Origin: Cetorhinus maximus
Lineage: Eukaryota
Direction: 5' to 3'
DNA: 64,000 nucleotides
NCBI RefSeq assembly: GCF_964194155.1
Contig: NC_135899.1
Coordinates: forward strand, 92,814,001-92,878,000
The notes beneath the pieces are model-generated. The model saw only the letters and a program-made list of their open reading frames with translations, had not been told where the DNA came from and searched no databases. The translations under genes and the position numbers were made by a program. Shown here in pieces: positions 1 to 64,000 of the stretch (positions are counted from its first letter, which is position 1; every line of letters starts with the position of its first letter).

Positions 1-1146
1 CTGGGTGAAAGAGGGAGACACGTGGTTAACATGGGTGTACTAAGAACCCATCCTGGTTAAGTGTGAAGGCCCCTTAACGATTCCTGGAGAGTGTTGGCCA
101 CCACTTGGATGGCCAGAGATTAGTGCACTGCATGGCTGCCCAAAATCCTACCACTTCCACCCCAGTCCATCTGATCGATTGGCAGCAGCTTTGCCCATTG
201 GACTGCATGCTGTGCTCTCAGCTCAGGCACAGGCATTCTCCTAACCCGCACTGCAAGGCTGCGCTGTTAGCTTGAACCATGGGGGAGACTGGTCCAAATC
301 GGGAGGATGACATTGCACAGGGGCTGTGAGCACCTCCACCAGTGACTGCTCCATGGCCAGTTTTAGCGAGGAGACTCTACTATGTGTGCAATTGTCCAAC
401 TGTTCTGCCATCCACTAAAATGCTCATGACTTGCAGTCAGTGCCGGGGTGGGTGGGTAGGAATGCGGGGAGGGTGAAAAGCTTTGGAGCACTTGCTGGCA
501 CTTTGGTGCCTCTGCGTTGCTTGAGTGGGCAGATAAGCTAGGAGCCCGACTCCAATCATATCAATGTGGCTGTGTCTGAACTGACTCAGCTGCAGAGGAA
601 TGGTCACTTTATACAGGTTTCCTAAATATGTGGCCACTTCCCTGGCCCACCCTACCCCCCACCCCGAATGCTTGTGTGCTATATTCAACGACAGGGCTGC
701 CCTTGCCCCCTCTCCCCGACAAGGCGCCTCAACAGCAGGGCCGCCCTCAACCCCAACCCCACAGCGTCCCTCAAGCTTGAAGTCCAACAGGCGACTCTGG
801 TGAGCGCTGCACAATGTTACTGTGCACTCACCTCCCAGTTCCCCTCAAAGTGCAGGCTGCCAAGTGCACGCCTTTTATGTGTTGTTGTGAAACACGTTGG
901 CGTGCTTTCCCGCTGATGTGGACGGACGATCCAGTGAAGGGGGATGATTCCGGTGGGGCTGACCTGATAATGATATGCTAATACGTTACAATGAGGTTCC
1001 CGATGTCTGATGGCGGGAAACGCAGCCCTGCCATTGGCGGGCTGAGCAAACAACCACGAACTGGTTTCCCACCGTCGTAAAACCAATCGCGCAATATTGT
1101 CCGCCACTGATCACACCTACACCAGCAGGCACGGAAAATTCCACCC
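1..1146. mobile_element. Terminal part of a related Harbinger element in the opposite orientation
   Basis: Reverse complement of 978-1146 matches the left end of the 4527 and 24936 copies; extension to the window start is inferred from GC content. Confidence 0.6.
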
Positions 1147-2586
1147 AACTCCACCGAACCCCTCCAGACCAACTGTCTCCAATTCAATTACATCACAATC
1201 ACACACACACACAGAAACTATCCAAATCCCACTATTAACCTACTTTTACAATAAATCACAATAATACTATGAGAATTATTATACTTTTGTGAGAGTGCTG
1301 ATTGATTGCCAAGCGGACTCTGATTGGTAGAGGTGTTGCCACGGAGAATGCACCAGGGAACAGTTAACTGCCAAGCTTTTGTTTAAATTTAAATTCAAAC
1401 TGGGCAGGTCGACTCTGATATAATCCCAAAAAGACAGACTGCTGGATATTAACTCAGAGGAACAGTTCTTGTATGAGTGTGCCGCTTTCAGGTAGGGCAA
1501 CTGGAACTGTGAGTTTCCCAAACATCCTTCAGTTACTTTAAATCTTTTTTCTATAGTTTTCCCATCCACAGGGTGCCTGATTTAACAGGCTGCAGCCTGT
1601 TGGGTGGGAAATACTAAAGACAAGGCAGTAGCTGAGCTGGCCTGAGAGCAGGTAGGTCTGGTCAAGGGGTTGGAGATCATGGAGGGAGGGAGGCAATGGT
1701 GGAGGTTTCTAATTGTTGGGAGTGTGTCAGTTAAGCAAAGAGGCAGGTGGTATTCCTGGTGGAATATGAACATTGTAGAGGGGGGCAGATAGAAGCCAAG
1801 AGTCATCTGATCGCAGAGGGGGTGCAAGCAGGCCACAGTGAGTGGGGTTAACTGGGTAGAAGATACTCTTGCTCCTTCTGGGCCCTCAGGCAATGCTATA
1901 AAGGTAATTACCTCATGTGTTCAGCCCTCTCACCTCCTTTCACCTGTTGGTTTTCTCAAGGCTGGACACACTTGACCAACTGGTTAAAAATAGAATCACT
2001 GTTCATGAAGATATGCAGCCTCTTTAACGTATTTAAATGACCAACCTGCTATCTTCAAGTAGATAGGTCACCCGCCCCTCATCCCGCCTCTATTAAAAAA
2101 CTCGATTAATGTGGATTGGATTCCTTTTTCAGCTTTTTAGCTTTTTAGCCTCTAACCTGAAGCAAACCCACCCATTTTTAGGGTGGCTAAACCATCCATA
2201 CAACCCCCCACCCCCACCCACCACCACCGCCAACAGATTCTTCAAAATAGCCTCAATATTTTTTTGTATAATTTCATAATTGTTATAAAACAGGAAGAAT
2301 GCGACTGGCGAATCATCCCTGAGGGCAGCTGTACGTGACAAACTGCAGCATCAGTGTCAGAGTGTGGCAGAGCAGGACCCGAAGGAGAAAATTATGTGTA
2401 ATTTTATACTGCATGACAACCTCGCTGGAGGCTCTTTTTATATCGTTGCAAAGTTTTAAAAGAATGGTGCTGCTCCCCTCCCATTTACAGCTGTTATTCC
2501 ACAGTGAAACTTGAATATAAGGAATGCTTTAATACTGCAGTTTTTGTTGTGTTTGATACCCATAACTTATTCAACCAAACTTTCAG

Positions 2587-2654
2587 GGCCTTATTTTGAG
2601 AAGTACTTGCACTGGGAAGTGACAGAAGAATGTGACCTCCTTCTCACTTGTAAG
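2587..2654 (+). CDS. MYOM3: Myomesin-3 internal exon (GPYFEKYLHWEVTEECDLLLTCK)
   Basis: ttcag acceptor and gtatga donor; 68 nt; peptide matches the myomesin C-terminal Ig region, with GPYFE as in MYOM3. Upstream exons were not found in this window. Confidence 0.9.
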
Positions 2655-2783
2655 GTATGAAAATGTTCTGTAAAAATAAATTGCGTATAACTTAAATGTC
2701 ATTTATTTTAGTGTCACTTAAAACTATTTAGTGAGAGGCGCTGGTGTGATGTCTCAATTTTCATTAATGTGTTCATTAAACAG

Positions 2784-2894
2784 GTGTCAAACACAAAGAG
2801 CCAGACCAGCATTGAATGGTGCAAAGATGGGAAACAAATTACAGATGCTATATATGATCCCCAGAGCGGCAACAGTTCCCTTTCAATCTCACAG
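2784..2894 (+). CDS. MYOM3: Myomesin-3 exon (VSNTKSQTSIEW...YDPQSGNSSLSISQ)
   Basis: AG/GT bounded, 111 nt, phase 0/0, in frame with neighbouring exons; Ig-domain Trp present. Confidence 0.9.
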
Positions 2895-3877
2895 GTAATG
2901 AAAGCCAGAGGTGTTGTTTTGCAGGTCCCTATTCCTGGGTGGGGTGTATCAGATAGCTGAAACTTTTCATTTTATGCTCCCTACCCAACAGTCCAATTCA
3001 GGAACTTTATGTTTAAAGCATGCGAAATTATACAAAGGTGTGGGAGTTGAAACCACAAGACAATGCTGAGTTGCTCTTCTGGAGTTCTGACTTCTCGGCT
3101 CTTGGATCATTTATTAGTTTTGGTATCAATGTACAACTGTTTCCACTTCTCCCAGTGACTATTATCTGCTGTTAATTTATAAAAAAAATGTTCGAACGAA
3201 CTTTAATTTAGAGAAAGTGGAAACAATAAAAAAAGCCACTTAGCTCCTCAGTTGCTTAGCTCTGTGTGCTAATATAGAAAAATCTTTATAGGTTTTATTC
3301 AAAATATTCTCATCTCCTCCCTCCTAATACAGTGCAACAGAAAGTGCTGCACCAGAAATAAAAACAGGAAATATTGGAAATACTCAACAGGTCTGGTAGC
3401 ATCTGTGGGGAACAAAATGGAGTTAGTGCTTCAGGTTAATTACCTTTCATAAGGTTCTCATAAAAGGTCATTACTAACCTGAATCATTAACTGTCTCTGG
3501 AGCACCATTTGGATGCTTATGGGATATCCCAAGACCCCCAGGAGGTAATGATAGAGGCCTCCATGAAGAGAAAATATCTTGTAGCAGCCTCCTCACATCT
3601 CAACCAGCCACTTCTATACCTTTAAGGCCTCTTGCTACCTCTTCAGGTGCTGCAGGAGCATTCCCAATCCAGCACCACCAAGATATTCCACTATTGTTGA
3701 TAGCAATCCTGCCAGGAATGACCAAGCCTTCAGAATGAAACCTATCCATGCAAATGTGTGAAGGCTGGGGCAGATCCAGAGCAGCCAGCAGAAATCCCAC
3801 TCCAGAGAGGAATGTCCCAGTGCATGTTTCCTGTTGCATTTTCTTTTGTTTTTACAGAATCATTTTTTTTTTTCCAG

Positions 3878-3965
3878 GTCACTAAGAAGGATGAAGGAGT
3901 TTATAAAACAGTAGTGGCGGATGAAAGGGGACAAGATTCTAGTGTTCTCGAGATGCTCAATCAAG
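3878..3965 (+). CDS. MYOM3: Myomesin-3 exon (VTKKDEGVYKTVVADERGQDSSVLEMLNQ)
   Basis: Poly-T tract then ccag acceptor, gtata donor; Ig DxGxY motif; 88 nt. Confidence 0.9.
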
Positions 3966-4526
3966 GTATAAAATGTTTTTTAATGAAAATTCTTTAATGA
4001 AAATTCTGGTGCTTCAGAGACAAAGCACCATCTTCTCAAGGGCAATTGGGGATGGGCAACAAATGCTGGCCTTACAAGCGACACTCACATCACATGAAAG
4101 AATTTTAAAAAGTGACTTTAACTGTGAGGAGTGCAGCCAACTGATGATCTGCATGTCTCCCTCCATGGGCTTCTGCACTCCACAATGCAAACCAATTGAC
4201 CTACCAGATGTGCTGCCTGGTAATAACCATTTTGTTGAATTAAAGTGAATATGGGGAATTGCTTCTGTGTGTTTGGGTGCTGATCAACATATGAACAGTG
4301 GACCCTCCACAAGACTACAGGCATCAGCCTCCTGACAGCCAATGTGAGAACGTGATAGCAACACAACAATCTATACAATGCCTTTAACAAATTACAATGT
4401 CCTAAGACAATTCACAAGAGTGTGAACAAACAAATTTTGCACCAAGCCACATGAGATATTAAGATAGCTAACCCTTGATCAAAGAGGTTGGTTTTAAGAA
4501 GCGTCTTAAAGAGGGAAAGAGACATA

Positions 4527-5420
4527 GGCCGGGATTTCCCATGCCCGCCAGCGTCGGGCAGGTTGGGTAGCGTGAGCAGACAATATGGCGCAATCGGTTT
4601 CACGACGTCGTGAAACCAGTTTGCGATCGTCCGCTCAGCCCGTCAATGGCGGACCATGTTTCCCATCATCGGACATCGGGAACCTCATTGTCATACATCT
4701 GTAACTCATATTAGGCCAGCCCGCTGGACTCATCCTCCCCGCAACACTGGACCATCCGCACACGTCAGCGGGAAAACACACCGACAAGTTTTGCAACAGC
4801 ACATAAGCGACATGCACCTGGTGGGCTGCACTTCACTTGGGACTTCAAGGTTTGTTTGCCTACCTTGCTTCAGTCAGCACTCGTAGTCATCAGTGCCAGG
4901 CTTCACAGACAGCACCACGTCACTTTTAGGGGGGCTGACGTCAGGTTTCTACCTACCAGATCAGCCATATATGGGTGGCTTTTCAATGGCTGTAGGGCTA
5001 GGTCTTGCTTGGTGCAGGGGGAAGAAGTGGCCTCAGGCAAGGGAAGAGGCTGCAGGACAAGGGTTATACTGGGGAAGGAGGGCGTCCCAGGGGGTGTGTG
5101 TGGGGCAAATGTTGATCTGTGCAAGTGGCCTCAAGAGGGTGAGGGCTGAGGAGGCAGCCTCCAGGGGAGATGAGGCCAGATGGGTATGTGTGTGAGAATG
5201 GGTGGCGATGTCCCTTGAGCTGGCAGTGAGTGAGATGCCAGTGAATGTGTGATGGGCTTGAGTGTGTGAGTTTAGAGCGATGAGATGGTTGCCTTACCCT
5301 GGCTGCACGATGTGATCAGTCATCCTCTTTCTGCATTGGATGGCCAACCTCTCCTGTACAGCATTGGCACCGATCACCACTGATCACCACAACATAGTGA
5401 CAGGCCAGCTGGGAAGGACA
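4527..5420. mobile_element. Truncated copy of the 24936-26212 Harbinger family
   Basis: Collinear similarity over ~850 bp (see paralogous ORF text MHL.GCTSL.TSRFVCLPCF); inserted in an L2-like remnant. Confidence 0.78.
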
Positions 5421-6134
5421 GCAATAGTTATGGAGTCACGGGTGCTGATGCAGATGGAAAACTTTATCATCAGCTTACAAACAAGATGTGACCTCATGCC
5501 CATCAAGAATTTCACCCAAGGTTGAATAAATAGTGAATAGGAAGAACCCTGGGTACACTGAAGGTGGGCCAAGGAGGAGAACCATTGCCAGCAATTGAAT
5601 TTCTGCATTCATATGTCAGGGTGTTAGTGTGGAAGAGAGACAATGGAGGAGGCTGGTCCTGCAGAGAGGTCAAGAAGGGTCAATATACTAGAGTCAGTGT
5701 CAAACCAAATTGTTCAGAGCTGTTTTGGCATTCAATGTGAACTGGAAGACTAACTGAAGGGAGAGGGAATGATTAAAGAGAAGGGAACAAGTTGGGTGGC
5801 TCCAGAATATTCTAGAGCTTTAAAAATGAAGGAGAGTTTGGTGAGAGGCCAGTAGTTCCTGAGAGCAGGTCAAGGGTAGACTTTATCAAGGGGGCAATTG
5901 TGACAACTTTGAAATGCTGGAGAGAGAGCAGTTAATAATTATGTTGACATTTCTGAAAAAAATTCTGATGATTACAGAGCAACATTTAATAATTAATTCC
6001 TTTTAAAAATATCAACATTATTGTATATATAACTATATCACCATAACATTATAAATATGATGGAATTTACTGTATTCTAATCTGCTGTGATGATCAAACC
6101 AGGAGATTTGTTTGTTTTCACTGTGTTTATGCAG

Positions 6135-6173
6135 CATTTGAAGACATTCTCAGGGAAATCTGCAGAATTGGTG
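6135..6173 (+). CDS. MYOM3: Myomesin-3 small exon (AFEDILREICRIG)
   Basis: gcag acceptor, gtaagt donor; 39 nt, phase 1/1; encodes a myomesin inter-domain helix. Confidence 0.88.
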
Positions 6174-8112
6174 GTAAGTAACTTGATACAGTGACAAATT
6201 TACAACTTATGTCCTGCTTAAGCTACTGTTGTACAGAAGTTTAAAATACACATGACCTTCAAAGGTAGTGTTATGTAGTTAGCCTCAACCACTTGTTGTT
6301 TAATAGAGATAAACATTATAGGTTGGAGGGTCTGTGGGAGTTCTCCAATCTCCCAACATAACTTTGGCAAAAGGTCAGTGAAAACACCTGAGAAAGAGCA
6401 TAAAAAGTCATTTCCACTGTTTCTTTAGGTTTCAATGGATCCCCAACTGAAGCTACAGTGAGAGAACTCCCTCAGAAATTCCAGGTGTAAAGTTATCTAT
6501 CATATTTGTCATTTTTCTGTCTACTTCAGTACAAATGTATGAGAGATGTACTTTCTGAAGTGCTTCCTGAAAGGTGGAGTGATGCTCAATTTTAACAATA
6601 TTACTTCTGTTGATCTGGTTGTTTTGAAGCAATCACTGCATGGTTAAAATTGAATCAAAGAATTTTCATTATGGGATAATTGACAATTCAGCCAGAGATG
6701 CTGACTTACAATTTGGACCTGCAATTTGACCCTTTCATGACCTAAACTTTTTTGTATTTCATCACTAATTTTGTACGTCAAAATGAAATAGAGGCAAAAT
6801 TCTATGTGAAGGACTCTGATTGGAACCGTCGATTGACACAATGTTCTTTTACCCAAGGGGTGCCGACAATGAAATCTTCTCCTGTAATTGAAATGGGTTT
6901 GAGGGGTATCAACCCCCCTCCCCTATCTCACACATTCCTGGCCATCACAATTTCTAGTCAAGCCAGGTTCTGTTCTCTCTTGATATTGAACGGCATTTAG
7001 GAGCAGGTTTCTTCCTTTCCCTAGCCCAGGAACACTGAAGCCAATTGTAGCAACTTGACAGTTATACCAGCAGAGATCAGCTAATTCCAAGTTTGCTAAC
7101 TGTAATTAAATGTAAGTCTAGAGGCTTTATCACATGAACACCTGCCTCCAACTAGTCTACCCAATCAGTCTTTTTTCACATGTCCAATGCTTTAATAAAT
7201 AATAAACAAAAAGAAAATGAATAAAAACCACATAATTTGTGTAGCATCCCTATTATTTTTCTCTCAGGTTGCTTGCTGCAGTGTCCAGGAGATTAAACTT
7301 TAATCCCTGGAGACTCCAGGACAATCCTGGGGAGTTGGGAACCATAGATAAATTCAGCATACACCTGAGATCAAGCCTCGACCCTTCCTGGTTTGCATGT
7401 CCCAGCATCAAACCTGACGGCTCATTCACCCAATCAGCCAACTTGTCCAGACCCTCTAATTTGTCCAGTGGAGACGGTTTAGTTCTAGAGCAAAGCGCAA
7501 ATGTAGTGCATCATTTCCTGTTATGTGATTAAATTATCAAACCCGACTCATGAATCAAAACATCACATGTTGTTGACGTTAACTCTTATCAGCTCTATTG
7601 CTGAGAAAAGCAAATTAATTATCCGATATGGAAAATGGCTGGCTTTCGAGTTCTAGAGGTATGAATAACCTAAACAGTTTTGCTGCCTTTAAAACATTTT
7701 GTTTCAAAGTAGTTTGGAGGATAATTTTTAGACAACAAAGTTGTGATAGCGCAAGGCCAATTATGATTCATAGATCACTACAACATGAAAACTTCAGTCT
7801 TTAGGGAGAAATACACATCTGTTTAACACAATATCATGTTGACCTGTAGCAGAGAACAAACAGGGTCACTTATTACCATCAAACTGTGTGCCCTGTTCTC
7901 TTTATGAATTTGCTTGTTACAAGCCACTCACACTATACATAGTGTTACATCGAGTCTACAACACAGAAACATGCCATACAATACAATTGGGAGCTGTTGT
8001 TTATACTCCACATGCGCTTCCTCTTGCCTTCTTTATCTCACCCTATCAACATATTCTACTCCTTTTTCCCTCATGTGTTTATCAAGATTCACCTTAACTG
8101 TATCTATGCTGT

Positions 8113-8500
8113 TGAACATAAGAACATCAGTAAAAGGAGCAACAGTAGACCATACATCCCATCAGCTTGCTCCTCCACTCAATACAATCGTGGCTGACCT
8201 TGGGCTTCAACTCCACTTTCCCTGCCCGCTCCCCATATCCCTTAATTCCCTGAGAGACCAAAAATCTGTCCACCCCCAGCCTTAAATACATTCAATGATG
8301 GAGCATCCACCACCCTCTGGGGTGGAGAATTCCAAAGATTCACAACCCTTTGAATGAAGAAAGTTCTCTTCTTCTCAGTCCAAAATGATTGACCCCTTAT
8401 CCTGAAACTGTACCTCCTTGTTCGAAGCTCCCCAGCCAGAGTAAACAACCTCGCAATGTTTACCCTGTAAAGTCGCTTCATAAACTTTGAATGTTTCAAT
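8113..8500 (-). mobile_element. CR1 3' fragment
   Basis: ORF 8242..8499 (FFIQRVVNLWNSPPQRVVDA). Confidence 0.8.
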
Positions 8501-8625
8501 GAGATTTCAGCGTTTGCCTCAACTGCACCCTATGGTAGCAAGTTCCACATTCTAACCACTTATTGCAAAAACATTTTTCTCCTGAATTCCCTATTGGATT
8601 GATGAATGACTATCTCATATTTATT

Positions 8626-9319
8626 GGGGAGAATTTTCTCCCCGTTGGGGGCTGCTGAGCGGGAGCGGGAGCAGGCGGGCGTGCAGCTGATCACTGACGC
8701 AATCGGCTGCGTGCCGCCATTTTACGTGGGTGGGCCAATTAAGGCCCGCCCAGCGTGACACACACCCAGAAGCGTTGAGCGCTCCCTGTGCGGGTCGGGG
8801 GGAGGAGGCTGAGTCGGGGCCTGCGCTCTTTCGCATGCACGCGAAAGAGCGCAGAAATCTCCCTGAGGCACAGAGCTGCCTCAGGGAGTTTAGTATGATT
8901 ATTATTATTTGAAATAAAGAAAAAAAAATTCAGACATATCGCCTCATGTGACACGTGAGCTGGGACATGTCACTGAATTTTAACAAAAATTTTCATTTGA
9001 TTTATAAAGCCTTCATGAAACCTCATCCCACCCGTGGATGAGGTTTCATGATAAATGTGAAGGCCGCCTGGGCTCTTCACCTGCCCCCCGCCAACCTTAA
9101 GGTTGGACGGGCAGCTATGTTGATTTCTTCAATTGGTATTTAAATGGCCTTAATAGGCCTTTGATAGTTTGGCAGGCGTGCAGCCAACTCCAGTGCGCGC
9201 CCGCCGAACTGAAGATCTGAATGACGCGCGGTGAGGTCAGGACGCATGCCCGACATTACTGCGCATCATTTTACGGCGAGCAGGGTCTGCCCCCACACAC
9301 CGACCAGGAGATTCAGGCC
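8626..9319. mobile_element. GC/CpG-rich Harbinger-type MITE
   Basis: Starts GGGGAGAATTTTCTC and ends GGAGATTCAGGCC; interrupts a minus-strand CR1 remnant; the same left end recurs at 63920. Confidence 0.65.
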
Positions 9320-10078
9320 TTAAAGGCTTGCATGGCATATAGATTTGGACTCCCTGCAACTTATTTCAGCATCTGCCCTAATAAACCCTTTAAGCCCTCT
9401 ATCAGGCAACCCCTCAACCCTCTCTTTTCTAGAGTAAAGATCCTTAGTCTGTTTAGCCTTTCCTGACAAGCATATCCACTCAACCCTGGTATCATCCTTG
9501 TGAAATGTTTTCACACCTTCTCCATCCTTTACCCTTTTTATAAAATAGAGACCAGAGCTTTTCACAGTCCTCCATGTGGTCTAAGGAAGGTTGGATATAA
9601 GTTTAACGTAACTTCTATGCTTTTTAATTCTATCCCTTTAGAAAAGAATTTGCAGTAATATGGAAAGGCAAGTTCTTGTCAGTTCAGTGATTTCTAATTG
9701 TTTGCACGTGGGAGAATTTGAACAGTGCGCCCTCTAAAGGAGCATAAGATCACTGACAGCAACTTCTAGATTTCCGCATTTATGCACATGTGTGGACTCA
9801 GTTTCTGAAGATTAACGACTATGAGCGCTAACAGTTTCATCATTATTGTTACCCCAAAATCCATGCTAATAAAACTGTAGAAGCTGATGAAATACTATTT
9901 TACTGCTACTAGGTGGCTCTGCCCCATTTGTAAACAAATCTCCCAACACGCTGATTTGTTTACTGTAGCTAGTTAGTATTAAGAAAGCTGTTAAGACCTG
10001 ATGATCCTAGTTGAGACGAAACTTCCCTCATCTAACTTAATGAAGGTTTTGTTTAATGACATTTTCTACTTTCCACAG

Positions 10079-10184
10079 GCACTTCTGCTTCTGAATTAAA
10101 AGTACAGGCCACAGCCGATGGAATAAAGCTTTATTCCTTAACAAAGTGCAACATGGAGTACATGAAAAACACCTGGTATTTAAA
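10079..10184 (+). CDS. MYOM3: Myomesin-3 exon (TSASELKVQATADGIKLYSLTKCNMEYMKNTWYL)
   Basis: acag acceptor, gtaagt donor; 106 nt; NMEYMKNTW resembles MYOM3 NVEYMKTTW. Confidence 0.9.
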
Positions 10185-10429
10185 GTAAGTGAAATGCCTT
10201 AAATAGATTTTAGAAAGAATAAAAAGTATAAAAACTAAAAGGTAAAATGTCTAATAATTATCAGCTGGTTACAGTTGCTTGATACTGATCAAAAGAGATT
10301 TGTGTGTGTGACATATTCAAAGATTTCAGCAGAATATTTGATACAATTTTCTATTTTGTGATGTGGATGAGTGCACTTGTACAGAGTGAGATCATCAATA
10401 TAAATATCAGCTGTTCTTCCCTTGGTCCA

Positions 10430-12016
10430 GGCACCTGATTTCTGGCTACTGAACACCAGAGTCCTGGACACTTGGCACCACACAGCTTTGGTGCAGTGAA
10501 GCTAATGGTCTGGACTTTTGCTCCCGGCCAGGGGTACAGAGTCGGGACATTTCCCGGCTCCAAAGACCCGACCCAGGAGAAAGTGCCCCGGAAGTTGGGG
10601 TTTTCATTCCGTGGCGCTGGGGTCCTCTGGAAGTCAGGCCCAGCCCTGCGAACGAGTGTGGAGGCTGCTGGGTGTGGAGGTGGGCTGTGTGGAAGGCCTA
10701 TCTCTGTGCTCTGGCACTGAGTCCAAGATTTTAAAAATAACAATAAAGCGGCCCTCACCCCTCACACCCACTTATCCTCCATACACTCCCCACACCCCAT
10801 CCATGGCCCCCATACCCTCCATGCCAACATATGCCTCTCTTCCCACCCCCATGGTGCCTCATACCCTCCATGCTGACCTGTACCCCTTTACCCACCCCCT
10901 TTATAGCCCTTATGCCAACTTAGTCCCAACTCATGCCTACCCATGCCCCCCCACTTTTGCCCTTACACCTACCTTGCCAAATTATCCAGTTTCCACCATG
11001 TGCAGACTGGTTAACTGAAATTAAATAAAACAAAGTTACAAGTGTTTATTGCAGACATTTAAATAAAACACTCTCATTCATAAAAACCCACTCACTACAA
11101 TTACATTCCTTCAACTACATCCTTGTGGACATGAACCTTTCATTCATGTTCTTAATCTCTTATAAAAAACAAACATCTAATTCAAATGCATGATCCCTTA
11201 TACAAATGAACATTGAGATTCATAGTCCAACTTCAAAAAATCTAAACCACTTGGAACTGTCAATCAAACTGTCAAATCACACATGCCCTACTGTGATAAT
11301 GGAGGATTGTGAAATCAGTCATGCAGCACTAATTCAACAATAGTGGCCTCTGTCAACAGACAGAGTGGAATAGCAAGCAATGATTTTTTAAACACTCCAG
11401 ATGCTTTTTTAAGATTTAAAGGGCAGGAGTTTTAAATTCCTTGATGACTTGACAGTTGCCTTTGAAAGGGTATTTTGCCACTTTTCACTGTTGTTTCTGA
11501 TAGTTCATTTTGACACTTCAGTTCCAATGGGCTTGGCAGTTATTGAGTTTTTGCATTTTTTTACACACATTCATGCCTAATTTTAACAATCTCAAGGGGC
11601 ACCTTACCTCTCCAAGGGACACATGACCTACCCCAAAGAGCACCTGACCTACCTCAATGGACACCAGACCTCCCCCAAAAGTGTTCCAGGACCATATCCA
11701 AAGGGGTACCTTACCTCTCCAAAACGGTACCCCAACTCCATATGGACTCCACAAAGTTCAGACCTGCTCCTACCAAGCCTAACCAGTGCACCTGTTTCAC
11801 ACACCTAGATCACCAAAATTAGACATGAATGGAGACAGCTGATGATTTATATTGGCAGCTGCCTCTGCAAAATGTGCATTTGCAAAACCTGACCCAGGTC
11901 CATTACCCCCGCCAAATTGGTAGGCACATTGTTTGGGGGTGGGACTTCCGATTTTTGGCCTCTTCCGCCATTTTCACGATGATGAGGGGCTCACTGTCGT
12001 TGCAAAAAACCAGGCC
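10430..12016. mobile_element. Probable non-autonomous DNA transposon, unclassified
   Basis: GC-rich ends, C-rich low-complexity interior and a terminus (AAAAAACCAGGCC) like the other MITEs; boundaries uncertain. Confidence 0.35.
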
Positions 12017-12084
12017 AACATTTCAAATCCATTTGTGATGATGAAATTCTGTGGTAACAACTAAAACGTAGTCAATCTTTTTAG

Positions 12085-12248
12085 TGAAAAAACCCTGGAA
12101 TCTCAAGAAAGAAGGAGAATGGGATCTGATAATCAACAGATTTGGCTGCAGATCTCCAATCCAACTGAAGCAGACAAGGGGAAATACACCTTGGAAATGT
12201 TTGACGGTAAACAGACATATAAACGAGTCTTTGCCTTATCAGAACAAG
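12085..12248 (+). CDS. MYOM3: Myomesin-3 exon (EKTLES...QIWLQISNPTEADKGKYTLEMFDGK...LSEQ)
   Basis: ttag acceptor, gtaag donor; overlaps ORF 12119..12301; the IWL...DKGKY motif is conserved in myomesins. Confidence 0.92.
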
Positions 12249-12365
12249 GTAAGAAATTGTGCTTTTACACACATTCCAAAATTCCTTTCAAATATATTTG
12301 ACAAATTATACCATTATCATTCAAAATATAAATGCTGACATGAAATTTGTTGGATTTTGTTTCAG

Positions 12366-12402
12366 TTTTTAATGAAGCAATAGCTGAATATCAAAGACTG
12401 AA
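12366..12402 (+). CDS. MYOM3: Myomesin-3 small exon (VFNEAIAEYQRLK)
   Basis: ttcag acceptor, gtaagt donor; 37 nt; phases fit both neighbours. Confidence 0.88.
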
Positions 12403-13234
12403 GTAAGTTTCCTTTTCACTGATTTATTTTCATGTATTTGGACTGCAAAGTAATCCCCCTATAATGGTGGCAGTGACTTCTCAATTTGGTCAAATCCTCT
12501 TATAGTTGCGTAGATTTGGGACACAACAAAATTGTGATCTTATCCAATACATGATACAGGCCCACCCTAACGTATTTCTAAGGTATTTCTTTTTGCAATC
12601 CAAATATAATGGAGCTCTAATGAACCATTCCATGTTTTAATGTATGAAATAAAACTGATTTGAATATTATTGGCCTATATAGTGAATGCAATCATTGTAT
12701 CTTAAAACCCATTAGTCACACCACATTCATTGAACTTCTACACCTCCCAGATCTGCAACAAGAAAAGTAAAAAGTAAATAAACCTTTCAAGCGATAGCCT
12801 CCAGCAGCTCCTCTGAGTATTTTGCCAAGACTCTCACAATACTGACTGCAGCCTGCATAGCCTGTATTTGTTACCACCCACCCCCAACTGAGGTTCCCCA
12901 AAGTTGTTGATCCAGGTGAGACTCCTCAATTTGTCACCGTCTGGCTGGCCCCACCCCCTTGCAAATTGTTATGCTCGGTGTGAGGAGGGATGAATTTGGC
13001 TCTCTGGATCCCTGTTTTTATTCAGCACCCAGCCCCCACCCTTCTGTTGGTCGCAACAAGGTTTAATATAAAAAGAATCCATTTCGCAGACACCTTTCGC
13101 GCAGACCCAATCGTTCTGGCTTTGAAGGAGCCAATTTGATCAGATTTTCCTGAGTTAAAGGTAAGAGTAATTTTATTAGGTACTAAAGGCAAGAAATGAT
13201 AAAACACATGCATATACAGTCATACAGCTTAAAA

Positions 13235-13738
13235 GGATAGCATCTTTCACAACTCCCGGATGTCCCGAAGCACTTCACAGCCAATGAAGTGTTGCCATTG
13301 TTGTAATGTAGAAAAAGCAGCATCTAATTTGCACACAACAAGCTCCCACAAACAGCCACATAATCTGCTTTACTGATATTAGATGAGGGATAAATATTGG
13401 CCAGGACACTGAGGAAAACTCCCCTGCTCTTCTTCAAGATGTTAGCCATGGGATCTTACATCCAGCTGAGAGAGCAGGCAGGGTCATACGGACTCTAAAC
13501 GTTAACTCTGCTTCTCTCTCCACAGATGCTGCTAGACCTGCTGAGTTTTTCCACCATTTTCTGTTTTTGAGCAGACTTGACATTTTAATCGAAAAGGCAG
13601 GACATCCAACAGTGCAGTACTCTCTCAGTAATGCATTAGGAGTTAAGCATAGCTTTTGTGTTCAGATCTCTGGAGTGGGACTTGAACCCATAACCTGACT
13701 CAGAGATAAGCTTGCTACTAACTGAGCCACAGCTGATA
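13235..13738 (-). mobile_element. Deu-domain SINE with a nested Penelope-derived unit
   Basis: Reverse-complement similarity to 48560-49115; tRNA-like B box near 13675-13690. Confidence 0.7.
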
Positions 13739-13859
13739 CCTTTGTAGCCCTGTGGCATCCGATGGCTTGATGTTACTGATAGTTTATTTTCTAACCATAT
13801 CTGTGTGTGCAACAATGAATTATTGGGAGTTTCCTGATTTTGTTACATTTATTTTTCAG

Positions 13860-13882
13860 GCAGGCAGCAATTGCAGAAAAAA
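13860..13882 (+). CDS. MYOM3: Myomesin-3 micro-exon (QAAIAEK)
   Basis: tttttcag acceptor, gtaagt donor; 23 nt; completes the conserved RLKQAAIAEKNRA helix. Confidence 0.85.
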
Positions 13883-15613
13883 GTAAGTTACTTCAATCGA
13901 GTACGACTCGATCAATATGGTGCAGATTTTGGGTAATTTTCTATCATGAAGGAAGTTTAAAATGAAACCTTTCTTTTCGGAACAAATTCCAATTACACAA
14001 TTCTAAATATTTTATGTTGTTTCCTTTCAAGCTTTTTTTCTTCCAATGAATATTGGCTACCCTGGGTGCAGGAGGTTTGAAAATGCATGAAAAATTCGAG
14101 GGCATAAGCTGGGGGTGGAGGGGTCAAAGATAACAAAATGCCTGAGAGGGACAAAGCTGACAATTCCCTCATACAAATGAGGAAATTTGAGTTACGCAGT
14201 AAGCTTTAAAAACTCAATATTTGTAAAAGCAGCTGAGGAGTGAGGGAGCTGAGAAGTTGTACAATTACGAGGACCTGAGAAAGAATGTTAAGAGTAGGAG
14301 ATATTTTAATAAGTCTTGAATTCAACAAGGAACAATGTTAAGGTTGGCATAGCTGTAGTTTAGGAGGAACAACCAGACAATTGTTTAGTTCGAAAGGAGC
14401 AATGAAATGCACTGTGCAGATCAATGGCTCTGGTCCTTAAGGAGGAATTTTTAACTCCTGCGCAGAAAGCACATCTGCTCATTCAGGAGCTGCAGTGAGA
14501 GGTCAGTCCTCATAAACTTTCCACCAGTCAGTCGCCTGCACAAAACGGGCAACTGGCTGGCTTTGGGCCTTTAATTATCAGATGGCTCAGAGTCTGTCAG
14601 GTAAGTCATGGGGCAGTTACAGAGGGTTTTGTGGATGGGAAAGGCCCTATTTGAAGAACTTAGGGGTGTGCTCTGTTTTTCTGGGAAGATAAGTTTTACA
14701 TTATCTTAAGGGGTATTGTATTCAGACTGTGGGTTTGGGCATGAGTCGCAAGCACCCCACTCAATCATTCAAATAATATCAGGGTTGCATTATTTTTATT
14801 TGAAGCCCCTGGTTGAGTCAGGTCAATGCCTCATCTCCCTGAAAAACACCTGCATTGAAAGGTGAATCAAGCTGTAATGGCACTGCTTGAATTTCAATTC
14901 CTCTAGGTGGAAGGAATTAAAATTCCCCTTTAACTTATTATCAACTAAGCCTTGTGATCATAGTTTGAATCATCCTTAGCTCAATGCCGAGGAAGCATTA
15001 ATTTCACATAGATTGTCCCAATGGAGACTAACATCACTGGGATGTGGAAATTCCAGTTGTGCTGGTGCATCAGGCATGTGATTGGGTGGAACTTCAGCCT
15101 GTCAGTCTACTTCATTGCATAAGCTTCCATCTATCGCCTGGGGTTTCCAAAATTTTGGAACAATATCTTGCTGGTAACTTGAGTCAAAGAACAGGTTTTC
15201 ACTCTTTGAGTTGGCACTTTTGGGAAAAGGCATTGTGGGGCCCACGTACAGCAGTTATTCGGGACTTATCTTTGCATCATGCATGCTACTCACTTCATGG
15301 GGCTGGGTGAGATCTGATAGGTAATTCCTCAACCCCCCCCCCACCGGTCCTGCCATCAGTTTCGCTCCTTACTGTAATGTCATGGCTGAGGGGACGAGTG
15401 GGACAAGTATCTATCCCTCCCCTGTCTGCTGTTATAAATATGGGCAGATATCCAATGGAAAGAGCCATTCACCCAAGATTTCCCCACCTCCCCATTACAT
15501 GATATTGGCACCACAAACTGGCTTGCATTTCAAGGGTTATATGTTTACTACGATTCCAATACAGCCACTCTCTGTCAGACGTCCAACATAATATTTTGTT
15601 CTTGTTCCTTCAG

Positions 15614-15669
15614 ACAGAGCTAAAGTGGCCAAGGGTCTACCTGATGTTGTTAACATCATGGAGGACAAG
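15614..15669 (+). CDS. MYOM3: Myomesin-3 exon (NRAKVAKGLPDVVNIMEDK)
   Basis: ttcag acceptor, gtaaag donor; 56 nt; GLPDV and IMEDK motifs. Confidence 0.9.
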
Positions 15670-17419
15670 GTAAAGAATGGAAATATTACTTTACAACAAT
15701 CAAAATTTCATGAAGTATTTTGTACTGCTCATCACAGCCATCATATTTAATGCTAAATATATTTTTTAAAGTTCATTAAGTATTATTGCATTCATTTAGT
15801 ACAGTAACTATTGCCATTAAATGTATACAGGCTACTTTAATTTGTAGTCATTATCAAAAACTGTCATTCCTTAGTATGTATTTAAAGACAACTTTCTAGA
15901 TAGTCTCTGATATTTCATGTACAGTTTATGATTATGCATTAAATTAATGGCTCAATTTTCACCACTGTAAATGCTAACCCATTAATTATTGATTAAACCT
16001 GATCAATTTAACAACTTATTGTTCACTAATTGCTAGAATGCATAACTTACATTTTCTGTTAGTGTTTATTTAACACAGGAGTACAAATCAGGTGGACAGC
16101 CGCAGGTACTGGGATGGAAAGCTGTTACACAGATCTCCAATCAACTTAGCACCCAGCACAATTTTCAGTGTTAATTTGGGGTGGAAACATGCAGTGGGAT
16201 TGTAATAACATCATTTCAGTCTCATTTGGTCCATGTATCTGATTTTGCTAGAGATCTAGATAGCTGTCCTCTTGGTGACGCAGTCGTGTCTAATGAGTTT
16301 GTAGATCCTGCTTTGCTGATGATCTATGAATTCTGATGAATACCTGTGGTAGTCTTGGGTGGCGAGTGGAATTTCTAGCCACTCCATGTCTGTGCCCGTG
16401 TTTCAGAGGCTAGGATGTAACCACTGCACTTTCCCTGGAGTGATTTTGCTACCCATATTAGTCAAAGGTTTTCTCAACAATTTCAGGTTAAAAGCGACAG
16501 ATTCAAATCTGCCACTTTCCCAATGGCAACCAATCACTCTGAGATTACAGCTGGTCCCAATTTTGCCAGGGTTGGGTCTCAAATTCCTTTTTCAGCTGCC
16601 TAATGCAGATGTATGTAATGTTAGGAGAGAGATAGAGTGAATGGGAATTCCAGCTGTACCACCTCTATGACAAAAAGTGACCACTCCCACCTTCAGCAGA
16701 ATTTGGCACAAGTTAAATAAAATGTAATCCGGTCCCATTCCAAATTCCTTCCTCACCCACCGAGATGTACTGGAACAGGGGAATTTTGAGGTTTTTTTGT
16801 ATATAATTTTCATTTCCAATTCCTGGATCACTATCTAATTTCACTGACATTCTACTAGTGATTATTATAACAGTGATTGCTGTAACTTTTCTAGTCTGTT
16901 TCTGTATAATATTTACCTGCAGTTTAATGCTGTATTTTCTACTTTAATGCAATCTGAGCGCATTGTAACCTGGGGCCTGGTGATTTTCGGGGCCAGGTTA
17001 TTTTGCATATATAAGAATGGCAGCAGCATAGCCAGGAGCCTGGGAACTGTCCCAGAGTCCACCAGCAAAGAATTAACATTTGTGTTTAAATAATTCTTTA
17101 TCCTATGCAATATAACTCAGTACAATCAACTGTACAGGCCAAGACAGCCTTAATTGTTTAAATCATTCCACAAGCATAGAAACCTTGGATATAAGAGACA
17201 CATGGGTGTTCCTGGGTCCTATTATCAGATGCCATGTTTGCTGTCATTTACCTGCCATTACAACCTGCTCACCTATATCTGGGCAAATAAATTGCAAATC
17301 CCTCAACATTTCCATCAAAAAATCCTTGTTAATTGTGAGAATTAGTTCAATATGCAGGGTAGGAGCAATTTTGAATCATTCATTAAACATGAAATTATTA
17401 AACATTTAGATGAAAGAGA

Positions 17420-18820
17420 AAATTATTAGGAGCAGACAACTTGGGTTTCATCAATAGAGGTCATGCTGAACTAACCTGATAGAGAGAGTTCGTTGAGAAG
17501 GAACAGATATTGTAGATGGGGTAAAATGCAGTAGATGTGGTGTACATGGACTTTCAGAAAGACTTTGACAAGGTACCACACAGGAGACTACCGGAGAAGA
17601 TTAAGCTGCATGGAATTAGTGTAGTTTGGGCTGGGGATGTAGTGGGTGTGTTGCAATTTGGATTAAAAACTGGTTAGAATGGAAGGAACCAAAATTAGGA
17701 GTTAAGGACAGTAACTCAGAATAATAGGAATCAAGTCTCAATGTGTTGTGTTCTGAGCTACCTTTGTACACTGTGTATCTCAATGGTTTGGATGTAGGGC
17801 TAAAGAAAGTGGTGTTCAAATGTGCAGACAATGCTAAAATAGGAGGCGAAGTAAATAATACTGAGGACCAAAGAGAACTGAAAAGGGATATTGATAAGCT
17901 GGTGAAATGCATACAGTTTTGGGCTTCACACCATAGGAAGGATGTTGAGCCATTAGACACAGCACAATACAGATGGTTGTTATGAGTGTTTAGTATTAAG
18001 AATTTTAAACCAAGCCAACTTGCCCAGAATTGAGGGGCGAATCACTCACCACCAGCTCTGCTGGACAGGACATGCCGCTTGTACGCCTGACACCAGAATC
18101 CCAAAGCAACTGCACTACTCGGAACTCGGTCGCAACAGGAGACTCCCAGGAGGACAGCAGAAATGCTTTAGGGATGTCCTCGAAGCATCCCTGAAGAGGT
18201 CAAATATCCCCACTGGCTCATGGGAGTCCCTGGCTTGTGACCGACCAAAATGGAGAAGGCTTATTTGAGAAGGCATTGAGCACATTGAGACAATCCATTG
18301 GGATTGTGCAGAGGCAAAGTCAAGGTGTCAGAGAGAGTGCACAAACCTTCAAACAACCCATCTACCCAAACCTTCAAACACCACCTGCCCACATGTGGCA
18401 GAGTCTGCAGATCACACATCGGACTCATCAGCCGTTTCTCACAGCCCATTGAACCAGAGCGGAAGCAAGTCATCCTCGATCCAAAGGGACCACCTAAGAA
18501 GGAGTAGTTTAGAATTATGAAGGATATGGAAACAGATGGTTTCCAGTGATTGAGAAATTCAGAACAAGAGGACATAAAAGTCAAATTAAATGTAAGCAAT
18601 TTAGGACAGAACAGAGGGGTGTGAAATGCACCGTCAGAGTTAATAGTTGAAGCAAAGATTATATTAATATTTTAGAATAGGTTATGTAGACGGTTGACAG
18701 AAAGGGGAAATAATTGGGTATTTGAACAGGATAGATAAGTGGGATTAAGAATATTGCTGTTGAGGAGAATTAAGCGCAACACTGACTGGTGGGGCCAGAT
18801 GGCCTGTTTCCATGTTTTGA
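17420..18820 (+). mobile_element. Old CR1 remnant with an internal deletion, interrupted by an RTE
   Basis: YMDFQKDFDKV-like and ADNAKIGG-like fragments; degenerate 3' end near 18800. Confidence 0.75.
18005..18505 (+). mobile_element. RTE-clade (BovB-like) LINE 3' fragment
   Basis: QLCWTGH...RIPKQLHYSEL...GGQQKCFRD...WESLACDRPKWR followed by a CGRVCRSHIGL zinc-finger-like motif. Confidence 0.82.
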
Positions 18821-18832
18821 TTCTTATACAAG

Positions 18833-19565
18833 GGCCGGAATCTTCCATTCTGGAGTCTAAGTTTAATGGGAGGCACAGAAGTGGGAGTGATTTCTGCTGT
18901 GGGTTGGGACTGCTGACCAGACGTGATCTTGCACTGTTCAGCTCATTACATATGCATCCAGGAGGAGCTCGCCATTTTGCCATTTCTCGCGGAGGAAGGA
19001 GGAAGTCGCTGTTGCCGCCATTATCTCATAGGGTCGAAGGTCCGGGTGCCACATTTAAAGGGCAGCCTACACCATCCCTTCCATCTTTGCCTGGCCCACC
19101 CTTCCCCACTAATCCTTCCTCCCTTCCTTGGTCATCCTCCACTCAACTTGTGCTGCCACCACCCGGTCTCAAGCACAGTCTGGCATTTACAGAAACGCCC
19201 AAAGAGGGCAACGCAGCAGCAACTCACTGTTAATCATGGAAGAACTCTAACTCCCGAGATGAGCTACCTCCCCATTATTTGCAGTTGTAAAAGTGAACAT
19301 TCTAATTTCTCGCTGGCGGGGAACTTAATTTGGAGGGAGGACTGAAGTCCAGCTAAGTTGCCTTTTAATGACCATGCATTACATGCTAACGCATGCAAAG
19401 GGACTTTCTGACATTGTTCATCAGGATGCTGAACCCTCCTTTAACCCACCTTTAAAGTCCCGAGAACAGAATTGTTAAAGTCCATCCCACCGTCGGGAAA
19501 CTGATTTTTGGCCTCCCGCTAAATTAAGTTCTCTCTACTGCTGGTGGGACTGGAAGATTCTGCCC
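18833..19565. mobile_element. Non-autonomous Harbinger (MITE) related to the 36193-43165 element
   Basis: TIRs GGCCGGAATCTTCCA / TGGAAGATTCTGCCC; the left ~230 bp and right ~290 bp align by eye with the two ends of the large element. Confidence 0.78.
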
Positions 19566-19952
19566 AATGTGACAGGAAAGCAGGAAGCCTACAGAGCAGC
19601 CACTAAAGAATATTGAATACATTAACCATGATACTGTGTGGCTCCATTGGGGTATCAAAGAAACACGAATGGAAAATCCTGCCGTAACAGTGCAATTTGT
19701 TTAGCATAACAAACAAAAGAGATGAAAAGAATCTATGCAGAAAGAGACAGTCTGAGGGAGTCAAATAGGTGTCAAAATGAAGAGAGGTAATAATAAAAGA
19801 GCAATAAGAAGAAGAAAGCAAAAACTTTTTACAAGTGGGATTTATTTTGGTGGAAATGTCAGGTTTTCAAATTGCAGTGGAATCCTTTGCTCATGATTGA
19901 TTTGACTTTGCAGATAAAGTGCCAACTGCGATGTGACAAAGTTTTAAAATAG

Positions 19953-20318
<366 letters not shown>

Positions 20319-22338
20319 TTTCTCGATGAAAAGCCTTCAGGTCCCAGATTTATAACAACACTACATTGAGGATAAAAGGTTCACTAGCAAACATTTTTTT
20401 TGTGAAATATTCTGAGTTCCAGAAAACAATATTATAGTTTGTGGTGCTATTAGTGCTTTAATTTAAAGGCAATATGGATATTTGCAGTTAGGCCTTTGAG
20501 TGCGATAATAATCACTTTGAAGAAGAAATGGAAATCCGTATCTTCAAGAAGGTGACGGGAGACAACAATTAGGAAAATCTAGGAAGTGAGGCATAAGCTC
20601 AGGGTCTGCGGCAGAATAATTTCATTCTTGGAGTAAAAGACCTTTGGAGAAATCAATCAAACCTGTTTCAAAAGACAATTGGACACTTTCAGAAGAGAGA
20701 AGACACTAAGGTTCAGTGAGAAAGCAACGAATTTGGAGGGTAGGGGGTGGGAGGGTGGATGGCGGGGGCTTTGGGTAGATGTGCCAAATAGGGATATTAG
20801 GTCCAAAGACATTTTCTTGCTGTTAACAATTTATATGCTCTTATCTACCTCCCCCTTTTCCAAACCATAGTAGGCACTTTATCACCTTTATAACCTGAGC
20901 ATTGTGAATCACTTGGCCAAAGCACAGAAAAGAAAATCTGATGGAAAGGATCACATGCTCCTTTAGTACTTGCTGGAGTTTCCTTCCCTTGTCCTAGTTC
21001 CTGCTGCATTTGTTGCTGTGAAAATGAAGTGATGATGTAGGGGCAATATTGCAGGCCAGGAAAGAACCACAGAATGGGGCTAAAATAGAGCTGTGTTCCC
21101 AAACTCAAGAGGTAGAAATGAGCCACACTCCTTGCTCTCTTTAGCAGCTCAGTAAACCCTACTGGAAATGCTGTGTGTGGGTGTCAAGTAAGGACATACT
21201 GGCCTTTGCTCTAATGTGCCTCAAGTTTAAATGCTTGTGGTCTGTCTGAGCTTACATTAACTTCTCTAGTGGTTTCTTTCAATAAGCCAGTTAATTTCTA
21301 TTATATAAATTTATGGCATTCAATGTTGGAAATTTATTTTAAACATATGTGCCACATAATGTTAAAAAGTATCACTAATACTGACATGATGGGTGGGACA
21401 CAGATCTTTATCTCTGGGATCTACATTAAAATGCAGCCCAGATTGATGGGATGAAAATTTCCTTTGTCGGCTGGTTGTTAGAATTCTACAGCAAATATGT
21501 TTAAATGGGTCTCAGTTCAGTTCCTAGTGTGCATGAGCCTGAAACACAATGTGGCCCTATGTTATCAATCCCCAGCTAACACTGATTTAGGGACTGGAAC
21601 TAGATTATACTAATGTAGTGCATCGTATTCATTAGGGCTGGGGGCTGAGGCATATTTTTGGGCAGAATGCTGGATACTCTATCCAACCCAGCTATACATG
21701 ACCTGGGAATGCTGGTACCGAAAGTGGGTGCGATAGAGAAAGTGCTTCATTCTCCAACATGAAAGCCCTTCACCCTTGATCACAATAACTCATATAAAAC
21801 ATGATGGAAATATTAGTCAAGTTCAGATTACAGTGTTAAACATCCAGAGTGTCGTGCATAAAAGCAGTTTCATAGTTCAGAGCTAGCCAAAACCTCATCG
21901 TTTGTTTTTCATTCACTCATGGTATGTGGGCGTTGCTGCCTAGGCCAGCATTTATTGCCTATCCCTAATTACCCTTGAGAAGGTGGTGGTGAGCTGCCTC
22001 CTTGAACCGCTGCAGTCCATGTGGTGTAGGTACATCCCTCGTGCTGATAGGAAGTGAGTTCCAGGATTTGACCCAGCGAACGGGTGTGAACAGGTTTTAA
22101 ATGAAGGGATTCCCCTTGACAATTATTCTGGACAAATTTTCAACTTCAAACATCTAGAAACAGCCAAATCACGTAAATTATCTGCTGTATAATTAGAGAT
22201 ATGGTTTTGCACCATAATTACAGCGCTCCTTACTTCTGCTACTGACTCATTTTTATGAATGAAGTTGTTTTAGAAATTGATTGATTTGATTTGTCATTAT
22301 TCAAATGTGATTGTTGCTGATTTGTTATAAGCCACAGT

Positions 22339-22467
22339 AATAAAGTTGGAAATGATTTCTGTTCCTCACTAATTACTGATATTATTAAGTTTTGCTAAGT
22401 ACCCATTCTATGATGTGTTTACAGAATCTTTTTGAACTTACTTCTGACATTGCTAGTTGATAATAAA
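22339..22467 (+). terminator. Candidate MYOM3 polyadenylation signals
   Basis: AATAAA at 22339-22344 and 22462-22467 in AT-rich sequence ~2 kb after the stop codon; usage untested. Confidence 0.4.
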
Positions 22468-24174
22468 AAGATAAACCATATCTGTAATTTCCTAGCTACT
22501 TTGGAGTAAAATTTCTTTCATTGTTTATCGTTGGTGGGAACAGTCGGCAGGACCCCCAAAATAGGTTCCCCCACATCATCGTTCCCCACCCACTCCCACC
22601 CCGGAAAGTCTGGGGACCTGGGGGTGCAGCTGATCTTATTGGCTGGGCCTCATTTAGATAAACATTTCAGGAGTCCAGTCCCAACTCAGCTAGATTCACT
22701 AGCTGGCTGGTGGGCAGGAGGGGGAATTTGGGGATTGGAGGCTCCCCTGCAGTCTCCTGCAGCCAATGGGAGGGAGGGTCTGGAGCGATTGTGACAGGAG
22801 CATTGCAGAAGGAATTGGGGTGGTTTATTGCAAAGGTGCTCGAGAGAGGCGGGGCACCCCATGGGCATCCTGTGAGGTCTAGGGGAGAGCAATCCTCCTG
22901 ACCCACCAGGAGTTCTGGCATTTTTAAAAACTTACCTTGGCCTCTTCAGGCCAATGGTTCAGCAATTGGGTTCCAGACAGTGCAGGACTCTCCCAGACTG
23001 GATGTTAAAATCATGTGATGGCCACTTTGACATTAAATTAGGTCCCCGCCTGCCTGTACTGGGAGCCTCAATCGACTTGGAAGTCAGCAAAGACAGACAA
23101 AGCAAGAACAAGGTAATGTAACACCCCCTCACACACCATTCTCACTGGATACGGGGTGGTGCTTAACCAGTCTCCCTCATTGCAGCAGTAACCTCCAGTT
23201 AAACCCACAAGGAAATGAATGAGAAAGCAGATCAGCCACATAAATTATATGAAAGAAAGCAGAGGTACACTCAGATTTGGCTGGACTTTTTGTGTTTATT
23301 ACCTTACATTGGAAACTTAAGAATGTTGATTCAACCTGCATTGTTAAAAGTTCATTTGAATCCATGCTGAGAAAATGCTACAATTCTGTTGTAGGAATAA
23401 CATTTATTCACTTTCTTGCTCCAGTTATTAAATGCTGCATGCCTCATAAATCTCCTGTAATATGAGTCAAACATTACTGGAGATCTATGTTGCCTGACCA
23501 GCCAAGCCTTTCAGAGACCAGGCCAATAAATTTCATCCTGGCACATTACCAAACCTTTAATCCAATGGTCCTGGCAGGCTATAAAGATTTAAATGCTCTA
23601 ATGCTTCAAAGAGCACTTCATCAGAGCCTTGTACTAAAAGGCAGTGTTGTGTGGCTGAATATATTCGTTTTAAAATGTACAGAAGGTGTTCTGTTGAGTA
23701 GAAAGTGTGGTCATAAATTTGCAAGCTTGAATGAAGCAGAGCTGGAATGTGAATCGCTAGGTGAAACATTCACTGCAGAAGTTTTAATGCCAAGGAAAAC
23801 TTGATCAGACTAATAACGATTTGGTTCTTGACCAAGAATGCTGCATGCTTCCACTGATGCAATGCCAAAGTTTTCCAGTTTAGTACAGATTTACTGCAAT
23901 ATCAAGGTACTTCTGGGCAAAGGTCTGAATAGTTCTTTTTTATTCATTCACAGGATGTAAGTGTCGTTGGCATTTATTGCCCAACCCTATACATCTGAAT
24001 TATTTGCAGCGTAATATCATTGCTGTGGGTCTGGAGTCCGTTTTGGCCAGACCAGGTATAGACAGCAGATTTCCTTCCCTAAAGGATATCCGTGAACCAG
24101 ATAGGTTTCTATGACAAAAGCAAAATACTGCGGATGCTGGAAATCTAGAACAAAAACAAAAAATACCTGGAAAA

Positions 24175-24212
24175 ACTCTGATGAAGGATCATACGGACTC
24201 GAAACGTCAACT
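24175..24212 (+). ncRNA. Hammerhead-like motif, second copy
   Basis: CUGAUGA-A-GGAUC-auacg-GACUC-GAAA-CGUC; stem II has a mismatch and stem I is weak. Confidence 0.5.
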
Positions 24213-24576
24213 GTATCCCTCTCCGCAAATGCTGTCAGACCTGCTGAGTTTTTCCAGGTTTCTGTGACAATCTGGTCACAGTTACTTTTCTTAATTGTTC
24301 ATGAGATCTCGGTTTCGCTGCAAGGTCAAGGCTTATTGCACTTGAAAAGGCTCAAGCTGATACTTGCTCTTTGATATTCCAGATTTTTTTTAAACTAAAT
24401 TTATATTCTGCCAGTGTGGGATTTGAACTTGCATGTTTTGAATTACTGGTCCAGAAATGTAATCACTACACAACACAATCCCCTGAAAGCTAATGGGTAA
24501 AAACTTCTATCGTAAACGAAAACAGAAAATGCTGGAAAAACTCAGCAGGCCTAGCAGCATCTGTGAAGAGAGAAAC

Positions 24577-24618
24577 AGAGTGAACGTTTCGAGTCCGTAT
24601 GACCCTTCTTCAGACTCT
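24577..24618 (-). ncRNA. Minimal type I hammerhead ribozyme motif (Penelope-derived)
   Basis: AGAGU-CUGAAGA-A-GGGUC-auacg-GACUC-GAAA-CGUU-C-ACUCU: catalytic core boxes, 5-bp stem II and 5-bp stem I. Confidence 0.65.
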
Positions 24619-24935
24619 TCTTCATTAAAAACTTCTAGCTGAGTTTCAATATGGACAATTGTAGTTACTTACTATAAACTGGGGATTACAGTAAGAATGG
24701 AAAGATAACAGATTTATGGCAATCAAGAGTCTGTTTGTCCACAGTTTCCTACTAAGTTTATCTGAGTCCCTAGTTTTTTTGTTGGTGTAAGTCCTGGACA
24801 AAGGAAGAATAAGATAAAGCCGATTAAGTATAAGCAGGGGAATTAAGTGAAACAAAAGGCCAAAGGCAAAAGTTTAATAAAGGTTTCACTATTAACTTTA
24901 AGTTCAATAGCTCACACCTTTCACTGTCTGTCTCT

Positions 24936-26212
24936 GGCCGGGATTTTCCGTGCCCGTCAGCGTCTGGTTTGTTTGGTGTCGAGAGTGGACAATATGGCGC
25001 GATCAGTTTCATGACAACGTGAAACCAGTTTGCGATCGTCTGCTCAGTCCGCCGCTGGCAGGCCACGTTCTCAGCTATCGGACGTCAGAAACCTCATTGT
25101 AATGCATCATGTCATTATTAGGCCTGCCCAGCCCACTGGATCCTCCGCCCACGTCCGGAGGAAAACACGTTCACGTGTTTCACAACGGCACATAAGTGAC
25201 ATGCACCTGGAAGGCTGCACTTCCCTCAGGACTTCGAGGTTTGTTTGCCTACCTTGCTTCGGGCAGCACTCACAGTCATCAGCGCCAGGCTTCACAGACA
25301 GCACCTCTTCACTGTTAGGGGGGGTGCTCACGGGCAGGTCTCTACCTACCAAGTCAGCCATATGTGGGTGGCTTTTCAATGGCTGTAGGGCTAGGGCTTA
25401 CTTGGGGAAGGGGGAGAAGTGCCCTCTGGCAAGGGGGAGAAGTGGCCTCTGGCAAGGGAAGAGGCTGCAGGGCGAGGGCTGTACTGAGGATGGAGGGTAT
25501 CCCAGAGTGTGTGTGGGGGGCACATGTTAATCTGTGCAAGTCGCCTTGAGATGGTGAGGGCTGAGGACGCATCTCCAGAGGAGATGAGGCCAGGTGTAGA
25601 TGTGAGGGTATGTGTGTGAGAATGGGTGGTGATGTCCCTTGAGCTGGCAGTGAGTGAGATACTAGTGAATGTTAATGGTTTGAGTGTGTGAGTTTAGAGT
25701 GATAAGATGGTTGCCATACCCTAGCTGCACAGATGAGATCATTCACCCTCTATCTGCATTGGATGGCCAACCTCTTGTGTGCAGTATTGGCGCTGACCAC
25801 CACTGCCATCACCTACCAAGCCTGGTTGGTCACGTGGCTGCACATCCTGTGGCCAGAGCGGGAATAGAGGACACTGTGGTGGGCCTCCACGGCATCCAAA
25901 AGGCGTTCCAGTGATGCATCACTAAACCTGGGGGCTGCAGTCTTTTTGCCTTTTGTGGACATCTTCTCTGCAGTAGTCGTGGCCTGGAAGCACTGAGATG
26001 TGTGTGTGCGGCTGGACTATAAACATGGCGCCTGGTGATGAAGCAGCGAGGTGATGGTGGGCAGGCAAATGACAACTGCCCACCCGCCATCAAAACAGCA
26101 TGTTTCCTGGGAATGCATAAATAATGTGGTGGGATTGGGACGATATAGCGTGAAAATGTTATTTTACCCACTCGCTACCGCACTTAGTGCAAAATCTGGG
26201 ACAATTTCGCCC
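24936..26212. mobile_element. Non-autonomous Harbinger, second family, with a Myb-like remnant
   Basis: GGCCGGGATTTTCC ... GGACAATTTCGCCC termini with a 3-bp TCT TSD; minus strand ~25720-25935 reads APRFSDASLERLLDAVEA...AIQCR.RVNDL. Confidence 0.8.
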
Positions 26213-27174
26213 TCTATCTTTAAATGCAGTGGAAGGTGACCCCACTTCTTTCAACATTTTGCACTTAACCTGTAGGATTTTGACTCATAAGGTTATTCAC
26301 CCAGAATACAGATTATATTAAGCAATCAGAGACCTTTGTAGCAGACCATTTACTTAAACTTGGCTTCAGTACCAGGTAAAAGACATTAGGAAATAAAAGA
26401 TATTAACTTCAATGGTAAGGAACCTAATTGATTAAATACCACTTTCTATACTATCCATTAGAAAAATAAATATTTAACATCAAGGGATGATTCTTTATAA
26501 GAAATGCTTAATACACGCCGCGAATAATCCAGTTACAAAAAAAAACTTCATTTCCGTCACTGGTTCTCTTGCACAGTGTGTTCAAACCTGTGAATTACAA
26601 TTTAAACCACTGAGAAACTCTGCATCAAATACTCATCAATGGTCCTTCAAAGATTTCCTTGATATGTGCCTTATTGCTGAAGCCATTTATAGGTTCATTA
26701 TGTTCAATTCAAAAGCACAATACAACAATTTGCATTCATGTAGGAAAACATTCCAAAGTTCTGTACAGGAGGTTAGTCAGACATAAACTGACATTGAGCC
26801 AAAGAAGAGGATGATAGGATGGGTGACCAAAAGCCTGGTGAAAAGGTTTTCAGAAAGGTCTTAAAGTGGGAGAAAGAGGTAGAAAGGCAGTGCGGTCACT
26901 GGGGGAATTTCAGAGTCTAGGGTCTAGATACCTGAAGGCTTCACAACCAATAGTGGAACTAAATGAATGGGCAATGCCCCAGGGGCCAGTTTAGGAGGAA
27001 CACAGGGTTCTTGGAGGGTTGTAAGGCTGCAGGAGGCTACAGAGATACAGAGGTGAGGCCATGGAGGGATATGAACACACGAGTGGTAATTTTGAAATCA
27101 ATATGTCAGTGGACTGGGAGTAGTGTTGGTCAGTAAGCACAAAGGTGATGAGCAAGCAGAACTCAATACAGGTC

Positions 27175-28178
27175 AGTCATCTCAGCTCCAGGACATCATT
27201 GCAGGAGTTCCTCAGGGTAGTGTCCTAGGCCCAACCATCTTCAGCTGCTTCATCAATGACCTTCCTTCCATCATAAGTGGGGATGTTCGCTGATTGCACA
27301 ATGTTCAGCACCATTCGCAACTCCTCAGATACTGAAGCAGACCATGTCCAAATGCAGCAAGACCTGGACAATATCCAGGCTCGGGTTGACAAGTGACAAG
27401 TAACATTCGTGCCACACAAGTGTCAGGCAATGACCATTTCCAACAAGAGAGAACCCAACCATCACCCCTTGATGTTCAATGGCATTACCATCACTGAATC
27501 CCCCACTATCAACATCCTGGGGGTTAACATTGACCTGAAGCTGAATGGGACGAGCTACATAAATACTGTGGCTACAAGAGCAGGTCAGAGGCTAAGAATC
27601 GTGCGATGGGTAACTCACCTCCTGACTCCCCAAAGCCTGTCCACCATCTACAAGGCACAAGTCAGGAGTGTGATGGAATACTCTCCACTTGCCTGGATGA
27701 GTGCAGATCCCACAACACTCAAGAAGCTGGACATCATTCAGGACAAAGCAGCCCGCTTGATTGGCACCACATCCACAAACGTTCACTCCCTCCATCACCG
27801 ACGCACAGTAGCAGTGTGTACCATCTACAAGATGCACTGCAGGAATTCACCAAGGCTTCTTAGACAGCACCTTCCAAACCTTCAACCACCACCATCTAGA
27901 AGGACAAGGGCAGCAGATAGATGGGAACACCACCGCCTGGAAGTTCCCCTCCAAGTCACTCACCATCCTGACTTGGAAATATATCTCCGTTCCTTCACTG
28001 TCGCTGGGTCAAAATCCTGCAACTCCTTCCCTAACTGCACTGTGGGTGTACCTACAACACATGGACTGCAGCGGTTCAAGAAGGCAGCTCACCACCACCT
28101 TCTCCAGGGCAACTAGGGAAGGGCAATAAATGCTGGCCTAGACAATGACACCCACATCCCGTGCATGAATGAAAAAAA
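27175..28178 (+). mobile_element. 5'-truncated CR1/L2-group LINE (RT C-terminal half and 3' tail)
   Basis: GVPQGSVLGP and FAD motifs; ORF 27409..28116; A-rich tail. Confidence 0.88.
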
Positions 28179-28189
28179 GGTTAGAATAT

Positions 28190-29239
28190 TGTTACGAACA
28201 ATGTATAATTTTAAGTTTTTTGTATATAAATAATGTACATGTATAGGTGTGTTAGGAAAGGTAAAAATGGTTTCAGTTTCAGTTAGGTTTTGTTTATCAA
28301 ACTTGGCGCCTGGGGGTCTGGATTGTGACTAAAAGTCACAAAAAACTCCTTTGTGTTTGTGTATATACATTTTAATGAGGTGTTACAACCCCTGAAGTTA
28401 AAGAGATGGGTTAAAAGGGGTTGAAAGTTTAGCGATTCTGAAAAAAAACACAAAGTAGAAAAGTTTTACTGTTGCCTCGTGACAGTGATCTAGGGACACA
28501 GACACAGAAAAAAACAGGCATTGAGAGGGGGGGAGTTCAGTGTGTGTCAGAGAGTGAAGGCAAGGATTTTAAGCTCCCTGAGAAGAAAACTGCAAGGCTT
28601 GGGACAGGCGTTAACTGAATAATCAGTTATAGAACTCAATAAGATGATCAGTTTAGCAAAGGTGCTACTGAAGGCTGAGTTTAGAGAACTCATTTGTTTG
28701 CTCTACAGTTGAAGAAACAGTGAGTTTAGAGTGTGGTTTTGGGTGCCTCGGTGAGAGACAGGAATTCACTGGAAGAAAACCACTTGCAACTGTGCCAGTC
28801 CCAAGCGAGAAGCCTTTGTGCCAAGCTAGTGGTAGCTCTTCACTAGTTTATGTGTCTGTCAAGATATTACTGGGGTAAAGGGATAGTAGGAATTTGAATT
28901 GTCTTCTTGTGTTTGTATTGAGATCTTTCCAACCTTTTGTCTGGTGTAATATAGTTCACTTTTCTTCTTGTAATAAACATTTTATTCTTTGTATTAAAAG
29001 TTCATGAGAAGACTCCTGTGAATTTGTTCAGGAGCTTTCCTCCACGGTTTCTAGAAAAAAGTTAGGATCTATCAACAGAAAATGCTGGAAAAACTCAGCA
29101 GGTCTGGCAGCATCTGTGGAGAGAGAAACAGAGTTAATGTTTTGAGTCCGTATGACCCTTCTTTAGAGCAGATCTATCCAGCCAGGTTTCACTCTGGGAT
29201 CTGACTTGTCCAGTATTAACAGCAGCTGGGATCATAACA
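28190..29239 (+). mobile_element. Solo LTR, ~1.05 kb
   Basis: TGTTA...TAACA termini, perfect 4-bp ATAT TSD, internal AATAAA at ~28972. Confidence 0.78.
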
Positions 29240-29836
29240 ATATGAACAGTAGAGTTTTGGATGAGTGAGTTTTATGACAGGTGGAGGATGGGAGGCTAGT
29301 GAAGAAAGTATTGGAATAGTTGAATCTGAAAGTGAAAAAGTGTGTACAAGGGTTACATTGGGTGATAAGTTGTGGCAGGATATGGAGTTGAGCAATGTTA
29401 TGGAAGCAATAGTGGACGTGCTTCATGATGGAGAGGTTACAGGATGTGAATTTCAGCTTATGGTCAAGTTTGAGGTTGTGAACATTCTGGTTCCACCACT
29501 GACACAAGCCAGGAAGAGGGTGGAATGGATGACAAGGAAATGGGGATTTGTGATGGGGACTATAGGCAATGGGTTTGGTCTCTCTGCAATATTTAATTGG
29601 AGGAGGTTTTTGCTCATCCAGGACTGGACGCAGTCTGATAACACAAAGACATTGGGGGATGGTGATAAAGTAAAACCAAGTGTCACTGGCCTGCTTGTGA
29701 AACCTGATGTTTCTTTGGATGAGGTCGCTGCAGGGCAACATGGAAATGAGAAATAAGTGAGGTCTAAGGATACATTCTTGGGGGATTCCAGAGGAAGTTG
29801 TGCAGGAAGCTCTTCATTCAAAATTGGACAGGTAAG

Positions 29837-30133
29837 TGTTATGTTCCTTCTGTCGTGTCGCTTTGCTCAGTGAACATGGTTACACACCTATCTACTGGTG
29901 AGCGAGTTGGTAAACAAGATACTGCAGACGCAAAGACCAATGTAAGATGAAGCACATGCTGTTTATTAACACAAGTAACAGAGCACTAACACAACGTGTG
30001 CTTCTCAAACCAGAACCTATTCTAAACTACTGATTAACATTGTAGCCCGCGCTACACAGCAATTGGGTAATGCAATCACATGCTCAATCTGCTGACATTC
30101 TCTTAAAGGTGTATTGCACCTCAGATTACCACA
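29837..30133 (-). mobile_element. Short solo LTR, ~300 bp
   Basis: TG...CA termini, 5-bp flanks GTAAG / GTAGG, AATAAA on the minus strand near 29962. Confidence 0.62.
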
Positions 30134-30569
30134 GTAGGAGTCAAATGAGGTGAGGGCAGTTCAATTCAGCTGCACAGTGGAGGAGAAGTATTGACCCATA
30201 TGTCACGTAACTACACCAAGCAGATACAAAGCTGTGCAAAAAGCAGCCTGTTTATAGAAAGGAGTGACACCATGGAACCCATGTAGGTCTAAATTTGTAA
30301 CAGTATATTATAAAGTGACAAAGCTATTAAATGCAAAAAATAGAAAAAATATATACATTATGAAACTTTGGTATATCTCTTGCAGTATTGCTGGTAGATG
30401 GAGATAATGTCCTTGGAAGAGTAGGTTGGTGATTCAAGCCAGAGTGTGGAACAGCCAAGGGCTAATGACCAATGGCCTCAAAGTGCAGAAAACTTGGGGT
30501 ATGAACACTGAAAGAGGCTTGGGGATTGGGACAGAAGCAAGCCAGAGGGAACAAGGAAGCAGAAACACA

Positions 30570-31200
30570 GAGGAAATGCAAAGGAAGCAGAAGATGGAGG
30601 CCGGGATTTTCCAGTCCCACCATGGCGGGACCCAACGCGGGTGATGTGGCGGGCCAGCCAAAAGTCAAAAAATCCCAACCGGAGTATAAAGTGGGGAAAT
30701 GTGAACATGTCCCCTTTGGCAGGAAGAATAGAAAATCTGTTTATTATTTAAATGGAGAGAGATTGTCGAATTCTGTGGTACAGAGGGATCTGGAATTCCT
30801 AGTAGATGAATCACAAGAAGTTAATATGATCACCTCTCATTCTTCTAAACTCAAATGGGCGTATGCCAAACCTGTTCAACCTTTCTTCATAAGGTAAGCC
30901 CTTCATCCCCGGAATGAGTCAACTGAACCTTCTCTGAACTGCTTCTATATCATTTATATCTTTTTTCAAATAAAGACCAAAACTGCACACAGTGGAGAGA
31001 GATTGCAGAATTCGGTGGTACAGAGGGATCTGGTTGTCCTGTTGCAAAAATCCCAAGAAGTTAGAAGGTACAGTAAGTGATTAGGAAAGCAAATGGAATG
31101 TTGGTATTTATTGCAAGGGGAATGGAATATAAAAGTAGGGAAGTTTTGCAGCCACAGTGCAGGGCATTAGTGAGACCACACCTGGAGTACAGCATACCGC
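30570..31200 (+). mobile_element. Rearranged CR1 remnant
   Basis: EYKVGKCEHVPFGRKN...YYLNGERL; internal inverted segment and a ~70-bp duplication. Confidence 0.7.
30599..30680. mobile_element. 82-bp Harbinger-type mini-MITE
   Basis: GGCCGGGATTTT ... AAAATCCCAACC flanked by a GGA TSD; splits a CR1 remnant. Confidence 0.65.
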
Positions 31201-31204
31201 TTTG

Positions 31205-32475
31205 TCTTCCTTTTTCCTGAACTGAGGGCTCCCCCTGCAATGTGGTTGACAGGGCCCTCAACTGTGTCTGTCCCATGTCCAGCACCTCTGCCCTCACCCC
31301 TTCCCTTCCCTCCCAGAACCATGATAGGGTCCCCCTGGTCCTCACTTTTCACCCCACCAGCCTCCACATTCAAAGGATAATCCTCCGCCATTTCTGCCAA
31401 CTCCAACATGATGTCACCACCAAATACATCTTCCCCTCACCAACTCCCCATCCACCACACCCCACCACCCCACCCACTGTCAGCATTCCATAGGGACCAT
31501 TCCCTACAGGACACCCAGGTCCACTCTTCCATCATCCCCAACTCCTCATCCCCTTCCCATTGCACACTCCCATGCAATTGCAGGTGCAACACCTACTCCT
31601 TTACCTCCTCCATCCTCACTGTCCAAGGCCCTAAACACTCCTTTCAGGTGAAGCAGTGTTTCACTTGCACCTTCTTCAATTTAGTCCATGTATTCGCTGC
31701 TCCCAATGTGGTTTCCTCTACACTGGGGAGACTAAATGCAGACTGGGTGACCGCTTTGCGGAACACCTTCATTCAGTCCACAAGCATTACTCACTGTGTA
31801 CACTGGCAGTTCAACACACCACCCTGCTCTCAACACCACACATGTCCGTCCTTGGCCTGCTACAATGTCCAGTGAAGCCCAACACAAACTGGAGGAGCAG
31901 CACCTCATCTTCCGACTAGGCACTTTACAGCCTTCCGGACTTAACATTGAGTTCAACAACTTCAGACCTTGAACTGTCTCCTCCATCTTGACCCATTTTT
32001 AAATTCAATCTTAAAATGTATTTATTTATTTATTTGTTTTTATTATCCTTTTTCCACAACTGCCCCCCCATCACCCCACCCCCACCCCCCAAAAGGGCAT
32101 CTGTCACTTGTGCTTATGTTCTGCTTTCACGAGCACTGACCCTTGTTCTGCTGTTACTACATTCTACTATCTTACCTTTATGCCACTATAAGCACCTTCT
32201 TTCATCTTTACCACTACCATCAACACTCCCTTTGTCCTGTGTCCATGACATCTTTGTCAATCTCTCTGTAGCTCCCACCTATCCCTGATCCACCCCCAGC
32301 ATAAAACAGCATAAAATCCATCACATTCCTATTTCTCTTTAGCTCTGAAGGTGGCATACAGACTCGAAGCATTAACTTTGTTTCTCTCTCCGCAGATGCT
32401 GCCAGACCCGCTGAATTTTTCAGCATTTTCTGTTTTTTATTTCAGATTTCCAGCATCTGCAGCATTTTGCTTTTA
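31205..32475 (+). mobile_element. Penelope-like element 3' part (GIY-YIG endonuclease and terminal repeat)
   Basis: DRVPLVLTFHP and CIRCSQCGFLYTGETKCRLGDRFAEH motifs; terminal repeat 32340-32475 recurs as short units elsewhere in the window. Confidence 0.82.
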
Positions 32476-34111
32476 TTTTTATGTTTTTGTTCTTTTATCC
32501 CAGTTAGTGCACGTCACTGGGAACAAGGTAACTCATTGTTGAGACCTGTCCTTATCAGGAACATGGTCCAGGAATTTTTCAAGTGCCAGTTTCCCAGTGC
32601 CAACTTTGGATTATTGAAAATGTTTGTAGCCATGTTTGACTGGAATGCTAGCCCTCTTAGCACTGTAATTCAGTGCTGTTCCAAAACTCCCACAACCCTC
32701 CCCTGTCAAGGTGATACTCCAATAATAGCACAGACGACACAAATGCCTGTCCCATATTCAAATGACTGTCTCTTTGGGATTTGAGACAGGATCAGGGTGC
32801 CAGTACACTGGCAGTTCAAAGCCTTGCCCTCAGCAGGTCCAGGAATTTCAATCCCCTTGTGGTCTTTAGCTTCTCGTTTCCGCTTACACACTGCTGCTAA
32901 CACACAGTGAACAGTAAAATAATTTGCACATATCAGTTTGCTCACTTTTGGTGATCAAAGTGTTTCATTTCCAATTAATGAACCACTGGAAAAATTACCA
33001 GTAATCCATGGGAAAATTGGTTGAATCATCATGGTGAACTCTTGTGAGGACTATAAGAGGCAGGTTTATTTCATTTCTATAGAAGCTGGATGATTTTTAT
33101 TTTTTGCAATTGTAATCATCAAGATTAGGAATATTGATTCTGGGAACCGAACAGTTTTCCACTTTGACATCCAATGCCACTGTCAAGCCATTTAAAGTCA
33201 AGGTCAAACACCTTATGCCTCAGCAATGTGTCCTAAACAGCCTTAGAAAAGCATTCTACTGCACCAGGATACACTTATTCATTTCCACTCCAGCTACCTT
33301 TATGTGTTGTCTAAGAGGGGTTGTTGCTAGTTGTTGGTTTATAGCAGTTTTGTGCCATTGAGGTACATTTCGAACAAACCAATTCATGAAAAAAAAATGT
33401 ATGTGAGAGAGGAGATTTTCATTTTAATAACCTGCCTGAATCCAAACTCATGTTCCATAAGTGAAAAAGAAAGTGTCAAGTCCACCACACCTTGTAGTGT
33501 CCCAACACAGGGAATGTTTTATTTTTTTCCCAAATGGTCATGATACAAAGATGCCAATGTGTCACCATTTTCCTCTTAACACTAGACCCGTGAAATGGAA
33601 AATGGCAGTTATTTGGCAAAGATGATGATGCACTTTTGAACAGAACATCGCAGCAAGGAAACTATTAATCTCTATTTATATAAATTTGTATGACAGGAGT
33701 AACAGATATTAACTGGTTAAAAAAGGGCACCAGCCTCCTTAGGTGTTCAGCAAATCTTTTCAAGTTTTACCACTTGCAAAACACGAAAGCCTCAATGTAT
33801 CATTGTGCCACTTGCACATCATGTGGTCTTGAATATAATGATGCACGATGCAAGACATAGGAACATAGCACCTAGGAACAGGAGTAGGCCATTCAGCCCT
33901 TTGAGCCTTCTCTGTCATTCAATAAGATCATGGCTGATCTTAGGGCATTACCTATTTCGAATCCTGCACTCCTATAAAAAGGACATTGGCCTTGAAAAGT
34001 GAACAATTTACATGGCTTTAGGCAGTCAATGTATTAGAATGAACGTGAGGTTATCTACATCAAGAGCAATTTTTTGGTTTGCTCAGACATGCTTACATTA
34101 ATTACTTTTCA

Positions 34112-34188
34112 GTTAATGATTAGACCAGTTAGGCAAACAAGGTATTAACAAATCTGGATCTACCAATATATACTGTCTGATATAAATA
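34112..34188 (+). promoter_or_regulatory. fabp10 proximal promoter with liver-type sites
   Basis: HNF1-like GTTAATGATTAGA (34112-34124), FOXA-like GCAAACA (34133-34139), CCAAT (34163-34167) and TATAAATA (34181-34188), about 80 nt upstream of the ATG. Confidence 0.7.
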
Positions 34189-34269
34189 CTGGTCAAAGAA
34201 GCCAAAATCTACTTTGCTAAACCTTTTCCCGAATCGCGTGCAGCCAAGTGGAAGATTGCAGCTGGACAA

Positions 34270-34336
34270 ATGGCATTCTCTGGAACATGGCAGGTCTACT
34301 CCCAGGAGAACATTGAAGATTTTATGCGTGCTCTCT
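34270..34336 (+). CDS. fabp10: Liver-basic fatty acid-binding protein exon 1 (MAFSGTWQVYSQENIEDFMRAL)
   Basis: ATG, the FSGTWQVY.QEN signature of Lb-FABP, gtaagt donor; 67 nt. Confidence 0.93.
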
Positions 34337-36459
34337 GTAAGTTAGAGTGACAACTATGAGTAATGGCAAAGCTTCAGGGCCACAAATGGTGATCTGGTCA
34401 AAAATTATGTTCAAAATTGTGCTGGCTTTATGAAGTGTTGTTTTATGCTTGAGTTTCCACTCAAGCTTATTTGCATAAACATAAATGAACCATCATAATT
34501 CAACAGCGTTTTAGAAAGTTATTTTTTTTAATAAATTGCGTTAAAATACTCCTATTTAAGAGTGAGAACCTGGTGCAGTTTTATTTACAGTTGAAAATAG
34601 GTTTATCACAGAAAAAAAAATCAGCATTTTTAGTCACAGTGTCTAGTCTAGCACCTCAGAGTAGCCCAATTTAAAACAAAAATACAGGACCATTTATTGG
34701 TTACATAGGTGCACAGTAATCAGTTTCTTAGCAAATTGAAAAGATAAAAGCTTTTAATATTTAAAATATTAAATCTTAAATCTCAACAAGAGATTTAAGA
34801 ATCTCCTGTTGCAAACAGGTGAAATTAGTGGAAATGCGCTGTAATGATTAACTCCAAACAAGGACATGGTTAAGTTTGTGGAAAGAGCTAGCTTCTCATG
34901 CTATGTTTTTCAACTAATGGAAATGATTGTGGAAACTAGAATGTAATTTGTGCTCCAAATTCCTCAATTGATTGCAATCTGCTTCACTGAGAATGAATGG
35001 AGCGCGAGCTCACTTTAGTTTGAAGAAGTTCACAGTCTTTTTCCAGTGATAATGTGGAAAATATTTTTGGTTTATATTAAGGCACAAAAACATTGCCATT
35101 GAGCCAAAAGAGGGAGTTGTTAGGTCCAGCCAGACTCAGTTGCAATGGACTCAAATGAGCTTGATTCAAACTGACAGATACTGCATGCACATAGTCATGT
35201 ATATGCATTACATCTGGATGTTTTTTCCTTATTTGTTCATGGGATGTGGCCATCACTAGCAAGGCCAGTATTTATTCCGGGTCCCTAATTCAGAAGGTGG
35301 TGGCAAGACACCTTGAACCATTAGAGTCTCAAGGGCAACTAGGGATGGGCAATAAAAATGCTGGCCCAGCCAGTGATGCCCACACCCCATGAAAGAATAA
35401 AGAAAAAGAACCTTGGTAAGTTGCTGTAGCGCATCTTGTAGATGGTATACACTGCAGAGAGTGTTGTGCATATTATGTCTTGTATATTTGTGTTTTAACT
35501 ATGAACATACTTATATATATTGACAATCAACATTACCAACAAATTCAGTAACTGACAAAATTCTCCTTTTCACCTGCAAATTACTGGAGTGCAACAGTTT
35601 GATATTTTCACACTTCTAAATAAAATTATTGAACTATTTCACAATTCTTTTCTGACATTGTAAAATATAATTTGTCTCTATTGAAGAAATATTTTGCCAG
35701 AGGATTTTCAGAAACCACAATCTGGACTGAGTATTCAAACAATTTAACATTTTTCAATTCGTTCTTGGGATTGGGCGTCGCTGGCAAGGCCAGCTTTTAT
35801 TGCCCACCCCTAATTGAGAAGGTGGTGGTGAGCTGTCTTCTTGAGCCGCTGCAGTCAGTGTGATGTTGGTACACCCACAGTGCTGAGGGAGTTCCAGCAT
35901 TTTGACCCAGTGACAGTGAAGGAACGGCGATGTAACATTTCAAACATCCATATAGTTAATTGTAAGGACACTGCTCTTTCATATCCATAAATGTACACAT
36001 AGTTTTACATTTATTTTAAGAGTTACAATACATGTCCTTCATTCTTACTGTTGTAGCTTAACATCCAGCATTATAGCTGATTCTGTGATGTTAACTTTCT
36101 CCATTTTTCAGCCAATGTTCTTAACAATTGTTTTTTCCTCTCCATTTAGTTATCCCACTAGCCTTTCACATATCAGCATAAACAAAGACAATGGACAGAA
36201 GCTTCCACTCTGAAACCTAAGTTTGGTGCAGGGCACAGAAGTGGGAGTGATTCCCGCTGTGGTGTGAGATGGCTGAACACGCGCGGTTTTGTGCTGTCCA
36301 GCTCATTACTTATCCATCTGTGCGGAGCATGGTGAATCTCATGGTGGGGATGGGTAGGAAGTCACTGTCCCCGCTGTTACCTCATAGGTCCAGGTGTCAT
36401 ACTTAAAGGGCACCCGGACATCCATTCAGCCAGGAGCTCCTTATTCTGCATCTAACAGA

Positions 36460-39380
36460 ATGTCACAGAGAAGAAAGCAACTTTTGGCCCCACGGTTCAG
36501 TGAAGCCTCCCCAGAGATTCTCCCTGGAGATTCTCCTCCAGGCCGTCCAGGAAAGGTGGGAAGTGCTGTTTCCTCAGGATGGCAGCAGGAGGCCCTCCAG
36601 TCTGACCATGGCGGCCTGGACAGAGGTCACAGTGGTGGTTAGCACCCGGGGGCCCAAGAAAGGACTGGCCAGCGGTGCAGGAAGGGGATGACTGATTTGC
36701 TGCATTCCGCATGGTAATCATACTCTCCACTCACTACAAACTCACACTCTCATAAGGACATCAGGCAGTCTAAGGGTTAGCATGCACAGGGATGTCACAC
36801 AATACCTGCACTTGGGACATCAGCACTGAATGTGCCAGCCACTTTAAGCTCTCAATCTCATATCAGTTGCAGGACAAACGGCTTCTTAACCACTGACTGG
36901 GGAGGGCTCAGCAGCTGCAATAGGCAATGCATGCTCCTGAACTGCTCATGCACCTATTCACCCACATTCAATCCTTCTGTCTTTCTGCAGGAGAAGAACG
37001 CCCACAAAAGAGCTGAACCCCCAAGGTGAGGTGAGAGTGACTGTCCTTGATATCAAGGTTCAGTTGACCGAGTGGGGCATCAAGGGGCCCTAGCAAAGCT
37101 GGAGTCAATGGGAATCAGGGGGAAAACTCTCCGCTGGTTGGAGTCATACCTAGCACAAAGAAAGATGGTTGTGGTTGTTGGAGGTCAGTCATTTCAGCTC
37201 CAGGACATCACTGCAGGAGTTCCTCAGGGTAGTGTCCTAGGCCCAACCATCTTCAGATGCTTCATCAATGACCTTCCTTCCATCATAAGGTCAGAAGTGG
37301 GGAAGTTCGCTGATGATTGCACAATGTTCAGCACCATTCGCGACTCCTCAGATACTGAAGCAGTCCATGTTCAAATGCAGCCAGACCTGAACAATGTCCA
37401 GGCTTGGGCTGACAAGTGGCGAGTAACATTCGCACCACACAAGTGTCAGGCAATGACCATTTCCAACAAAAGATAATTCAACCACTGTCCCTTGATGTTC
37501 AATGGCATTACCATCACTGAATCCTTCAATGTTAACAACCTGGGGGCTACCATTGACCAGAAACTGAACTGGACTAACCATATAAATACTGTGGCTACAA
37601 GAGCAGGTTAGAGGTGAGGAATCCTGTGATGAGTAACTCCCCAGAGCCTGTCCACCATCTACAAGGCACAAGTCAGGAGTGTGATGGAATACTCCCCACT
37701 TGCCTGGATGAGTGCAGCTCCCACAACACTCAAGAAGCTTGGCACAATCCAGGAAAAAGCAGCCCACTTGACACCACATCCACAAACATTCACTCCCTCC
37801 ACCACCGACTCACAGTAGCAGCAGTGTGTACCAACTACAAGATGCACTGCAGGAATTCACCAAGGCTCCTTTGACAACACCTTCCAAACCCACAACCACT
37901 ACCATCTAGAAGGACAAGGGCAGCAGACAGATGGGAACAAGTTCCCCTCCAAGTCACTCACCATCCTGACTTGGAAATATATCATCGTTCCTTCACTGTC
38001 GCTGGGTCAAAATCCTGGAACTTCCTCCCTAACAGCACTGTGGGTGTACCTACACCACATGGACTGCAGCGGTTCAAGAAGACAGCTCACCACCACCTTC
38101 TCAAGGGCAACAAGGAATGGACAATAAATGCTGGCCCAGCCAGCGACACCCACATCCCGAGAGTGAATAAAAAAGAAGGGAGTGGGCCAAGACTGGAAGG
38201 GGAATGGCAGAGATCAGAGTCCTCACCCCTTATGAGGAACAGGCCACTAAGCTAGCCGGGGAAGAGCGGGGCCATTCCTGTGCTGAAGGTGAGGTAATAC
38301 TCTCCAGGAAGCCATGAGGATGCCATCAGTCTGCAGTTGTCATATGCATGCTGTGAGCCCTCTTTAAATTATGAGCCTGCTTGGTCAATCACTAAATCTT
38401 TCTTTTCTCTATTCCAGGTACCAGCAGAAAATGGGGAAGGACTGCAACCCGGATCAGCCACAGCTCCAGCCCCAAACCCACTTCTGTAGAGGATGCCTCA
38501 GAATCCTCAGAGGATGCACATTCACCCTGGCTTTCACCTGCACCCCCCACCAGCGCAGATACACTCACCTCGGAGGATGCACATTCGAGAGTAGGCTCCG
38601 GGTCACAACCTGGTGAGCACATCACCGATGGGGGGTTCACAGCTGGTGGAGGAAGTGACAGTCGAGGGCTCTGAAACTCCGAGCACTGCTGGAGAACAGG
38701 CCCCTGCTCAGCCCCATGTAGATGATGAGCCTCTGGATTCGGCCCTGAGAGATATGTTGGAGGATGCAGAGCCAGGCAGGGGGACATCAGACAGAGATAC
38801 CAGACGCCAAGCGCAGACTGGACTGGAGGCTGGAGGAGTCTGTCCACGTTCTGTCTGATGTTGTGGCTCCAGCATGTGAGCACTTGGCTGCCTCCAGGGA
38901 ATGGGTGGCGGCCGCCTTGAAGACCCAGGTCCAGCAGAATGAACAGTTCCTGCCGGATATGCACTGGGAACTGTACTCTGTCACTATAGGCACTGGTACA
39001 GTGCACCAGTGGCCAGGTGACAGATGAATTGGGCACCTCAACCTCCCTCCAGGGTCAGGGAGGTGGCATTGGGCACCCACAGGTGGAGAAGCACCAGCCA
39101 GGCACTCCAGGGTCTTCATCCCAGTACGCTCCAAGAGTGCCTTGCCACTCTACCTCTACTCTGCCACTGACCCCATCGCCTCCAGAGGGTCAAGCCTAGG
39201 AGGGTAGAAGCACCTGAAGCTGAACTAGAGCAGGTTGGGGCCCTCGAGGCCCTTGGGCCACCAGAGGACCCCACCAAAGTCATTACAGTCAACAGGGCAT
39301 AGCAGTCACCAGGCTACCTCCACTTCAGCTGTGGGTGTCAGGGCTGTACCTAGATGTAGCGGTAGGCAATGAAAAATTAA
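36460..39380 (+). pseudogene. Harbinger Myb/SANT-like DNA-binding protein gene, spliced and disrupted
   Basis: APRFSEAS / LEILLQAVQERWEVLFP...AAWTEV (frameshifted); exon 2 EKNAH...REWAKTGRGMAEIRVLTPYEE is split by a LINE; 3' end approximate. Confidence 0.7.
37006..38176 (+). mobile_element. Same LINE family inserted into the Harbinger Myb exon 2
   Basis: ORF 37072..37476 has GVPQGSVLGP...FADD; highly similar to 27175-28178; possible AAAAGA TSD. Confidence 0.88.
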
Positions 39381-41079
39381 GAAGTATTGAAGGCACACAG
39401 GTGGCACAGATGCACACCCATTGTAAATATTTTGTACAGTTGTATATATATATGTTCACTTGCACTGTTTGGGTGTCTCACGGATTGCATCTTGCTGCTA
39501 GTTGCTTCAATGTCTGTGGGCATTTAAGGTTTTGGAAAGTGGGCGCCCATCAGAGTCCAGTCAGGAACTCCCAGGGATTCTGTTCTCTCACATTATCAAC
39601 ATAGTGATTACTCAATAATCCCACATGTGCATGATTAAGCACTGGCCACCATTAGCCACTGGGCTGCCTGGGCCACACCTCACACAAGCCATTACTTGCA
39701 GCTCACAATGTTCTAACCTCTCAATATCTGTTCCTCGAGGTCATTGCATCTCTTGCTGCTGTTGCCCTGATGTCAGATGTGATTGGACGGCACAAGTAAT
39801 TGAGGGGAGTTAAATCTGCTCTGTGATTGGCAGGGTTCAATTAGTTGCAGTTTCAGGCATGAGAGACTGAGGCTCAACAGCAGAAAGCCGGAGGCTGCTT
39901 TAACCCTCTCGAGGAAGATGTGGTGGCCACATTCAATCATGAATGTCCTTCCTTGGTGATTTGTCATTTAGAGCTAATATGCAGTCGAACGAAACAAGTA
40001 AGGTGGCGACGGGAACATTAGTTTTGACTGCAAGAGGGCTTTGAGTGTAGGATTTAAGGGGTGTCAGGCCTCACATGGAGATTTGTATGGCCTGCTTGTC
40101 CCCTTATCAAGAGTGTCAGTAAACCTCGCATAAAGGGTTAGCAACCAAAGGGATTTGTACAACATTGAATGACAGGGCTTTTAGTGAATGAGGAGAGAGA
40201 GAGAGAGTAGGATTAGCCTGTGTGCCGGGCATGTCGAGAACTGCGAGGCTATCAATGTGAAGCATGACCATCTCTAACAGGCCTCACAAAGTACATGCTG
40301 GAAAGATCTGTATCTTGGGCAGGGTGCCCACAATGATGGATCATGTTCTCACACTAATGCTAAGACCATTTAGGACTGAGACTCATAGGGGTGTCTGCGA
40401 TCAGAGGGTCCAGAGTGCTTACACCTCTGAAACCCATAGTGCTGGTGAGGCAATCTCAGTGACTGGATGACAAAGTTACTTCGAAACCTCTCCGCATGAT
40501 AAAGATGTCAAGGGATATGGGTTTTTAAAGTGAAAGTGGTGATTGGGGGCAGGAACCTGGTCATCACTCATCAATCTGCAATGATGAGCCATCACGAGGT
40601 GCCAAATGGTCTTCTTATGCTGCTCCTCCCCATGGACCCATCTATCTGGTCCTGCCTGAAAGATCTCTCTGCCTGGTCAGCCCCCCTTTGGGACCAGGTG
40701 CCAGGGTGAGATGAGTGTATCCTTGGCAACTTTAGATTTGAAATATCTTGCAAGCTGCCATGCACACAGTCTTTGTGGGGACATGGGTGATATCACTATT
40801 CTATTTAAAGGTGCCTGAGGTTGCAGGAGAAGGGAGTGCTATGTAGGTTCTAATGCACCCATATACCACCAGGGCTCTGCATTTTAGCAAAGTTTTGCAC
40901 ATGCAAAGGATTAAATCAACATTGAGGCAGATGGTAAGTAGTGCTATTTAATTCAGCTCTCCAAAATTGGAGAAAAAGAATTTCTGTAAAATAAAAAGTG
41001 CTGGGGCCTTCCAGCCAGCAAAAGATAGTAAATAAGAAAGTTCAACAGATGTGTCAGCAGTTTACTCTGCCTGGAATCT

Positions 41080-42307
41080 GATAGCTATCAGATTGTCACG
41101 GGCACATCTGCCATGTTGTACCTGCTATGGCCTCTGTATGTAGTCAGCGTCATCCAGGCCCTTGTCAGCTCCAACCCCTTCAATGTCCTTCTTGTCAGAG
41201 GAGACATGTCACTCCTCTATGCCTCCATCAGGCAAGACATCCCCCTTTTGTAGCTCTAGGTTGTGCAGGGCGCAGCAGACAACGATGATCAGAATGCACT
41301 CTGTGGTGAGTATTGGAGAGCCCCACCTTAGCAGTCCAAATATCTGAAACACATCTTTAGGAGGCCTGTTTCCTGCTCAATCAGGGGCCTGGCAGAGGCA
41401 TGGGCATCATTTTAGCTCTCCTCAGCTGCACTTTACAGACAGCAAACTGGCATCATGAACCATGTCTTCTGGGGGTATCCCTTGCCCCTGAGGAGCCAGC
41501 CCTGCAAATGCCAAGGTCCTTTAAAAACCTGTGGCACCTGTGAGTGGCTCAAAATGTATGTGTTGTGAGAACTCCCTGGGTACAGGGCACAAACATGCAG
41601 GATTTGTATTCTGCGATCACAAATGAGCTGAACGTTCAAAGAATCTTTTTGCCTTCTCTTTTCATATCCTTTTTGATTGGTGAATGCGATAGGCTGTTGT
41701 CAGGGATCTCTCAAGGCCACATGTGTGCAGTTAATTGTGCCCTGCACTTGAAGGAAACCTGAGGTTTCTGCAAATCCCAATGCTCTTGCAGCCTGACTTT
41801 GGGATCAAGGTGGAATTGTACACATTGGCACGCTCTCCTGAACAGGGCATCTGTGACCTCCTGTATGTACTTGTATGTCGCTGACTGGGAGTGTTGCACT
41901 GGTCCCCTGTGAAACACTGGGAGGAGCCACTGGCAAAAAAGTTCAAGACAGCGGCGACCTTCAATGCCATTGGCATTGGATGGCATGGGATGCCATCCAA
42001 GGCCTTGCGATCGCAGCTTGTCCTGGAGAAGCTGGCAGATAAGAGCAACCACATTGCAGGACAAGCGAAGGCATTGCCTTTTGCTCATTTCTAAATAAGG
42101 GCATTGCCTGTGATACACCTGTAATCGGGCCAATGGCCGCCATTGCGGTGGACACTGTTTGCCAGCATCTTGACCTTTGTCAGGCCCCACTCCCTCTTGC
42201 TGCTCAGGCCCTTGCTCCACCTGCCCCTGTGCCAACCTGTGACAGGCCATCCTTCTCCCCATCTGGATGAGAGTCAGTACAACGCCTGGGTTACCTGCAG
42301 CCTGCAT
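41080..42307 (-). pseudogene. Harbinger (HARBI1-like) DDE transposase, frameshifted
   Basis: Fragments KVAAVLNFFASGSSQ, IQEVTDALF, GTINCTHV, YPGSSHNTYIL and WLLRGKGYP; conserved Asp residues are lost. Confidence 0.82.
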
Positions 42308-43299
42308 CTTCGATGTCTCAGTGGATTGTGAATAAATTGAAGTGATACATTTAGTGAGCATGTCCGTTACAGGTTTCCCTCCATCTCAAAGCCCACAGGC
42401 CAATGCTAAACCCTTCACCTGGCCTCTGTCTAGACATGGCACCCCCATCCCACCCCTGCCCCAGACAGACTCGCACCTTTCCCACTGGTGCTTGTCCCAC
42501 CCTGTCCTGCCTCACCGCTGGTCCCCCCCCTCCTTTGTCCAGCCTCCACTTTTCCCTTCCCCACTGGCCCTGCCCCCTGTGCCCAGCCTTGGCACAGCTT
42601 TTGCTTCCGGCACCCAATATAATTGAGGTTCTGAACAGTCCCCAGGAAAGTGAGAGCAGCATCTACTGACCTCAAAGTCATGGAAGAGGTGAAGCTCACC
42701 AGGTGCACACCACTTGTATTTTTTCTTATTCCTCCACGGGATGTGGGTGTCGCTGGCTGGGCCAGCATTTATTGCCCATCCCTTGTTGCCCTTGAGCAGG
42801 TGGTGGTGAGCTTCCTTCTTGAACCACTGCAGTCCATGTGGTGTAGGTACACACATAGTGCTGTTAGGGAGCTGTTTGCAGTCATAAAACTGAACATTCT
42901 AAATTCTCACTGGCGGGAACTTGATTTTGAGGGCAAACCTAATTCCAGTGAGGTGGCTTTCAAGTGAGCATGCATGAGATGTTAATGCATGTAAATGGGG
43001 TTCCCGACCTTGTTCATCAGGAAGCTTGACCCACCTTGAATGTCCCGAGGACAAAATTCTGACAGTTCATTCTGACTTTGGGAACCAAGTGTTTTGCCTC
43101 TCACCAAATTAAGTTCCCCTGCCCACCACAATTCCTGCTGCTGGCGGGATTGGAAGATTCCGCCCTATGGGTGGGCTATTGAATCAGTATGGGGGGGTGG
43201 CTGAGTGTGGGGATTAGAGTCCTTATCCACCCATGTGCACATGCAGCAGGGCTTAATATGTCAAACCCAACTTTAACCCCTCAACATCAGCTAAACTGA

Positions 43300-43965
43300 G
43301 ATAGGAACAGAAGGTCATTCAACCCCTCAAGCTTATTCACCACTCAATGAGATCATGGCTGAAACTGTGGCCTAACTCCACATAACTGTCTTTGTCCTAT
43401 ATATTCCTTCATACCCCTGTGACAGAGATCTTACAATCTCAGATTATAAATTAACAATTAACCCAATGTCAATTATCATTTGTGAAAGACAGTTCCAAAC
43501 TTCTACCACCCTTTGTATCCAGAAATGTTTCCTAACTTTGCTCCTGAAGTACTTGGCCATAATTTTCAGATTATGTCCCCCAGTCTTAAACCCCGCAACC
43601 AGTGCAAATTGTTCCTATCTACCTTATCAGTTTCTCTTAATGCCTTGAAAACTTTGCTCGGATTATTCTTAATCTTCCAAAATTCAAGGGAATTGCTTGT
43701 GTAATCCTTCTTCGTAAGTTAACCCCTGGAGTCCAGATATCATTCGAGTGAATGCTTTTTCTGCCAGGTCAATATATCCTTCCTAAGGTGCAGTGCCCAG
43801 AACTGAATGTAGTATTCCAAATGTGATCGAATCAGGACTCAGTATAACTGCAGCATGACTTCTACCCCCTTGTATTCTAGTCCTCAAAATATAAAGGCCA
43901 GCATTTCACATGCCCTTTTTTGATTATTTTTGTACCTGTCCATGACATTCTGTTGATCTGTATAC
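43300..43965 (-). mobile_element. Old CR1 3' fragment
   Basis: Reverse-complement similarity to the CR1 3' region. Confidence 0.65.
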
Positions 43966-44099
43966 CATGAATGGTTAATTTAGAATGGCTATTGTACCAG
44001 GAACCTTCCTAGTCTGTAGTGATCAGCTGTCTCACTGAATAAACTTGCTGAACCTTTGGGGAATCTGTCGCAGATTGGATGTTGGAACAGTTTTGAGTT

Positions 44100-45605
44100 G
44101 CCACTATTTTTAATTCCTCTCTGGCCATGGGGAAGGTGCCAGAGAACTGGAGAACAGCTAATGTGGTTCCGCTAGTTAAGAAGTGTTGTAGAGATAAGCC
44201 AAGGAACTACAGGCCAGTGAGTCTCACGTCAGTGGTAGGGAAACTATTGGAGAAAATTCTGAAGGAGAGAATCTATCTCCACTTGGAGAGGCAAGGTTTG
44301 ATCAGGGGTAGTCAGCATGGCTTGGTCAGAGGGAGGCCATGCCTAACAAGTTTGATTGAATTTTTTGAGGAGGTGACCAGGTGTGTAGATGAGGGTAGTG
44401 CAGTTGTTGTAGTTTATATGGATTTCAGCAAAGCCTTTGACAAGGGGTCCCACATGGGACACTTATAAAGAAGGCAAATGCACATGGAATACAGGGTAAT
44501 TTGATAAGGTGGATTCAAAATTGGCTTAGTTGTAGGAGACAGAGGGTGATGACAGGAGGCTGCTTTAGTGACTGGAAGCCAGTGTCCAGTGGCATACCAC
44601 AGGGATCTGTGCTGAGTCCCCTATTATTTTTCATTTATATAAACAACATAGATGACTCTGTGGGAGGTAGGATTAGTAAGTTTGCGGATAACCAGGTGGT
44701 TAACAGTGAGGTTGAATGTCTTGGGCTACAGGAAGATATAGATGGGATGGTCAAATGGGCAGATAAGTGGCAGATGGAATTTCACCCTGAAAAGTGTGAG
44801 GTGATACACTTTGGAAGGAGTAATTTGACAAGGGAGTATTCAATGAATGGCATGACACTAGGAAGTGCTGAGGAACAAAGGGACCTTGGCGTGTGTGTCC
44901 ATAGATCTCTGAAGGCGGAGGGGCATGTTAGTGGGATGGTGAAAAAGGCATATGGGACACTTGCCTTTATCAATCAAGGCATATATTACAAAAGTAGGGA
45001 GGTCATGTTGGAGTTGTATAGAACCTTGGTGAGGCCACAGCTGGAGTAGTGTATGCAGTTCTGGTTGCCACATTATAGGAAGGATGTGATTGCACTGGAG
45101 GGGGTGCAGAGGAGATTCACCAGGATGTTGCCTGGGATGAAACATTTAAGTTATGAAGAGAGGTTGGATAGACTTGGGTTGTTTTTGTTGGAGCAGAGAA
45201 GACTGAGGGGCGACCTGATCGAGATGTACAAGATTATGAGGGGCATGGACAAGGTGGATAGGGAGCAGCTGTTCCCCTTAGTTGAAGGGTCAGTCACAAG
45301 GGGACATAAGTTCAAGGTGAGGGGCAGGAGGTTTAGGGGGGATGTGAGGAAAAACATTTTTACCCAGAGGGTGGTGACGGTCTGGAATGCGCTGCCTGGG
45401 AGGGTGGTGGAGGCGGGTTGCCTCACATCCTTTAAAAAGTACCTGGATGAGCACTTGGCACGTCATAACATTCAAGGCTATGGGCCAAGTGCTGGTCAAT
45501 GGGATTAGGTAGGTAGGTCAGGTGTTTCTCACATGTCGGTGCAGACTCGATGGGCCGAAGGGCCTCTTCTGCACTGTGAGATTCTGTGATTCTATGATTC
45601 TGTGA
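44100..45605 (+). mobile_element. CR1 LINE, 5'-truncated
   Basis: NYRPVSLTSVVGK, YMDFSKAFD and PQGSVL motifs; (ATTCTRTG)n tail at 45581-45605. Confidence 0.93.
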
Positions 45606-45843
45606 TATCACTGCCCCAGTTCCTATTTAAAATGCTAATTACTACACACAAGAGCGATGAGTTGCTACTCCCCTCACAGAAAATTGTGAGTGCAGAGGTC
45701 AGAAACCGACTGATAGATGGATCATATGTGGCCTCAGCCGATTCGAAAGCCTCAGCTTCCACCACAAGCTCTTTAAAGATCTTTACGCCTGTAAAGATAT
45801 TAGTTCATTTCAGAACAATAGTTCTATTTTTTCAATGATGCAG

Positions 45844-46016
45844 CTCTTCCAGAGGATGTGATAAAGGTTGGAAAAGACATCAAGCCAATCATTGAAATCA
45901 AACAGACTGGAGACAACTTCGTCATTACAACGAAAAATCCACGTCAGTCAGTAACAAATCAATTTACCATCGGAAAAGAGGCTGAGATCACCTCCATGGA
46001 TGGCCAAAAGCTAAAG
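45844..46016 (+). CDS. fabp10: fabp10 exon 2 (SLPEDVIKVGKDIKP...FTIGKEAEITSMDGQKLK)
   Basis: 173 nt, the canonical FABP exon 2 size; AG/GT bounded. Confidence 0.93.
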
Positions 46017-46406
46017 GTATTTTGAGTCTCATTTTGTTTATGGTCACCTACTGTATATTATCAGGCATGAAACAGTGATCTTACATTTCCACAAATTATT
46101 TCAAATTCAAAACCATGGTAGCAAATGCAGTTTAGGATTCTTTTCCTATGATTCATAAGATAGAAAGTGCACACAAACAAAGTTTTAACTAGCAGAGATT
46201 TCTTTTGTAAGTGAGTGCAAGTATTTTGTTGACCTGTCCCTCAGTATCCACCAGGACAACTCAATTAAATCCACTTATGAGTCTAGTTTATGGTTCCATG
46301 GTCTCAATGGAAAAAAATGTTTAATTCCCCAGCTTTTATTTTTCTGGTTGGAAGGCAAGATACCAAATGTTTTTGTGTATGCTTACAATCATTTTGCTTT
46401 GCACAG

Positions 46407-46496
46407 TGTACTGTTCAAATGGAAGAAGGGAAGCTAATGTGCAGGTTGAAAAACTTTGTCCATTTACAGGAGGTGCAGGGGTCTGAAATGACTGAA
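46407..46496 (+). CDS. fabp10: fabp10 exon 3 (CTVQMEEGKLMC...HLQEVQGSEMTE)
   Basis: 90 nt; acag acceptor, gtaagt donor. Confidence 0.93.
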
Positions 46497-47250
46497 GTAA
46501 GTATTGGATTATATAATTTCTTTAAGTATTCTAATGCTGTACAGCTTTTGATAAGTGCAGATGATCAGCTACACCTCAGTATGAATTAGAACATAACTTT
46601 GTCAGGCAATAGTTATATAAAATCCACAAATGATTTTGGAGTAGATTATAATTGGAAAAAAGACACTTTCCTAACTCCATCAGGTATTTCAGGAGAAACC
46701 TGGGAAATGATTGGATTTTCTATCATTTCTGTTGTCTTTGTAGCAATGTGAGAATTGGGTGGCGTCACTAACAGGATTACTAGTTCTGGCTCTGTCAGCC
46801 CTACTACCCTCTGGCTGCTAGGAACATTACAAGCTAATATGAGTGTATAATATACAAATTCCCTGTTAACAATAACAGATATTTCATATCTAAGTACTTG
46901 ATTTATTATTTGAAAAACTAATTTGTTTTGCTCATTGTGGCATTTCTAAAATAGCTGAAAGCAGCCTGGTAATTTAAAAAAAAACCCCTCTTTACTCCAC
47001 CAGCCTAGCACCTCTTCTAGATGCCCATGATTCACAGGTATCCATGGCATCCAATGTTGCAGAAGGCCTACATAAGGAAAATGCACCACATGGCGCATTC
47101 TCTTCATTTATATCATTATAATAAGTCCACAACAATCTTCATTGTCACCTAACGACTTGATTTTATTTTAAGATATGCTAACATTATGTGTGCACATTGC
47201 ATTGCCATCTTGCCATTGTGTTGGCTCATCTAATTCCTATTTCTTAACAG

Positions 47251-47301
47251 AAACTTACTGCAGGCTCCACCACAATGATTAGGAAAAGCCGACGAATTTA
47301 A
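47251..47301 (+). CDS. fabp10: fabp10 exon 4 (KLTAGSTTMIRKSRRI*)
   Basis: acag acceptor and TAA stop; the four exons total 381 nt (126 aa plus stop). Confidence 0.93.
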   Translation, partial: KLTAGSTTMIRKSRRI

Positions 47302-47334
47302 CCAGAATGGAACTAATCTCCTGTGATCTATTCA

Positions 47335-47340
47335 AATAAA
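47335..47340 (+). terminator. fabp10 candidate poly(A) signal
   Basis: AATAAA about 33 nt after the stop codon, followed by a GT/T-rich tract. Confidence 0.7.
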
Positions 47341-48559
47341 TGAAAGAAATCCTGTTGTTCTTGGTGTTTGTTGCTTGTATTTTTGTTGTTTGTTTGCTTG
47401 TGTTTTGGTTCCCAAAGCACCAATAATAGATTTGGTAAAGTAACCCTAAAGTGTAGAAAAGGTCACTGGAGAAGGGTCCCAATCAGAGACATTAATTGTA
47501 GTCTTTCCAGCAATGAGTAGCACTGGAAAACCTAACCTGTAACTTCCACATGATATAAATATGTATATACGTATCAATATATCTCTTATCGAAATGCTTT
47601 AATGTGTAGCTTAACCATGGGATACACCAGAGGGCAGAAAGACAATATTGAATTAGGTAATGCTCACATTGTGATGGGATCTCCGGCGTAGCCATCGAAT
47701 GGAAACTTTTGCTAATGATCAACACATATGCTGATCCCACCCAGCTTCAGCTCTCTGTCTGATGCATAATCAGGGCTGTCGTTATATTCTCCAACTGCTT
47801 GCCCAACGCCACAAACTGGATGAGCCAAATGTTTCTCTAGCTTATTTTGGCAAAGATAGCTGAAATAATTAATCACCCAGCGCCCGTTTTACACCGAGTG
47901 GCCTCCTACACCTTGTGGTGCGCCTCAGTGTGGATCTAGGTGGAGTAGGACTGCTCCTCCCGATTTCCACATTAAAAGAATGTGAGCCTCTGCCTCATCA
48001 CCACACCCACCCCTTGGGGCTGCAGATCCCGTGCCCCACTAACAGTTCCCCCACCGCTCACCCGATGCCCGTGTCATCTCTGGACGTCCTCCAGAAGCTT
48101 GAGATCTCCGACATCACCAAAGCCCATAATCTCATCCCTCCCTAACTCAATCCGCAGAATATCTTTGCCCTTGGAGTCTGATCTCTTCCCTCCCTGTGAC
48201 CAAAGCCTCTCTCACCATTTCACCTACTTCTGTTCTCTCTGTGACTGCCATTATCCCCTGATTCCCAACGTTCACTTACCCGAGGAACAAGATGGTCTGA
48301 CCCTGGTTCCCACATGACCCATAGCCATCAGGCTTGACTTTAAGGAGGCCCGAGTACCAATGTCAGGGGCTCCTCAAATCTCACCTCATGCACAGAGATT
48401 GTAGCTGGTTTCCCAAACCCCTGTACCCCACCTCACCCCCGCCCCCACCCCTGCCATTTTCTTAAGTTTCCATTAACACCACTGTGGCTCTGGCCTTGAT
48501 TCAATTAACATTCCCAGCTGCCATCTCTGCCTGGAAGGAGGTTGAGAAATCTTTACATA

Positions 48560-49115
48560 TCAGTGGCTCTGTTGGTGAAGGTTGGGAGTTCAAGTCCTAC
48601 TCCAGGATTTAAGCACAAAAACCTCCCTTCCTAACAGCACTGCGGGTGTACCTCCACCACATGCACTGCAGTGGTTCAGGTAGGCCACTGCCACCTTCTC
48701 AAGAGTCAATTGAAGATGGGCAACCAATGCTGGCCCAGCCAGCAATGCTCTCATCTGTTTAAGAATTTTAAAAATAGCTGGCACTTGGTGCTGCACTGTT
48801 GAAAGTGCTGTCTTTTGGGTGAGATGTTAAACCAAGGTCCCGACTACCCTCTCAGGCGGATGTAAAAGATTCATGGCACTATCCCAGAGCAAGCGAGTTA
48901 TCCCTTGTGCGCTGATCAATATTTATCCCTTAATCAACATCACCAAATCAGATTATCTGGCCAATATCACAATGCTGTTTGTGGGAGCTTGCTGTGCACA
49001 AATTGGAGATGGCATTTCTTACATTACAACTCTGACAGCTCTTCAGAAGTACTTCATTGTCTGGAAAGTGCTTTGGAACATAAAAGGTGCTATAGAATGC
49101 AAGTCTTCCTTTTCC
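48560..49115 (+). mobile_element. Deu-domain SINE (SacSINE1/AmnSINE1-like) with a nested LINE 3' tail (~48620-48775)
   Basis: GGATGTAAAAGAT..CATGGCACTAT...AATATTTATCCCT...GCTGTGCACAAATTGG...GCTATAGAATGCAAGTC matches the recalled Deu-SINE consensus. Confidence 0.72.
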
Positions 49116-49699
49116 TTCCATTTAACTGCTCGATCCCAAGTTAAGTTCATTTTCCTAATTTTCCTCCTTTAATGCCATCACTTTCTTTCACATCTCCAAC
49201 ATTGCTGTCTCTCGCTTCACATACAAAACTTTCTGGTCCAGGCCTCTGCCACCTTGAGACTCACATTCTCTAATATGTGTCTCGCTGGCCTTGCTGCCAT
49301 GCATCTTCACAAGCCTCAGCTTATCCCAAAGGCAGTGGTGCCATGCTCACCCACACAGAGTCCTAAATTGCATCACCCCTATCATCTCACAAAACCTACC
49401 GAGTTAACTTTAAAATCTGTCCTCACTTTCCACTCAATCCATGTCTCCCTGCATTGTTTTTGGTATCCTCCTCCTCAATATCCCCACATGCCATCGTATT
49501 GGGCTTCTCTTTGCCACTCATCTTCTCATTTCAGTACTGATGGTCATTTCTTCAACCACTATGCTTCTGCTCGAATTGACTGTCATTTGCCTTTACCTTG
49601 TCACCTCCCTTTATGCTTTCAAAAATGTTCCTTGAAACTGTTCTCTTTGTCTGCACTTTTATTTGACATTTTTTAAAAACTTATTCTCTCTTGGACTGA

Positions 49700-50027
49700 A
49701 AGCATTTGTTTCCCATCCCTAATTTCCCTTGAACTGAGTGGCTTGCGAGGCCATTTTAAAGTCAACTGCATTGCCAAGGGTCTGGAGTCAGACGTAGGCC
49801 AGACCAGGTAAGGATGGAAGATTTCCTTTCATAAAGGACATTAGTGAGCCAAATGGGTTTGTAACAACAGTTGACAATGGTTTAATGGTCACCATTAGTG
49901 AGACTGGCTTTTAATTCCAGGTTTGTTAATTGAATTTAAATTCCACCAGCTCCTGTGGTGGGATTTGAAACCATGACCCCAAAGCATTAGCCTGGGACAC
50001 TGGATCACTAGTACACTGCCATCTCCC
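49700..50027 (-). mobile_element. tRNA-derived SINE whose tail resembles the 27175 LINE family
   Basis: Minus-strand B-box-like GGTTTCAAATCCC; paralogues at 55298-55530 and ~23935-24480. Confidence 0.65.
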
Positions 50028-50668
50028 CTCTAACCTCCCTAATGGTCTAATTTTTTCCCCTTTTTCTTCACCCGCTCAGCATCCACTTCTTTGTGTTCTT
50101 TATTGGAAGATGTCTTGAGATAGCTTGTATGTTCAGTGTGCCACATAAATATAATCATTGCTGTTGTCCACTCTTTTGGTCTCCATTACGTAAAGCATTT
50201 TAAGACATCTTCCCACTCGTGACATACCCTTGTGCTTGCCTGTTGTTCCAGGAGCTGAGCATATTCATACTCCCCTCTATAGAGACGTTCAGATTGCAGC
50301 TTCCTGACTGAGACTGAGAACTGTGGTTCCAATTCTAGCCAGACAGAACTGCATTGACATTGCCCATCTCCAGCATGTTTACAACCGCATGTCTTGCTCA
50401 GGAAATGCATGATTCCTGAATATAAGCATTTGCAGAGCTCTCTGTTAACAGTTTAGACATTTAGAGAATATAAAGGGGAGAATCCTCACACTCTAAACAT
50501 TTACATTGAGGCTAGGTGGTTTACAAAGTGCCCAAGAAATCAAGTGTTTTTGTAAACCAGGTTTGACAATGCACTGGATTTATGTTCTATGTAGTGTCAA
50601 ACAGGAACTCTACGAGAACACCTCCTCTGAGGACACTCTGCTTATCTACAGAGTCAGGTTCATCATGA

Positions 50669-52203
50669 ATTCTGAAGGAGATAGCTGAAGAGATAGTGCG
50701 GGCGTTAGTGGTGATCTTTCAGGAATCACTGGAGTCAGGGAGGGTCCTAGAGGACTGGAAAATCGCTAATGTAACCTCCCTGTTTAAGAAGGGAGTGAGG
50801 CAAAAGACGGGAAATTACAGGCCGATTAGCCTGACCTCGGTCGTTGGTAAGATTTTAGAGTCCATTATTAAGGATGAGACTTCAGAATACTTGGAAGTGC
50901 ATGGTAAAATTGGGCAAAGTCAGCATGGTTTCATCAAGGGGAGGTCATGCCTGACAAATCTGTTAGAATTCTTTGAGTAGATAACGAGTAGGTTAGACAA
51001 AGGAGAGCCAATGGATGTTATCTACTTGGACTTCCAGAAGACCTTTGACAAGGTGCTGCACAGGAGGCTGCTCAGTAAGATAAGAGCCCATGGTGTTAGA
51101 GGCAAGGTATTAGCATGGATAGAAGATTGGCTGTCTGGCAGGAAGCAGAGAGTGGGGATAAGGGGGTCCTTCTCAGGATGGCGGCCGGTGACTAGTGGAG
51201 TTCCGCAGGGGTCAGTGTTGGGACCACAACTTTTCACTTTATAGATCTAGATGAAGGAACTGAGGGCATCTTGGCTACGTTTGCAGATGATACAAAGATA
51301 GGTAGAGGGACAGGTAGTATTGAGGAGGCGGGGAGACTGCAGAAGGATTTGGACAGGTTAGGAGAATGGGCAAAGAAGTGGCAGATGGAATACAACGTGG
51401 GTAAGTGTGAGGTCATGCACTTTGGTAGGAAGAATAGAGGCATGGACTATTTTCTAAATGGGGAGAGAATTCAGAAATCTGGAGTGCAAAGGGACTTGGG
51501 AGTCCTAGTCCAGGATTCTCTTAAGGTTCACTTGTAGGTTGAGTCGGTAGTTAGGAAGGCAAATGCAATGTTGGCATTTATTTCGAGAGGACTAGAATAT
51601 AAGAGCAGGGATGTGCTGCTGAGGCTTTATAAGGCTCTGGTCAGACCACATTTAGAATATTATGAGCAATTTTGGGCCCCGTATCTCAGGAAGGATGTGC
51701 TGGCCCTGGAGAGGGTCCAGAGGAGATTCACGAGAATGATCCCAGGAATGAAAGGCTTAACATATGAGGAACGTTTGAGGACTCTGGGTCTATACTCGAT
51801 GGAGTTTAGAAGGAGGAAGGGGGATCTGATTGAAACTTACAGAATACTGAAAGGCCTGGATAGAGTGGACGTGGGGAAGATGTTTCCATTAGTAGGAGAG
51901 ACTAGGACCCGAGGGCACAGCCTCAGAGTAAAGGGAAGACCTTTTAGAACAGAGATGAGGAGAAACTTCTTTAGCCAGAGAGTGGTGAATCTATGGAATT
52001 CATTGCCACAGAAGACTGTGGAGGCCAGGTCATTGAGTGTATTTAAGACTGAGATAGATAGGTTCTTGATTGGTAAGGGGATCAAAGGTTTTGGAGAGAA
52101 GGCGGGAGAATGGGGTTGAGAAACTTATCAGCCATGATTGAATGGTGGAGCAGACTCGATGGGCCGAATGGCCTAATTTCTGCTCCTATGTCTTATGGTC
52201 TTA
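50669..52203 (+). mobile_element. CR1 LINE, 5'-truncated, relatively young
   Basis: NYRPISLTSVVGK, GVPQGSVLGP and FADDTK motifs; TCTTATGG-type tail. Confidence 0.93.
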
Positions 52204-53519
52204 ATTTACACTCCCAGTTTATGAGTCTGAATACATCTGTACCTTTCACTTCATCGACTTACCTCACTGCGAGTTCAGGTTGTGCTGACCGGAAATTAGA
52301 CTGGAGAACTTTGGCTCTGCCAACATTGATCTTGAGAAACCTTTGGTCCATTCAACAGTTCGTGTAGGTCATGTATTAATCATGCTTGTTGGTTTCCACG
52401 TGTGTTGAAGACAGAGCATTTTAAGAATCTGTTTTACAATCTTTGACCATGACTAGGGTGAGGTTGTTTGGGTGATGCACTTACTGTAATCAAGCAGCCA
52501 GGCTCAATAATGAGCTGCAGAAAACTGGGGCTAATGACCTTGGCTGCATTGAAAGCTCACTCAGTTTGAAAATGTATCCATAATTGTAATTATTCTTCAC
52601 AGAGGCAAGAAACCAGTGCTTGTAAAATAAGGGCTTTAACTTTTTGTCAAACCTGCCAATCAAACGTTTCTTTACTGTTGACTTTATCATTGTTCATGAG
52701 AACTGGAACATTCCTGAGAGAGGCTAGAATCACCTTGCACTGACTGGACTTTCCACATTCCACTCTTAGTGGCAAATCTCTAACGTTTTGCATTAACCAA
52801 TCAGGACTTTTTGCATTTATACCTAACTACCCGAACCTGCATTTATAAATCTGGTATTTGATATATTACATACAATACCTTACAGATCCAAAATCTACCT
52901 CCTATCCAAGACATTCATTACTCTTGGATTATATGGATGAATCACTGGTAAAAGAGTTTCTGTGGCAGCCTGTCTAACCAGTGAGTAGCTGAGTCATAAG
53001 GACGACGCAATCCTTAGAATTGATCTATGGCCTCTCTGAACTGGGGTGGTACTAGGGGCCCTGCAGTTGGAGAAAATAGCCCTGAAAATTATTCACACCT
53101 GTCCATTAGCAAACAATTGTTGCATTGTGTGGACAGGATCAGTTCAAAATCCCAGCTCAGAAAGCCAAGTGACACCCACCACTGTGAATAATGCTGAGCA
53201 CTGGATAAGATGCACAAGGACAAGTATGGCAGTGCACCCTACCAAATTCACATGTTCTGCAGAAGGAAGGGAGAAGAAAATTGATGGAGGAAAATGTCAG
53301 GAAAATGCAGTCAATAGTCCGAAATTCCTATTCATATTCGGATCTTAGATATATTTGCAGAGCTAAATGTGAAAGATGAATTGGATATTTCATGGAACAG
53401 TTTTACTGAGGATGCACACCTGAATTTATGCGAATCACTATTCAAATCTCAATGGGTTTCCTTCAAGCTCTGATCAATTGTTATTTATAAGAAGAAAGGT
53501 TGGTTGTTCTCCAATTTTT

Positions 53520-54188
53520 TTATTGTTCTTTACTGGAGAGAGGCTGCTTATACTGAAAAACACAGTATTTTACAAACAAATAGCACAGTTCAGCAAGATT
53601 CAACAACATGCATACAGCTGAAGTCACTAACATGAAAATTGTACAGATTGTTTTCTCTGTTGGCCTAGAAACGAAGCAATCCACAATATTAGGACAGGGA
53701 TATTCACTGCATTTGACAAGTCTGAGCATCTTGTAGCCTTTATAAATCCAATAAAATAGGTACATAAAGACAGCTTCAAATGACATTTTGAAGAAAATGC
53801 TGACCAAGTAAGTTCGAAGAAGAGGGGCATCGATTTTTACTTTCTGCAAATCTGCATTTTGATGAAAGATTTTTATATTCTTCTTGTGTTTTTTTCTTTG
53901 ATGAACATGCATACCAATGAGAAATGACGGAATGGACACAAAGAGGAGCTGGAAAACCCACAGCCTGATGTGGGAGATGGGGAAGAAATGATCGTAGCAC
54001 ACATTCCTGCAACCAGGTTGCTGTGTGTTGCACACAAAGTCACTCTGTTCATCTCCCCATACAGTCTCAGCTGCCACCACCAAGACCAGGACACGGAAAA
54101 TGAAAACAACTGAGAGCCACACCTTCCCCAGCGGCGTTGAGTACTTGTTCACTCCACCCAGCAGAGACTGAAGAGAATGCCAATCCAT
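53520..54188 (-). CDS. Beta-group connexin, GJB2/GJB6 (Cx26/Cx30)-like, short-tailed copy, 222 aa
   Basis: MDW..LQ.LLGGVNK.ST start, [22 protein letters not shown] and C...[16 protein letters not shown] loops with all six Cys; splice acceptor 11 nt before the ATG. Confidence 0.93.
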
Positions 54189-55297
54189 TTTGGATCACCC
54201 TAGGAATAAACAGCACCAGTTACTTTACTGCAGATAGGAATCTGGTAAGAACGTGAGAATTGCTGAAAAAAAAGGTCCCTCCAGTTCACCTGCTACCATC
54301 CTGTTAGTTGCATGATTCAAGGATAATAGAGTATTGATTCGGCACAGCGATCAATTTCTACCAATTGGTCTATAGCAGTACCAGAGATGAGGCGATATAT
54401 ACCTCAGTGGAATGTTTGAGCAACCATCAACCAAAAGTCACCTGTTCCTCCAAAGCATGCTACACTTGCTCATGTCATGTCTCAATTTACCCATATGCTC
54501 TATCCCCAAAATATCTACTTCCCAAATTGTAAATGTTGTTATTTAACTATAAATAATGGTATTAAACTTCCTAAACTAATTAAAGCCATGAGCAGAATCG
54601 GTGCAAAATGGGTGGGGATTTGACATAACTGATCTCCACCCTATTTTCTGATTGATGACACTAATCCACGTGTAAAACATGTACCCTGGTATGTCTAAAT
54701 GTTGATGAAAAAATCATGGTTGGCTGACGTAGCTGGTTATCAAAACCTCATGCCTTTCCAAATATGTTAGCATCAAAACTAAAACATCAACATGGCAACA
54801 CAAGGGATGTTCTGAAATTCCTTTTGGTACTGGGTACTGCTGCAGATTGTAGATACATGGTGGAAGCCTGAACTTTCACACATTGTGAGTTCCTAGTCAC
54901 AGCAGGAGCTGGTACTAAATAAAGGTGAGGTTCTTCACATAATGGGTGGGGCGGGGGGAGAGAACATCAGCAGAGAGAATGTGAGAGCGTTGGCTGTCTC
55001 TACTCCCTGTTAGCTGATTAACAGAGGTTATAGAATATCAATAGGTTGGTTGTTCCATCAATTCCAAATCAGAGGTTTAAAATTCTGATCCTCTCAGTTG
55101 AAAGCTTAAATTTAACAAGGCCAACAAGAACTCCACTGGAGATTAGATGCAAACTGCTTATCAGCTGGATTTAAACATCTATCACACCAAACCTCCAGAA
55201 ACCAGGTTAGATACCCACTTTTGGAATATTAACTGTGTATCCATCACTGCAAAGGAAAATAGCCACTTGTCCATCAAACCAACACAGAAAATAAAAC

Positions 55298-55530
55298 ATA
55301 TGTAGGCCAAACCAGGTGAGGATATTTCCTTCCCTAAAGGGCATTAGTGAACCAGATAACAATTAGTGATAGTTCCATGGTCACCATTACTGAGACTAGC
55401 TTTACATTCCAGGTTTATGAATTGAGTTTAAATTCCACCAGCTGCTGTGGTGGGATTTGAACCCATATCCCCAGAGCATTAACCATGGCCTCTGAATTAC
55501 TAGCCATTACTACAATGTCACCATCTCCCC
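55298..55530 (-). mobile_element. tRNA-derived SINE, same family as 49700-50027
   Basis: Shared TTAGTGAACCAGAT, GTCACCATTA.TGAGACT and GTGGTGGGATTTGAA blocks. Confidence 0.65.
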
Positions 55531-57519
55531 ACAAATAGCAGTCAGCGCCAGCAGGATCAGTAGCAGCTGCTTATATTGTGCCCAGCAAAAGGCCTAGGAT
55601 CACCAATGGACCCAGGCCACAGATGAGTGAGGGTGGGATAAAGGGCACGGGGTGGGTGCCATGAGAGACGGGGTGAAGGAGCAAGGGTGGTGATCTCAGC
55701 AGGGCGGCCCCCCCTTCCCAAAGCAGGCTCCCTCAATCTGGCAGAATACCTTTGAATGAGAGACTCCCATCTGGGAGCCTGCAAACAAACATGGCAGGGT
55801 TTTACTTTTCAGGCTCCACACATGGCGAGTCACTGCTTGCTGCTCGATGAATACCAGTAGTGGGATAAAGCCCTTAAATGGGTATTAATTAGGACTGGAT
55901 GGGAAGGCTGTCCACCAGCCTGCCTGCCCCAGACTTAATCAAGGCAGGAGCTGGAAGGTAGTGGGGTCCCCACCCTGCACCTCCTAGCCCAATTAAATCC
56001 ACCCATCGCCTCCAAACTCGCCTTAGGGAAGGTATTAAATTTTGCTCCTTCATTTCCAAGCTCAGATATAATCCAATGCACAGTTTAATTTAAACAAAAA
56101 CATTTTATTGTAACATATAATCATATTTAAAGCCTTAGGTACAGTACATTCCAAAAGGTTCACTGTGCTGTCACTATTCCAACAAGCATAACAATGTGTT
56201 GCATATTTCAGTTATATCTTACATAAGCCTAGGAGTTGAAGTCATTCAGCTTCTTAACTCAATCTCCAGGCAACTAGGCTGTCCTCATGGGCTACAGAAT
56301 AATGGAGGGAAAACACTTTGGATCCATTCCCCAGGCAAAAGAAAGAAAGACAGAGAAAATCTGAAAACTTACTCATAAATATGGTTCTAAGATACCTTCC
56401 GTTTTCCTCAAAAAAAAATGACAGGTTGGGTGTAAACTGTGCCAACTATGTCACAGAGCACATTTGACTAATGGAACTCCTAATGTGTCTGCAAAATTGC
56501 AAACTCTGCATGGTTTTTGCATTCCAAGTCTTTGTGAATCAATAGAATAACAAACCTTGACTGAAAGTAGAATTTGTATTTTCATAATCTGCTACATCAA
56601 AGACTTGCCTTTTTCCTATTGTTCACTTTTCAACAATCAGTCATCACACAAGAGCTAGGGCAACAGACCAAAGAGGAGCTTAGTGTAGCTACACTTATTG
56701 AACTTTCCACATCCCACTGTTAAAGACACTTTCATATTGAAGGAATGCCAACAGCAACAAATTTGCAGCACTGCCACCATTGGCAGCATATTCAAAATAA
56801 AAGACCTGAAGCTCTGGACATCTAAAAGAAATGCAGACCCAGGTTTTCAGAAGTCATCCACACAGATGTAAACTTTAGCAGCCAGATTCCCACCTTCAGC
56901 TGCTAAAACCACAGGTTTCAGCCTCCAACAGTTGCATGTGAATTGGCATCAGGAAATATGACGATCAAGAAAAAGTAGTGCATAGAAGTTATGGGCCACA
57001 GTGTGAATGTGCTCCATGGACCGCCTATGGCAGGTTCTACTCCTTTATACCTCAACCTTTGCTCATTTACATGAACATCAAGCAAATCCTCGTTATCAGG
57101 TATTTAAGGCACAATTATCTGGTTTCGTATAAAACTGCATTTAATCTAGTTCTCTGGTACTCTGACATACATCTTCCATTCAAAGCATCGGGCTTCTAAT
57201 CTGCTTCAGGTTCCTTATCTTCGTTGTGTGAATCGCTTTATCTATAATCCTTCTTTATTTGGTGGATATATTTGACAGAAGTCGCGTTCCAGAGGTCTAC
57301 ACAGCATTACAAAAAATGCAGTGATCGCATGCTCACAAACGTAACATGTAACAGTGACAAAAGGAATAATCTGAAATAAAAATAAATACAATGCCTAAAA
57401 GTTGCAAGTTTATCATTTCTTCCTGATAATATTTCATTGCAAAGTCACACTATGATCGGTTGAGCCATGAAATATGTGCATATTGTATAATTATAAATAA
57501 TTCAGAAATCATTGTCTTT

Positions 57520-58296
57520 TTAGCATATGGAAGTGTGATCTGAACTGCTGTTTTGATCATCATCGAATTTTGATGTGCTGATATTTGAGGAACTAAGAGC
57601 AACCGTTAATTTTTTGTCTTGTTCATTGCTCTCTGCTGCAGAATGCAAGCTTTGCGTCCATTGCATAATGCAATACTTTACAATCAAATAGCACAATTCA
57701 GCAACATTTAGCAAGATGCATACAGCTGAAGTCACTAACATGAAAACAGTAAAAATTGTTTTCTCTGTTGGCCTAGAAACGAAGCAATCCACAATATTAG
57801 GACAGGGATATTCACCGCATTTGACAAGTCTGAGCATCTTGTAGCCTTTATAAATCCAATAAAATAGGTACATAAAGACAGCTTCAAATGACATTTTGAA
57901 GAAAATGCTGACCAAGTAAGTTTGAAGAAGAGGGGCATCGATTTTTACTTTCTGCAAATCTGCATTCTGATGAAAGATTTTTATGTTCTTCTTGTGTTTT
58001 TTCCTTTGATGAACATGCATACCAATGATAAATGATGGAATGGACACAAAGAGGAGCTGGAAAACCCACAGCCTGATGTGGGAGATGGGGAAGAAATGAT
58101 CGTAGCACACATTCCTGCAACCAGGTTGCTGTGTGTTGCACACAAAGTCACTCTGTTCATCTCCCCAAACAGTCTCAGCTGCCACCACCAAGACCAGGAC
58201 ACGGAAAATGAAAACGACTGAGAGCCACACTTTCCCCAGGGATGTTGAGTACTTGTTGACCCCATTCAGCAGGGAATGAAGGAAATACCATCCCAT
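57520..58296 (-). CDS. Beta-group connexin, GJB2/GJB6-like, long-tailed copy, 258 aa
   Basis: Same connexin motifs as the other copy; Ser-rich C-tail; splice acceptor 11 nt before the ATG. Confidence 0.93.
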
Positions 58297-60029
58297 TCTT
58301 GATCACTCTAGGAATAAACAGCACCAGTTACTTTACTGCAGCAGGAAATCTAGAATTTATCTACAGATCGCTTTAAAAATCTGTGCATGTATGCATTTCT
58401 TGCTCAATTTCTAGTGCTGATTTTTGGCCACACTTTTATGTTAGCATTCAACAGTGAAGCTGCCTTGTCTAATATTTACAGCAGAAATCCTGTATGTAAA
58501 CAGTTTATTGTCACAACGTTGCTGCAGACTCTGGCTGGTAGGTAGCTCCGTGGGACAAGTTTGTTTGAATCACGATTACTGCATGTGGTCTGTTGACAAA
58601 TGGACTGTTCTGTTAACTATGGAGCTACGAAGACTAAGATCATGGCCAAAATTTCCCACATTGTGAACTTCCAATCTCTATGGCAACTAACTAATGCCAC
58701 TGCAGGAAAATGTGAATGTTCTTTACATAGAGGAGAGAAATGTAGCAGAGAGAAGAGAATCCTATCTTCAGCTGCATTCCCTTGCCATCTCCTGCGATAT
58801 CTGATTAACAAACTGTCTAAGGGTTGTGTGTGAACTGCTCTTCTTCCCAGTTAGAGGTTTGAAAAATCTGAGAAAATAAAGGTTATGTTCTCTGTAAGTA
58901 CCTGAAAGGTATCTGTGGTATAACAATTTAAATTATTTGTGAGCACAACCTTGTCCTAATATATTTCTGGTCTTTATTTAACATCTGCCTATCTCTCTTT
59001 AACTTTCACAGTTTGCCTTTCAGGAATCTGTGATTATTTTGGTTTATTACACATTGCAAAATATATTTTTCTTTCCAACTTTCTGTGCTCCTGAAGCTGA
59101 TGGCTTTTGCTGGGTATGGGTCTATAGGATTTGGCACCCCTCCAGTCCCATGCCCAAGTGGTCATTTCCCATGTATATGTCAGCAAGCTATTTGATTTGT
59201 GCAGTCAAATCAGCACAAGATACTGACATTTCTGTAAGATGTCATTATTATATTTAATTTAAAAGGTAAGATGAATAACTTTTGTTTAAACGATGCATGT
59301 TGCAACAAGATCATTGTGATGTTTCCTATTTTAAAAGGTGATGTAACTTGACAAAACATTTTTCAACAGTTTTTAAAAATTAATAATATTCAAGATAAAG
59401 GTGGAAACTTTAATCACATGCAGCTTCGTTCAGGACCAGGTGATGCCAGGACCCTGTGTCTGACCAGGAGACTAGGCTGGGTTGAGCTACACAGAGATGT
59501 GAATGACAACCCAACGTTGTTAACTGCACCAGAATCGACAAATTCATTATTAAAAACTATAAAAATTCACTTTAAATATCTGCGCTGTTATTCCATCTAA
59601 TTCTGCCGGAGCCTGTCAAATATAAAGGAAACAGATCATTTTTAAAATTCAGCTGTTGTGCAAGATTCTAGGGTCCAGTTTTCAGGAGAGATGGCTGTTG
59701 ATTGTCCCAGGAACTAAATCTTCTGGATAACTCCTTAATGTGGCAATAACAATTCCTTAATTATAAAACATTCCGAGTTTTCAGTGAAACAAGCTAAGCT
59801 GAGATTTTGGCAGCAGGTCCCAGGTTTAAAGATGCTCAGCCTGTTTATTACAAAATAGCTCCCATTATATTTTGCAAGAATCGCTGAAATCCACAATGTT
59901 AAAAAACGTACTCCTTGTGAAGACTTCACAGAGCCCAGTGTTATGTTCATCTCTATTATATTTAGGTAAGAACTAAACTTCATGACATAAAGATCTGAAA
60001 ATCAATATAGGCAAGTGAATAGGTGCTGG

Positions 60030-60450
60030 TCTTGGTTCAAATATAGAACATACATCTCTGAGTTAGAAGTTCGTAGGATGAAGCCCCATCCAGAGACTTG
60101 AGCACATGATGTAGGCTGCCAGTTCAGCGCAGTGCTGACGGAGTGCTGCACAGTTAGAAATGCTGTCTCTTGGATGAGTTGCTAAACGTCTTCCCCTCTC
60201 AGGTGTTCTAAAAGATTGCTTAGCACTATTTAAAGAAGAGTAGGGGAATTGTCCTGCCCTTCATTTGTCTCTCAGTCATAATCATTAAAACAGAACATTT
60301 TATCATTTATCAAATTATGGTTTGTGGGATCTTGCTGTGCACAAACTGGCTGAATGTGTATCCCTATATTATATCAGTGAGTACAAACATCCATTGTGAA
60401 GTTTGTTCTGGACATTCCAAGATTGTGAAAAACACTAAATAAAAGCAGCT
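60030..60450 (+). mobile_element. Deu-domain SINE, more diverged
   Basis: GCACTATTTAAAGAAGAG...GGGATCTTGCTGTGCACAAACTGGCTG shared with the other copies. Confidence 0.65.
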
Positions 60451-60940
60451 TCATTTGTGGGATTATTTGAAAGTGAAAAGTAATCTACTCATTTGAACAA
60501 TTTCTCAAACTAGCCCCTTCTGTTCAGACATTACATTATACAGCTACATCTGTACTTCAACAGATCCAGGTCAATGCAACAACAAATACTATGACAGATA
60601 ATAACTGCAATTTCAGATAGAATTAGATGTTTATTGGGAAACTGGACTTCCACCTTTCTTTTCTCAAAATTGTACTATTCAATAGTGGCTTTTTAAATTA
60701 AAAATAAATATGGTGCGGCGAAATATATTATTGAACACAGACTCCTTAAACAGTCCAAATAAAACATTACATACACAATGAAAAGCTCCATTGTGCAATT
60801 TTGGAAAAAAAAATGGATTATATAAACATGCTAATGCACTAATCTCCTGTTCAGACGAGGGCCACATTTGTGTTACAAATTAACATGTAGTAGGCTCATA
60901 TGTGTGTCTACCTTGAGATTGTGACTCAAACCTGGGCTTC

Positions 60941-61147
60941 CATAAGACCATAAGACATAGGAGCAGAAATTAGGCCATTCGGCCCATCGAGTCTGCTCCG
61001 CCATTCAATCATGGCTGATAAGTTTCTCAACCCCATTCTCCCCGTAACCTTTGATCCCCTTACCAATCAAGAACCTATCTATCTCGGTCTTAAATACACT
61101 CAATGACCTAGCCTCCACAGCCTTCTGTGGCAATGAATTCCATAGAT
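60941..61147 (-). mobile_element. Young CR1 3' end
   Basis: Near-identical to the reverse complement of ~51990-52203 apart from a short deletion. Confidence 0.85.
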
Positions 61148-61868
61148 ATTCCAAGGTTCCTATACTCAACATTCAGTCAAGGTCGTGATTCCATGGGCTA
61201 TTTCCACCCACCTAATTATGGCAGATCATAAAGTGGTATCTGGGCTTGCCAGCAGTGCATGGAAAACACTATAGTTTGAGAAAACCGTAAAGAGATAAAA
61301 GTAACAATAATCATAAAAGTAAAGAAAAAAAACACTGATTTAAGAAAAAGAAAAACAAATGACTAATAATAATCAGTTAAATAAAGCAAAAAATAGAATA
61401 CCCTTTAACAATGCTTTTCGTTTATTTAAAATGGTCAGCTAAACATCACTCAACTTTTACACAATTATAATGGGTGTCACTGTGTAGTAGTAAGTTTCAC
61501 ATTCTCACCACTCTCTGGGTTAAAAAGGTTTCTCCTGAATTCACTATTGGATTTATTAGTGACTGTCCTATATTTATGACCCCCCTACTGCTGGAGCTCT
61601 CCACAAGTGGAAACCTCTTTCTACGTTTACCCTATCAAAACCCTTAATCTTAAAAGACTTTAATCAGGTCACCCCTCAACCTGCTCTTCTCGCAAGAAAA
61701 GTGCCCCAGCTTGTTTAATCTTTCCTCTCCATTCTGGTGCCAGCTTGCAACTATTTTCAAAAAGATCATTAAAGGCAAACATTTGTGGGCAAATATATCT
61801 TTCTATAACCAGATGAGTTGTAGTTTTTATCCACAAAACTCACAGACCATAAAATAAATTCTGCTTAC

Positions 61869-61982
61869 CTTGTTCTAAATTTAGAATTGGAATAAACTGT
61901 AGAAAGTGCTGAGTGAAAACGCCATCTGCAATATCACAGCCTGATATCTAAACCCAAATGAGGGAGCTTTTTTCCAATGTGC
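61869..61982 (-). other. Candidate non-coding 5'UTR exon of the connexin locus, copy 1
   Basis: Minus strand: T-rich tract, tag|GCACATTG ... GAACAAG|gtaagc; stop codons in all three frames. Confidence 0.5.
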
Positions 61983-62839
61983 CTATAATCAGAAGCAGAA
62001 TCAGTTTGAAATAAAACCCAAAGAGGCAACAGCAAATGAAGAATGTAGGTGGACTGGCTATAAAGGAACATTGTTCCTCTTAATGTTCTTCTATTGTTCC
62101 TCTGAAGCTACAAAGACATCATTCTACACTAATTTCCTCTTCCCTGCATTCTCACTGTACAAACTCAGGGTTTGTTTCCAACCCTAACTAATTCTTTCAC
62201 AAGGGCTTGAAACTGTGGAAGACCTTATATTCCTCAGTTATTCCTTTCTCCTGCATACAGACTTTCAATATTCAAATTTGTGGTAACTCTTTGTTGAAAT
62301 CTCTCAACTAAATGGACATTCGGCCCAGCTGAGCTAGGTTGGAGTTTATGCTCCACACGAATCTCCTCCTAGTCCTCTTCAGGTAATCCTATCAGCATAA
62401 CGTTCTATTCCTTCTTCCTGTATTTATCCAGCTTCCCCTCAAATCATTCTATACTATTTGCCTTAACCACACCCTATGATAGTGAATTCTACGGGTGAAG
62501 AAGTTTTACCTGAATTCCAATTAGGTTTATTAGTGAATGTCTTGTATTTATGATCCCTAGATTTGGCCTCTCCGCAATTGGAAACATCCTTTCTGTGTTT
62601 CCCTGTCCAACCCCTTCTTAACTTTAAAGACCCTTAGTTTTCACTTTTCTAGAGGTAAGAACCCCAGCCTGTTCAATCTTCCCTGGCAGTTAACCTCTCA
62701 GCTCTGGTATCATCCTTCCAGGTCTTTTTTTAAAAAAATGACTGAAGGCAAAAGTTTGGGGGGAAACGTTATTTCTATATTAGATGAATTGTATTTTTAA
62801 TCCACAAGAATCACAGGGCATAAAATAAATTCAGCTTAC

Positions 62840-62955
62840 CTTGTTCTAAATTTAGAATTACAATTTCACTGCGGAAAGTACTGGGTGAAAAGATCATCTG
62901 CAATATCCCAGGCTGATGTATAGACGGAAACCAGGGAGTTCTTCATGCAATGTGC
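62840..62955 (-). other. Candidate non-coding 5'UTR exon, copy 2
   Basis: Paralogue of 61869-61982, 971 bp away, with the same acceptor and donor contexts conserved. Confidence 0.5.
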
Positions 62956-63659
62956 CTATTTCAGCTACAGAACCAGTTGAAATAAAAAAAGACAAAAGGT
63001 ATCCACGAATGAAGAATGTAGCTGGACCAGCTATGAAGAAACCATCAATCTCCTACGGCATTATGACATATTTGAAATATGGCTCAAACAAATTCTGGAA
63101 AAGCATTGTCACCTTTGGCATCACAAACTCCTCATTATGGTATATTAACACCGGCGTGTAATTATTAGTGAGCTGTTTGGAAGTAATGCAGATCCTTTTT
63201 AAATGCAGAGTAATGGGTGGCCAGGGTTGCTGATGGAAGTACATTCTTATCATTTTTGGGAGAGAGATGCAGCGTCTCCACATTGTACCAAATAATATTG
63301 ATGGAAAACTTCCTGTTAGCACTTTTAGTGCTCTTATTTTGAGATGGTTGGAAGTAGATTATAAGGAAACTGTGCAGTTGATATTCAGTCACAATAGAGT
63401 TTTTTTTTCCTTAAGATGGCGAGCTTTATTGTTAATCTCCTGACAGCCAATTGGTGGAAGAGGAGACCAGAAGACAATCTTTACACAGTTTTGGACTTTA
63501 TTCACAAGGTGGAACATCACAAATATATAGCTAATAGTTATTTGGTAGTACAGAACTTGAGTATTGCTGAAAAAGAGACATGTAGAAGCTTTTCATTTTG
63601 CACACCAGGACACTTGGTAAGAACACTAATACAAGGGGGAAAAACAATTTATACTGTAT

Positions 63660-63830
63660 GTGAAGTAAGTGCTGATTTGTTGGCATGGATTCTGATTGGT
63701 AGAGGCATTGCCATGGAGAATGCACCCGTGATGGTGGCTGACAGTTAACTGCCAAGCATTGTTTGAAATTTAAACCAGGCAGCTTGATCCTGATTGGTCA
63801 AGGCATTGCCCTGAGGAATGAGTCAGCGAA
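63660..63830 (+). repeat. Unclassified dispersed repeat, also at ~1290-1420
   Basis: Shared CTGATTGGTAGAGG..TTGCCA.GGAGAATGCACC...ACAGTTAACTGCCAAGC blocks. Confidence 0.65.
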
Positions 63831-63919
63831 TGGCTGGCACTTATTTTGTTTGGCTGAAACAGGCGCAATGTGTCTACATGTTCTTTCTGGCTGCAAAGTA
63901 CAGGGCCCCGTGTATTAAT

Positions 63920-64000
63920 GGGGAGAATTTTCTCTCTCTTGAGGACGGTTGGATGGGAACGGGCGGGCGCATAGCCGATCACCGCCCGTGATCAACTGCG
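63920..64000. mobile_element. Start of a second copy of the 8626 MITE family
   Basis: GGGGAGAATTTTCTC...GGCGGGCG...GATCAC shared with the 8626 copy; runs off the window. Confidence 0.6.

Follow-up and report, generated by a model that had tools for sequence, protein, structure and literature searches.

The gjb11 locus

The window (the whole stretch of 64,000 nucleotides of Cetorhinus maximus DNA that was analysed) holds the two open frames that a sequence-only reading had claimed. Both are real and encode PF00029 connexins (273-276 bits; Pfam) with the four helices and six extracellular Cys of the family. The short one is gjb11.1 and the long one gjb11.2; the tandem duplication is old, and both copies occur in 19 shark and ray species (Table 1).

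Table 1. Features of the gjb11 locus. Positions are those of the window.
Feature	Position	Strand	Description
gjb11.1, short copy	53520..54188	minus	single coding exon, 222 aa, start MDWHSLQ (Asp2), end SSKEQ and stop
gjb11.2, long copy	57520..58296	minus	single coding exon, 258 aa, start MGWYFLH (Gly2)
N-terminal divergence island, short copy	54150..54188	minus	codons 1-13
N-terminal divergence island, long copy	58258..58296	minus	codons 1-13
Homogenised core, short copy	53649..54149	minus	codons 14-180: TM1-TM3, both extracellular loops, cytoplasmic loop
Homogenised core, long copy	57757..58257	minus	codons 14-180
Short C-tail	53520..53561	minus	codons 210-222 and stop
Long C-tail	57520..57669	minus	codons 210-258, Ser-rich, without proline
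K116 codon (Cx26 K125 register)	short 53841..53843; long 57949-57951	minus	
N104 codon (Cx26 R104 register)	short 53877..53879; long 57985-57987	minus	
Likely branch point, pyrimidine tract and acceptor of short exon	54189..54233	minus	AG 54201-54200
Branch point, pyrimidine tract and acceptor of long exon	58297..58341	minus	AG 58309-58308
Non-coding upstream exon 1b	61869..62216	minus	donor AAG/GTAAGC, GT at 61868
Duplicate upstream element 1a	62840..63042	minus	donor as in 1b, GT at 62839
Likely 3' UTR of long copy	56104..57519	minus	ends near AATAAA at 56109

The pair had been called Cx26-like; connexin phylogeny places it elsewhere. The gjb11 genes lie inside the beta connexin clade (support 100/100) as a clade of their own (100/99), outside GJB1 and outside gjb8/GJB2/GJB6, which forms at 97/95 without them (family tree; this tree and the motif count given below cover 16 of the 24 other connexin loci retrieved for the genome). 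A position of gjb11 as sister of gjb8/GJB2/GJB6 is not rejected (p-AU 0.15). Among the 120 listed of 1087 single-domain matches, every one above 70% identity comes from a chondrichthyan. The pair is found at C22:92.87 Mb, not at the GJA3-side locus, and the same chromosome carries a gja9-like gene (64.4 Mb), a gja4-like gene (60.96 Mb) and the gjb3 cluster (60.66-60.89 Mb). The Cx26/30 orthologue of this genome, gjb8 (L003), maps to C7 with the GJA3-like L015 20 kb away, and equals Carcharodon gjb8 across the tree columns. Cx26 orthology of the pair is ruled out by locus, tree position and chromosome neighbours. In databases the pair is labelled 'gap junction beta-2-like', a name that the gjb11 identity corrects.

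The genes gjb11.1 and gjb11.2 of cartilaginous fishes were named in 2021 (Mikalsen et al., PMC7914757). The accessible portions of that work agree with the present findings in how the genes start, how long they are, their tandem order and their neighbours on the chromosome: the start and length of the short copy match whale shark gjb11.1 (supplement), the starts and tandem layout equal those of Rt-gjb11.1/.2, and the order gjb11-gja9-gja4-gjb3 cluster, with the long copy upstream and the pair close to the chromosome end, agrees with Table S6 (loci of this genome are named from tree position and Table S6; synteny is from connexin positions only). These portions name and place the genes; they describe neither conversion, the residue-2 contrast, the tails nor the upstream exons.

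Upstream of both coding exons the locus has a duplicated exon with a splice donor, present as 1a and 1b. The two share 72-77% identity; no further copy was found genome-wide, nor any between the two coding exons. The gjb11.2 coding exon and 3' region are covered by contigs from two other species (RNA labels of the runs are guesses). Contig X1 spans 56140-58257; X6, from a related species, departs from the coding exon at position 58309 to continue in exon 1b. No splice of 1b or 1a to the short exon was seen in the contigs. X1, X6, X13 and X23 give no cover of the short copy, which is not evidence of silence. It is conceivable, though improbable, that gjb11 is one transcription unit whose duplicated first exons splice to either whole coding exon, swapping the voltage-sensing N-terminus and the tail on a conversion-kept body; sharks and rays would thereby get a switchable rectifying junction, the short form possibly being CO2-openable via K116 and K103.

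Homogenised core and copy-specific ends

Between the window copies, codons 1-13 share 72% DNA identity (11 of 39 nt and 5 residues differ; synonymous differences are also concentrated there), codons 25-180 share 98% (9 differences in 468 nt, with one identical run of 131 nt), TM4 85% and the tail region 41%. No similarity of short with long was found by blastn past codon ~209. The paralogue is closer than any other-order orthologue over residues 14-180 in 19/19 species, TM4 is intermediate (3/19), and for the first 13 residues and the tail the paralogue is closer in 0/19. Core identity is 0.974 within species vs 0.87-0.88 between orders. This is the pattern of concerted evolution (paralogue closer inside the tract, orthologue closer outside), and recurrent gene conversion is the likely source of the near-identity of the cores within species (comparison on proteins across species and on DNA in this genome only; the 19 species are related and do not represent independent events; the whale shark short copy is absent from the protein set). 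The first 13 residues and the tail both escape conversion, so the copies differ at both ends. The earlier statement that they differ mainly in tail length is therefore too narrow: the first 13 codons have also diverged (72% vs 98%) and are kept as strictly as the tail.

In the core tree the copies group by lineage, and a short-copy clade is rejected (AU, p=2e-31). The terminal tree (26 columns; short copies of Pristis and Heptranchias, chimeric or aberrant in the tail, left out) splits long from short at 96/98 and rejects joining of the lamniform copies (AU, p=6e-5). Pairing of copies within lineages in the core tree is also what independent, recent duplication of gjb11 in each lineage would give; this origin is scarcely credible, as it is contradicted by the terminal tree, by a copy-specific N-terminus and tail common to 19 species, and by a copy order that is identical in the window, a skate and a bamboo shark.

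Local alignment of the flanks scores 67 and 66 (simple shuffle maxima, 48 and 41); no residual flank similarity was found by blastn.

The N-terminal island is flanked by two homogenised blocks, namely the 98% core and the upstream 45 nt with the acceptor region (42/45 nt identical, short vs long). Residue 2 is Asp in 19/19 short and Gly in 19/19 long copies; positions 4 and 5 differ between short and long in 19/19 species. Acidic residues within positions 1-13 number 0 in the 19 long copies, 1 in the 12 shark short copies and 4 in the 7 batoid short copies. The short copy of Heterodontus has acquired residues 7-13 of the long copy and retained D2. Long N-termini are 94.5% identical between orders, above the core value, which indicates constraint at the protein level.

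Short copies measure 220-229 aa across the 19 species. Counted from the TM4 Glu, the short tail in the window has 22 residues, the length seen in gecko Cx26, and the long tail 58; W213 is present in 19/19 long copies. The stop at 222 was checked in other sharks and ends 10 of the 10 galeomorph short copies examined; an assembly error or private allele is ruled out. Since the short copy also terminates early in a sawshark and two skates (227-229), the stop at 222 trimmed a tail that was already short, and did so late. The local nonsense or indel event proposed earlier for this stop is ambiguous: within the window alone the in-frame register fits better (15/21 nt vs 12/21 for a 5-nt frameshift register), whereas across species the +1 frame past the stop (SPVKNNKK) is the best match to other tails in 7/9 comparisons (weak; one shuffle p<0.01). 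What stands of the proposed short/long pair is a beta-connexin pair with a short tail independent of amniote Cx26; its genes are gjb11, not Cx26.

Could the short copy be a decaying or artefactual duplicate? Its tail has been frameshifted repeatedly, Pristis has a single gene with a long-type start and a short tail, and spliced short mRNA is missing from the contigs; yet the frame is open in 19 species, D2 is invariant and the acceptor is intact, which makes decay very improbable.

A doubtful but more serious alternative accepts conversion and explains the ends without gating: the tail would act in trafficking, turnover or partner binding, signals for translation or splicing would lie near the acceptor, or the ends would simply have escaped at the tract edges. 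The identity of long N-termini between orders, the near-identical upstream 45 nt and the three more acidic residues gained by batoid short copies argue against it. It fits the position of both ends beside the tract, the intermediate TM4, the synonymous differences in codons 1-13 and short tails that vary freely between orders (22% identity).

The CO2 motif

QKVKIDA occurs in both copies as claimed, with K116 in the Cx26 K125 register; N104 and a loop 9 residues shorter than in primate Cx26 were likewise confirmed. The resemblance to a CO2-carbamylation motif holds for the lysine, K116 being K in 41/41 gjb11, and fails elsewhere: position 104 is never basic (fixed register; 40 Asn and 1 Asp among 41), and in 41/41 K108 is F/I and G130 is replaced. 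Among 16 other connexins of this genome, 9 have Lys at the 125 position, which is hence common, and 15 have a basic residue at 104. The gjb8 of this genome combines the full K104/K125/G130 motif with a long tail.

A CO2 switch is unlikely on these data, though not to be neglected. K116 would be carbamylated and bridge a nearby Lys, the short tail permitting opening and the long proline-free tail blocking it. The loop is Lys-rich, and K103, one place off 104, is Lys in 39/41 gjb11; Callorhinchus is one residue longer near 104, so K103 may descend from that position. Redundant lysines are used by Cx43 (PMC13233067, accessible part). Several lineages have trimmed the short tail to 220-222, and tail lengths fit the published rule (PMC6726660). 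However, Cx26 cannot dispense with R104, PCO2 in fish blood is about 5 mmHg vs the 55-70 needed (PMC6726660), the structure model (monomer only) puts the end of TM2 at residue 100, is unreliable over 107-119 (pLDDT <50) and places neither K116 nor residue 104, and the N-terminal island is left unexplained. Such a switch is compatible with the voltage-polarity proposal. For shark CO2 work gjb8, with the whole motif, is the starting point; gjb11 offers a test of whether the basic residue that CO2 gating depends on must sit precisely at 104.

Predicted voltage polarity and comparison with known systems

The preferred reading (probability about 0.6) is a pair with near-identical cores, likely by recurrent conversion, and two ends likely kept by selection, predicted to be docking-compatible, opposite in gating polarity and different in tail regulation. 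By analogy, the prediction is for channels that respond to voltage in opposite ways and not for a CO2 sensor. The charge of residue 2 sets voltage-gating polarity in Cx26/Cx32 (PMC4276742), and rectification is shaped by M1/D2 (PMC2229461), according to the accessible parts of both sources. The short (Asp2) hemichannel would close on positive transjunctional voltage, as with D2 of Cx26, and the long (Gly2) hemichannel on negative, as with N2 of Cx32. The first Met is probably removed before Gly2, which makes the N2 analogy imperfect. Conversion would keep the cores near-identical while selection held two distinct ends; identical loops and helices would preserve docking and co-assembly of both subunits. 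With opposite polarities, it is proposed, junctions between short and long cells would rectify and mixed hexamers would gate both ways. Against the voltage-polarity proposal, divergence at the ends of a conversion tract can persist for mechanical reasons, and splice function may be what preserves the upstream 45 nt.

The pair amounts to a natural chimera experiment in which a single channel body carries either of two N-termini and either of two tails, kept distinct since sharks and rays diverged (about 250 million years ago or more). It tests whether the residue-2 polarity and tail rules of Cx26/Cx32 operate in nature.

A short/long Cx26 pair outside amniotes has already been published and tested in Latimeria (Dospinescu et al. 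2019, PMC6726660). The short-tailed Cx26 of Latimeria and of amniotes resembles gjb11 in having a short tail of comparable length, a long-tailed paralogue alongside and the K125-register Lys; it differs in belonging to the gjb8/GJB2 locus, in having K/R104 and G130, both absent from gjb11, and in being shown to be CO2-sensitive. The heterotypic Cx26 (GJB2)/Cx32 (GJB1) pair likewise opposes Asp to a neutral residue 2 and shares about 60% identity with gjb11, whose model matches the fold of Cx26 (8qa2) at a TM-score of 0.83. Unlike that pair, gjb11 sets the contrast on a 97-98% identical core at one locus, and it is a separate lineage with a loop 9 residues shorter, N104 and no G130. Among converted duplicates, red/green opsin, BMP8A/B, DDX19A/B and TUBG1/2 likewise have a paralogue-closer tract with local peaks of fixed differences; such peaks amid conversion mark selected sites (PMC3924837, accessible part). 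Unlike in these, the gjb11 tract lies inside one coding exon and is longer-lasting (since the shark-ray split), which makes gjb11 a very long-lived case of gene conversion within a single exon.

The gene pair and probable exchange between its copies

Features of the gjb11 pair and its surroundings in the window
Feature	Positions	Strand	Basis
gjb11.1 (short copy), connexin frame, 222 aa	53520-54188	minus	open frame and connexin domain match
gjb11.2 (long copy), connexin frame, 258 aa	57520-58296	minus	open frame and connexin domain match
Tandem element, two copies 72% identical, strong donor in each	61517-62069; 62493-63042	minus (donors)	sequence comparison
LINE fragments and high-copy short repeat	27170-28180; 37108-38179; 44549-45508; 51365-52203; 55320-55510		

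RVT_1 matches were found in two of the four frames scanned among the LINE fragments. The high-copy short repeat sits between the short and the long gene.

QKVKIDA, Asn104 and a shortened loop, described in the sequence-only reading, are present in both frames. Comparison of the window with itself gives a single 671-nt block at 94% DNA identity (53563-54233 versus 57671-58341), comprising 45 nt 5′ of the ATG and the frame through about codon 209. Identity by codon is 72% (1-13), 88% (14-24), 98% (25-180), 85% (181-209) and 41% (210-222). The N-terminal island (codons 1-13) lies between the core and an upstream block identical at 42 of 45 positions. Of 20000 uniform placements, 82 reached the longest identical run, which is 131 nt.

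Both copies were found in 18 named species, 19 counting the window (copies were matched up by length and by name of species; the two are shown to lie side by side in the window, whale shark, Amblyraja and Chiloscyllium). Residues 14-180 are 97.4% identical between copies within species versus 87-88% between orders. The paralogue is nearer than every other-order orthologue for these residues in 19/19 species; it is nearer in 0/19 for residues 1-13 and 210-222, and in 3/19 for TM4. In the core tree, copies join by lineage, and a short-copy clade is rejected (p-AU 2e-31). Long and short copies separate in the terminal tree (96/98), which has 26 columns and 39 rows. The pair is an old duplicate, likely undergoing gene conversion. 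Mammalian gene pairs under conversion for >100 million years have been described (PMC2720389). The gjb11 genes are already known (named in 2021); no study of their function or of conversion between them was found in the literature searched, subscription papers and bioRxiv supplements being outside its scope.

One gjb11 copy was obtained from Callorhinchus. The single gjb11 of Pristis pectinata (P0012) has a long-type start and a short-type tail: either the product expected from unequal crossing-over or an assembly collapse. Lineage-specific tract extensions are seen in the Carcharodon long copy (P0001; short-type P19 and TM4 residues) and the Heterodontus short copy (P0010; long-type residues 7-13 and identical TM4).

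Residue 2 is G in 19/19 long copies and D in 19/19 short copies; Met1 of gjb11.2 is presumably removed ahead of Gly2. Long N-termini lack acidic residues altogether and share 94.5% identity across orders. Short N-termini contain one (12 sharks) or four (7 batoids). A divergence peak amid conversion is a recognised mark of selection (PMC3924837). For Cx26/Cx32, the charge of residue 2 is reported to set Vj-gating polarity, and placing an acidic residue ahead of position 12 can invert it (PMC4276742); N-terminal charge shapes heterotypic rectification (PMC2229461). By analogy, opposite gating of the two copies is predicted: their docking loops would be alike and their Vj polarity opposite.

Short tail and putative upstream exons

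The stop is shared among galeomorph sharks: their short copies end at 222 in 10/10. Lengths are 227-229 in the sawshark and two skates, and 220 in four other batoids. A local nonsense or indel origin had been proposed for this stop. Its in-frame register is the better fit to the window DNA (15 versus 12 of 21 nt); against it, the +1 frame beyond the stop weakly resembles the short tails of other species in 7/9 comparisons, the frame-0 query being shorter. Callorhinchus also carries EQ at the tail. Under either register, the short tail came first and trimming later. Cut-back to 220-222 aa is repeated (galeomorphs, Rhinoraja, stingrays). The Mobula birostris short tail continues to 229; that of M. 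hypostoma stops at 220.

The tandem element copies, which in part overlap a common repeat, are putative non-coding 5′ exons of gjb11. An X6 contig (from a sequencing run of another species, taken by guess to be RNA) follows the long exon as far as 58309 and picks up again in 61969-62216 and its duplicate, with offsets matching a splice from donor 61868 to acceptor 58308. The second copy has the same donor, at 62839. Element donors are two of the three donor-like sites scoring 8/9 within 54200-64000, and only two element copies were found in the whole genome. None was found by sequence search between the coding exons. The short exon must then either use these first exons too or begin at an unrelated start of its own. 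Against sharing, the sources list the copies as two genes, and contigs of X2 (another run) cross the short acceptor unspliced. X2 contigs extend from 57395 down to 52800 and take in the short gene and the sequence between the genes, leaving out the long frame; the first begins at the G of a TTTTAG (57395), which may be an extra acceptor.

CO2 sensing and identity of the pair

CO2 sensing by the pair is doubtful. Sensitivity is reported to need the motif and a short or proline-bearing tail, and the Latimeria short copy is CO2-sensitive (Dospinescu et al. 2019; PMC6726660). Motif positions were read by anchored register over 41 gjb11 proteins. K116 (Cx26 K125) is invariant (41/41), which favours gating by CO2. 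K103 (39/41) may be a shifted 104, because Callorhinchus is one residue longer there, and Cx43 is reported to rely on redundant lysines (PMC13233067; PMC11870076). Against such gating, 41/41 proteins carry N or D at 104, F or I at 108 and a substitution at G130, and PCO2 in fish falls far short of the levels required (PMC6726660). Gating by CO2 is judged unlikely. The structure model (pLDDT 72; TM-score 0.83 to Cx26) is uninformative on CO2 geometry because residues 107-119 have pLDDT < 50. Among other connexins of the genome (16 of 24 loci fetched), K occurs at 125 in 9/16 and a basic residue at 104 in 15/16. Named shark gjb8 proteins have K104, K125 and G130 in 11/11.

The earlier Cx26-like label did not survive phylogeny. 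The pair and skate, ray and chimaera proteins form their own clade (100/99), outside GJB1 (with which locus L004 clusters) and gjb8/GJB2/GJB6; the test does not reject placing it as sister to the Cx26 group (p-AU 0.15). Nearest relatives among the matches listed are 71-94% identical and indicate a lamniform-like shark. A connexin search of the whole genome gave 42 matches. The Cx26/30 orthologue is a different gene, L003 (gjb8; G000:C7:49772584-49773276), which is identical to Carcharodon gjb8 across tree columns and has a GJA3-like gene 20 kb away; the pair is ruled out as that orthologue. L003 carries K104, K125 and G130, its 53-residue tail contains two prolines, and it is a better candidate than gjb11 for CO2 tests. 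L016 (G000:C5:101084434) is GJA10-like, its frame only 321 codons long; L010 (G000:C4606) is an alpha connexin of high GC content, and the contig it lies on is small and unplaced.

The pair corresponds to known genes, mislabelled Cx26-like. Mikalsen et al. 2021 (PMC7914757) named gjb11, described as chondrichthyan-only. Whale shark gjb11.1 and gjb11.2 lie on one contig, with the same starts as the window pair. In that paper both genes map to the chromosome that carries gja9, gja4 and the gjb3 cluster, and the long copy comes first, the same order as in the window.
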